Positions 1 to 64,000 of a stretch of 64,000 bases of DNA are shown here, in pieces. Source of the stretch: Scyliorhinus canicula (lineage: Eukaryota); the NCBI RefSeq assembly GCF_902713615.1, contig NC_052158.1, positions 34,947,990 to 35,011,989 of the forward strand, given 5' to 3'. Each line of letters begins with the position of its first letter. The first letter of the stretch is position 1. A program made the position numbers and the translations under genes. A model generated the notes under the pieces. That model ran no database searches. It worked only from the letters and a program-made list of their open reading frames with translations, and had not been told where the DNA came from.

Positions 1-557
1 TGCCAATTATAGTTATTGTTGTTAATAAAAGTTAATTGTGTTTAAATTTACCAACCTGGTGACTGTAGTTAATGGTTAGCCAGAGACCAAAGACTTCAGG
101 TATTTTTAAAATTAAGAGTTAATTTCAACTGTGTTGCGACTCTGGGTCAATAGGGGCTGGAATTGACCACACACAAGTCCAGAGTGTCGTAGCCGTGTTT
201 CATCTGTCATATTCTTGCCCACTCAAGTAGCCTGTCCAAACCCCCTGGAGGCCCACTTGCTTTACAACTCACATTCCCACCTAGTTTTGTGGCAGAGAGA
301 TGAACTTGATCCCAGGTGACTGCTGGCTCTGGATTGAATTGACCACAACAGATTAAAGGAGCTCGGCCTGACTTTAACTATCGGAAAGAAAAGCCAATCG
401 AGTAATCCAATGGGTATTTTCAGGATGGTGAATGGAGATGGGAAAACCGTTCTGGGCAAATTGTTCACCGTTTGTCGAGTGTGAATGGAAGAGGGTGAGG
501 TTAAAAAGACTAGCCTCCAGCAAAGGGAAAGAAAACGTTACCAACAGACAAAATACC

Positions 558-1473
558 TGATATAAATGGTGTTGCTCGTTATGCTCTCTCCTTAATTGGC
601 TCTGTTTATGGCGGTTAATATGGTCGCCGTCCTTAATTCTAATGTTTGCTCAAGTGTCGCCAGGTATCTTTTCGATACCGCCACAAGGTTCAAAACCGAA
701 TACTGATCAAAGACTCGATACACCAGTTAGTAAGTTCAAAATCAATACTCATTTATTCACACACACAGTCAATTATACTCATGCACAAACTCTACTAACT
801 AAACTATCACTACTACTAAAAGCCTATACTTAGCTTCGGGTGCCCACTCAGTCAGAGGAACAATGGCCATTGTCCGGTTCTGAGGCTGTTGGCATCGAAC
901 TTGTATAGAATAATAGCTAGGAGCGTCTATCTCGTAGCGTGCGTTGACTTTGGGACTTACTTGTCTGGTGCAGCTGCTAGGCAGGCCTCTCGTCGCTGAG
1001 GGCCAAGGCCAAAGAGAGCGATTCTCTCTTTGGGGGCTTCCTCTTATACCCAAAGGGGGCTTTGCGCGCTTTTGGGCGGGCCTTGAACTTGGTCCCAATT
1101 AATTGGACCGTATCCTGATCATTGGTATCCAATTTCCTCCAATAAAGGAGTGGCTGCCCTGATTGCTGGGCGGGCCCTAGGTGGCCGTTGGCCTGCTTTG
1201 TTCTAGTCTCCTCTGGCGCCGGGGTGTCTGCTTTGGTATTGTTTGCTTAAATGTTACTCTTTTGTACCCGGAGATGGCTCATTAGTATGCTAATGAATTT
1301 GCAGTATCGGTCTTGTCTGGGAGCTACAGCTCCAATCAACAGACAAACCTTGCACCTGCTTGCTTTCTCAGCATTGTCAATTTTTCCCTTCATTCTCTGC
1401 AAGTGTCCATTTTGTAATCGGGACATGGCCACCCCTGGTGATTACAAAGGCCACAAGTGTTTTTTCTACGTCA
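558..1473. mobile_element. LTR-like interspersed repeat, related to the copy at ~41029-41930
   Basis: Shares long blocks such as GTCGCCAGGTATCT..GATACCGCCACAAGGTTCAA with 41110 onward; TG...CA ends; no clear TSD. Confidence 0.5.
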
Positions 1474-3190
1474 AGGAAGGGGTGGAGGATTTGGTGAACT
1501 TTGGGTAGATGCAGCTGGGTTTAATGCCGTTTCACCTCCGGGGACGTGACTACGGAGTGAAGTCGCCAGTGTATACACACACCGGTCATCACCAACTAAC
1601 TTACCAAGTACAACTCCAAGTGAGGAGCCCAGAACCCTGATCCCCATCCCTCGTGTGCTGTCACACAACCAACATGGCTCCCAAGGGTACACGGCACGAG
1701 TCATCATTTAAAAAAAAATTCAAAGTACCCAATTCTCCCCCCCCCCCTGCAATTTAGCAGGGCCAATCCACCTGCCCTTGTGAGGAGTGCTGATCACTGC
1801 GCCACCGTGCATAAAGGCCTGCACAACCACCTTGCTTGATATTCTGTTACTGTTGTGCTTGACGATTAATGTTGATGTTGCTTGGTCGTACAGGACTCAA
1901 ATATTGCTGAAGGGAGAAACAAGGTGCCACAGTTTTACACCTTGGCCTCATCGGCACAAACACAAGAATGCCAAATATCCAACCATCGCAGCAATTTATA
2001 ATTAACTGTTAACAAGCAATACAAATATGACAATTACGATGAAATGTTGGGATCATTTGAAATTTAGCTTTCTGGTGTTTGTCATTATAAACGGGGCTTG
2101 TTGTGGTGCAGTGGTTAGCACTGCTGCCTCACAGAGCCGATGACCCGGGTTCGATCCTGGCTCCGGGTCACTATCCGTGTGGAATTTGCACATTCTCCCG
2201 TGTCTGCATGGGTCTCACCCCCACAACCCAAAGATGTGCAGGCAGGGTTGGTTACATTGCACATTAATTGGAAAAATAAATAAATAAATGGGCTTGTTTG
2301 AAATTTTATATTCTTGCATTTGACATTAGAAACTGAGATTGTTTGAAATTGGGTGTTCCTGTGTTTGTAATCATAAATTGTCATCGTTTGAAATTTGGCA
2401 TTCTTGTGCTTGTCCTGATGAATCCAACATAAAAAACTTCGGCAACATGTCTATCTTTTTCACCAATAATATGAATGTCAGATAAGTATTAGCTTCTCAG
2501 ATGATTATTATGATTGTGTAGCATATTCGATTTTTTTAAACACACGTGTTTCTTTGCAGTATTAATTTTTAGAATGTGAAAATACTTTTGTTTCTGGCAT
2601 GAATCAATAATTTATTCCTGATGTTTAATTTAAAAAATGAATGCAAATAAACTTCTATATATAACAATAATATTAATCTTTAATATTGTCACAAGTCAGC
2701 TTACATTAACACTGCAATGAAATTACTGTGAAAAGCCCCAAGCCGCCACACTCCGCCATCTGTTCGGGTACACAGAGGGAGAATTCATAATATCCAAATC
2801 ACCTAACAGCACATCTTTCGGGATTTGTGGGAGGAAACAGGAACACCAGGAGGAAACCGACGCAGACATGGGGAGAATGTGCAGACTCCGCACAGAGAGT
2901 GACCCAAGCTGGAAATCGAACCTGGGACCCAGGCGCTGTGAACAAGAGTGCTAACCATTGTGCCACCGTGCCGCCTATTTAGCTGTGAAAAAACTTCAAA
3001 GTATTTATACGTTCCACAAGTTTCCATTAAATCTGATGAATTTTTTTTGGGTGAAAGCGAGAGGGGTCGGAGCCAACAGGTGGTCAGAATATTCTCTGCC
3101 ATGGCCCAAACGTTTGAGCACTGCGTGAGAGAGTTATCAGGCCAGGATATTGGGTGTAAAGTTCCTGAAGCCAGCATCGCCATCTCCTAC

Positions 3191-3387
3191 CTGAATGTCA
3201 GCCACAAGCTTGTGGACGCTCTTCGAGGACGTCACGTCCGTGATGAACACAGAGTGCTGCTGTTGATCGGAGGATAGGCTCCGCAGTGTCTCGGCAGCCG
3301 CACCTTCATCAATATCCACCACTGCCACTGAGGCTCCGTCTTTAGCAAACCGCTGGCAGACAGCTCGCCCAATCCCGCTGCCACCAC
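3191..3387 (-). CDS. HSD17B8: HSD17B8 coding exon 2
   Basis: TTTGTAG acceptor and GTAGGA donor; encodes GGGSGIGRAVCQRFAKDGASVAVVDIDEGAAAETLR...DVTSSKSVHKLVADIQ, ending in phase 0 as I recall for human exon 2. No later exon found in the window. Confidence 0.88.
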
Positions 3388-3419
3388 CTACAAAGTCACG
3401 CAGGACATAAATAAACCTA

Positions 3420-3900
3420 ACCGAGACCAACACTGTGCCCCACGTTAACACTGAGGGACACGGCGCAATAGTACTACAGTATCGGGCCAGCAGGGAGCAG
3501 AGGTGGAAGGAGAGGGAAAGGGAGTTGAAAACCAAGGGAAGGGGAGTGAAAAACGAGAGAAAGCAAGGAAAAGAGAGTGAAAGAGAATGAGTGAGTGATA
3601 GCAAGAGAGAAAAAGTGAGAGAGAGAAAAAGGAAGAGAGAGAAAAGTGGGAGAAAGGGAGAGAGAGTGAGTGAAAGGGTAACAACGAGAGAGGAGAGTGG
3701 GAGAGAGCACGAGAGAGATGGAAAGGGAGAGTGTTTCTGGTAGAATGGGGGAGTGGAGAAAGGACTGGTGAGAATGGCAGTAGAAGGGGCAGAGTGGCAG
3801 TAGAAGGGGCAGCAAGAGTGGCAGTAGAAGGGGCAGCGAGAGTGGCAGTGAGAGTGGACGACAGTGAAAGTCAAGGGGTAAATTGGGGTGGAGGGTGCTG
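3420..3900. repeat. GA-rich low-complexity tract plus short GAGTGGCAGTAGAAGGGGCA repeats in HSD17B8 intron 1
   Basis: Visible purine-rich tract and about three repeat copies at 3770-3850. Confidence 0.8.
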
Positions 3901-4226
3901 AAGGAGAGATAGTGGTTTATAATGGGCAAGGTACCATCATGAGCTGAGAGTCAGCATTGAATGGGTGAAGGGATAGGACGGAGCTAAGGGTGTGGATGAG
4001 ATGGGAAGGGATACTCAGTGTCTCACTCCCCCTGAGTGCTCCTTCTCTGTGTCTGTAAGCGTACAGGGGGTTGAGGCTGAATTCTGCGCCAGGCGCACAC
4101 TCAGTGATTGGGAGACGCTCCCAAGGACTTTGACCTTTGCCCCGCTCCATTGTGACGTAACAGCAGTTGGGCTCAGTCGAGCGCCGCTCCATTCCCATAT
4201 TTCATGCTATTGATATTCAAAATTAC

Positions 4227-4275
4227 CTGTCACCAGCGCGAGCCGCGAGCTGAGCCTCAGCGTCGGTGCCGCCAT
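4227..4275 (-). CDS. HSD17B8: HSD17B8 (KE6; SDR family) coding exon 1, MAAPTLRLSSRLALVT(G)
   Basis: ATG at 4275, 49 nt ending at a phase-1 GTAATT donor; resembles the HSD17B8 N-terminus (LRSALALVTG) and joins exon 2 to form the TGGGSGIG Rossmann motif. Confidence 0.85.
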
Positions 4276-4410
4276 GACAGCAGAGGCTGGGGGAGGGGGA
4301 AGGGAGGAGCCTCAGGGAAGGGATGCGCCTGCGCACACTCACCCGCTGCGGGACGGCTCCCTGCAGCGCTACTGGGAGAGACGAGGTGGCGGCCGGAACT
4401 GCAGCTTCCT
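4276..4410 (-). promoter_or_regulatory. GC-rich HSD17B8 promoter/5'UTR with NRF1-like and ETS-like motifs
   Basis: TGCGCCTGCGCA at 4324-4335 and CCGGAA near 4392, directly upstream of the ATG. Confidence 0.45.
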
Positions 4411-4527
4411 CCAAGTGACTGCAATTCACCTGGCATTGAAGTTGGCAATGGGTAGGAGTGGCAGAGATAGATAGGTTATTGATCAATGTGAGGTTCAGAG
4501 GTTACAAGGAGGATGAGAAACATATCA

Positions 4528-4830
4528 GCAGCACGGTAGCACAGTGGTTATCACTGTGCTTCACAGTGCCAGGGTCCCAGGTTCGATTCCCGGCTTGGGT
4601 CACTGTCCGTGTGGAGTCTGCACGTTCTCCCCATGTCTGAGTGGGTTTCCTCCGGGTGCTCCGGTTTCCGGTTAGGTGGATTGGCCATGCTATATTGCCA
4701 CTTAATGTCCAAAAAGGTTCGATGAGGTTACGGGGATAGGGTGGAGGTGTGGGCTTAAGTAGGATGCTCTTTCCAAGAGCCGGTGCAGACTCGATGGGCT
4801 GAATGGCCTCCTTCTGCACTGTAAATTCTA
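4528..4830 (+). mobile_element. tRNA-derived SINE (HE1-like), representative copy
   Basis: GCAGCACGGTAGCACAGTGG (box A) ... GGTTCGATTCCC (box B), conserved body and TTCTATGA tail; about 30 related copies in the window. Confidence 0.85.
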
Positions 4831-7800
4831 TGATTATATGATGATTGAATGGTGGAGCAGATCACAGTGGAGCCGTGAGGCAGCAGTGCAAACCACTGCG
4901 CCACCGTGCTGCCCCAGATTGGAGAAGTTAGGTCTGCTTTACCGAGTGAAAAAAAGGCTGAAGAGAGGAGGTATTCCAAATCATGAAGGGCCTGGAGAGA
5001 GTAAATAAAGAGAGAGAGCGAGACACAGTTACCACCCGTGAAAGGATCTGAAGTAATTAGTAAAAGAAGCAAAAGCGACATGAGCCAAACAAGGGCCAAG
5101 GGCCAAACGGCCTAATTCTGCTATATCTTATGGCAGGGTCCCCCAAAAGTGCCCGTGGGGTTGGAGAGGGACCAAGCCACCACCCCCTCCAACTTCATCG
5201 TGGGATGCTTGGGATTCTTAAAGTCAATGGCTCTCCAAATTTCCCCGTCCCGCCGGCCTCGATGTTCCGCCGGCATCGGTGGCTGCGGCAAAATCCGCGC
5301 CTGTAGAATCATATCGAATGGACAGGAAACAGAGTAATGGCCAATGGATATATTTCGGCCTGTTAAAGTGGTGTTCTACAGTGGTTGGTGTCAGGACCCT
5401 TTTGCTTTTCCCTATGTATATTAATGATCCATCATGAGCTAAGAGTCAGTATTGACTGGGTGAAGGGATAGGACAGAGCTAAGGGTGTGGATGAGATGGG
5501 AAGGGATACTCAGTGTCTCACTCTCCCTGAGTGCTCCTTCTCTGTGTCTGTAAGCGTTCAGGGGGTTCAGGCTGAATTCTGGGGATAGTTGCAAAATTTG
5601 TGGGTGAGACATTACCTGGAAGCATTGCAAACTGTGAGGACAGTGTAAAATATTCCATAGAATCCCACAGTGCTGAAGGAGGCCATTATTGAGTCGGCAC
5701 TGGCCCACTGACCACTGAAGGAGCACCCGACCTCGTCTCACTCCCTTTCCCCATCACCATAACCTAACCGTTGGACACTATGGGTCAATTTAGCATTGTC
5801 AATCCACCCTACCTGCACATCTCTGGACTGGGAGGAAAACGGAGCACCGGGAGAAAGCCCACGCAGACACGGGGAGAAGGTACAACCTCCACACAGTCAC
5901 CCAAGTTCGGAATTGAACCTGTGCCCCTGGTGCCGTGAGGCAGTAGTGCTAACCACTGTGCCACCGTGCCATCCCCTTCAAAAGGATACCGCTAAATTAG
6001 TGAGATGGGTGGATAAATGACAGCGGAAGTACAATGCAGAAAAATATGAGGTGATTCATTTTCACAGGAAGAATCCAGGCAGTGTAAAATTAATTTTTTG
6101 CAATTAAGGGGCAATTTAGCGTGGCCAATCCACCTACCCTGCACATCTTTTGGGTTGTGGGGGCGAAACCCACTCAAACACTGGGAGAATGTGCAAACTC
6201 CACACAGACTGTGACCCAGAGCTGGGATCGAACCTGGGGCCTCGGCGCCTTGAGGCTGCAGGGCTAACGCACTGTACCACCGTGTTGCCCAGACAGCGTA
6301 AAATAAAGGGTTCAGCTGAAACCGGAGTACAGGAACAGAGGGACCTGGATGTATCTGTGCAGAAGCGGTTGGGAGAATGATTAATAATACATATAGTATT
6401 GTATGCTTTATTAATGGGGCATGGATTATAAATGCAAAAAGGTTATGTTGTGTACGACACTCGATCAGCCACTGCTGGAATATTGCATCCAGTTCTGGGC
6501 CTTGTACTTTCGGAAAGAAGTTAAGTAATTGGAGAGAGTGCAGGAAAGATTCACTGAGATTAGTTCCTGGGGTGAGGAACTTCAGTATTGAAGACAAATT
6601 GGAGAAGTTATTTTAAAATTTAGAGTACCCAATTCTTTTTTCCCAATTAAGGAGCGATTTAGCGTGGCCAATCCCCCTACCCCGCACACCTTTGGGTTGT
6701 GGGGGCGAGACCTACGCAGGCACGGGGGAGAAAATGCAAACTAACCACACGGACAGTGACCCGGGGCTGGGTTCAAACCTGGGTCCTCAGCGCCGTGAGG
6801 CAGCAGTGCTAACCACTGCGCCACCGTGCTGCCCCAGATTGGAGAAGTTAGGTCTGCTTTACCGAGTGAAAAAAAGGCTGAAGAGAGGAGGTATTCCAAA
6901 TCATGAAGGGCCTGGAGAGAGTAAATAAAGAGAGCGAGACACAGTTACCACCGGTGAAAGGATCTGAAGTAATTAGTAAAAGAAGCAAAAGCGACATGAG
7001 GAAAATCTTTCTCCTGCAGCAAGTGGCGATGGTTTGGAATGTACTGCCTGAGAGTGTGGTGGAGGGGGGTTCAATTGAAATATTCAAAACGGAATTGAAG
7101 TGTTATTGGCAAAAGTAGCATGAGCCAAGATCACGGAGAGAAGGCGGAGTTATGGCATTGGGTAAATTGCTCATTCTGAGGATTGGTGCTGCTGCGATGG
7201 GCCAGGTGGCCTCCTTCTGCGCGTAACGATTCTGGTGACAGGACAGAATGAGTATCATTCAGCGATTCCACCAATGCCACACGTCTTTATCCTGTAGTCC
7301 TGCAGATTTTAACCACAGCCTCGACTCGCGAACATAAATAGCATAACCAGCTAAGAGATTGTCCCTTAATTTGACATTTTGCCGCGTCCCTTAAGTGACA
7401 CCTTTTGTCCTGTTTTTTCAGCCAGCCAGTGATTGATCCTGGGAGTCTCCTCTTGCTGTTGTGTCTCTCTTTCTTCTTGTGAGAATGCAACACACCCTGC
7501 CCCCCAAACTAACTCACTGACCCACGACTCTTAGGGTCACCAGCAACACCCCCGATGCACGATCAATTGCACAAAAGATCAGATTGGTACAACTGTGGCT
7601 TTATTACAGTCAGATGCGTGGCCTCCTGCTGCAGCTGGCGAAATGGCTGCTCAGAAGGAGGACACGCATATTTATACGGCTACTTATGGGCGGAGCTAGC
7701 CGGCAGGGGCTACCGGCGAACCTGTAGTGCAGGTCCTACCTTACATCCCCTAATACAGGTGCACACAGTGATTCACCACATTCACCCCCTGTTAAAAATG

Positions 7801-7880
7801 AGTCCGGCGGGGGTGACGTGGAACTATATACAGTTTTGCAAATAATTTACAGTGGGGGGGGGGGGAATGTCCGGTGCCTG

Positions 7881-9010
7881 TCAGAGGTTCAGTCGATCCG
7901 GTGCTTTGACGGTTCGCTGGGAGCGACGTAACAGCGGCGACGATATCGGTGCTGGCGGTGCTGGCGTCGCCGACGTCAGTGTTGGCGGTGTTGGTGCTGG
8001 CCAGTAGTCGTATGACCTCGGGAGCGTGCCGAAGTCTTCCTCGTCCTCTGGCGTGGGCAGGGGAAGGAGGGATGGACCTGGTGGGGTTAATGTTGGGGGT
8101 GCCGGGGGAGGGGAGGATGGCGCGTGGGTGGGGGAGTGTGTTGGAGTGGAACCTGAGGGAGCCAGGTCCCTGAGGGAGACAGTATCTTGGCGTCCGTCGG
8201 GGAACTCCACGTAGGCATACTGGGGGTTGGCGTGGAGCAAGTGTACCCTGTCCACCAAGGGTCCGCCTTGTGGAGCCGGACATGCCTACGTAGAAGGACC
8301 AATCCTGGAGCTGTGAGCCAAGTCGGGAGCGACACCCCGGATGTGGACTTCCTAGGGAAGGTAAAAACACGTTCATGAGGTGTGCTATTTGTGGCGGTGC
8401 ACAGTAGAGACCAGATGGAGTGTAGTGCATCAGGGAGGGCCTCCTGCCAGCGAGAGGCTGGGAGATTCCTGGACCATAGGGCCAGCTGGACGGCCCTCCA
8501 TACCATCGCGTTCTCCCTCTCTACCTGCCCATTTCCCCGGGGGTTGTAGCTGGTCGTCCTGGAGGCAATACCCCCGCTGAGCAGGAACTGATGCAGCTCA
8601 TCACTCATGAATGAGGATCCCCTGTCACTGTGAATGTAGGCGGGGAAACCAAACAGAGCGAAGATTGTGTTGAGGGCTTTGATGACGTTGCAGACGTCAT
8701 ATCGGGACATGGGATGGCGAAGGGGAATCTGGAGTACTCATCGACCACACTGAGAATATACGTGTTGCGGTCGGTGGAGGGGAGGGGAGGGGCCCTTTGA
8801 AATCCACGCTGAGGCATTCAAAGGGGCGGGAGGCTTTCAGCAGGTGCGCATGGTCTGGCCGGTAGAAGTGCGTCTTGCACTCTGCACAGACCTGGCAGTC
8901 TCTGGTGACTGTCGGTACTTCCTCGATGGAGCAGGGCAGGTTGCGAGTTTTGACGAGGTGGTACAGTCGTGTGACCCCCGGGTGACAAAGGCTGTTGTGT
9001 AGGGCCCGGA
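7881..9010 (-). pseudogene. Gypsy integrase, frameshifted
   Basis: HHCC (H..LCHPG...CQVCAEC), DFKGP, IHSDRGSSF and NGQVEREN motifs split across several ORFs. Confidence 0.85.
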
Positions 9011-9297
9011 GTCGGTCTACTTATGCGCTGGCACATGTACCTTGGGATAGGGCGTCTGGGGGCTCATTATGTTTGCCGGGGCGATACAAAATCCTGTAAT
9101 TGTAGGTGGAGAGCTCGATCCTCCACCTCAAGATTTTATCATTTTTGATCTTGCCCCGCTGCGTGTTGTTAAACATGAAGGCTACCGACCGTTAGTCAAT
9201 GAGGAGAGTGAATCTCCTGCCGACCAGGTAATACATCCAATGCCGCACAGCTTCAACGATAGCTTGGGCCTCTTTTTCAATGGATGAATGCCGAATT

Positions 9298-10908
9298 TCA
9301 GAGGCGCGGAGGGTGGGAAAAGAAAACCACAGGTCTGCCTGCCTGGTTTAGAGTGGCAGCAAGGGCGACATCTGAAGTGTCACTTTCTACTTGAAAGAGC
9401 AGTGTTTTGTCTACTGCGTGCATCCCGGCCTTGGCTATATCGGCTTTGATACGGGCGAATGCATGTTGTACCTCGGCCGCGAGGGGGAATTGAGTGAACT
9501 GTATGAGTGGGCGGGCCTTGTCCGCATAGTTTGGGACCCACTGGGCGTAGTAGGAGAAGAACCCCAGGCAGCGTTTGAGAGCCTTGGGGCGGTGGGGGAG
9601 GGGAAGCTCCATGAGGGGACACATGCGGTCGGGATCGGGCCTCAGAAGTCCGTTTTGGACTACATAGCCGAGGATGGCTAGGCGGGTTGTGCTGAACATA
9701 CACTTCTCTTTATTATACGTAAGGTTGAGAAGAGTGGCGGTGCGGAGGAATTTAGCGAGGTTGGCATCGTGGCCCTGCTGGTCATGGCCGCAGATGGTGA
9801 CATTATCTAAGTACGGAAACGTGGCCCACAAACCGTACCGGTCGACCATTCGGTCCATCTCCCTTTGGAAGACCGAAATCCCGATAGTGACGCCGAAAGG
9901 AACACTAAGAAAGTGATTGAGCCGACCGTCTGCTTCGAAGGCAATGTATGGACGGTCTGATTTCCGGATGGGGAGCTGGTGGTAGGCGGATTTCAAGTCA
10001 ATTGTTGAGAAGACCCGATACTGTGCAATCTGATTGACCATATTAGATATGCGTGGGAGGGGGTACTCGTCGAGCTCCGTGTACCAATTGATGGTCTGGC
10101 TGTAGTCCACGACCATTCTGTGTTTCTCCCCAGTTTTAACCACTACCACTTGGGCTCTCCAAGGGCTGTTGCTGGCCTCGATAATACCTTCCCGATGCAG
10201 CCGCTGGACTTCGGACCTGATGAAAGCCTTATACTGTGCGCTGTACCGCCTGCTCCTGGTGGCAACGGGTTTGCAATCCGGGGTTAGATTGGCAAAGAGG
10301 GAGGGTGGGTCAACCTTGAGGGTCGCGAGGCCGCAAACGAGTGGAGGTAGGGGCCTGCCGAATTTGAGGGTGAGGCTCTGGAGATTGCACTGAAAATCCA
10401 GGCCCAGCAATAGTGCAGCGCAGAGGTTAGGAAGGATGGAGAGGCGGAAGTCGGTGAATTCTACGCCCTGGACTGTAAGAGTGACCATGCAGAACCCTCG
10501 GATGGGGACAGAGTGGGATCCGGTGGCCAGGGAGATCCTTTGATTGGCGGGGTGGACCGCGAGGGAGCAGCGCCTTACCGTATCCGGGTGTATGAAGCTT
10601 TCGATGCTCCCGGAGTCCAGCAGGCAAGAGGTCACGTGGCCGTCGAGTTTCACCGTTGTGGAAGCGGTGGCCAGATTGTGTGGACAGGATTGGTCCAGCG
10701 TCATCGAGGCGAGCTGCGAGTGGTCGTCAGAGGTGTCGGATGGACCCAGATCGTGATGTGTAGTTGGAGAAGACAAGATGGCGGTGTCCAGAGGTCCTGT
10801 GAGGAACAAAATGGCAGCGTCCATGGGGCGCACATTGCGGGGGCGGGACAAGATGGCGGCGCCCACTGGCCGCACGTGGCCCCGGGAGGAGAAGATGGCG
10901 GCGCCCAT
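9298..10908 (-). pseudogene. Gypsy pol fragment: aspartic protease, RT and start of RNase H
   Basis: LLDSGS protease motif; RT motifs IDLKSAYHQ, VPFG and YLDN; ESDTSD RNase H start; frame breaks at the end. Confidence 0.9.
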
Positions 10909-11149
10909 TGTGCGTTCGGCAGGGGGTGGGGGCGATTGCGGGCACGATAGTGGCTACTGCACGGGCCTGACACGCAGCTGCAAAGTGGCCCTTTTTACCA
11001 CAAGACTTGCAAGCAGCGGCGCAGACTGGGCAGCGTTAGCGGGGGTGCTTCTGCTGCCTGCAGGAGTAGCAGCGGGGACCCCCAGGGTGTGTGGATTGGC
11101 GGGCGGCGCAGGTGTATTGACTACGAAGAGCCCCAGCTGGGGGGGGGGG

Positions 11150-11731
11150 TCATTTGCGGGGTCCAGGAGGGGTAGGATGGGTGGGCTGAGGGCGAGCGGG
11201 GTAGGCCTGAAAGTTACGAGATGCGACCGTCATGGAGAGCGCTAAGATTTTGGTCTCCGCAAGGTCGAGCGTGGCCCCTTCCAGTAGTCGTTGTCGGATG
11301 GAGTCCAACGCAATCCCAGTTACGAACGCGTCGCGCATCAGGAGATTAGATTGTTTGGTGGCCGTAACGGCCTGACAGTCACAGTCCCGTATGAGTGAGA
11401 TTAGGGCCTGCCAGAAGTCTTCGATTGACTCACCAGGTAGTTGAGAGCGAGTGGCGAGTACGTGCCTGGCGAAGATTGTGTTTGATTTCTGCGCATAGTT
11501 CTCTTTTATGAGTGCCATTGCTTCCACGTAACTCAGGGCATCCTGGATCAACGGGAACACTCTGGAGCTCAACCTGGAGTATAAAACTTGAATCTTCTGA
11601 GCTTCTGTCGGCGCGGGGGTCGCAGCGTTGATGTAGGCTTCAAAACAAGCTAGCCAGTAATTGAAGTCCTTTCTGGCATCAGGCGAGTGCGGATCCAGCT
11701 GCAGGCGATCTGGTTTGATTCTGATATCCAT
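11150..11731 (-). pseudogene. Gypsy gag, N-terminal part
   Basis: ORF MDIRIKPDRLQLDPHSPD... starts just after the 5' LTR; frameshifted downstream CCHC knuckle CKSCGKKGHFAAAC at ~10970-11020. Confidence 0.85.
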
Positions 11732-12004
11732 GTCTTAGAAAATCTGACTGTAATAAATTGATGCAAGATCAATTGCACAAAGATCAGATTGGTACAACTG
11801 TGGCTTTATTACAGTCAGATGCGTGGCCTCCTGCTGCAGCTGGCGAAATGGCTGCTCAGAAGGAGGACACGCATATTTATACGACTCCTTATGGGCGGAG
11901 CTAACCGGCAGGGGCTACCGGCGAACCTGTAGTGCACGTCCTACCTCACATCTCCTAATACAGGTGCACACAGTGATTCACCACAGCCCCCCCCCCCCCT
12001 GGAA

Positions 12005-12620
12005 TTTATACAAACATATGAAATAGGAGCAGAAGTAAGCCATTCGTCCTCTCGAGCCTCCACTCCATTCAATAAGATCATGGCCGAGCTGTTTGTGTTT
12101 CAAATTCCACATTTCCCATCTCCCCCCGATAACCTTTGATTCACTTGCCCAATAAGAATCTATCTGCCTTAAGAATAGTCAGTGACCCCGCCTCCACTGC
12201 CTTCTGCGGCAGAGTTCCAAACCCACACAACCCTCTGAGAGAAAAACATTCCCCTCACCTCAAAGAGCGACTCCCTCACTTTAAAACAGTACTTAGTTCA
12301 GACTCACCCACAAGAGGTGACATCCTTTCCATGTCCACCTTATCGAGACCGTTCAGGATCTTACATACTTCAGTCAAGTCACCCCTTCACTTTTCTAAAC
12401 TCCAGTGGAAACAAACCCAGTCTGTCCAAACTTTCCTCATAAGGCAACCTGCTCATTCCAGGTATCAATCTCGTAAATCTCCTCTGAACCGCCTTCAACC
12501 CATTTACATCATTCTTAAATAAGGAGACCAAAACTGCACACAGTATTCGGGATGCGGTCTCACCAATGCCCTGTATAACTGAAGCGTAACAGCCTTACCA
12601 TGTTCAATTCCTCTCATAAT
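12005..12620 (-). mobile_element. CR1 LINE 3' fragment
   Basis: Antisense similarity to the C-terminal RT region and 3'UTR of the CR1 copy at 31245-33545. Confidence 0.7.
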
Positions 12621-13096
12621 AAATGCTTGATGGTCGCTCCCCCCCACCCCTCACTTTTCCACGATCATAGTTGGTCACCCTGAATCATAATGTTTGCAGG
12701 TGACACAAAGCTTGGTTGAATAATGGTGACTTCAGGAGGTCAGAATGGTGAGATGGATTGAGACATGGTTGGGTAGCCACGAGGGCTACACTCTCAGCCC
12801 AATCAGCTGAAGCTATTACCTCACCGGCTGCTGTGCCGTTTCCCGGTGTGTTCTGCAGTTCGATGCACGGTGCCCGCTAAATCTTTATTTTTGCGTGGGT
12901 TCTTATATTTAAGGTCAGGGCCCCAAATATTCTCCAGAACTGAACAATGATGTGATTCCATTACGGGCAGCATTCTGTTCCAAGGAAGTGAACCTCAGGT
13001 GGGCAGTGCTCGTCCCGGGAGGTTTAGGTTGAGAATGGGAAGAGAGGCATTTCTTCGGGGAGGCATGACACGGAAAGGCAGTGGACCGGGACCCGA

Positions 13097-14228
13097 CCCT
13101 TTAACCAACCCCCCCCCCCCCCTTAACCAACCCCCCCCCCTAACCAACCCCCCCTTAACCAACCCCCCCCCTTAACCAACCCCCCCCCCCTTAACCAACC
13201 CCCCCCCTTACCAACCCCCCCCCCTTAACCAACCCCCCCCCTTAACCAACCCCCCCCTTAACCAACCCCCCCCCTTAACCAACCCCCCCTTAACCAACCC
13301 CCCCCTTAACCAACCCACCCCCTCCCCTTAACCAACCCCCCCCTCCCCTTAACCAACCCCCCCCTCCCCTTAACCAACCCCCCCTCCCCTTAACCAACCC
13401 CCCCGTCCCCTTAACCACCCCCCCTTCCCCTTAACCAACCCCCCCCCTCCCCTTAAACCACCCCCCCTCCCCTTAACCAACCCCCCCCTCCCCTTAACCA
13501 ACCCCCCTCCCCTTAACCAACCCCCCCCTCCCCTTAACCACCCCCCCCCCCCTTAACCAACCCCCCCCTCCCCTTAACCAACCCCCCCTCCCCTTAACCA
13601 ACCCCCCCTCCCCTTAACCAACCCCCCCTCCCCTTAACCAACCCCCCCTCCCCTTAACCACCCCCCCCCTCCCCTTAACCAACCCCCCCCTCCCCTTAAC
13701 CAACCCCCCCCCCTCCCCTTAACCAACCCCCCCCCCCCCTTAACCAACCCCCCCTCCCCTTAACCAACCCCCCCCTCCCCTTAACCAACCCCCCCCTCCC
13801 CTTAACCAACCCCCCCCTCCCCTTAACCAACCCCCCCCTCCCCTTAACCAACCCCCCCCTCCCCTTAACCAACCCCCCCCCTTAACCAACCCCCCCCTCC
13901 CCTTAACCAACCCCCCCCCTCCCCTTAAACCAACCCCCCCCTCCCCTTAACCAACCCCCCCCTCCCCTTAACCAACCCCCCCCTCCCCTTAACCAACCCC
14001 CCCTCCCCTTAACCAACCCCCCCCTCCCCTTAACCAACCCCCCCTCCCCTTAACCAGCCCCCCTTCCCCTTAACCAACCCCCCCCCCTCCCCTTAACCAA
14101 CCCCCCCCTCCCCTTAACCAACCCCCCCCTCCCTTAACCAACCCCCCCTCCCCTTAACCAACCCCCCCTCCCCTTAACCAACCCCCCCCCTCCCCTTAAC
14201 CAACCCCCCCCCCCCCCCCCCCCCCCCC
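13097..14228. repeat. ~20-21-bp C-rich minisatellite, (CCCCTTAACCAACCCCCCT)n
   Basis: About 50 imperfect copies with variable C-runs. Confidence 0.95.
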
Positions 14229-14476
14229 AAAACAGGGGAGGAGCCGACAACCAGCTACCCACCCCCGGAAGTGACAATCCCCATCAGGTATTGCTGTTCA
14301 TCATATCCGGGTCACGCGGACTGCTCCACTGCCGTTTGTACGGCACTGTTTAATGTGTGGGAGTAAGAAATCATCCTTATTCATACAGGATATGGCGATT
14401 CAGGAATTGCATGAAACCCCAAAGTATTGCTTTGTCCTTTTTTTCAAATTTTGTGCAAATGCTGAGCAAGGACCAC

Positions 14477-14641
14477 GGGCTGGATTCTCCGCCCCGCCAG
14501 ATTTGTGGTTCAGCATGCCGGCCGGATGCTCCATTTCGCCGGCTGGTCAATGGGGTTACCCATCGTGGGGCAGCCCCACACCGTCGGGAAACCCCCGGGC
14601 TGCCGGCAAAACGAAGAATCCCGCCGGCGGAGAATCCGGGC
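14477..14641. mobile_element. MITE-like element abutting a SINE
   Basis: Perfect 12-bp inverted repeat GGATTCTCCGCC (14482-14493) / GGCGGAGAATCC (14626-14637). Confidence 0.65.
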
Positions 14642-17600
14642 AGCACAGTGGTTAGCACAGGTGCTCCACAGCTTCAGGGTCCCAGGTTTCATTCCCCGCT
14701 GGGTCACTGTCTGTGCGGAGTCTGCACGTTCTCCCAGTGTCTGCGTGGGCTTCCTCCGGGTGCTCCGGTTTCCTCCCACAGTCCAAAGATGTGCAGGTTA
14801 GGTGGATTGGCCATGATAAATTGCCCTTAGTGTCCAAAAAAGATTGGGTAGGTTCACTGGGTTACAGGGATAGAGTAGAGGTGTGGGCTTAGGTAGGGTG
14901 CTTTCCAAGGGCCGGCGCAGACTCAATGGGCCGAATGGCGTCCTTCTACACTGTAAATTCTATGATTCCAGCCCCATATATCGGGTGCACATCTGGTCCG
15001 GATCTTCCCAGAGAGGGGGTCCGGTACCTGTCCAATAAATAGGACAATTTGAAAACGAGTAAATGGGCAGAGAGACCCTGTGTCCAAAGGAGGAAAGGGG
15101 TCTTTCAGGGTCAAGTTGGAAAGGATGTTTCCTCATGTGGGAGAATCTAGAATTGGTGGTCAAAGGTTAAAAATAAGGGGTCGTCCAATTAAGATGGTGA
15201 TGAGAATTTCTTTCTCTCAGAGTCGTCAGTCTCTGGAACTCTTTTCCCTAAAAGACTGTGGAAGCAGAATCTTTGAATGTTTTTAAGGTAAAGCCAGATA
15301 GAAGGATGTGAAAGGTTATCAGGGGTCGGCAGGAATGTGGGTTGAGGTTACAATCAGATCAGCTATGATCTTATTGAATGGTGGAGCAGGCTTGAGGGGC
15401 TGAGTGGCCTCCATTATTCGTATGGAAGTTGACAACCTGGTTACAATAGTGTATTGGGCTCTTTGGGTTTATGAATAGAGGAATAGCATATGAAAGCAAA
15501 GGGAACATGCGCTAACTGTATAAATCACTGATTAGGCCTTAGCTGAAGGTTAATGGACAACTCTGGGCTTCACGAACGATGTAAAGGCCTTAGAAAGGTT
15601 CCGCAGACGGATCACACGGATGTTACCAGAGATGAGGGACTTCATCTATGAACAGGGCATGGAAAAGTTCAGACTCTTATCCTTGGAACAGAGGTTAAAA
15701 GGTGACCTAATAGAGGATTTCAAGATGCTGAGATGTTTTGACCTGCAACTATTCACTCTGGAGAGTATCAGAGGTGATAGATCTGAAATCTAGAAGAGAG
15801 AATTTTTTTCGCACTGAGATTTGTTAGGATCTGGAGTTCTTAACTCGTTGACAGGATGTGGGCTTCGTTGGCGAGACAAGCATTTGTTGCCAATCCCTAA
15901 TTGCCCTTGAAGATGGTACACACGGCTGCCACTGTGCGCCGGTGGTGGAGGGAGTGAATATTTGTGGAAGGGGTAGCAATCACACGCGCTGCTTTGTCCT
16001 GGATGGTGTCGAGCTTCCTGAGTATTGGAGCTGTACTCATCCAGGTAAGTGGGGAGTATTCCATCACACACCTGACTTGTTCTGGTAGATGGTGGACAGG
16101 CTTCAGGGCTTCAGGTGAGTTACTCGTCGCAGGATTCCCAGCCTCTGACTTGCTTGGTAGCCACAGAATTTATATGGCTGGTCCAGTCCAGTTTTCGAAG
16201 CTCTGAAAACGTATTGTTGGGGTGATGTCAGAAATAATTTCAGGAGGGACTTGGCCAGGCAGTTGGGAAAGAGGACCATTGGGGTTATGGAGCAAAATCA
16301 GGGGGCTGGCGGACTAAACACGGCTAGGGTAGGCCTGCCATCTCTGCTGCGGATTTCCACAATCCCACAAACTGCTGCTTTGGTTTGGAAGGGAACACCC
16401 TCTGGATCCTAAACAGAGCAGCAGAGCCCCCTCCCAGCCATTCTCCTCAGTGGGTCGTGGAAATCCACTCAAGGTGGCACCACTCTGAACCAGGCAGCCA
16501 TTTCTCATGCTCCAAGTGCAGACAGCAGCAAGCTTTGGCAAGGCTCAGTACTAGGGCCCATTGGAGCTCCATTCCTCCAGCACACAGCTGGGTGGAAGTG
16601 CAGAGACTGAGGCGCGGTGGTCCCCAGGTCTGACCAAGGGAAGGGTGAAGGTGGGTCCTTCAGGATGTCCTGAGCGAGAGCGAGATGGAGAATTTACTTC
16701 CTCCTGTTATTGCCTTCTCCCCCTCACCCTTTGAGGCAGTTAACAACAGGGGCATTTTGCTCTTTCATTTGTACATCTGTTTTTTATTGTGCCTTTCTAA
16801 CATTTCCTTTGAATTTTACTTCAGCGCTCTTGAAAGTTGAATGCATTCTGTTTCTAAATAAATCTTCCCATTCTCGTTCGTTAAGATTTTATTAGTATAG
16901 TTCGCAGTAACATATGGGGGCAAGCAACCAATGAAGTGATATGTACAAACTAGCACATTCCATTTGAGGTCAAAGTTAACAGAAGAATGAAAATGCATTT
17001 TCTTTGATTTTTGTTTTTAAATGACCGCTGTTTAAGCTTTGCCACTTGGAGAGGAGCGAGCTCGAATTGGAGCTGACCAGGTGAAGATACGGCCTACAAA
17101 GGCTTGATTTGACAGCCCGGCCTTGATGCGTGGCTGCCTCCTGCACAGACTCAACCGGTCTCAGCTCCGGTCTCCCGCTTCATTTTAGAGCACAATTGTG
17201 TAGGACTCATGATTGGATAATCCTGGCCACTCTCTCTCTCTGGTCTGCCCACCCCCACCTGAAGCAGCCCCTTCAGCAGGCTGACTGCTTATCTCGCACG
17301 ACCTGCCCGCCGCGGTCCCTTTGAATTCCACCTTCCGCCCCAAAACCGTAAAACTCTCACCCGCCGTTTCCCAATCCCACCATGGCCTCGGCCCCTTTAT
17401 CTCATAGCCTCCTGCAGTCATGCAACCCTCTGAGATACTGCGCCCTGCAATTCTTTTTAAAATAAATTTAGAGTACCCAATTCATTTTTTCCAATTAAGG
17501 GGCAATTTAGCGTGGCCAATCCACCTACCCTGCACATCTTTGGGTTGTGGGGACGGAACCCACGCAAACATGGGGAGAACCTGCAAACTCCACACGGACA

Positions 17601-18626
17601 GTGACCCAGGGCCGGGATTGAAACTGGGACCTCGGCACTGTGAGGCAGCAGTGCTAACCACTGCACCACCCTGCTGCCCCGTGCTAAAGAATTATGAGTC
17701 GATAGATTCAAACTACTTGGACATTCGGGCAAGTGGAATCACTTCCTGTTTGGGTTGCTCTTCACGACTGTCCTTCAAAACTGCGTTGGGTGCCAGCAAT
17801 TGCTCAAAGCGCCTTTGGGAAGCCATAGCTATGTGGTTAGAGATCCAGTGAGCTCCACTGCTGCGTCACAGCTGTCATCTGCCCTTCTCAACGAGGCATC
17901 TCGTCACCTGCCGGACTCTGTCAGCCTGCTTCGTCCCCTTCACTAAACGGGCGCAGGTATCCCCCATCCCCAACTCCAATTCAGGCCTGGAAATTTAGGC
18001 CTCCCTCGCTCTCTTCCCCTCTTGTTTTCTTTCCCTCCCTCCACTCCGAGGACTCGTCTGGCCGAATAATTGCCTTACTGTGCCACTGTGACTTTGGCCG
18101 CAGAAGGAATAGTGAGAGAGTGTGTCATTAAATACTCCCGTAAATACGGAAAAGGTGAGGCAGGATCCCCAAGCGTTGCCGCAAGACTACATTGTGAACA
18201 ATTTTGTCAGTTAACTGTTCCTCTGATGCACAGGCTCAGTTACACGAACGAATGAGCTGAAAGCTTGTAAGCTGCTTAAACGATCGCTGCCCACCCACAG
18301 GACGTTGGGAATGTACATGGGCGCAGGTTCGGTGCCCAGTTTGGCATCTCTCCTAGGATGGGCGCAAGACGCGGAAGAATGCCACCATTTGGTTGTTTCA
18401 ATCCCAGGGCAGGGCCAAGACTGACTTTGCGCGCCGTGGGTTTTTAAGTCTGCGTGGAAGTCGGGGTAAAAGGCAGCCCCCCCCGACTCGTGTCTGTCAT
18501 CTTTTGTTTCAGCGCCAGTGGGCAGAAGCTAGGAAACTCTTTAGGCCAATGGGCTTATCACAAAATGTCAAATTCAACGGCGAATGGGGGGGGGTGGAGA
18601 GGGGTGGGTGAGTTTACAGACTCAAC

Positions 18627-20011
18627 CTAGCAGGCGTAATAGGACCAGCAGGACCACGACAAACCAGCGACGCCCAGCGTGACGGCGGAAAGCTCAGCAT
18701 CACCCACCAAGGCACACCACACGCCACTGTAGCCCAGCAGGCCAGCCATGATTGACCGGTTACCCAGATGGCCCATCAAGGACAAGCAGAGTCCCATCAG
18801 GCCCAGCCCGACCCAGCAGACACCAGCCAGCTGGTGAAAGCTCAGCAGGAGAAGACACAATCCAACGTAGCCCTTGACTCCGCCACACCACCAGCAGACC
18901 TCGGCCACGTTGGCGTAGCCCAGCAGGGACAGGCAGAGACCAGCGTGTGCCAGGAGGCCGCAGCAGACCCACCAGACCCAGACCTCGTAATCCGACAGCC
19001 AGACCAGCCCGGCGAGGGCCCCCAGGTTGGGCACCACCCAGAACGGCCACGGGCGACCGCTCGAGGCCAGGAGCAGCCCGACCAGGCTCAGCCCCAGCAA
19101 GCAGGCACCCAGCAGCCGGGCATAAGCCAGCAGCAGGCAGCTCAAGCCGGCGTAGCCCAGAAGGCCGCTGGACAGCCAGGAAACACCCGCCAGGCTCCGC
19201 TTGCCCAGCAAAGCCCAAAGCCAGCCGGCAGACCCCAGCATGCCACAGCACACCAGGTACATCTCGGCGAAATTAGCACTCCCCGGCGAGGCGACGCCCA
19301 GCAAGACCAATACACCGAAGCAGAGCCAGGCTCTTTTCCACATGCTCCAGTCCCAATGGAAGCTGTTGGCACTCGCCAGGGGGACAGAGCTTGTCGCGTC
19401 CTCCCTCTCACAAGCCAAGCATGGGCTTATTTGCTCCTCCTCCTCCTCCTCCTCGGTGATGGGGTTTGAGACGGTCGAGTGACACAGCTGAAGAGGCTCG
19501 GCATTCCTGCCCCCCTGGTTCAGTCCTGGACTGAAGAAAGGGTAGAGTTTCTGGGTGAAGGTGCCTCTGAAAGTGTGGAGGTGGGACATGGCATCGGCAT
19601 TGTAAAAGGACACTTGCCCTCCCTCACAGTCCAGGTAGACGCCAATCACCCGGGGCTTGACATCTAATTGGAGATTGCTCATTGTCAACGTGAAGGCCGT
19701 GTACTTACTCCCGTTCCTCAGCCCCATAACCCAGTACCCATTGGGAGGCGTCAGGAGGATTTCCCCTTTCCTGCTGACTGACTCCCCGGCCACGCCCAGG
19801 GTCCAGCTGCTCTTGCGGCCCACATTCACCTCCCAGTAGTGCCTCCCTGACGTGAATGCCACCGAGGCGAGGACGCAGGGGCAGACGTCAAATCTCTGCG
19901 GGTCGTCGGGTAAGGGCCGTTTCTGATTCCCCTGCGCCACGCTGGTCAGGTCCTCGGACAGAACGAGCCAGGGACTGGCTGTGACGGGGTCCAGGGTCAG
20001 CGAGGCCGGTC
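18627..20011 (-). CDS. TRIM gene exon 6 (last): PRY/SPRY (B30.2), acidic linker and multi-hydrophobic tail
   Basis: CTGTTACAG acceptor in phase 1; PRY/SPRY motifs LTLDP, FTSGRHYWEV, IGVYLD.EGG.VSFYN and LYPFF; 1385 nt open to TAG at 18627. Confidence 0.93.
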
Positions 20012-20064
20012 CTGTAACAGAAACAGATTGAGGGTAAGTTAGATGCAAGGATTTGCGGATACCT

Positions 20065-20575
20065 CAGAACGCAAGCAATAAGAGCAGGGAGTCAACACCT
20101 CAGCTCGTCAGATCTGCTCTACCATTCAATGAGATCATGGCTGATCTGATATAATCCTCAACTCCACTTTCCCCTTATCCCCATAATCCTTGATTCCCTC
20201 ACTGATTAAAAATCTGTCTATCTCAGCCTTGAACATACTTAATGACGCAGCCTCCACAGCTCTCTGCGGTACACCACAGGTTCACTAACCTCCGAGAGAG
20301 GAAAATCCTCCTCATCCCAGTCTTACGTGGGCGACATCCTACTCTGAGATTGTGCCCTTTGGTCCTCGACTCTCCCACAAGGGGGAAAATACTCAGCACG
20401 TATCCTGTCAACCCTCCTGAGAATCCTATATGTCCCAATCAGGTTGCCTCTCATTATTCTAAACTCCAATGAGTACAGGCCTAACTGATTCAACCTCGCC
20501 GCATAAGAAAATCCCATCATACCCGGGATCAGCCGAGTGAACCTTCCCTGGACCGCCTCCAATGCCAGTATATAT
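20065..20575 (-). mobile_element. CR1 LINE 3' fragment
   Basis: Degenerate ORF ...AVQGRFTRLIPG...LGLYSLEFR..RGNLIGTYRIL..., typical of the CR1 ORF2 C-terminus. Confidence 0.8.
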
Positions 20576-22506
20576 TTTGTTGTGGTCCAACCAGTCCCCT
20601 GTAATGTCTTTTCGGGAAGGAAATCTGCCGGCCTGACCTGGCCTGGCCTACATGTAACTCCAGAAATATAGTTGACTTTTAACTGCCCCTCTCTGCAATG
20701 GCCTTAGCAATCCACTCAGTTCAAGGGCAATTAGGGATGGGCAACAAATGCTGGATCCAGCCAGCGACACCCACATCCCGTGAATAACATTTTTACAAAT
20801 GTACTCAACGATGGAGCGTCGACAAGCCTTTAGGGTAAGGATTTCAAAGATTCACAACTCTTTGGAACCGAGGGACACTTATTTCCTGTCTACTTTCCTA
20901 ACTCTACATTGAATATATTCAGTGACACATTGCTCCCTAGACAAGAGACTTTTACAGACAAAACCCCTCTCGGGAAAAATAATTCTCCTCAGCCCAGCCT
21001 TAAAATGGAGACCTCTTATTCTTAAACCACGTCCCCTAGTTCCGGTTTCCCTTACAAGTGGAAAGGGGAGGGCAATGGTGTAGTGTTATTGTCGCTGGAC
21101 TAATAATCCAGAGCCCCCAGTGTGTTGTTCCCTGTTTTGCATTAACAGGATGGCTTGGATGCGTTGTGTTGAACAAAGAACAACAAGCTTTGTGAATGAA
21201 CAAATCTATGAATTTTATTTACACTACTTACTATAATTCGTTCACATTCCTGGAGTAGAAGGTTTCTATATTGAACTATGCTATCTCTAACTGCAGAACT
21301 CTCAAGCACACAACTGCTCTCTCTCATGCCTCACTATCTTCTTCATCATCATCATCTGACCCACAAGGCTTAGCCCCTTCCCTTATATACTTATGGGACT
21401 AGCTCCCTCTAGTGGATGTCTGTATACATTTCATTAACTCTTGCATTGCCTTCATTCAGGGTGATGCTCTTGGACCCAGGTGCGAATCCCACCACAGCAG
21501 ATGGTGAAATTTGAATTGAATAAAAATCTGGAATTAAAAGTCTAATGACAACCGTGAAAGCATCGTCATGTGTTTTTTAAAATGTTTCCAACTAGCGTGG
21601 CCAATCTACCAACCCTGGGCATCTTTGGGTTGTTGGGGGTGAGACCCAGGCAGACATGGGAGAAGGTGCAAACTCCACACGGACAGTGACCCGGAGCGGG
21701 GATCGAAGTCGGGTCCTCAACTCGTGAGGCAGCTGTGCTAACCACTGTGCCACCATGCCGCCCTGAAACCATTGTCAATTGTCGTAAAGACCCACTGATG
21801 CCTTACAGTGCCAAGGACCCAGGTTCAATTCTGACCTCAGGTTCCTGTCTGTGTGGCGTTTGCACATTCTCCCCGTGTCTGCGTGGGTTTCATAGAACAT
21901 AGAACATTACAGCGCCGTACGGGCCCTTCGGCCCTCGATGTTGCGCCGACCCGTGAAACCATCTGAAGCCTATCTGACACTATTCCATTTATAGAACCTC
22001 CTGGTGCTCCAGTTTCCTCCCACAGTCCAAAGATGTGCAGGTCAGGAAGGGTTACAGGGATAAGTCAGGGGAGTGAGCCTAGGTGGGGTGCTCTTTCAGG
22101 GGGTCGGCGCAGACTTGATGTACCAAGCAGCCTCCTTCTCACTGTAGAAATTCTATGGTTCTAATGTCCACTAGGGAAAGAACCCTGTTACCCGGGCTGG
22201 CCTACAGACCCACAGCAATGTGGTTGACTCTTAAATGCCCTCAGGGATGGACACTGAGTGGTGGCCCAGTCAGTGAGCCCCACATCTTATGAACAAATAA
22301 AAATTAATAAATTCTCCCGGTATCCACCCTATTGAGCCCCAATAAGATCACCTCTTATTCTTCGCATGGGTATAGGTGCAACCTGCTCAACCATTCTTCA
22401 CAGGACAAGCCCTTTGAGGGTCTCCTTATCTCAGTCCTAAATGATCAACCCCCTTACCTGAGACTGTGGAGACTTCCACATTTTTGTCAAAATTTCAAAT
22501 AACTCA

Positions 22507-25208
22507 AGGCAATCTTTGGACCAGTTGATAAGGCAATCTTTGGACCAGTTGATGAGGCAATCTTTGGACCAGTTGAGGTTTCCAAAGGTGGAAGTGGACC
22601 TGGTGGAGGGGCGGGGGCCCCGATTGAATTGGAGGAGATTGTGAAGGGTATAGAGGGCATGCAATCGGGTAAAGCCCTGGGGCCGGACGGTTACCAGGTA
22701 GAATTCTATAAGAAATTTTCGGAAATATTGAGCCCACTCCTGATGAGGACCTTCAATGAGGCTAGAGAGAAAGGAACCCTCTCCCCAACAATGTCACAGG
22801 CTTTGATCTCACTCATTCTTAAACGAGGGAAGGACCCGGAACATTGCGGGTCATACAGGCCGATTTCCCTTTTAAACGTGGATGCCAAATTGCTAGCTAA
22901 GATTCTGGCCACAAGAATTGAGGATTGTGTCCCAGGGGTGATAGAGGAAGACCAGACTGGGTTTGCGAAAGGCAGACAATTCAATGCCAATGTCCGGAGA
23001 CTTTTGAATATTATGATGCCCTCAGAGGGAGGGGAGGCAGAGGTGGTAACACTGATGGACGCAGAGAAAGCCTTTGACCAGGTGGAGTGTGAGTACCTCT
23101 GGGAAACGCTGGGGAGGTTCGGGTTTGGTGAGGGCTTTATTGGCTGGGTGAAATTGCTGTACCAGGCGCCTGTAGCAAGTGTATGTACAAACAGGCTGAG
23201 GTCGGGGTACTTCATGCTTCACTGGGGAATGAGTCAGGGGTGTCCCCTCTCTCCGTTAGAAGTGCTGCTCCCTAGAAATAGAACCACTAGCTATGGCACT
23301 GAGAGCCTTGAGGAACTGGCGGGGACTGGTCCGGGGGTGGGGGGGGGGGGGGGGGGGGGGGGGGAACATCGGGTCTCGCTGTACGCGGATGATTTGCTCC
23401 TGTTCATTTCGGACCCGGTGGAGGGGATGGAGAAGGTTCTGCGAATCCTGAGGGATTTTGGTAGTTTTTCAGGGTACAAACTGAACATGGGAAAGAGCGA
23501 GTTGTTTGTGATCCAGGCCAAGGGCCAGGAGAAGAGACTGAAACAGCTGCCGCTCAGGATGGTAGAGAAAAGTTTTCGTTACCTGGGTATACAGGTGGCC
23601 AGGAAATGGGATGCCCTGCACAGGCTCAACCTGACCTAGTTGGTGGACCAAATGGAAGGGGACTTTAAAAGATGGGATATGCTCCCTCTGTCACTGGCAG
23701 AGAGGGTGCAGACCGTGAAAATGACTGTCCTCCCCAGATTTTTGTTTGTCTTTTAGTGCCTCCCCATTTTCATCCTTCAGGCCTTTTTTAAGCGGGTGAG
23801 TAGGATCATTACGGGCTTTGTGTGGGCGAATAAGACCCCGCGAGTAAGGACATCGCTGTTGGAGCGCAGTCGTAGGGGGGGTGGTTGGCGCTGCCGAACT
23901 TTCACAACTACGTGGGAGCAGCTGGAGGCGGCGTCTTGCAAAGGTACTAGGCTGGGAGCTTTGATAACAGCTCCTTTGCTGTTCTCGCTGACCCACTACT
24001 CCGCAGGTCCGGTGGTGGTGGCGACACTGCGGATCTGGGGACAGTAGAGGAGGTACAAGAGGGTGGAGGGAGTCGGTCTGGACCCCGATATGCAACAATC
24101 ACAGGTTTGTCCCGGTTAAGATGGATAGTGGGTTCCAGAGCTGGCAGAGGGCAGACATCAGAAGGATGGGGGATCTGTTCATAGACGGAAGCTTTCCCAG
24201 TTTGAAGATGCTAGAGGGCAAATTTAATCTGCCGCCAGGAAACGTTTTTAAATATCTGCAAGTACGAGCCTTCCTGAAAAAACAGCTAGCGGCCTTTCCG
24301 ACGCTGCCACCACTGAGGATACAGGACAGGGTGGTCACCGGCACCTGGGTGGGGGAGGGGAGGGTATCGCATATCTACCAGCAACCACAGGAGGCGGAGG
24401 AAACCCCGGTGGAGGAGCTCAAGGGCAAGTGGGAGGAGGAGCTAGGTGAGGAGTTGGAAGCGGGTCTGTGGGCAGAGGTCCTGGGCAGGGTTAATTCCTC
24501 CTCATCATGTGCCAGGCTCAGTCTAATTCAATTTAAGGTGGTGCACCGGGCAGCGAGAATGAGCAAGTCTTTTGGGGTAGAAGACAGTTGTATGAGGTGC
24601 AAGGGCAGCCCAGCAAACCATGTCCACATGTTTTGGGCTCGCCCGGAGCTCATAGACTTCTGGCAAGGGTTCGCGAGGGCAATGTCCAAGGTGCTTAACA
24701 CACGGGTGGTGCCGAGTCCAGAGATAGCGATCTTTGGAGTGTCAGAAGACCCGGGAGTCCAGGGGGCGAAAGAGGCCAACGTCTTGGCCTTTGCGTAGCC
24801 CGGAGACGGATTTTATTAATGTGGAGGGACCCCAAGCCCCCCCGAGTGTAGAGACTTGGTTTCCGACATGGCTGGGTTTCTCAGCCTCGAGAAAATAAAG
24901 TTTGCTTTAAGAGGGTCTATGCTAGGGTTCTCCCGGAGGTGGCAGCCGTTCGTCTACTTTCTCAGGGAAAATTAAAATGTCAGCAGCAGCAGCAATCCAT
25001 GGGGGGGGGGGTGGGGAGGGGGTGAGTGCTTCATTGGGATGGTGTGGGACGACTGGGTCGCATGGGGGTAATGTCTATTTAATTGTTATTGTATATTCTC
25101 TTTTTGCACTATGTTAATGTTCACTCTAGTTTGTTTTGTTATTAAGGTTACTACTGTTTTATTATGAAAAGTTCTTCAAAACCTTAATAAAAATATTTTA
25201 AAAAAAAG
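22507..25208 (+). mobile_element. 5'-truncated, decayed L1-clade LINE in TRIM intron 5, antisense to the gene
   Basis: RT (YADD) and C-terminal fragments homologous to ORF2 at 49107-52901; A-rich tail; 16-bp TSD AATTTCAAATAACTCA at 22491-22506 and 25209-25224. Confidence 0.92.
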
Positions 25209-25225
25209 AATTTCAAATAACTCAC

Positions 25226-25341
25226 CTGGTTTGATGAGAGCCCTTAATTCCTTCCACACGCTGTACTGCACAGGACCTTTCAACACCTCCAAGGGGGGAT
25301 CGTCAGATATATCCTTCAGTGCCTTAAAGTCTCCTGGAGTC
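25226..25341 (-). CDS. TRIM exon 5 (116 nt)
   Basis: ACACAG acceptor and GTGAGT donor, phase 2 to 1; encodes ...LKGPVQYSVWKELRALIKP, the usual pre-PRY linker. Confidence 0.88.
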
Positions 25342-25443
25342 CTGTGTACATGAAAATTTGTCAACATCTCTGGGATGAAACATCAAACGCAATAATTAAT
25401 CTCTTTGGGTGTTTCTTTTCTTTCCATGAATTAAAACACATAC

Positions 25444-25466
25444 CTCTGCTTTAGAAGGTTCAATCC
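25444..25466 (-). CDS. TRIM exon 4 (23-nt micro-exon, GLNLLKQR)
   Basis: Long pyrimidine tract and AG, GTATGT donor, phase 0 to 2; this size is typical of B30.2 TRIMs. Confidence 0.85.
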
Positions 25467-26791
25467 CTTCATGAAAAAAAAGAAAGAAAATTATTTTAAT
25501 TGACGCTGAATATTTTGCCCTGCCTAAACATATTACACAGTTCGTCTGCTAGACTGCTTAAATAGGTAGTTGAGAATTATACTTTGACAAGCGGTTAATC
25601 TTGAGTTTTTAATCATATACTTGCCACACGCACACACACACATCAGTCTGTCAGGTTGACACACGCCCATGCATGCGCACACACACACCTGTCTGGAGCA
25701 CTGGGCGGAACCTTCCGGGCCTGTCAGAAGCTGGGAGCTTGGCAGGGAAACCTAATGTGGCGTGCGGCCAAATGTCAGTTTGCTGACGGTGGGATGTACT
25801 TTAGGAATTCTGTCATCTGGGACTTCGAAGGTGGGTTAATGGCGGCTGGAGCTTATCCGGCGAAAGATGCTGGGAAGCCATTTTGCATGGCCGTGGCATG
25901 TCAAGCGTTAAAAGGGCCACCTTGTCGGGATTAAGCCCACCCCCCTCCCTTCCAAAATTACATTGACCACCAACGAGAAATTTGAAAGTTCATGTTCCCA
26001 GCTGCGCACATGGTGAGGTAGATTCCCCCCCACCATTAATGGTGAGTTTGCCGCCGCATTGTTCTCCATGGGAGGAAGTGGTGCCTCTGTAAATGGCAGC
26101 CTGCACTTGAGACCGGGCGGCGGCAGCACGTGTTGGGGGGAGGATGACCAATAAAGGGAGGAAGGCTCGTCCGCATTTGGGGAAGGGTGGAGGGGCAAAG
26201 GTGGAAGGGACATAGTGCTGGCTGTCCAGGTGCCCTTTAAATATGGCAACTGGGTTCGACCCTGTGAAGTAACAGCACTTTCTGACTGGTTCCGCCCTCC
26301 CTCCCTCCCATCACTGTGAGAATCGGAGAGCTATCCCCTCCGACCCACCGCTTCCCATGTCCACTCCTGCCACCAAACTTAGACTCCAGAACGGGAGGCA
26401 TAACCTCTCGACGGGTCCATAGAATCCCTAACATGCAGAAGGTAATTTGGCTCATCATGTCTGACACCGCCCCCCCCCCCCAACCCCCACCTACCCTGCT
26501 CTATCCCCGTAACCCCGTGCATTGATCATGACCAATCCACCTAACTTGCACATCTTTGGGCTGTGGGGAGGGAACCGGAGCACCCGGAGGAAGCCCACGC
26601 AGACACGGGGGGAAAGCGCAAACTCCACACAGACAGCCATCCGAGGCCCGAATCGAACCTAGATTCCTGGTGCCGTGAGGCCGACAGCTCTAACCACTGT
26701 GCCACCGTACCGCCCGGCCGTTCCCAGCATTTCTACACCGACAGGAATATAAGATTATGTCTGCAGAAAGTCTGCAATCCCATTCCATTAC

Positions 26792-27025
26792 CTGCAGGAA
26801 CTGTATGTCATCTTGTTCCGCCAACTGTTCTTTTCTCTTTACGATTTCCACACCGACAGACGTCAGTCCTTCCTGGATCTCCCCCAGTCTCGTTTCCATC
26901 CTTTTCATGTCAGTTTCCACATTTCCCTCCAGTTTCTCCACCAAGCTCTGCTCCTTTCTCTCGATGAGCTGGCCTATTTCAGCGAAGCACTGCTTGACGT
27001 GCCTCAAGTCAGTCAGAAATGCCTC
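26792..27025 (-). CDS. TRIM exon 3 (234 nt, coiled coil)
   Basis: TTGCAG acceptor and GTAATG donor, phase 0-0; EAFLTDLRHVK...DDIQFLQ. Confidence 0.9.
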
Positions 27026-27153
27026 CTGCAAGGGAGAGAAAACCCAGCGTTTACAAGGGGGGCCGCCATCACTGGGGCGGCGGGGGGCGGGCAGGGGTGA
27101 TGGACAGGAAAATGAGTCACCCAGTGACAAGAGAAAACCCCTGCTGGACCTAC

Positions 27154-27249
27154 TTGCACCGCTGTGATGTTGCGTTTTTGTTCATGTCGGACCTCGATGA
27201 GCGTTGTCTCCTCCTCGTTCAGCTTCTCCAAGGATTCTTTCAGTGCGTC
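27154..27249 (-). CDS. TRIM exon 2 (96 nt, coiled coil)
   Basis: TTGCAG acceptor and GTAGGT donor; the classic 96-nt TRIM exon, DALKESLEKL...ITAVQ. Confidence 0.9.
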
Positions 27250-27394
27250 CTGCAATCAGACAGGACACCATCAAATAAAACCAAGTGGGGGGGGAGGGGG
27301 GTACAGACTGAGAGGGGCACTGACCTCCCAAAACACCACCATCACTTATGACCGACTGAGGGCTGTGCAGCTTACACTTCCCAGTTCTCTGTTC

Positions 27395-27770
27395 GGTAGC
27401 ACAGTGGTTAGTAATATTCTGCTTTTAGCTCCTTGGTTAAGAAGGATTGTGGGATACCTTCCTCTAACAATAGCACAGTGGTTAGCACTGTTGCTTTGCA
27501 GCTCCAGGGTCCCAGGTTCGATTCCCAGCTTGGGTCACTGTCTGTGCAGAGTCTGCACGTTCCCCCCCGTGTCTGTGTGGGTTTCCTCCGGGTGCTCCGG
27601 TTTCCTCCCACAAGCCCCGAAAGACGTGCTGTTAGGTGAATTGGACATTCTGAATTCTCCCTGTGTGTACCCGAACAGGTGCCGGAATGTGGCAACCAGG
27701 GGCTTTTCACAGTAACTTCATTGCAGTGTTAATGTAAGTCTACTTGTGACAATAATAAAGATTATTATTA
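27395..27770 (+). mobile_element. tRNA-derived SINE, second tail type (ending AATAATAAAGATTATT), in TRIM intron 1
   Basis: Box A/B head and distinct 3' part also seen at ~2660-2950, 38060-38190, 53810-53980 and 61150-61330. Confidence 0.8.
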
Positions 27771-27799
27771 TTACCTATGCTCAACCCCTTCCACATATT

Positions 27800-28620
27800 G
27801 ACTTTTAATGCAAGGGGTTTGAAGTACAGTATCACACAGTCCCACATGTATACAATATAGATACTATATTCCCCCTCTGAATATACACAGAACAGACCCT
27901 GTGTCTCACAGTCCCATATGGATACAATAGATATTGTGTTCTCCCGCTGAATGTACACAGAACAGATCCTGTGTCACACAGTCCCACATGTATACAATAT
28001 AGATTGATGCACGATCAATGAACACAGAAACGAAGGAGTAGTCCGAATCAGTGTTTAATCTACAAGAAGTGTGCCCAGCAGCAGGAGTACAGAAATGACC
28101 TGGCTGCTGGGAAACACGGGTTCTTATACTCCACCTTGTAGGCGGAGCTACCTTCCTCTCGACCAATGAGAAGACAACGCTTGGGCCAATGGGCAGTGAG
28201 CCTTCTACACCAATAGCAGCTCACACACCCAGGTACCGTAATACCCCGAGTCATACCACCACATACTGTATTCTCCCCCTCAATATACACAGAACAGATA
28301 CTGTGTCATACAGACCCGCATGTACACAATGCAGATACTGTATTCCCTCTCTGAATATACACAGAACATATACTGTGTCACACAGTCCCACATGTACAGA
28401 TACTGTATTCTCCCTTTCAATATACACAGAACTCCTTCAGACATCTATACACTCTACTGTATCACACACACAGGTATGTACATAATACAGATACTGTACC
28501 ACATAGGGACAAAATGTGCACAATAAACAAATATGTCACATATAGGGATCTGCACAGAACAAATACAGATTGACGGTGTCACACTCAGATATACAGAATA
28601 TGTATGGAATGAACGTTCAT
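27800..28620. repeat. Degenerate ~75-bp minisatellite in TRIM intron 1, interrupted by a solo LTR
   Basis: Recurring CACAGTCCCACATG...AGATACT.TATT...CTGAATATACACAGAACA blocks. Confidence 0.75.
28005..28263 (-). mobile_element. Solo LTR related to the Gypsy element at 7553-11985
   Basis: Shares the termini TGATGCACGATCAAT... and ...CACCACA and the internal GGCGGAGCTA motif. Confidence 0.75.
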
Positions 28621-28701
28621 ATCTGTGCACCAGAAACACACACACTGGACAGAATCGAAACACAGTTAATCATTGCACTCATGTTGCCCTGCAGCCCTCA
28701 C

Positions 28702-29127
28702 CTTGTGAAGTGTGACAGAGGCAGCTATGGTGCTGACCAGGTGCTGTTGGTACTGCCCTCCCTCCTGGCACAGGGCACACAGGAGTGCCTGCTCGCTCTG
28801 GCAGTAGTGGCTGTACTGGGCTCCGTGCCGAGGGCAGCAGCGACCCCCCTCCTCCTCCTCCTCCTCCTCGCCCCCGGGAGCCTGGCTCTCCCGGACCTGC
28901 TCCACCGCGTTTCTCAGAGCGTGGACCGCCTTGGTCCTCCTGTCGGGGAATTCGGCCCGGCACTCCGGGCAGGACACCCGGGGCTGCTGCTTGTCCCAGA
29001 ACTGGTTGATGCAGGGCTGGCAGTAGCTGTGCCCGCACTCCAGCGTGCTGGCATCGACGAGGAGCTGCAGGCAGATGGGGCACAGCAGATTCTCACTGAG
29101 ACTCACAGCCTTTTCGCTGGCTGCCAT
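28702..29127 (-). CDS. TRIM exon 1: C3HC4 RING and degenerate B-box 2
   Basis: GAGATGG start; CPIC..CGHSYCQPC..CPEC RING; CPRH..C..E..C..C..Y..H B-box; GTGAGG donor, phase 0. The six exons sum to 2280 nt (759 aa plus stop). Confidence 0.93.
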
Positions 29128-29144
29128 CTCGGACACTTTCTCTC

Positions 29145-29158
29145 CTTTCACTTTCACT
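29145..29158 (-). promoter_or_regulatory. ISRE/IRF element upstream of the TRIM ATG
   Basis: AGTGAAAGTGAAAG matches the GAAANNGAAA consensus; an extra GAAAGT half-site lies closer to the ATG. Confidence 0.6.
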
Positions 29159-29539
29159 CCAGCTCAGACACACACACCTCTTTCTTTCTATCCCTCTCTC
29201 TAATTATATATCTTTACTTCTATATATATATATGCATTTAACACATTCCAGTAACACCCTGAGAATTGGCAGACAAAGGGCAGGAATTATTGGGAGGCAG
29301 CAGAAATATCAACAACATTTAGCTTCGCAGGTCCTCGACTGGTTTCTCTTCCGTCCCGCCTCAACGGATCAAGAAAGTTGATTCACCACCTCCCCCCCCC
29401 CCCCCAGGTTCCTTCCTGTCTGGCAACTGAGTAAATATCAGTTCAGAGGTCACTGTTCAGGAGCCACACACTCACAAACATTTACTGTCTCTTTCAGGTG
29501 TGGCTCAGTGAAGCAGCGCTGGGCTCAGAAGCATAGAAT

Positions 29540-30090
29540 CCCTCCAGTGTAAGAGGAGGCCATGCGGCCCATCCAGCCTGCACCCTGCCCCTCTGAAACA
29601 GCACCCCACCCAAGCCATATCCCAATAACCCCTCAGCCTGCTGGATACTGAAAAGAAATGCCCAATGGCTGGAATTGAACCCGGGTCCCTGGCACTGCGA
29701 GGCAACGGTGCTGACCGCTGTGCCACCCCAGCACTTAAGGGGCAGCACGGTAGCATTGTGGCTAGCACAATTGCTTCACAGCTCTAGGGTCCCAGGTTCA
29801 ATTCCGGGTTGGGTTACTGTCTGTGTGGATTCTGCACGTTCTCCCCGTGTGTGTGTGTGGGTTTCCTCCGGGTGCTCCGGTTTCCTCCCACAGTCCAAAG
29901 ATGTGCAGGTTAGGTGGATTGGCCATGCTAAATTGCCCTCAGTGTCCAAAATTGCCCTTAGTATTGGGTGGGGTTTCTTGGGTTATGGGGATAGGGTGGA
30001 AGTGTTGACCTTGGGTAGGGTGTCCTTTCCAAGAGCTGGTGCAGACTTGATGGGCCAAATGGCCTCCTTCTGCACTGTAAATTCTATGAT
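29540..30090. mobile_element. Head-to-head SINE pair upstream of the TRIM gene
   Basis: Minus copy ~29540-29735 and plus copy ~29741-30090, with heads a few bp apart. Confidence 0.8.
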
Positions 30091-30670
30091 TAAGAGCAAC
30101 CCAGGCCAGTGAGTGGCTCTCATTGGTCTCGGTGCCTGCAAGATTAAAACCGGGCATGTTCACGAACCGTGAACCCCCCCACGAGTCAGATTGAGATATA
30201 TCCAAATATTTCATAATGGGTTGTAGAAAATGCTTAATCAGCGATGTAGTATTTACAGCTTGAAAGAATATGTAAATAGCCCAACTCGGGAAGGGGTTAT
30301 ATTATGAAAATGAAAAATGAAAATCGCTTATTGTCACGAGTAGGCTTCAATGAAGTTACTATGAAAAGCCCCTAGTCGCCACATTCCGGCGCCTGTCCGG
30401 GGAGGCTGGTACGGGAATCGAACCGTGCTGCTGGCCTGCTTGGTCTGCTTTAAAAGCCAGCGATTTAGCCTTGTGAGCTAAACCAGCCTCCTGAGCTAAA
30501 CCAGCCTATTAGACCTGGTGCTGGTGTTGGAGGGCATTTTGTGATACTGGACTATGATATAAATTATAGGTGGCCCTGTAACTACATTTGTGCTCCTATG
30601 TTACTTTTGAATAGTTCTGATGAAATAAAAGGTACTCATTGGCTTAGACGCCTGTTTAGAAGAGGCAATT

Positions 30671-31244
30671 TGTAGAAATAGATAGTGTATACACAATGCT
30701 GTTAATATCAGAAAAGACATAAAATGGCTGTTAGCTAATTTGTGATATTAAAGACACAAAATGGCTGAACAAGTCACATTCCCTGTAAACTGGCTCATGA
30801 AAACCAACTGTGGGTATGTATAGGGAGTATCCCAACAGCCGCTGATAACAGCTTCACAGGACAAGACACGCAATGTATCCTTGATAAAGCTCAAGATCTA
30901 CAGCTGTACACAGGACACATCATTATGTTAGTTTTGAATGACTTCTGTATGAAGTTAGGGGCGGGTAAGACAACACCCACTTGTGATAATTGGGAAGCTA
31001 AGAAAATTGATTGACTGCATGTAATAAGTGTGACGGGAATACAGTTGATTGATTGTACATAAATGAGGAAACAACTAATCCCACCCCTTGAATCTGTATA
31101 TTAACCTGTGTGAGCTTTAGCTCAAGTGAGAGAAGGTGCTGTCAAAGGCTGCGGAGTCTGAGACCTTCCCTCCCAGAATTCTGACATAACAAACTGCTTT
31201 TTTACTTATACGCAGGCCTTTGTGTGAATATTTTCCCTCTAACA
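30671..31244 (+). mobile_element. Possible solo LTR
   Basis: TG...CA ends and LTR-like composition; no TSD found. Confidence 0.3.
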
Positions 31245-33545
31245 CTGGGAAATGAGCTTGGACAGGTGATCAAAGTTTCAGTAGGAGGTGATTTCGTGAA
31301 CTGTGATCATAATTCTGTAAGTTTTAAGCTGCTGATAGGAAAGGACAAGAGTGGTCCTCAGGTGCAGGTGTTAGACTGGGGGAATGCTAATTACAACGCA
31401 TTAGGCAGGATCTGCAGTGTGTTGACTGGGCGAGGCTTTTTGTGGGAAAATCAACATCCGGCTTGTGGGAGGCTTTCAAATGTCAGTTGATTAGAATTCA
31501 GGACCGGCATGTACCTGTGAGGATGAAAGATACGGGTGGCAAGTATGGGGAACCCTGGATAATGAGGATATTATGAACCATATCAAAATGAAAAAGGAAG
31601 CATTCGTAATGTCCAAACGGCTTAGGATAGATGAAGCCCTTGAAGAATACAAAACAAGTAGGAAGGAACTTAAGGTAGGAGTTAGGCAGGCTAAAAGGGG
31701 TCATGAAATGTCATTGGCAAACAGCATTAAGGAAAATCCTAAGGCGCTTTATACATATATAAAGAGCAGGAGGGTAGCCAGAGAAAGGGTCGGTCCATTC
31801 AGGGATATTGGAGGGAATCTATGTATGGAACCAGAGGAAATGTGAGAGATACTAGATGAATACTTTGCCTCAGTATTCACCAAAGAGGACGACTTGATGG
31901 ATGAGGAGTATAGAGTGTGAAGATATTCTGAGTCATGTTGATATTATTAAAGGAGGTGTTGGACACTCATCTATTAAAGTAGATACATCCCGAGGGCCTG
32001 ATGGGATCTACCCAAAAATACTGTGAGAGGCAAGGGAGGAAATTGCTGGGGCCTTGTCAGAAATCTGTGTATCCTCATTAGCTACAGGTGAAGTTCCAGA
32101 GGACTGGAGAGTAGCCAATGTTGTTCCATTGTTTAAGAAGGGCATCAGGGATAGTCCAGGAAATGATAGGCCGTTGAGTCTTACATCAGCAGTAGAGAAA
32201 TTATTGTAAAAGTTTCTTAGAGATAGGATTTACTCACATTTGGAAACAAATGGACTTATTAGTGATGGACAGCATGGTTTTGTGAAGGGGAGGTCGTGCC
32301 TCACTAATTTAATTGAGTTTTTCGAGGAAGTGACAAAGACGATAGATGAGGGAAAGGCAGTAGATGTTGTATACATGGACTTCAGTAAAGCCTTTGACAA
32401 GATACCTCATGGTAGACTGGTTCAAAAGCTGAAGTCACATGGGATCAGAGGAGAGCTGGCAAGTTGGATCAGAACTGGCTTGGGCACAGAAGACAGAGGG
32501 TAGCAGTAGAAGGGTGGTTTTCTGAATGGAGGGTTGACTGGCGGCATTTCACAGGGATCAGTTCTGGGGCCTTTGTTTAGCGTGGTGTATATAAATGATT
32601 TGGAAGAAAATGTAGCTGGTCTGATTAGAAAGTTCGCAGGCAACACAAAAATTGTTGGAGTTGTGGATAGTGAAGAGGATTGTCAGAGGATACAACAGAA
32701 TATAAACTGGTTGGAGTCTTGGGCAGAGAATTGGCAGGTGGAGTTTAATCCGGATAAGTGTGAGGTAATGCACTTTGGAAGGTCCAATGCATGTAGGGAT
32801 TACACAATAAATGGTAGAATTCTTGCAAGTACTGACAGGGAAAGAGATCTAGGCGTGTATGTCCACCGATCACAGAAAGTGGCAAAGCATGTGGATAAGG
32901 TGGTCAAGAAGGCATACAGCATGCTGACTATCGTCGGTCGGGGCATTGAATATAAAAATTGGCAAGTCATGTTGCAACTGTACAGGACCTTAGTTAGGCC
33001 TCTTTTGGAATATTGTGTACAATTCTGGTCGCCACACTACCTGAAGGATGTGGATGCTTTATGTAGGGAACAGAAGCAGTTGACAAAGATGTTGCCTGGT
33101 CTGGAGGGCATTAGCTATGAGGAGAGGTCAGATAAACTGGGTCTGTCCTCACTGGAACAACGGAGGTTGAGAGGCGACCTGATACAGGTCTACAAGATTA
33201 TAAGTGGCATGAACAGAATGGATAGTCAGATGCTCTTTCCTAGGGTGGGAGAGTCAAGTACTAGAGGACATAGGTTTAAAGTTTGTGGGGAAAAATTTAA
33301 AACAGATGTACGAGGCAAGTTGTTTACACAGAGGGTGGTATATATATGGAACGCACTGCCTGGGGAGGTGGTGGAAGCTGGTACGATAGTGGTAATTAAG
33401 GGGCATCTAGACAAATATATGAATAGGATGGGAATGGAAGGATGCGGACTCGGTAAGTGCAGATGGTTTTAGTTTAGGAAGATACCATGGTCGGTACAGG
33501 GTTGGAGGGCTGAAGGGCCTGTTCCTGTGCTGCATTGTTCTTTGT
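31245..33545 (+). mobile_element. CR1 LINE, 5'-truncated ORF2 (RT) and 3'UTR, decayed
   Basis: QHGFVKGRSCLTNL, VYMDFSKAFD, GISQGSVLGP, YINDL..KFAGN and FTQRVV.IWNALP motifs with frame breaks. Confidence 0.92.
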
Positions 33546-33649
33546 TAGAACTTCATATACTTCAAATGGTTAAAAAAAAGAAATGTTACTTGTTGGACGC
33601 AGAGGAAGCAAACGGCTGTCAGTCAATGCCGTGCGCGATCATCACGCAC

Positions 33650-36600
33650 CCTCGATTCACGCGCCCCCGCTTCACACACCCTCACTTCACACACCCTCAC
33701 TTCACACACACCCTCACTTCACACACACCCTCACTTCACACACCCTCACTTCACACACACCCTCACTTCACACACCCTCACTTCACACACACCCTCACTT
33801 CACACACACCCTCACTTAACACACACCCTCACTTAACACACACCCTCGTTTTACACACCCTCGCTTCACACACCCTCGCTTCACACACCCTCACTTCACA
33901 CACCCTCGCTTCACGTACCCTCACTTCACACACACCCTCACTTAACACACACCCTCGTTTCACACACCCTCGCTTCACATACCCTCACTTCACGTACCCT
34001 CGCTTCACACACCCTCACTTCACACACCCTCACTTCACACACCCTCACTTCAAACACCCTCACTTCACACACCCTCACTTCATACACCCTCGCTTCACAT
34101 ACCCTCACTTCACACACACCCTCACTTAACACACCCTCACTTCACACACCCTCGCTTCACACACACCCTTGTTTCACACACCCTCACTTAACACACACCC
34201 TCGTTTCACACACCCTCGCTTCACACACCCTCGCTTCACACACCCTCACTTCACGTACCCTCGCTTCACACACCCTCACTTCACGTACCCTCACTTCACA
34301 CACACCCTCACTTCACACACACCCTCACTTCACACACCCTCACTTCACACACCCTCACTTCACACACACCCTCACTTCACACACATCCTCACTTCACACA
34401 CCCTCACTTCACACACCCTCACTTCACACACCCTCACTTCACACACCCTCGCTCCACGTACCCTCACTTCACATACCCTCACTTCACACACCCTGACTTC
34501 ACACACCCTCGGTTCACACACCCTCGCTTCACGTACCCTCACTTCACACACCCTCACTTCACGCACCCTCACCACACACCCTCACTTCACACACCCTCGC
34601 TTCACACACCCTCACTTCACACACCCTCGGTTCACACACCCTCGCTTCACGTACCCTCACTTCACGCACCCTCACTTCACACACTCTCACTTCACACACC
34701 CTCGCTTCACACACCCTCACTTCACCCTCGCTTCACACACCCTCACTTCACACACCTTCGCTTCACACACCCTCGTTTCACACACCCTCGCTTCACACAC
34801 ACCCTCACTTCACACACCCTCGCGTCACACACCCTCACTTCACGTACCCTCGCTTCACACACCCTTGCTTCACACACCCTCACTTCACACACCCTCACTT
34901 AACACACCCTCACTTCACTCACCCTCACTTAACACACACCCTCGTTTCACACACCCTCGCTTCACGTACCCTCACTTCACGTACCCTCACTTCACGTACC
35001 CTCACTTCACGTACACTCGCTTCACACACCCTCGCTTCACACACCCTCACTTCACACACCCTCACTTCACACACCCTCACTTCACACACCCTCACTTCAC
35101 ACACACCCTCACTTCACACACCCTCACTTCACACACCCTCACTTAACACACCCTCACTTCACGCACCCTCACTTCACACACCCTCACTTTACGCACCCTC
35201 ACTTCACACACCCTCACTTCACGCACCCTCACCACATAACCTCACTTCACATACCCTCGTTTCACACACCCTCACTTCATGCACCCTCGCTTCACACACC
35301 CTCACTTAACACATACCCTCGTTTCACACACCCTCGTTTCACACACCCTCGTTTCACGCACCCTCACTTCACGCACCCTCACTTCACACACACCCTCGCT
35401 TCACACACCCTCACTTCACGCACCCTCACCACATAACCTCACTTCACACACCCTCACTTCACGCACCCTCGCTTCACACACCCTCACTTCACGCACCCTC
35501 GCTTCACACACCCTCACTTAACACACACCCTCGTTTCACACACCCTCGTGTCACACACCCTCGTTTCACACACCCTCACTTCACACACCCTCACTTCACA
35601 CACCCTCACTTCACATACCCGCACTTCACGCACCCTCGCTTCACACACCCGCACTTAACACACACCCTCGCTTCACACCCTCGCTTCACGCACCCTCGCT
35701 TCACGCACCCTCGCTTCATGCACCCTCACTTCACGTACCCTCACTTCACACACACCCTCACTTCACACACACCCTCACTTCACACACCCTCACTTCACAC
35801 ACCCTCACTTCACACACACCCTCACTTCACACACATCCTCACTTCACACACCCTCACTTCACACACCCTCACCTCACACACCCTCACTTCACACACCCTC
35901 ACTTCACACACCCTCGCTCCACGTACCCTCGCTTCACATACCCTCACTTCACACACCCTGACTTCACACACCCTCACTTCACACACCCTCGCTTCACGTA
36001 CCCTCACTTCACACACCCTCACTTCACGCACCCTCACCACACACCCTCACTTCACACACCCTCGCTTCACACACCCTCACTTCACACACCTTCGCTTCAC
36101 ACACCCTCACTTCACACACCCTCGCTTCACACACCCTCACTTCACACACCCTCGGTTCACACACCCTCGCTTCACGTACCCTCACTTCACACACCCTCAC
36201 TTCACGCACCCTCACTTCACACACTCTTACTTCACACACCCTCGCTTCACACACCCTCACTTCACACACCCTCGCTTCACACACCCTCACTTCACACACC
36301 CGTGTTTCACACACCCTCGCTTCACACACACCCTCACTTCACACACCCTCGCTTCACACACCCTCACTTCACGTACCCTCGCTTCACACACCCTTGCTTC
36401 ACACACCCTCACTTCACACACCCTCACTTAACACACCCTCACTTCACTCACCCTCACTTAACACAACCCTCGTTTCACACACCCTCGCTTCACATACCCT
36501 CACTTCACGTACCCTCACTTCACGTACCCTCACTTCACGTACACTCGCTTCACACACCCTCGCATCACACACCCTCACTTCACACACCCTCACTTCACAC

Positions 36601-37590
36601 ACCCTCACTTCACACACCCTCACTTCACACACACCCTCACTTCACACACCCTGACTTCACACACCCTCACTTAACACACCCTCACTTCACGCAACCTCAC
36701 TTCACACACCCTCACTTTACGCACCCTCACTTCACACACCCTCACTTCACGCACCCTCACCACATAACCTCACTTCACACACCCTCACTTCACGCACCCT
36801 CACCACATAACCTCACTTCACATACCCTCGTTTCACACACCCTCACTTCATGCACCCTCGCTTCACACACCCTCACTTAACACACACCCTCGTTTCACAC
36901 ACCCTCGTTTCACACACCCTCGTTTCACGCACCCTCACTTCACGCACCCTCACTTCACACACCCTCACTTCACACACCCTCACTTCACACACCCTCACTT
37001 CACGCACCCTCGCTTCACGCACCCTCGCTTCACACACCCTCACTTCACACACCCTCACTTCACACACCCTCGCTTCACGCACCCTCACTTCACACACACC
37101 CTCGCTTCACACACCCTCACTTCATGCACCCTCACCACATAACCTCACTTCACACACCCTCACTTCACGCACCCTTGCTTCACACACCCTCACTTCACGC
37201 ACCCTCGCTTCACACACCCTCACTTAACACACACCCTCGTTTCACACACCCTCGTGTCACACACCCTCGTTTCACACACCCTCACTTCACACACCCTCAC
37301 TTCACACACCCTCACTTCACACACCCTCACTTCACACACCCTCACTTCACACACCCTCACTTCACACACCCTCACTTCACGCACCCTCACTTCATGCACC
37401 CTCGCTTCACACACCCTCACTTCACACACCCTCACTTCACGCACCCGCAATTCACGCACCCTCGCTTCACACACCCTCACTTAACACACACCCTCGCTTC
37501 ACACCCTCGCTTCACGCACCCTCGCTTCACGCACCCTCGCTTCACGCACCCTCGCTTCATGCACCCTCACTTCACGCACCCTCGCTTTAC
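33650..37590. repeat. ~3.9-kb 15-bp minisatellite, (ACACCCTCACTTCAC)n
   Basis: Hundreds of variant units; the source of the THPHF/HTLTS ORFs. Confidence 0.97.
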
Positions 37591-37704
37591 CTGCCCTCAC
37601 AATTCTGCCCGTGGGCAATGGTTAACAAAATGTTTCAAGGGCCGTACTCAGAACCCAGAAGGGCCTCCTGTGCCTCCCCCCCCCCCCTCCCCCCCCGCCT
37701 ACAG

Positions 37705-37755
37705 TGTGCAGTGTGCCCACCACTGACACCATAGAGGTGCTGGAACAATTCAAAT
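37705..37755 (+). CDS. Candidate 51-nt phase 1-1 exon (CSVPTTDTIEVLEQFK)
   Basis: Pyrimidine tract and CAG, GTAAGG donor; only the phase-1 frame is open; no homology recognised. Confidence 0.25.
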
Positions 37756-40700
37756 GTAAGGGTTGGGGGAAAAGTGCCACCACTTGGGGGAAATCAGAAT
37801 AAAAAAACACCGTTAAATTTTGGGAAGGAGAGTGAGTGAAGAAAGGAGCCCCCCCCCCCCCCGCCCTCTCCACAACACATTGTATCTATACATAAACAGG
37901 CCATTCGGCCCTACAGTCCACACCTCCTCCCAATCCTACTCCAATCTCACATGTCCGGTTACTTTCTCCCTCACATATTTACCTGACTCATACAGGAACC
38001 GCAGCATTTCCAGGAGGGCGGCTCGCTGGGGGGGCAATTAGGGATGGGCAATATATGGTGCTCTATGAAGTCCCGAAAGACGGGTTGTTAGGTGAATTGG
38101 ACATTCTCAATTCTCCCTCTGTGTACTCGAACAGACGCCGGAATGTGACCACTAGGGGCTTTTCACAGTAACTTCCCTGCAGTGTTAATCATAGAATATA
38201 CAGTGCAGAAGGAGGCCATTCAGCCCCTCGAGTCTGCACCGGCTTTTGGAAAGAGCACCCTACCCAAGCCCACACTTCCACCCTATCCCCATAACCCAGT
38301 AACTCCACCTAACACGAAGGGCAATTTTGGACACGAGGGGCAATTTATCATGGCCAATCCACCTAACCTGCACATCTTTGGACTGTGGGAGGAAACTGGA
38401 GCACCCGGAGGAAATCCACGCACACACGGGGAGAACGTGCAGACTCCGCACAGACAGTGACCCAAGCCGGGAGTCGATCCTGGGACTCTGGAGCTGTGAA
38501 GCAATTGTGCTAACCACTATGCTACCGTGTGCCCATAATGTAAGCTACTTGTGACACTAATAAAGATTATTATTGTTGTTTTGAAAAGCAATCGCTCGAG
38601 GTAAACACAGAGAGGTTTGAGACAACTACTTGGGGAGTGATGGGTAAAGAATCCAGAGGCACAGCAAATGATACAGACACAATCTGTGGATCTTACTGCC
38701 TGGTAACTGGTTACGCGTCGGGGCTGTTTTTATTGTGATTGGTTTGCACGACGTTGCGTTTGTCCAGATCAGGAAGTTTGTTGAGAAGTTTACATGTTCA
38801 AGAGCTTGTTCAGCATGAGCGCCGTGGGGTTCTTTCGTCCACCTTCGGGTAAGGTTTCCCTTAGCTTCAACCCCAACGTGTGTGTGTATTGTTTGAGGGG
38901 ATGTTGCTGTTGACATGCAACCAGTAACAGCGACCTCGGAGCGATAGTGAGAGTGGGGCAGGCAGGCAGACAGAGCGAGACTGAGAAACTGACGTGCTCC
39001 ACACAGCCTCGGCCATTTCATCAATAACAGGAAACCACGGTAGCTCTCTACCTCTCTCACGGTAGCTCTCTACCTCTCTCACGGTAGCACAGTCTGGGAT
39101 ACAATGTAATTGACTGCATCGTGCATGAGTGTAATTGACTGCAAGCTGTCCCAGCCAACATTGACTTGTGCTGGGAGCATATGGGGATAACAGGACTGCC
39201 TCAAAAGCTTTTTTAAAAATAAAACAATCTTCGGCTGCGGCTGGCACGGGTTTTGTAAAGACCTGTTAAGACCGGAAGAAATAGAAGCTGGTGGAGGCCA
39301 TTCGGCCCCTCCAGCCTGCTATCCCATTCGGTAAATTCAGCATCGGCTGCCCTGATTGTGGCCTCAACTCCCTTTTGGTCACGGGCGGGCACTGTGGCAC
39401 AATGAGTGGCATGATGGTTAGCACTGCTGCCTCGCACCACCTGGGACCCGGGTTCGATTCCGGCCTCGGGTGACTGTGTGGAGTTTATACGTTCCCCCCG
39501 TGTCTCTGTGGGTTTCCTCCGGGTGCTCCGGTTTCCTCCCACAGTCCAAAGATGTGCAAGATGGGCAAGTTTGACCACGCTAAAATTGCCCTTGGTGTCC
39601 CAAACGTTAGATGGAGTTGCTGCGGGGGAGTGGGCCGAGGTAGGATGCTCTTTCGGCGGGTTGGTGCAGACCCGATGGGCCAAATGACCTCCTTCTGCAC
39701 CGTAGGGATTCTATGATTCTGACGGTCACCCCATAAGCTTTGATTTCCCCTTTTGTCAATGGAAAATCTACGGAACTCAGCCTTGAATTTATTCTGTGAC
39801 TGGGCAGCCTCTCTCTGGGGAGAGAATTCCAAATATTAACACCCCCCCCCATGAGAGAAGAAATTCCTCCTCATCTCCGCCTTGAATGGGAGATTCCTTA
39901 TTTGTAATCCTGCCCTCCCTTAGTTCTAAATTCTCCACCCACCACCCCATTTAGGGGTAACAGCCTCTCAGCATCCTACATGTCTTGATAAGATCACTTC
40001 TCATTCTTTTAAACTCTAATGAGTACAGGTCCACCCTTCCCTTGTCAGGCAAACCATTCATCCCAGGGATCATCCTTGAACACCTTCCAAAAGTATCAAT
40101 TTCCTTAATTACGAAGACCAAAGTGGTCCTTGGGCGGTCTTGTGGTGCAGTGGGATAGCGTCCTGCCTCTCTGAGCTGGAAGCTCCGGGTAGTCCCACCC
40201 CGAGGACTCAATGGCTAAAGGAAGGTTCATAACGCGGTCAAACAGGTTGAGTGTGTCAACCTGCAACAATCCTTCCAAACATGCCAATGGTTGGCGGCAA
40301 GGGAGTGAGGGGCTCCTAGCCAGCCATGCTTGATGTTGAGTGGCGCCCCCTCAATCTCGAAGACTCTGGCGACAGACCTGTTCTAGGAATAACTAGCGAT
40401 GTAGACGGATGAAAGTCTACCTTGGTTCATCACAAGGTGCAGTCTCGCCAATGCCCTGTGTGGTTGTAGCAAGACCTACTGACTTTTATTATCCCAGCAC
40501 ACTTTTCAATGAAGGCCATCATTCCATTTGCCTTCATAACGAATTGCTGTACATACATGCTAACGTTTTGTGATTCATGCACCAGGACGTCCGGATCCCT
40601 CTGTGCCCCAGCATACTACAGTCTTCATTTAAATATTATTCTTATTATTATTCTTCCGAGCAGAGTGGACATCCTCAATACTACAATCCCCAGACAGACC

Positions 40701-41028
40701 AATAATCTGTATAAAGAGATATGAGTTCCTCACTGGACAACATTCAAGATAACATGATGAGATGTTTGCATTTTAAGCCTTTTCTGTAACTCGCACACTA
40801 AAATCAATATACACTAAACAGTACTTATTAGGCAACTAATATACTAATTACCAAAAAAATGATTTCTCAGTAACTTCTTAACATAGCCAATAACCCCATG
40901 GTTTGTTCATACATTACACCATACTCTCATTGAAACATAGTCTTGTATGGAAAGCCCAAGGCTCCTCTGGTTCTAAGATCTGTTCTCTTGTCCTCGCCAC
41001 GGTGAATCTTCCAATGTCCTTTTAAACT

Positions 41029-41930
41029 GTTGCTCTCTTTTAATGGTTATAAATATGGCGATTAATAAGGGCACCTTTCTTAATCTTAATTATGAATGTG
41101 CTTTCAGAGTCGCCAGGTATCTCTTGATACCGCCACAAGGTTCAACCGAACACCGATCAAAAAGCCAATACACCAGTTAGTTAGTTCAAAGTCAATACTA
41201 CTTTATTTACACACAGTATGATTTACTCATGTACAATAACACTACAGGCTAAACTATGTCTATCACTAACACCTATACTTAACTTTGGGTGCCCACTTAA
41301 GTCAGAGGAACAGTGGCCATTGTGCGGATGCGAGGCTGTTGGGTTCGAAGCAGTAGCAGGAGTATAGCTCTGGTCGTCCGTCTGGTAGCGAGCATTGAGC
41401 TTGAACTTGCTTCTGGTGGTGCAGGTGGAGGGGTCTCTCCAGTTGAAAGCCGATTCCAAGAGAGTGAACACATGGCGGGGGTTCCTTCTTATACTCGGGG
41501 GGCTTCGCGCACTTTTAGGTGGGCCTTAAACTTGGTCCCAATCAATTGGGCAGCTTCTCGATCACCGCCATTGATCTGAGCCAATAAAGGGGTGGGTGCC
41601 TTGATGGCTGGGCGTGTCCTAAGTGGCCGTTGGCCTTGCTTTGTGTGCATCTTCTTGCTGAGGTAGTGGCGCCAGAATGTCTGGGACGGTATCGGCTACC
41701 TGAGCACTAGTCGTTTGTTCATCGGAGATGGGCCATCAATGTGCAAATCGGCTAAGAGTTTCGGTTCTGTTTGCAGTCTGTCTTCTAAATGCACATTCAG
41801 GCTCTGTGCCTGCTTGCTACTTTGCATTGTCCATTTTTCCCTGTATGCTCTGCGAGTGTCCATTTTATATGCTGGAAGTGGCCATCCCAGATGGCTACAA
41901 AACAAAAGTCCCTTCACGCGACTCCCATTG
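41029..41930. mobile_element. LTR-like interspersed repeat, second copy
   Basis: Colinear similarity to 570-1450; boundaries approximate. Confidence 0.5.
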
Positions 41931-44356
41931 CGAATAATCTAATGGACTTCCAGTGGCAAGGTACTCTCTGGTGATTTTCTTCCCAATCCTCGTTTCTTCG
42001 GATGGCAAGCCAGTCCTTTTCCTCTGCCTGGTAGTGCTGTACCTCTGGTGGGTCTTCACCTCTCCAGGTCTCTCACTCTGACTGAGACTCCTGCGTTTTC
42101 AAAGGAACAACTGTCCTTTGTGAGTGATTGAGTTGAAAGTTGCTCCTTATCTTCAATAATTTTTAACCTGGGCTCCTCTCCGCATGACAGCCAGATCACA
42201 CGCACTTGTTACCTTTGGCCATATTCCTCCTTGCCAAACTGCTTAATTTCATCTTGAACCAAAGGAGGCAGTTTGAAACATTACTTATTATACTTCACTT
42301 CACATGCCAAATCTTTGCTCACTCATTTTATCTGTCTACATCGCTTTGCAGATATTGTATCCTCACAATTTGCTTTCTTAACTGTCTTTGTATCATCAGC
42401 AGATCTGGCTACAATTCAGTCAGTCCCTTCATCCAATTCATTAACCCTTTAGTTCATAGTTGAATTTCAAATTTCAGGATTTTCAATGTTCAATGCAGAA
42501 AATAGTGTCAGCATCTGTAACACCTGGAAGGTATGTAATAGATGTGTTTTAAATAGAACTGTGTTTTTACCAAGACAAGCAACCAGGAAATTTAACCCAT
42601 AAATAATTGAGACCCCAGCAGTGATGCTTTTGGCAGTCCGCGAGCTACCGTTTGGTAAGCTGCAAATGAGTTGATGCCAACTCTCCCAGTTGGATAGCCA
42701 AACCCTATCCACACTAATATATCTGTTTTATATATCATCTGTTTTGTGATGTTCTTAGAAAGAGAACGGGGATGTTTAAGGTTCATGCTTGCGAGGGCTG
42801 ATGGGACCTCTGATTAATGCCACTCCCAGAAGACGGTACCTCCGATGGTTTGCACTCCCTCGGTACGGGTCTGGGAATGTTACCCGGGCCATTGTGCTCC
42901 AGGCCCTCGAATGGAACTCAAACCCACAGCCTTCGGATATTCATAGAATCAGAGAATTTATAGTGCAGAAGGAGGCCATTCAGCCCATCGAGTCTGAAAT
43001 GGCCCTTGGAAAGAGCACCCCACTTAAGCCCACGCTATTCCTGTAACCCCACTCCTTTGTAGACACCTAGGGGTATATCCCCATATCCCCGTAACTCAGT
43101 AACCCCACCGAACGGCGCTGCTACCTACAGGGCCATGGTTGGCATCTGGACTGGGCAGTGTCAGTGTGCATGCCTTCAGATGGCGTCAGTGACACACTCT
43201 CACTACCCCTACCCCCTCAATTCAGGAAGGCAGCTCACTTTCCCCCTCCCCCACTTCACATAGGTCACGTCAGCGTAGAGCAGAACCCCAAACCATCCTA
43301 TCCCAATGGGCAACCAGTTTTCCAATCAAGGTCATGTCCTGAATTCTTGCACGCGATCTGGGTGTCGCTGGCTGGGCCACAGCATTTCTCGCCCACCCTT
43401 AACTCCCTTCAACCGAGCTGCTTGCTCGGCCATTTCAGAGGGGCAATTAAGAACCAACCGCATCGCTGTGTGGGTCTAGAGTCCCATGTAGGCCAGACTA
43501 GGTAAGGATGGCAGATTTCCTTCCCTGAAGGACATTAGCGAACCAGGTGGGTTGTTACAACAATCGACAATGGTTTCTTGGTCATCATTAGACTTTTAAT
43601 TCCAGTTTTGTATTGATTTCAACTTCTGCCATCTATCATGGAAGGATTTGAATGTGGGTCCCTGGAGCATTACCCGGGTTCTCTGGATTACTGGTCCAGT
43701 TACAATACCATTACGTCCCGGCCTCCCCTCTGAGAACACAGCTTGTTAAATATATATATAATATTTATATATTTATATTTTTTCTTTCATTGGAATGTGG
43801 GGCGTTGCTGACTGGTCTGGCACTTGTTGCTCATCCCTAATTGCCCTTGAACATAGTGTCTCACTCAGCCGTTTGAGAGAGGGGTAGTCCAGAGTCAAGC
43901 ACATTTCTGTGGGTCTGCAGTTACATGTAGGCCAGACAGGGATAAGGGCAGCAGATTTCCCAACTGGGTTTTTGACAACAATCGATGCTAAATTACTGAG
44001 ACCGGCTTTATAATTCCAGATTTATTTGTTGAATTTAAATTGCACCAGCTGCCGTGATAGGATTTAATAATAATAATGGCTTATTATCACAAGTGGGCTT
44101 CAATGAAGTTACCGTGGAAAACCCCTCGTCGCCACATTCCGACGCCTGTTCGGGAATTGAACCTGCGCTGCTGGCCTTGTTCTGCATTGCAAGCCAGCGG
44201 TTTAGCCCAGTGAGCCCGTCCCCCAGAGTGTTAGCTTGGGGAGCCTCTGGATTACTGACCCGGTAATCTCGGTATTTTGTGTGTGTGAGCTCAGGTTCTG
44301 CGAGTCACGTGACGTCTATTATCAGCTGGATAGTGTCAATCTTCATGTTTTTACAG

Positions 44357-44464
44357 GGCGATTGTATCCCTCTGGAGTCTCCAGCTGGTCCAATCACGTG
44401 TGGGAGGTCTTGGCGGTGGGAGTAATCGCTGCCAGCGTGATCTCGTGGATAGCCTATCGGCAAA
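44357..44464 (+). CDS. Candidate 108-nt phase 1-1 transmembrane exon
   Basis: TTTTTACAG acceptor, GTAAGT donor; encodes RLYPSGVSSWSNHVWEVLAVGVIAASVISWIAYRQ. Confidence 0.45.
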
Positions 44465-46544
44465 GTAAGTACGGAAGCCAGGGCAGGTGGTGGTAAAGGG
44501 TGGTGGGGTGTGTGTCGAATTACACCGGCAGTTAAGATGAAGTAGGATTCCCACACAAACAGCTGGGTACGGTTGGAAAAAGGAAAAATGACTCACGTTT
44601 ACACAGCATTTTTCTCAACTTCAACACCTCTCCAAATACCGAAGCCAATGAAATACACTGGATGCACCGTCGTAACATAGGAGACACAGCAACCCATCTG
44701 TGCACAGAAAGTTCCCACAAACAGCAGTGTGATAACGGCGAGAAAATTAGTTTTTCGCAATATTTGATCTTTTTTCAATTTATTCATGGGATGTGGGTGC
44801 TGCTGTATAGGCCCAGCATTTACTGTCCATCCCTAGAGTACCCAATTATTTTTTTTGCCAATTAAGGGGCAATTTAGCATGGCCAATCCACCTAACCTGC
44901 ACATCTTTGGGTTGTGGGGGTGAAACACACGCAGACACGGGGAGAATGTGCAAACTCCACGCGGACAGTGACCGAGGGCTGGGATTTGAACCCGGGTCCT
45001 CAGCGCCTCAGTGCTAACCACTGTGCTACGTGCCGCCCTGATTGTCCATCCCTAACTGCCCCTCCAGAAGGTGGTGGCGATCTGTCCTCTTGAACCGCTG
45101 CAAGCCCTGAGGTGCAGGTATACCCACTGTACTGATCGGGAGGGAGCTCCAGGATTTGACCCAGCGACAGTGAAGGAGCGGTGGGTGAGTCAGCGGAGAA
45201 CTTCCAGGTGGTGGGGTTCCCATGTATCTACTGCCCTTGTCCTTATAGGTGGTAGCGGTCGTGGGCTTGGAAGGTGTTGCCTAAGGAGCCTTGGTGAGTT
45301 TCTGCAGTGCATCTTGTAGATGGTACACACGGCTGACAATTGTGTAACGGTGTGGAAGGAGTCAATGTTTGTGGAAGGGGTGCCAATCAAGTGGGCTGCT
45401 TTGTCCTGGATGGTATCGAGCTTCTTGAGCGTTGTTAGGGCTGCACTCATCCAGGCAAGTGGGGAGTATTCCATCACACTCCTGATGGTGGACAGGAGGT
45501 GAGTTTCTAGTCACAGAATTCCTAACCTCTGACCTGCCCTTGTAAGCCATTTATATGGTTGAGGGATAAATATTGGTCGGGTTATCAGGCAGGGTTTGCC
45601 AGTCTCTCTGTGAAGTAGTGGCTGTCAGATCCACCTGTCAGAGAGGGTAGACAGCACTTCGGTTTGATGTCTCAACAGAAAGACAGCACCCCACCCCCTC
45701 CCCCAACAGTGCAGCACTGGGCAGGTTAAGGGAAAATCAGGTTGTTCCTCTGACTCTTGGTGCTGAGCCTGTTGGGATATTTTCTAGACCTTTTGATTCT
45801 GTAACTTAAACTTCCAACAGTGCAGAAGGTGGCCATTCAGCCCATCAGGCCTGCACTGACCGTCTGTAAGAGCACCCCATCGAGGTCCACTCCCCCGCCC
45901 TGTCTCTGTAACCTCGCCTAACCTCCGCAACTTTGGCCAATATGGGGCAATTTAGCATGGCCAATCCACCCAATCTGCGCATCTTTGGACTGTGGAGGAA
46001 ACCGGAGCACCTGGAGGAAACCCACGCAGACACGGGGAGAACGTGTAAAATTCACACAGTCACCCGAGGCCAGAATTGAACCCGGGTCCCTGGAGCTGTG
46101 AGGCAGCAGTGCTAACCACTGTGCCAACTTACCGACCCATTCATTTGCACAGCGTAACTGAGTAATGCACGTGGTGACAGGGAGTGAGCGACATATCCTG
46201 AAATTATGGCTTGGGTTTCACCCCCAGAACCCAAAGATGTGCAGGGGAGGTGGATTGACCACGCTAAATTGCCCTCTAATTGGAAAAGATTAATTGGGTA
46301 CTCTAAATTTATATAAATAAAAACAACAGCTGCACCAGATGCGGCGCCTTGTCTCTTTGCTGTGTATGGGAGCCTACTGTGCACCAATTGGCGGCTCTCT
46401 CCTGCGTTACCATGGTGATTAGGCCGCATGAATACTCCCACAAAGGGCTGGAAGGGGAAGTTGGGAAAGGGGCTTTGGAAGTGCCAGCCTGTCGTTGGCC
46501 GCAGCACCGACAATCTCTCTCCCTCCACAAGATGTCCTCCAGAA

Positions 46545-46890
46545 GGCAGCATGGGAGCATTGTGGATAGCACAATTGCTTCACAGCTCCAGGGTCCCAGG
46601 TTCGATTCCGGCTTGGGTCACTGTCTGTGCGGAGTCTGCACATCCTCCCCGTGTGTGCGTGGGTTTCCTCCGGGTGCTCCAGTTTCCAGCCACAGTCCAA
46701 AGATGTGCGGGTTAGGTGGATTGGCCATGATAAATTGCCCTTAGTGTCCAAAATTGCCCTTGGTGTTGGGTGGGGTTACTGGGTTACGGGGATAGGGTGG
46801 AGGTGTTGACCTTGGGTAGGGTGCTCTTTCCAAGAGCTGGTGCAGACTCGATGGACCAAATGGCCTCCTTCTGCACTGTAAATTCTATGA
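46545..46890 (+). mobile_element. tRNA-derived SINE, full length
   Basis: GGCAGCA head, GGTTCGATTCC box B, TTCTATGA tail. Confidence 0.85.
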
Positions 46891-47144
46891 TAACTATGAA
46901 GATGAGGAAATCTGCCTGTCCTTCCCTGGTCTGGCCAACATGCGACTCCAGACCCCACACAGCGACTAACCCTCTCTGAAATGGCCAAGAGAACGAGGCA
47001 CCCCAACTCTGCCAGCAAAGGCCACGTGAAAAAATACGTGAAGCTGTTGAGGCTGGTGGCGAGGGAGGGAGGGAATCAATTGAAAATTTATAAATTTTGA
47101 CTTCCAGTTGCGGCTATGCGGAGCTAAGCCACACATTCGGCAGC

Positions 47145-47682
47145 TCCTGCTATTTAGGGACTTTTGGGCCGTTTCGAGGGCCCCAAACGGAGCTGTTTCT
47201 ACGCATCCCGGTGGGGGAAGGTGCCTGGAAGAACTTGCCCCACACTATATGGTGCTCACCTGGAGTGGGAAGAAGAAAAAGGCTGCAGTAACTCCCCCAA
47301 AAAAACGGGGGAAGAAAAACAAAATGGCGGCCGGCACTCCTGCTATTTAGGGACTTTTGGGCCGTTTTGAGGGCCCCAAACGGCGCTGTTTCTACACATC
47401 CTAGTGGGGGAAGGTGCCTGGAAGAACTTGCCCCACATTATCTGGTGAAAAAGGCTGCAGTAACGCCCCCAAAAAAACGGGTGAAAAAAAAACAAAATGG
47501 CGGCCGGCGCTCCCGCTATTTAAGGGCTTTTGGGCCGTTTTGAGGGCCCCAAACAGTGCTGTTGCTACATATCCCGGTGGGGGAAGGTGCCTGGAAGAAC
47601 TTGCCCCACACTATATGGTGAAAAAGGCTGCAGAAACGCCCCAAAAAAAACGTGGGAAGAAAAACAAAATGGCGGCCGGCGC
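47145..47682 (+). repeat. Three tandem L1 5' monomers (193, 173 and 172 bp), each with a YY1-type AAAATGGCGG
   Basis: Units start at 47145, 47338 and 47511; motifs at 47321, 47494 and 47666. Confidence 0.9.
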
Positions 47683-48439
47683 AACACCCGAGGACTGGTG
47701 GAAGTGGGCGCAGGAGCAACAGGCCTCGCTCCTACGTTGTTTTGCTGAGCTGAAGGCTGAGCTGCTGGACTCCATGAATGCAACTGCGACCAAGCTGCTT
47801 GGGACCCAGGCGGCACAGGAGGAGTCTATTCGGGAGTTGCAGCGGCAGGCCGTTGAAAGAGAGGAGGAGGCCGTGATCCTCGTTGGGAAAGTGGAGTTGC
47901 ACGAGGCACTTCATAAAAAGTGGCAGGACCGCTTGGAGGAGCTGGACGTTCGCACGAGGCGAAAGAATCTGAGGATCCTGGGCCTGGCGGAGGGGCTGGA
48001 GGGGTCGGATCTCCCGGCGTATGTGACCACGTTGTTGAGCTCGTTGATGGGAGCAGGGTCCTTCCATTTGCCCCTGGAGCTCGAGGGAGCGCACAGAGTG
48101 ATGGCCAGGAGGCCCAAGGCAGATGAGCCCCCGAGGGCGGTGCTGGTGCGGTTCCACCGATTCAGTGACCGGGAGTGTGTGCTGCGCTGGGCCAAGAAAG
48201 AGAGGAGCAGTAAATGGGAGAATTCGGTAGTGAGGATCTACCAGGACTGGAGTGCGGAAGTGGCTAAGCGGCGGGCCAGGTTCAACCGGACGAAGGCGGT
48301 GCTTCATGCTAAGCAGGTCAGGTTTGGAATGCTGCAGCCTGCGCGCCTGTGGGTGACATACAAGGACCGGCACCACTACTTCGAGTTCCCGGAGGAGGCG
48401 TGGGCCTTTGTACAGGCGGAGAAGCTGGACTTGAACTAG
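47615..48439 (+). CDS. L1 ORF1p (274 aa; coiled coil, RRM, CTD)
   Basis: RRKNLRILGLAEG, LEGAHR, IYQDWS and GMLQPARLWVTY motifs of L1 ORF1p; ATG at 47615. Confidence 0.9.
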   Translation: MVKKAAETPQKKRGKKNKMAAGATPEDWWKWAQEQQASLLRCFAELKAELLDSMNATATKLLGTQAAQEESIRELQRQAVEREEEAVILVGKVELHEALHKKWQDRLEELDVRTRRKNLRILGLAEGLEGSDLPAYVTTLLSSLMGAGSFHLPLELEGAHRVMARRPKADEPPRAVLVRFHRFSDRECVLRWAKKERSSKWENSVVRIYQDWSAEVAKRRARFNRTKAVLHAKQVRFGMLQPARLWVTYKDRHHYFEFPEEAWAFVQAEKLDLN

Positions 48440-49106
48440 GGCCTGGGAACATACGTTGGCCAGCGTTGTTTCCGCTGTGGCTGTTTTGTTCCAACTGTTT
48501 CAACTTTTTCAACTTCGAAATGTGTGTTATGTATGCTGGTTTTCTTTTTGCTCTGTTTACGGGTGGGTTTGTCTGTTGGGTATGGTTGTGGGGTAGGTGG
48601 GGAGTGTTGGGGGTTTGTGTTCTATATGTTCTCTTCTGTACGGGGCTGGGGATTGAGGGGAAACTGGATTTTGGGGAACTGCGTCAGAAGGGTGGGGTGT
48701 GGCAGTATGAAAGCGCGGGCTTTCCTCTGGTTTCCCGCGCTGCGGGGCAAGGGGGTGGAGCTTGCGATGGGGGAAGGGCCTCTACGGGTCTTTTTTCCTG
48801 CGCTGCAATAATGCCAAGGAGGTGTGGCAAGAGGGGGATGACCCCAAGCCGGGAGGGGATAGGTTTTGGCGGGAGCTGCCGGGGTCAGCAGAAGTCAGCT
48901 GACTCACGGAAGTACCATGGAGGGTGCGTCGCGGCTAGGAGGGGTCCTAGCCTGGGGGGGGGAGGGGGGTGGGGGGGGATACCGGGTTGCTGCTGGAATG
49001 ACTAGGAAGGAGCCGATGAGGGCCGGGGGGGAAGAGGAGAGGCGCTATCGCCATGGGGAACGGGTCGAGCGGGGTATGCTGGCCTGGGGCGAACATCTGC
49101 CAAGCT

Positions 49107-52100
49107 ATGGCTAGTCGGCAGGGGAGGGGGGCGGGTTGCCCTCTGATCCGGCTGATTACCTGGAACGTGAGGGGGCTGAACGGGCCGGTTAAGAGAACCA
49201 GGGTGGTCTCCCATCTAAGGGGGTTGAAGGCGGACGTGGCTATGCTCCAGGAGACCCACCTGAAGGTGGCGGACCAAGTCCGTCTGAGGAAGGGGTGGGT
49301 GGGGCAGGTTTATCATTCAGGATTGGACACAAAGAACCGGGGGGTGGCGATTCTAGTGGGGAAGAGGGTGGCGTTTGAGGCGGCTGAGGTGGTGTCGGAC
49401 AAGGAGGGCAGATATATCATGGTGAGGGGTAGGCTGCAGGGAGAGAAGGTGGTGCTGGTGAACGTATATGCCCCGAATTGGGATGATGCTGGCTTCATGA
49501 GGCGCTTGTTGGGCCGCGTCCCGGACCTGGAGGCAGGGGGCCTGATCATGGGGGGAGATTTTAACACAGTGCTGGATCCCACACTGGACCGGTCCAGTTC
49601 AAGGACGGGTAGGAGACCGGCGGCGGCCAAAGTGCTGAGGGGATACATGGACCAGATGGGAGGGGTGGATCCCTGGAGGTTTGGGAGACCGAGAGCGCGG
49701 GAGTATTCCTTTTTCTCTCACGTCCATAGGGTTTATTCCCGGATAGACTTTTTTGTCCTGAGCAGGGGGTTGATCCCGAGGGTGCAGGATGCCGAGTATT
49801 CGGCCATAGCGATTTCAGACCATGCCCCGCACTGGATTGATCTGGAGATGGGGGAGGCACGGGACCAGCGCCCGCTCTGGCGCCTGGATGTGGGGATGCT
49901 GGCGGAGGAGGAGGTGTGTAAGAGGGTTCGGAGAAGCATTGAGGGGTATCTGGTTACCAATGATACGGGGGAGGTCCAGGTGGGGATGGTCTGGGAGGCT
50001 CTGAAAGCAGTGATCCGGGGGGAGCTGATCTCCATCCGGGCCCACAGGGAAAGGAGGGAGAGGAAGGAGAGGGAGAGACTGGTGGGAGAGCTTCTGGAGG
50101 TGGACAGGAGATATGCGGAGGCACCGGAGGAAGGGTTGCTGGGAGAACGGCGCAGGTTGCAGGCCAATTTTGACTTGTTGACCACCAGAAAGGCGGAGAC
50201 ACAGTGGAGGAGGGCGCAGGGTGCGGTATATGAGTATGGAGAGAAGGCGAGCAGGATGTTGGCGCATCAGCTCCGTAGGCGAGATGCGGCTAGGGAAATT
50301 GGGGGAGTGAAGGATGGGGGTGGAAATGTAGTGCAGAAGGGGACAGAAGTAAACGGGGTCTTTAGGGACTTTTACGAGGGATTGTACCGGTCGGAACCTC
50401 CGAGGGGGAGAGAGGGGATGGAGAGCTTCATGAACAGGCTATGTTTCCCAAGGGTTCAAGAGAGGCTGGTTGAGGGGCTGGGGGCGCCGATAGAGTTGGA
50501 GGAGCTAGTCAGGGGGATCGGGCAAATGCAGTCAGGTAAGGCCCCGGGGCCGGACGGGTTCCCGGCAGAATTTTACAAAATATATGCGGACCTGGTGGGT
50601 CCCCTGCTGGTGCGAACTTTCAATGAGGCGTGGGAGGGGGGGGCTTTGCCCCCGACGATGTCGCGGGCACTGATCTCTTTGATCCTAAAACGGGATAAGG
50701 ACCCCTTGCAGTGCGGATCATATAGGCCTATTTCACTCCTTAACGTAGACGCTAAGTTGCTGGCGAAGATCCTGGCTACCAGGATAGAGGATTGTGTGCC
50801 AGAGGTAATTCATGAAGATCAGACAGGGTTTGTCAAGGGGCGGCAGCTCAACACGAATGTGCGGAGACTGCTCAATGTTATCATGATGCCGGCAGTGGAG
50901 GGGGAGGCGGAGATAGTGGTGGCGCTGGATGCAGAGAAGGCGTTTGATAGAGTTGAGTGGGGGTACCTATGGGAGGTGCTGGAGAGGTTTGGATTTGGGG
51001 AGGGATTCATCAAATGGGTGAGGCTGCTTTACGCGGCGCCGATGGCGAGTGTAGTCACAAATGGAAGGAGATCGGAGTATTTTAGGCTTTATCGTGGGAC
51101 CAGGCAGGGGTGTCCCCTGTCCCCCCTGCTCTTTGCACTGGCGATTGAACCGCTGGCCATGGCGTTGAGGGAGTCAGGGAAGTGGAGGGGTCTGGTGCGG
51201 GGGGGGGAGGAGCACCGGGTATCGCTGTATGCAGACGACCTGCTGTTATATGTGGCGGACCCAGAGGGGGGAATGCCGGGGGTGATGGAACTGTTAGCGG
51301 AATTTGGGGGCTTCTCGGGCTATAAGCTGAACTTAGGAAAGAGCGAGGTATTTGTAGTGCACCCGGGAGATCAGGAGGAGGGAATTGGGAGGCTCCCCTT
51401 CAGGAGGGCAGTGAAGAGTTTCAGGTACCTGGGGGTGCAGGTGGCCAGGAGTTGGGGGGCTCTTCATAAGCTTAACTTCACCAGACTAGTGGAACAGATG
51501 GAGGAGGAATTTAAAAGGTGGGACATGGTGCCGCTATCGCTGGCGGGCAGAGTGCAATCCGTCAAAATGACGGTTCTCCCGAGGTTCTTGTTCCTCTTCC
51601 AGTGCTTGCCCATCTTTATCCCTAGGGCCTTTTTTAAAAGGGTGACCAGCAGCATCATGGGATTTGTTTGGGCGCATGGCACCCCGAGGGTGAAGAGGGT
51701 CTTCTTGGAGCGGAGTAGGGATGGGGGGGGGCTGGCGTTGCCCAACCTCTCGGGGTATTACTGGGCGGCCAACGTGTCGATGGTGCGTAAGTGGGTGATG
51801 GAGGAGGAGGGGGCAGCATGGAAACGGATGGAGAGAGCGTCCTGTGGGGATACAAGCCTGGGGGCCCTGGTAACGGCGCCGTGGCCGCTCCCTCCCACGA
51901 GGTATACCACGAGTCCGGTGGTGGCGGCTACCCTCAAGATTTGGGGGCAGTGGAGGCGACATAGGGGAGAAGTGGGGGGCTCGATGGAGGCTCCGTTAAG
52001 GGGGAACCATAGGTTCGTCCCGGGGAACATGGATGGGGGATTTCGGGGATGGTATAGAGCGGGCATTAGACAGCTGAAGGACCTGTTTATCGACGGAAGG

Positions 52101-62840: not shown

Positions 62841-63179
62841 TCCCATTTACAGTGAAAGGGCCAGACTCCCTCACTGTGGCCCACTTGGGTGAGGATGTGG
62901 TCCTCAGCTGTTTGGTGGTCCCCTTCACGCAGGACATGAAGCTGTGGGTCGAATGGAAGGATCTGGACACCAGAGCCACGATCCTGATGTGCGAGAGCGA
63001 TCGGACAGAGCCGTGCCAGGCCCTCGGGGGCAGAGCCCACCTCTTCGTGGGTCAGCCGGCGGCTGGAAACGTGTCAATCGGACTACGAGGGGTGAAGGAA
63101 TCTGACACTGGGACGTATCGGTGCACTGTCAGCTCCGATGGCCAGTCCAGCCACGTGGATATGGAGCTCACCGTTGTCG
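62841..63179 (+). CDS. Butyrophilin/B7/MOG-like IgV exon, copy 2 (339 nt, phase 1-1)
   Basis: Same splice sites and open frame; 9 nt differences from copy 1 by eye. Confidence 0.88.
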
Positions 63180-64000
63180 GTAAGATGGTTGGTGTTAACT
63201 GTGGTGTGCCTGACCCTTACCCTAACCTCCCCCCCCCCCACCGCAATCAGTAACGATCGCCGAGTATTCTGCCGTCCTCGCCCCCGGCAACGACGAAAAT
63301 CAAAATGAAATGAAAATGGCTTATTGTGACAAGCAGGCTTCAAGTGAAGTTACTGTGAAACGCCCATAGTCGCCACATTCCGGCGCCTGTTCCGGGAGGC
63401 TGGTACGGGAATTGAACTGTCCTGCTGGCCTATCTTGGTCTGTATTCAAAGCCAGCGATTTAGCCCTGTGCTAAACCAGCCCATCTCCATAATAAATAAA
63501 TCAATCCTTGAATATACATTACGCACCGGCGAGAAAAAGGAATATACTCTGACCCACTGGATACTTGAACCCCCAAGGATCTGCTCCCCCATCTCCTTCA
63601 TAAACACTGCCAATACCTCAAGACCCCCGCTCTCTTACTGGTCCACCCAATCCCCGCACATTCCATGTTACCATTCGGACTCTCTTCCCACCTCTCCCTC
63701 CTATCAGCCATGCCCACTCCATGGGGCATACCTAACCAGCCCCCCCGGCCCCCACCAACAACCTTCTAGGCCCACTGTTCTCCCAAAATGGCCCCTCCCA
63801 CCACCTGGCTCCCGCTCATTAGCCACCTTAAGTTTGCCAGCAAAGTGGCCCCACCAGAGCCCCTTCCCCCCGCCCCACGTACCGAACACAAAGACCATCA
63901 AAGAAACCACTCCCCACACAGCTCTTTTAAACAATCAAACATACTAAACACCACCCCAAGGGGAATAAAACCCGACCCGTTATCCCAACATCCCCAACCC

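Follow-up and report, generated by a model that had tools for sequence, protein, structure and literature searches.

A catshark TRIM of class-IV architecture with a conserved, putatively membrane-embedded domain beyond its B30.2 domain

TRIM proteins that carry a B30.2 (PRY/SPRY) domain have been treated as soluble cytosolic sensors, while the mammalian members of class C-XI, TRIM13 and TRIM59, are not known to carry a PRY/SPRY and end in a single C-terminal span. The family is sorted by its C-terminal domains into eleven classes, C-I to C-XI, the last being defined by a C-terminal transmembrane domain (PMC10445537), and what the preliminary description of this locus had said about membrane TRIMs agrees with that definition. 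Class-IV members, such as TRIM72/MG53, TRIM21, TRIM39 and the Xenopus A33 / nuclear factor 7 protein, comprise a RING, a B-box, a coiled coil and a PRY/SPRY, in this order, and end a few residues after the SPRY. Butyrophilins are built as Ig-TM-B30.2, with an Ig ectodomain, a single span ahead of the B30.2 and no RING. In zebrafish btr31, a transmembrane segment replaces the B-box and the coiled coil (PMC3137616).

Here we analyse a TRIM gene of the catshark Scyliorhinus canicula that lies in a 64,000-nucleotide stretch of contig NC_052158.1 (positions 34,947,990 to 35,011,989). This stretch is called the window below, and catshark coordinates refer to it. As in class IV, the protein has a RING and a PRY/SPRY, with a probable B-box and a probable coiled coil between them in the usual order, the exon pattern is the same with the B30.2 in the last exon, and it shares 40-44% identity with shark paralogues named 'zinc-binding protein A33-like'. 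The class-IV feature of a chain that ends just after the B30.2 is absent, however: 284 more codons follow in frame, which are transcribed and conserved, and the catshark orthogroup thereby adds a linker of ~50 residues, with a glutamate run, and a hydrophobic domain of ~235 residues, hereafter the tail.

A C-terminal hydrophobic part on an RBCC protein, here a putative membrane anchor, is also found in TRIM13 and TRIM59, but the catshark protein differs from these in its SPRY, in its ~10 predicted tail helices, and in a tail without sequence similarity in the databases searched; neither of the two was present among the matches listed for the catshark TRIM. With butyrophilins the protein would share a B30.2, predicted to be cytosolic, on a putative membrane protein, and the catshark B30.2 scores equally high against BTN3A1 and against TRIM21. 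Unlike butyrophilins, it has a RING, and its putative membrane part comes after the B30.2; no Ig domain was found by Pfam in the protein (P0001), whose N-terminus is the RING. The arrangement differs as well from that of btr31 described above. The literature searched, with incomplete journal coverage, contained no TRIM in which a multi-pass domain follows the B30.2 and no work on this catshark gene; the preliminary description had not recognised the architecture from described TRIM classes.

Since the gene model is already an automatic RefSeq prediction ('zinc-binding protein A33-like', 759 aa), the protein sequence itself is not new; what is new is the recognition and analysis of the tail architecture. 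Our main reading, to which we give a probability of roughly three in four, is that the gene encodes an elasmobranch-specific, six-exon class-IV TRIM E3 ligase, the last exon of which adds an orphan hydrophobic domain of ~235 residues as a membrane anchor.

Gene layout, transcript and ligase domains

The features of the gene, from the 5' to the 3' end of the transcript, are as follows.

28701..29348, minus strand: exon 1, with the 5'UTR and, from the ATG at 29127, codons 1-142 for the C3HC4 RING and a probable B-box; from tblastn, RNA contig pieces and Pfam
27153..27248, minus strand: exon 2, 96 nt, where the probable coiled coil begins; from joints 27248/28701 and 27024/27153 in contigs of 3-4 runs, and tblastn
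26791..27024, minus strand: exon 3, 234 nt, probable coiled coil; from RNA joints and Pfam TRIM_CC (residues 165-271)
25446..25465, minus strand: micro-exon 4, ~20-23 nt; 20 letters within the joint 25343/26791 in contigs of runs X10, X2 and X7, with a unique match in the window
25225..25343, minus strand: exon 5, ~119 nt, linker ahead of the PRY; contigs run on into 20014-17643
19483..20011, minus strand: last exon, PRY/SPRY (B30.2); from Pfam PRY and SPRY and the alignment with TRIM72 (7xt2)
19335..19482, minus strand: last exon, acidic linker, poorly conserved, a Glu run and then a Trp-rich stretch ending in Lys-Arg; from the shark alignment, with dN/dS 0.21-0.68
18630..19334, minus strand: last exon, hydrophobic tail of 234 residues, with a predicted N-terminal helix, two homologous 4-helix units of ~95 residues (P0001 548-640 and 641-736) and a C-terminal helix
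18627..18629, minus strand: stop codon TAG, read from the sequence
17642..18626, minus strand: 3'UTR of at least 985 nt, of balanced base composition; the assembly breaks at a SINE-like repeat

The last exon thus holds the PRY/SPRY, the acidic linker and the tail in a single frame on the minus strand, from 20011 to 18630, with the stop at 18629-18627. The open reading frame itself occupies 18627..20048, and a splice acceptor (ttacag, then g) sets the true start of the exon near 20011. In the exon translation (18630-20009, minus strand), the PRY covers residues 4-52 and the SPRY residues 56-169. The SPRY end motif PLQLC is located at ~19480-19495, and therefore the B30.2 end that the preliminary description had placed at ~19482 was right; the acidic run and the polar turns listed there (KRS, YAR, GRP, DYE, YAN, FHQ, GNR and DAE) are all found in the translation.

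By its domain matches, the protein is an ordinary class-IV TRIM as far as residue 475. The RING families PF15227, PF13445 and PF00097 all score above their cut-offs over residues 16-56, and all eight RING zinc ligands are invariant in 6 sharks. The B-box match (PF00643, residues 96-123; E 7.9e-4) reaches 20 bits, under the 24.1-bit cut-off; its ligands C98, H101, C117 and C120 are invariant in sharks, and in the TRIM72 alignment this region falls on the B-box. The coiled coil (PF25600, E 1.7e-5) reaches 25.2 bits, under the 30-bit cut-off, and the alignment to TRIM72 is unbroken through this region, residues 10-474 of the catshark protein aligning end to end with TRIM72 (7xt2). Within the B30.2, Pfam E-values are 4.8e-21 to 6.7e-21 for the PRY and 9.7e-27 to 2.8e-26 for the SPRY. 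The architectural part of the preliminary description holds: the protein is a RING / B-box / coiled-coil / PRY-SPRY TRIM, complete apart from the sub-threshold scores of the B-box and the coiled coil, with a conserved, transcribed and hydrophobic tail predicted to be all-helical.

The last-exon stretch is present in many catshark RNA runs. Single contigs from four runs, each of a different study, cover 17642-20014, from the PRY/SPRY to the 3'UTR, without an internal joint, which is the unspliced read-through that had been proposed as a check. RNA coverage drops sharply in the intron directly upstream of the last exon, and contigs containing this exon also splice to 25225-25343, 25446-25465, 26791-27024, 27153-27248 and 28701-29348. 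Furthermore, one contig of 3467 nt contains the whole mRNA, with the 5'UTR, the coding sequence from the RING through the tail, and ~1 kb of 3'UTR. Because single contigs span 17642-20014 and join the upstream exons, transcripts neither splice nor terminate ahead of the tail, which is part of the mature mRNA. This evidence consists of assembled contigs, so that rare isoforms are possible and depth is uninformative on tissue or induction.

Two further observations concern the RNA data. A second contig of run X2, 160 nt long (19812-19971), has 8 differences from the window over the PRY/SPRY and is probably a paralogue or a divergent allele. Short interspersed repeats at 17434-17701, 26410-26711 and 27467-27768 reach a summed RNA-contig depth of 10^4 to 10^5 with many variant joints, and one of them ends the assembled TRIM 3'UTR near 17642.

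Conservation, predicted fold and membrane character of the tail

A database search with the tail returned the catshark protein itself and found the tail, at 54-80% identity, in Cetorhinus, Heterodontus, Heptranchias, Pristiophorus and Stegostoma, and a partial Chiloscyllium protein also has it; the tail frame is retained in seven sharks, which represent both superorders. The tail alignment contains 83 invariant positions, many of them Trp, Cys, Gly or Tyr, and no frame-breaking indels. In the genomic DNA of Heptranchias and Stegostoma, the PRY/SPRY and the tail are encoded in one unbroken exon. Nei-Gojobori dN/dS, which rests on three species, is 0.17-0.55 for the tail, 0.18-0.40 for the PRY/SPRY and 0.21-0.68 for the linker, and these values are rough since dS is near saturation. 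As far as such comparisons tell, the tail is kept in frame under purifying selection in sharks of both superorders, and the check on orthologues suggested in the preliminary description came out in favour of a retained tail frame, with tail values similar to those of the SPRY.

The RBCC-SPRY part of these orthologues is 56-72% identical, and all other TRIMs, those of chimaera and batoids included, stay at or below 44%. Close shark paralogues have ~475 residues and end five residues after the SPRY. Since the paralogue from the same genome (P0098, 476 aa) covers residues 1-475 in the alignment and goes no further, ending five residues past the SPRY end motif, the tail is by this comparison an addition specific to one orthogroup.

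The tail is composed mainly of L (23%), G (15%), A (11%), V (9%), S (9%), W (7%) and C (7%), with ~5% charged residues. Profile autocorrelation reveals periods of 23 and 26 residues (z >6) and an offset of 95 residues (z 10.6). The two halves of the tail (P0001 548-640 and 641-736) match each other in hhalign with 98.7% probability (E 4e-16, 41% identity), and aligned together they show a common pattern. The tail repeats a unit of ~24 residues, marked by spaced Gly and conserved Trp/Cys, and contains two copies of a predicted 4-helix block of ~95 residues. As read from these repeats, the tail is built by internal duplication.

AlphaFold2 predicts 10 helices for the full tail from a six-sequence alignment, with low confidence (pLDDT 59.5), in line with the 9-10 hydrophobic stretches counted in the preliminary description. 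The half unit, modelled from a 14-row alignment (both halves from each of seven species), is predicted to form 4 helices with a pLDDT of 77.5. Foldseek searches of the AlphaFold DB clusters and the PDB gave no significant match, either for the low-confidence full-tail model (E >0.05) or for the half-unit model (E >1), and TM-scores were mostly low in both cases. At this weak level, the full model best resembles soluble helical repeats, and the better half-unit model mostly picks out small 4-helix membrane proteins.

According to our main reading, the tail helices would form a polytopic bundle in a membrane, with as many as 10 spans. Their true count is uncertain, anywhere from 4 to 10, because ten helices are predicted and, on an approximate scale, only 4-7 windows of 19 residues per orthologue have an apparent insertion energy of <=2 kcal/mol; all of these windows are in the tail, and the tail-less paralogue has 0. 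The low number of windows passing this crude threshold would also suit a tail that is real and conserved but does not span the bilayer, forming either helical hairpins in one leaflet (on the ER surface or on lipid droplets, for instance) or a helical repeat that is hydrophobic and associates with itself. Hydrophobicity is no more than moderate in several of the predicted helices (mean Kyte-Doolittle 0.9-1.2), which contain much Gly, Ser and Trp; one helix spans just 11 residues, the predicted loops are very short (3-6 residues), and the best, if weak, structural matches of the full model are the soluble repeats mentioned above. Helices 4 and 8, however, are strongly hydrophobic (Kyte-Doolittle >2.0) over ~18-19 residues, charged residues are scarce in the tail as a whole, and the weak matches of the half-unit model are for the most part small membrane proteins. 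Moreover, if ten alternating spans starting from the cytosol are assumed, the loops on the N-terminal side carry 3-5 K+R per species, versus 0-2 for the loops on the opposite side, where the conserved acidic turns SDYE and GDAE sit; this charge pattern matches the positive-inside rule for alternating spans in 6/6 sharks. We consider a non-spanning tail unlikely; it would still localise the ligase, with another topology.

The structure prediction that had been proposed as a check on the tail returned helices with transmembrane-like hydrophobicity, 4 of them strongly hydrophobic and up to 10 in all. In the models, the K/R distribution fits a polytopic tail with both ends in the cytosol. The RING and the B30.2 would then remain cytosolic, and with both ends on this side the coiled-coil dimer would be held on the membrane surface, where the B30.2 could pick substrates and the RING ubiquitinate them. 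Ig V/C2-set-B30.2 genes, which are butyrophilin-like, adjoin the TRIM orthologues in several sharks in a conserved manner; an immune role could be guessed only from this neighbourhood and from the usual roles of class-IV TRIMs, and the interferon-induced, antiviral or quality-control function proposed in the preliminary description would be a putative one.

A tail-only frame in the little skate and the origin of the domain

Pfam gave no match in the tail at E up to 1, and a sequence search of the PDB gave no match past residue 480. In the ESM Atlas, a feature search with the tail had a best score of 0.69, under any useful level. An exhaustive HMMER profile search of the tail against 1.84 billion representative proteins found two clusters only, the shark TRIMs and one protein of the little skate; by the searches made here, the tail is without a detectable relative outside elasmobranchs.

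The skate protein, an 'uncharacterized protein' of 292 aa (P0007; Leucoraja erinacea, JAMYXN010000067.1), matches the tail profile at E 5e-45. Its open reading frame (L003:10001-10879) encodes the tail alone, including the two repeat halves, at 45% identity to the shark tails; a word-based search with it matched only itself. The frame sits between an Ig C2-set gene and a short-chain dehydrogenase (adh_short) gene, a position that is syntenic. In the catshark window an exon of an adh_short gene (3137-3874, minus strand) is likewise found downstream of the TRIM, which supports conserved synteny. Directly upstream of the skate frame, and in the same frame, lies a decayed copy of the last ~50 SPRY residues, broken by a stop, and the start codon of the skate frame is the Met of a conserved SPRY motif. 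The decayed SPRY matches 5/6 sharks with z 4-6.7, the comparison with Stegostoma falling short of significance. In the 10 kb upstream, no RING, B-box, coiled coil or PRY could be detected.

A free tail of this kind might suggest that the hydrophobic module acts in its own right, as a channel, pore or membrane scaffold, with the TRIM part regulating or delivering it, and that it may be a fused downstream gene. Helices with spaced glycines, such as those of the tail, are typical of tightly packed or pore-lining helices, and the little skate has retained the module, with both halves, at the syntenic position. The skate frame begins, however, inside a decayed in-frame SPRY, shortly after a stop, which argues for a truncation after an older fusion. 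Its third codon position is not more A-poor than the first and second (A 0.08, versus 0.09 and 0.11), in contrast to the shark tail, where A makes up 0.03 of position 3, and no free-standing tail homologue occurs elsewhere among the 1.84 billion representatives. An autonomous module is in our view quite improbable.

As the skate frame starts in a decayed, in-frame SPRY C-terminus, the SPRY-tail fusion would predate the shark-skate split. The simplest reading of the two loci is that both the fusion and the internal duplication are older than this split, and that the skate locus later lost the ligase part. The skate frame looks like a 5'-truncated remnant; it would be either a truncated relic, possibly a pseudogene, or a membrane module released from its ligase.

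With regard to the source of the domain, the lack of relatives elsewhere, the T-rich second codon positions and the nested repeats fit the birth of a domain beyond an old stop codon followed by tandem duplication, and the tail would most likely have arisen in this way, from sequence 3' of the old stop through stop loss and then tandem duplication. Membrane peptides can arise de novo from thymine-rich sequence (Vakirlis et al. 2020, PMC7005711). Like those peptides, the catshark tail is lineage-restricted and hydrophobic, has a T-rich position 2 and no homologues elsewhere, and shows signs of growth by tandem duplication. Unlike them, which are young, short, free-standing yeast ORFs, it is large, apparently older than the shark-skate split, and fused to an old gene. 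From the resemblance we infer, by analogy, that the tail may have originated as the thymine-rich peptides did. Taken to its full extent, this would mean that an elasmobranch-specific domain was born de novo beyond the stop of a class-IV TRIM, that a helix of ~24 residues was duplicated repeatedly into a membrane bundle of ~10 helices, giving a twelfth TRIM architecture, an integral-membrane RING/B30.2 ligase, and that skates kept the membrane module alone after loss of the ligase; we offer this sequence of events tentatively, as one that is possible and rather doubtful as a whole.

Coding signal, surroundings and meaning of the tail

Past the SPRY, the frame is free of stops for 284 codons, for which base composition alone expects 6.5 stops and gives a probability of 0.0015 of finding none; the observation that the same exon runs past the B30.2 without a stop into ~235 hydrophobic residues therefore stands. 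Within the tail the reading frame contains 0 stops, and the two remaining minus-strand frames contain 5 and 4. The codon positions of the tail (A 0.03 at position 3, GC3 0.81 as in the SPRY part, position 2 rich in T) give a periodicity that resembles that of the SPRY part and fits a coding hydrophobic sequence. The strand encoding the tail has merely 7.8% A, and stops are scarce in every frame; this A-poor composition partly accounts for several fairly open frames and for ORFs that overlap the tail on both strands (233 aa on the opposite strand, 163 and 89 aa in the other minus-strand frames). A DNA tandem repeat or minisatellite as the source of the open frame was ruled out by repeat searches, TRF giving only a 30-nt and a 21-nt array and a seed-based search only motif matches of 16-24 nt, none of them relevant. 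Across four RNA data sets, 0 variable positions were found in the 853 nt of linker and tail versus 10 in the 985 nt of 3'UTR (Fisher p 0.0024); the SPRY part has three variants across the RNA data sets, of which 2/3 are synonymous.

That the tail is a non-functional chance frame in A-poor, GC-rich 3' sequence, merely read through by the annotation, is hardly credible: the low A content, the overlapping frames and the occurrence of another stretch of the window open in several frames (54650-56008, a minisatellite) would fit it, but 6-7 sharks share the frame and many unchanged Trp, Cys, Gly and Tyr positions, with no frameshifting indels, dN/dS is below 1 and similar to that of the SPRY, codon periodicity is present, the other frames do contain stops, no tandem DNA repeat underlies the tail, and variants are confined to the UTR when linker and tail are compared with it.

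The rest of the window contains several unrelated elements. The stretch at ~54650-56054 is a pure minisatellite with units of ~39-42 nt, open in several frames with identical repeated peptides; it bears little likeness to the TRIM tail and is unrelated to it. A tblastn search for paralogous tails elsewhere in the window gave only chance matches in minisatellite sequence at 55.5-56.1 kb, and such paralogues were rejected. On the plus strand, 49053-52901 holds an unbroken ORF of 1282 aa with an endonuclease (Exo_endo_phos) and a reverse transcriptase, a LINE ORF2 that looks intact, and 22629-23639 holds a reverse-transcriptase ORF within intron 5 of the TRIM gene. A fragment of an LTR-retrotransposon pol (protease, RT and RNase H) is present on the minus strand at 9298-10908, downstream of the TRIM gene. 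Two plus-strand ORFs, at 34169-35146 and 35718-36431, have weak pentapeptide-repeat matches under the Pfam cut-offs and most likely stem from the translation of simple repeats.

The history of this large orphan domain can still be read, from a helix unit to a 4-helix block and then to its duplication, and as the tail would predate the shark-skate split it offers a good case for studying the birth of membrane domains. The skate remnant represents a natural experiment in which the membrane module has been parted from the ligase. If our main reading is true, a conserved B30.2 TRIM with a multi-pass membrane domain would add an architecture to the TRIM classification, and sharks would possess a natural, membrane-fixed E3 ligase for sensing pathogens or substrates, in the oldest jawed-vertebrate lineage with interferon and MHC.
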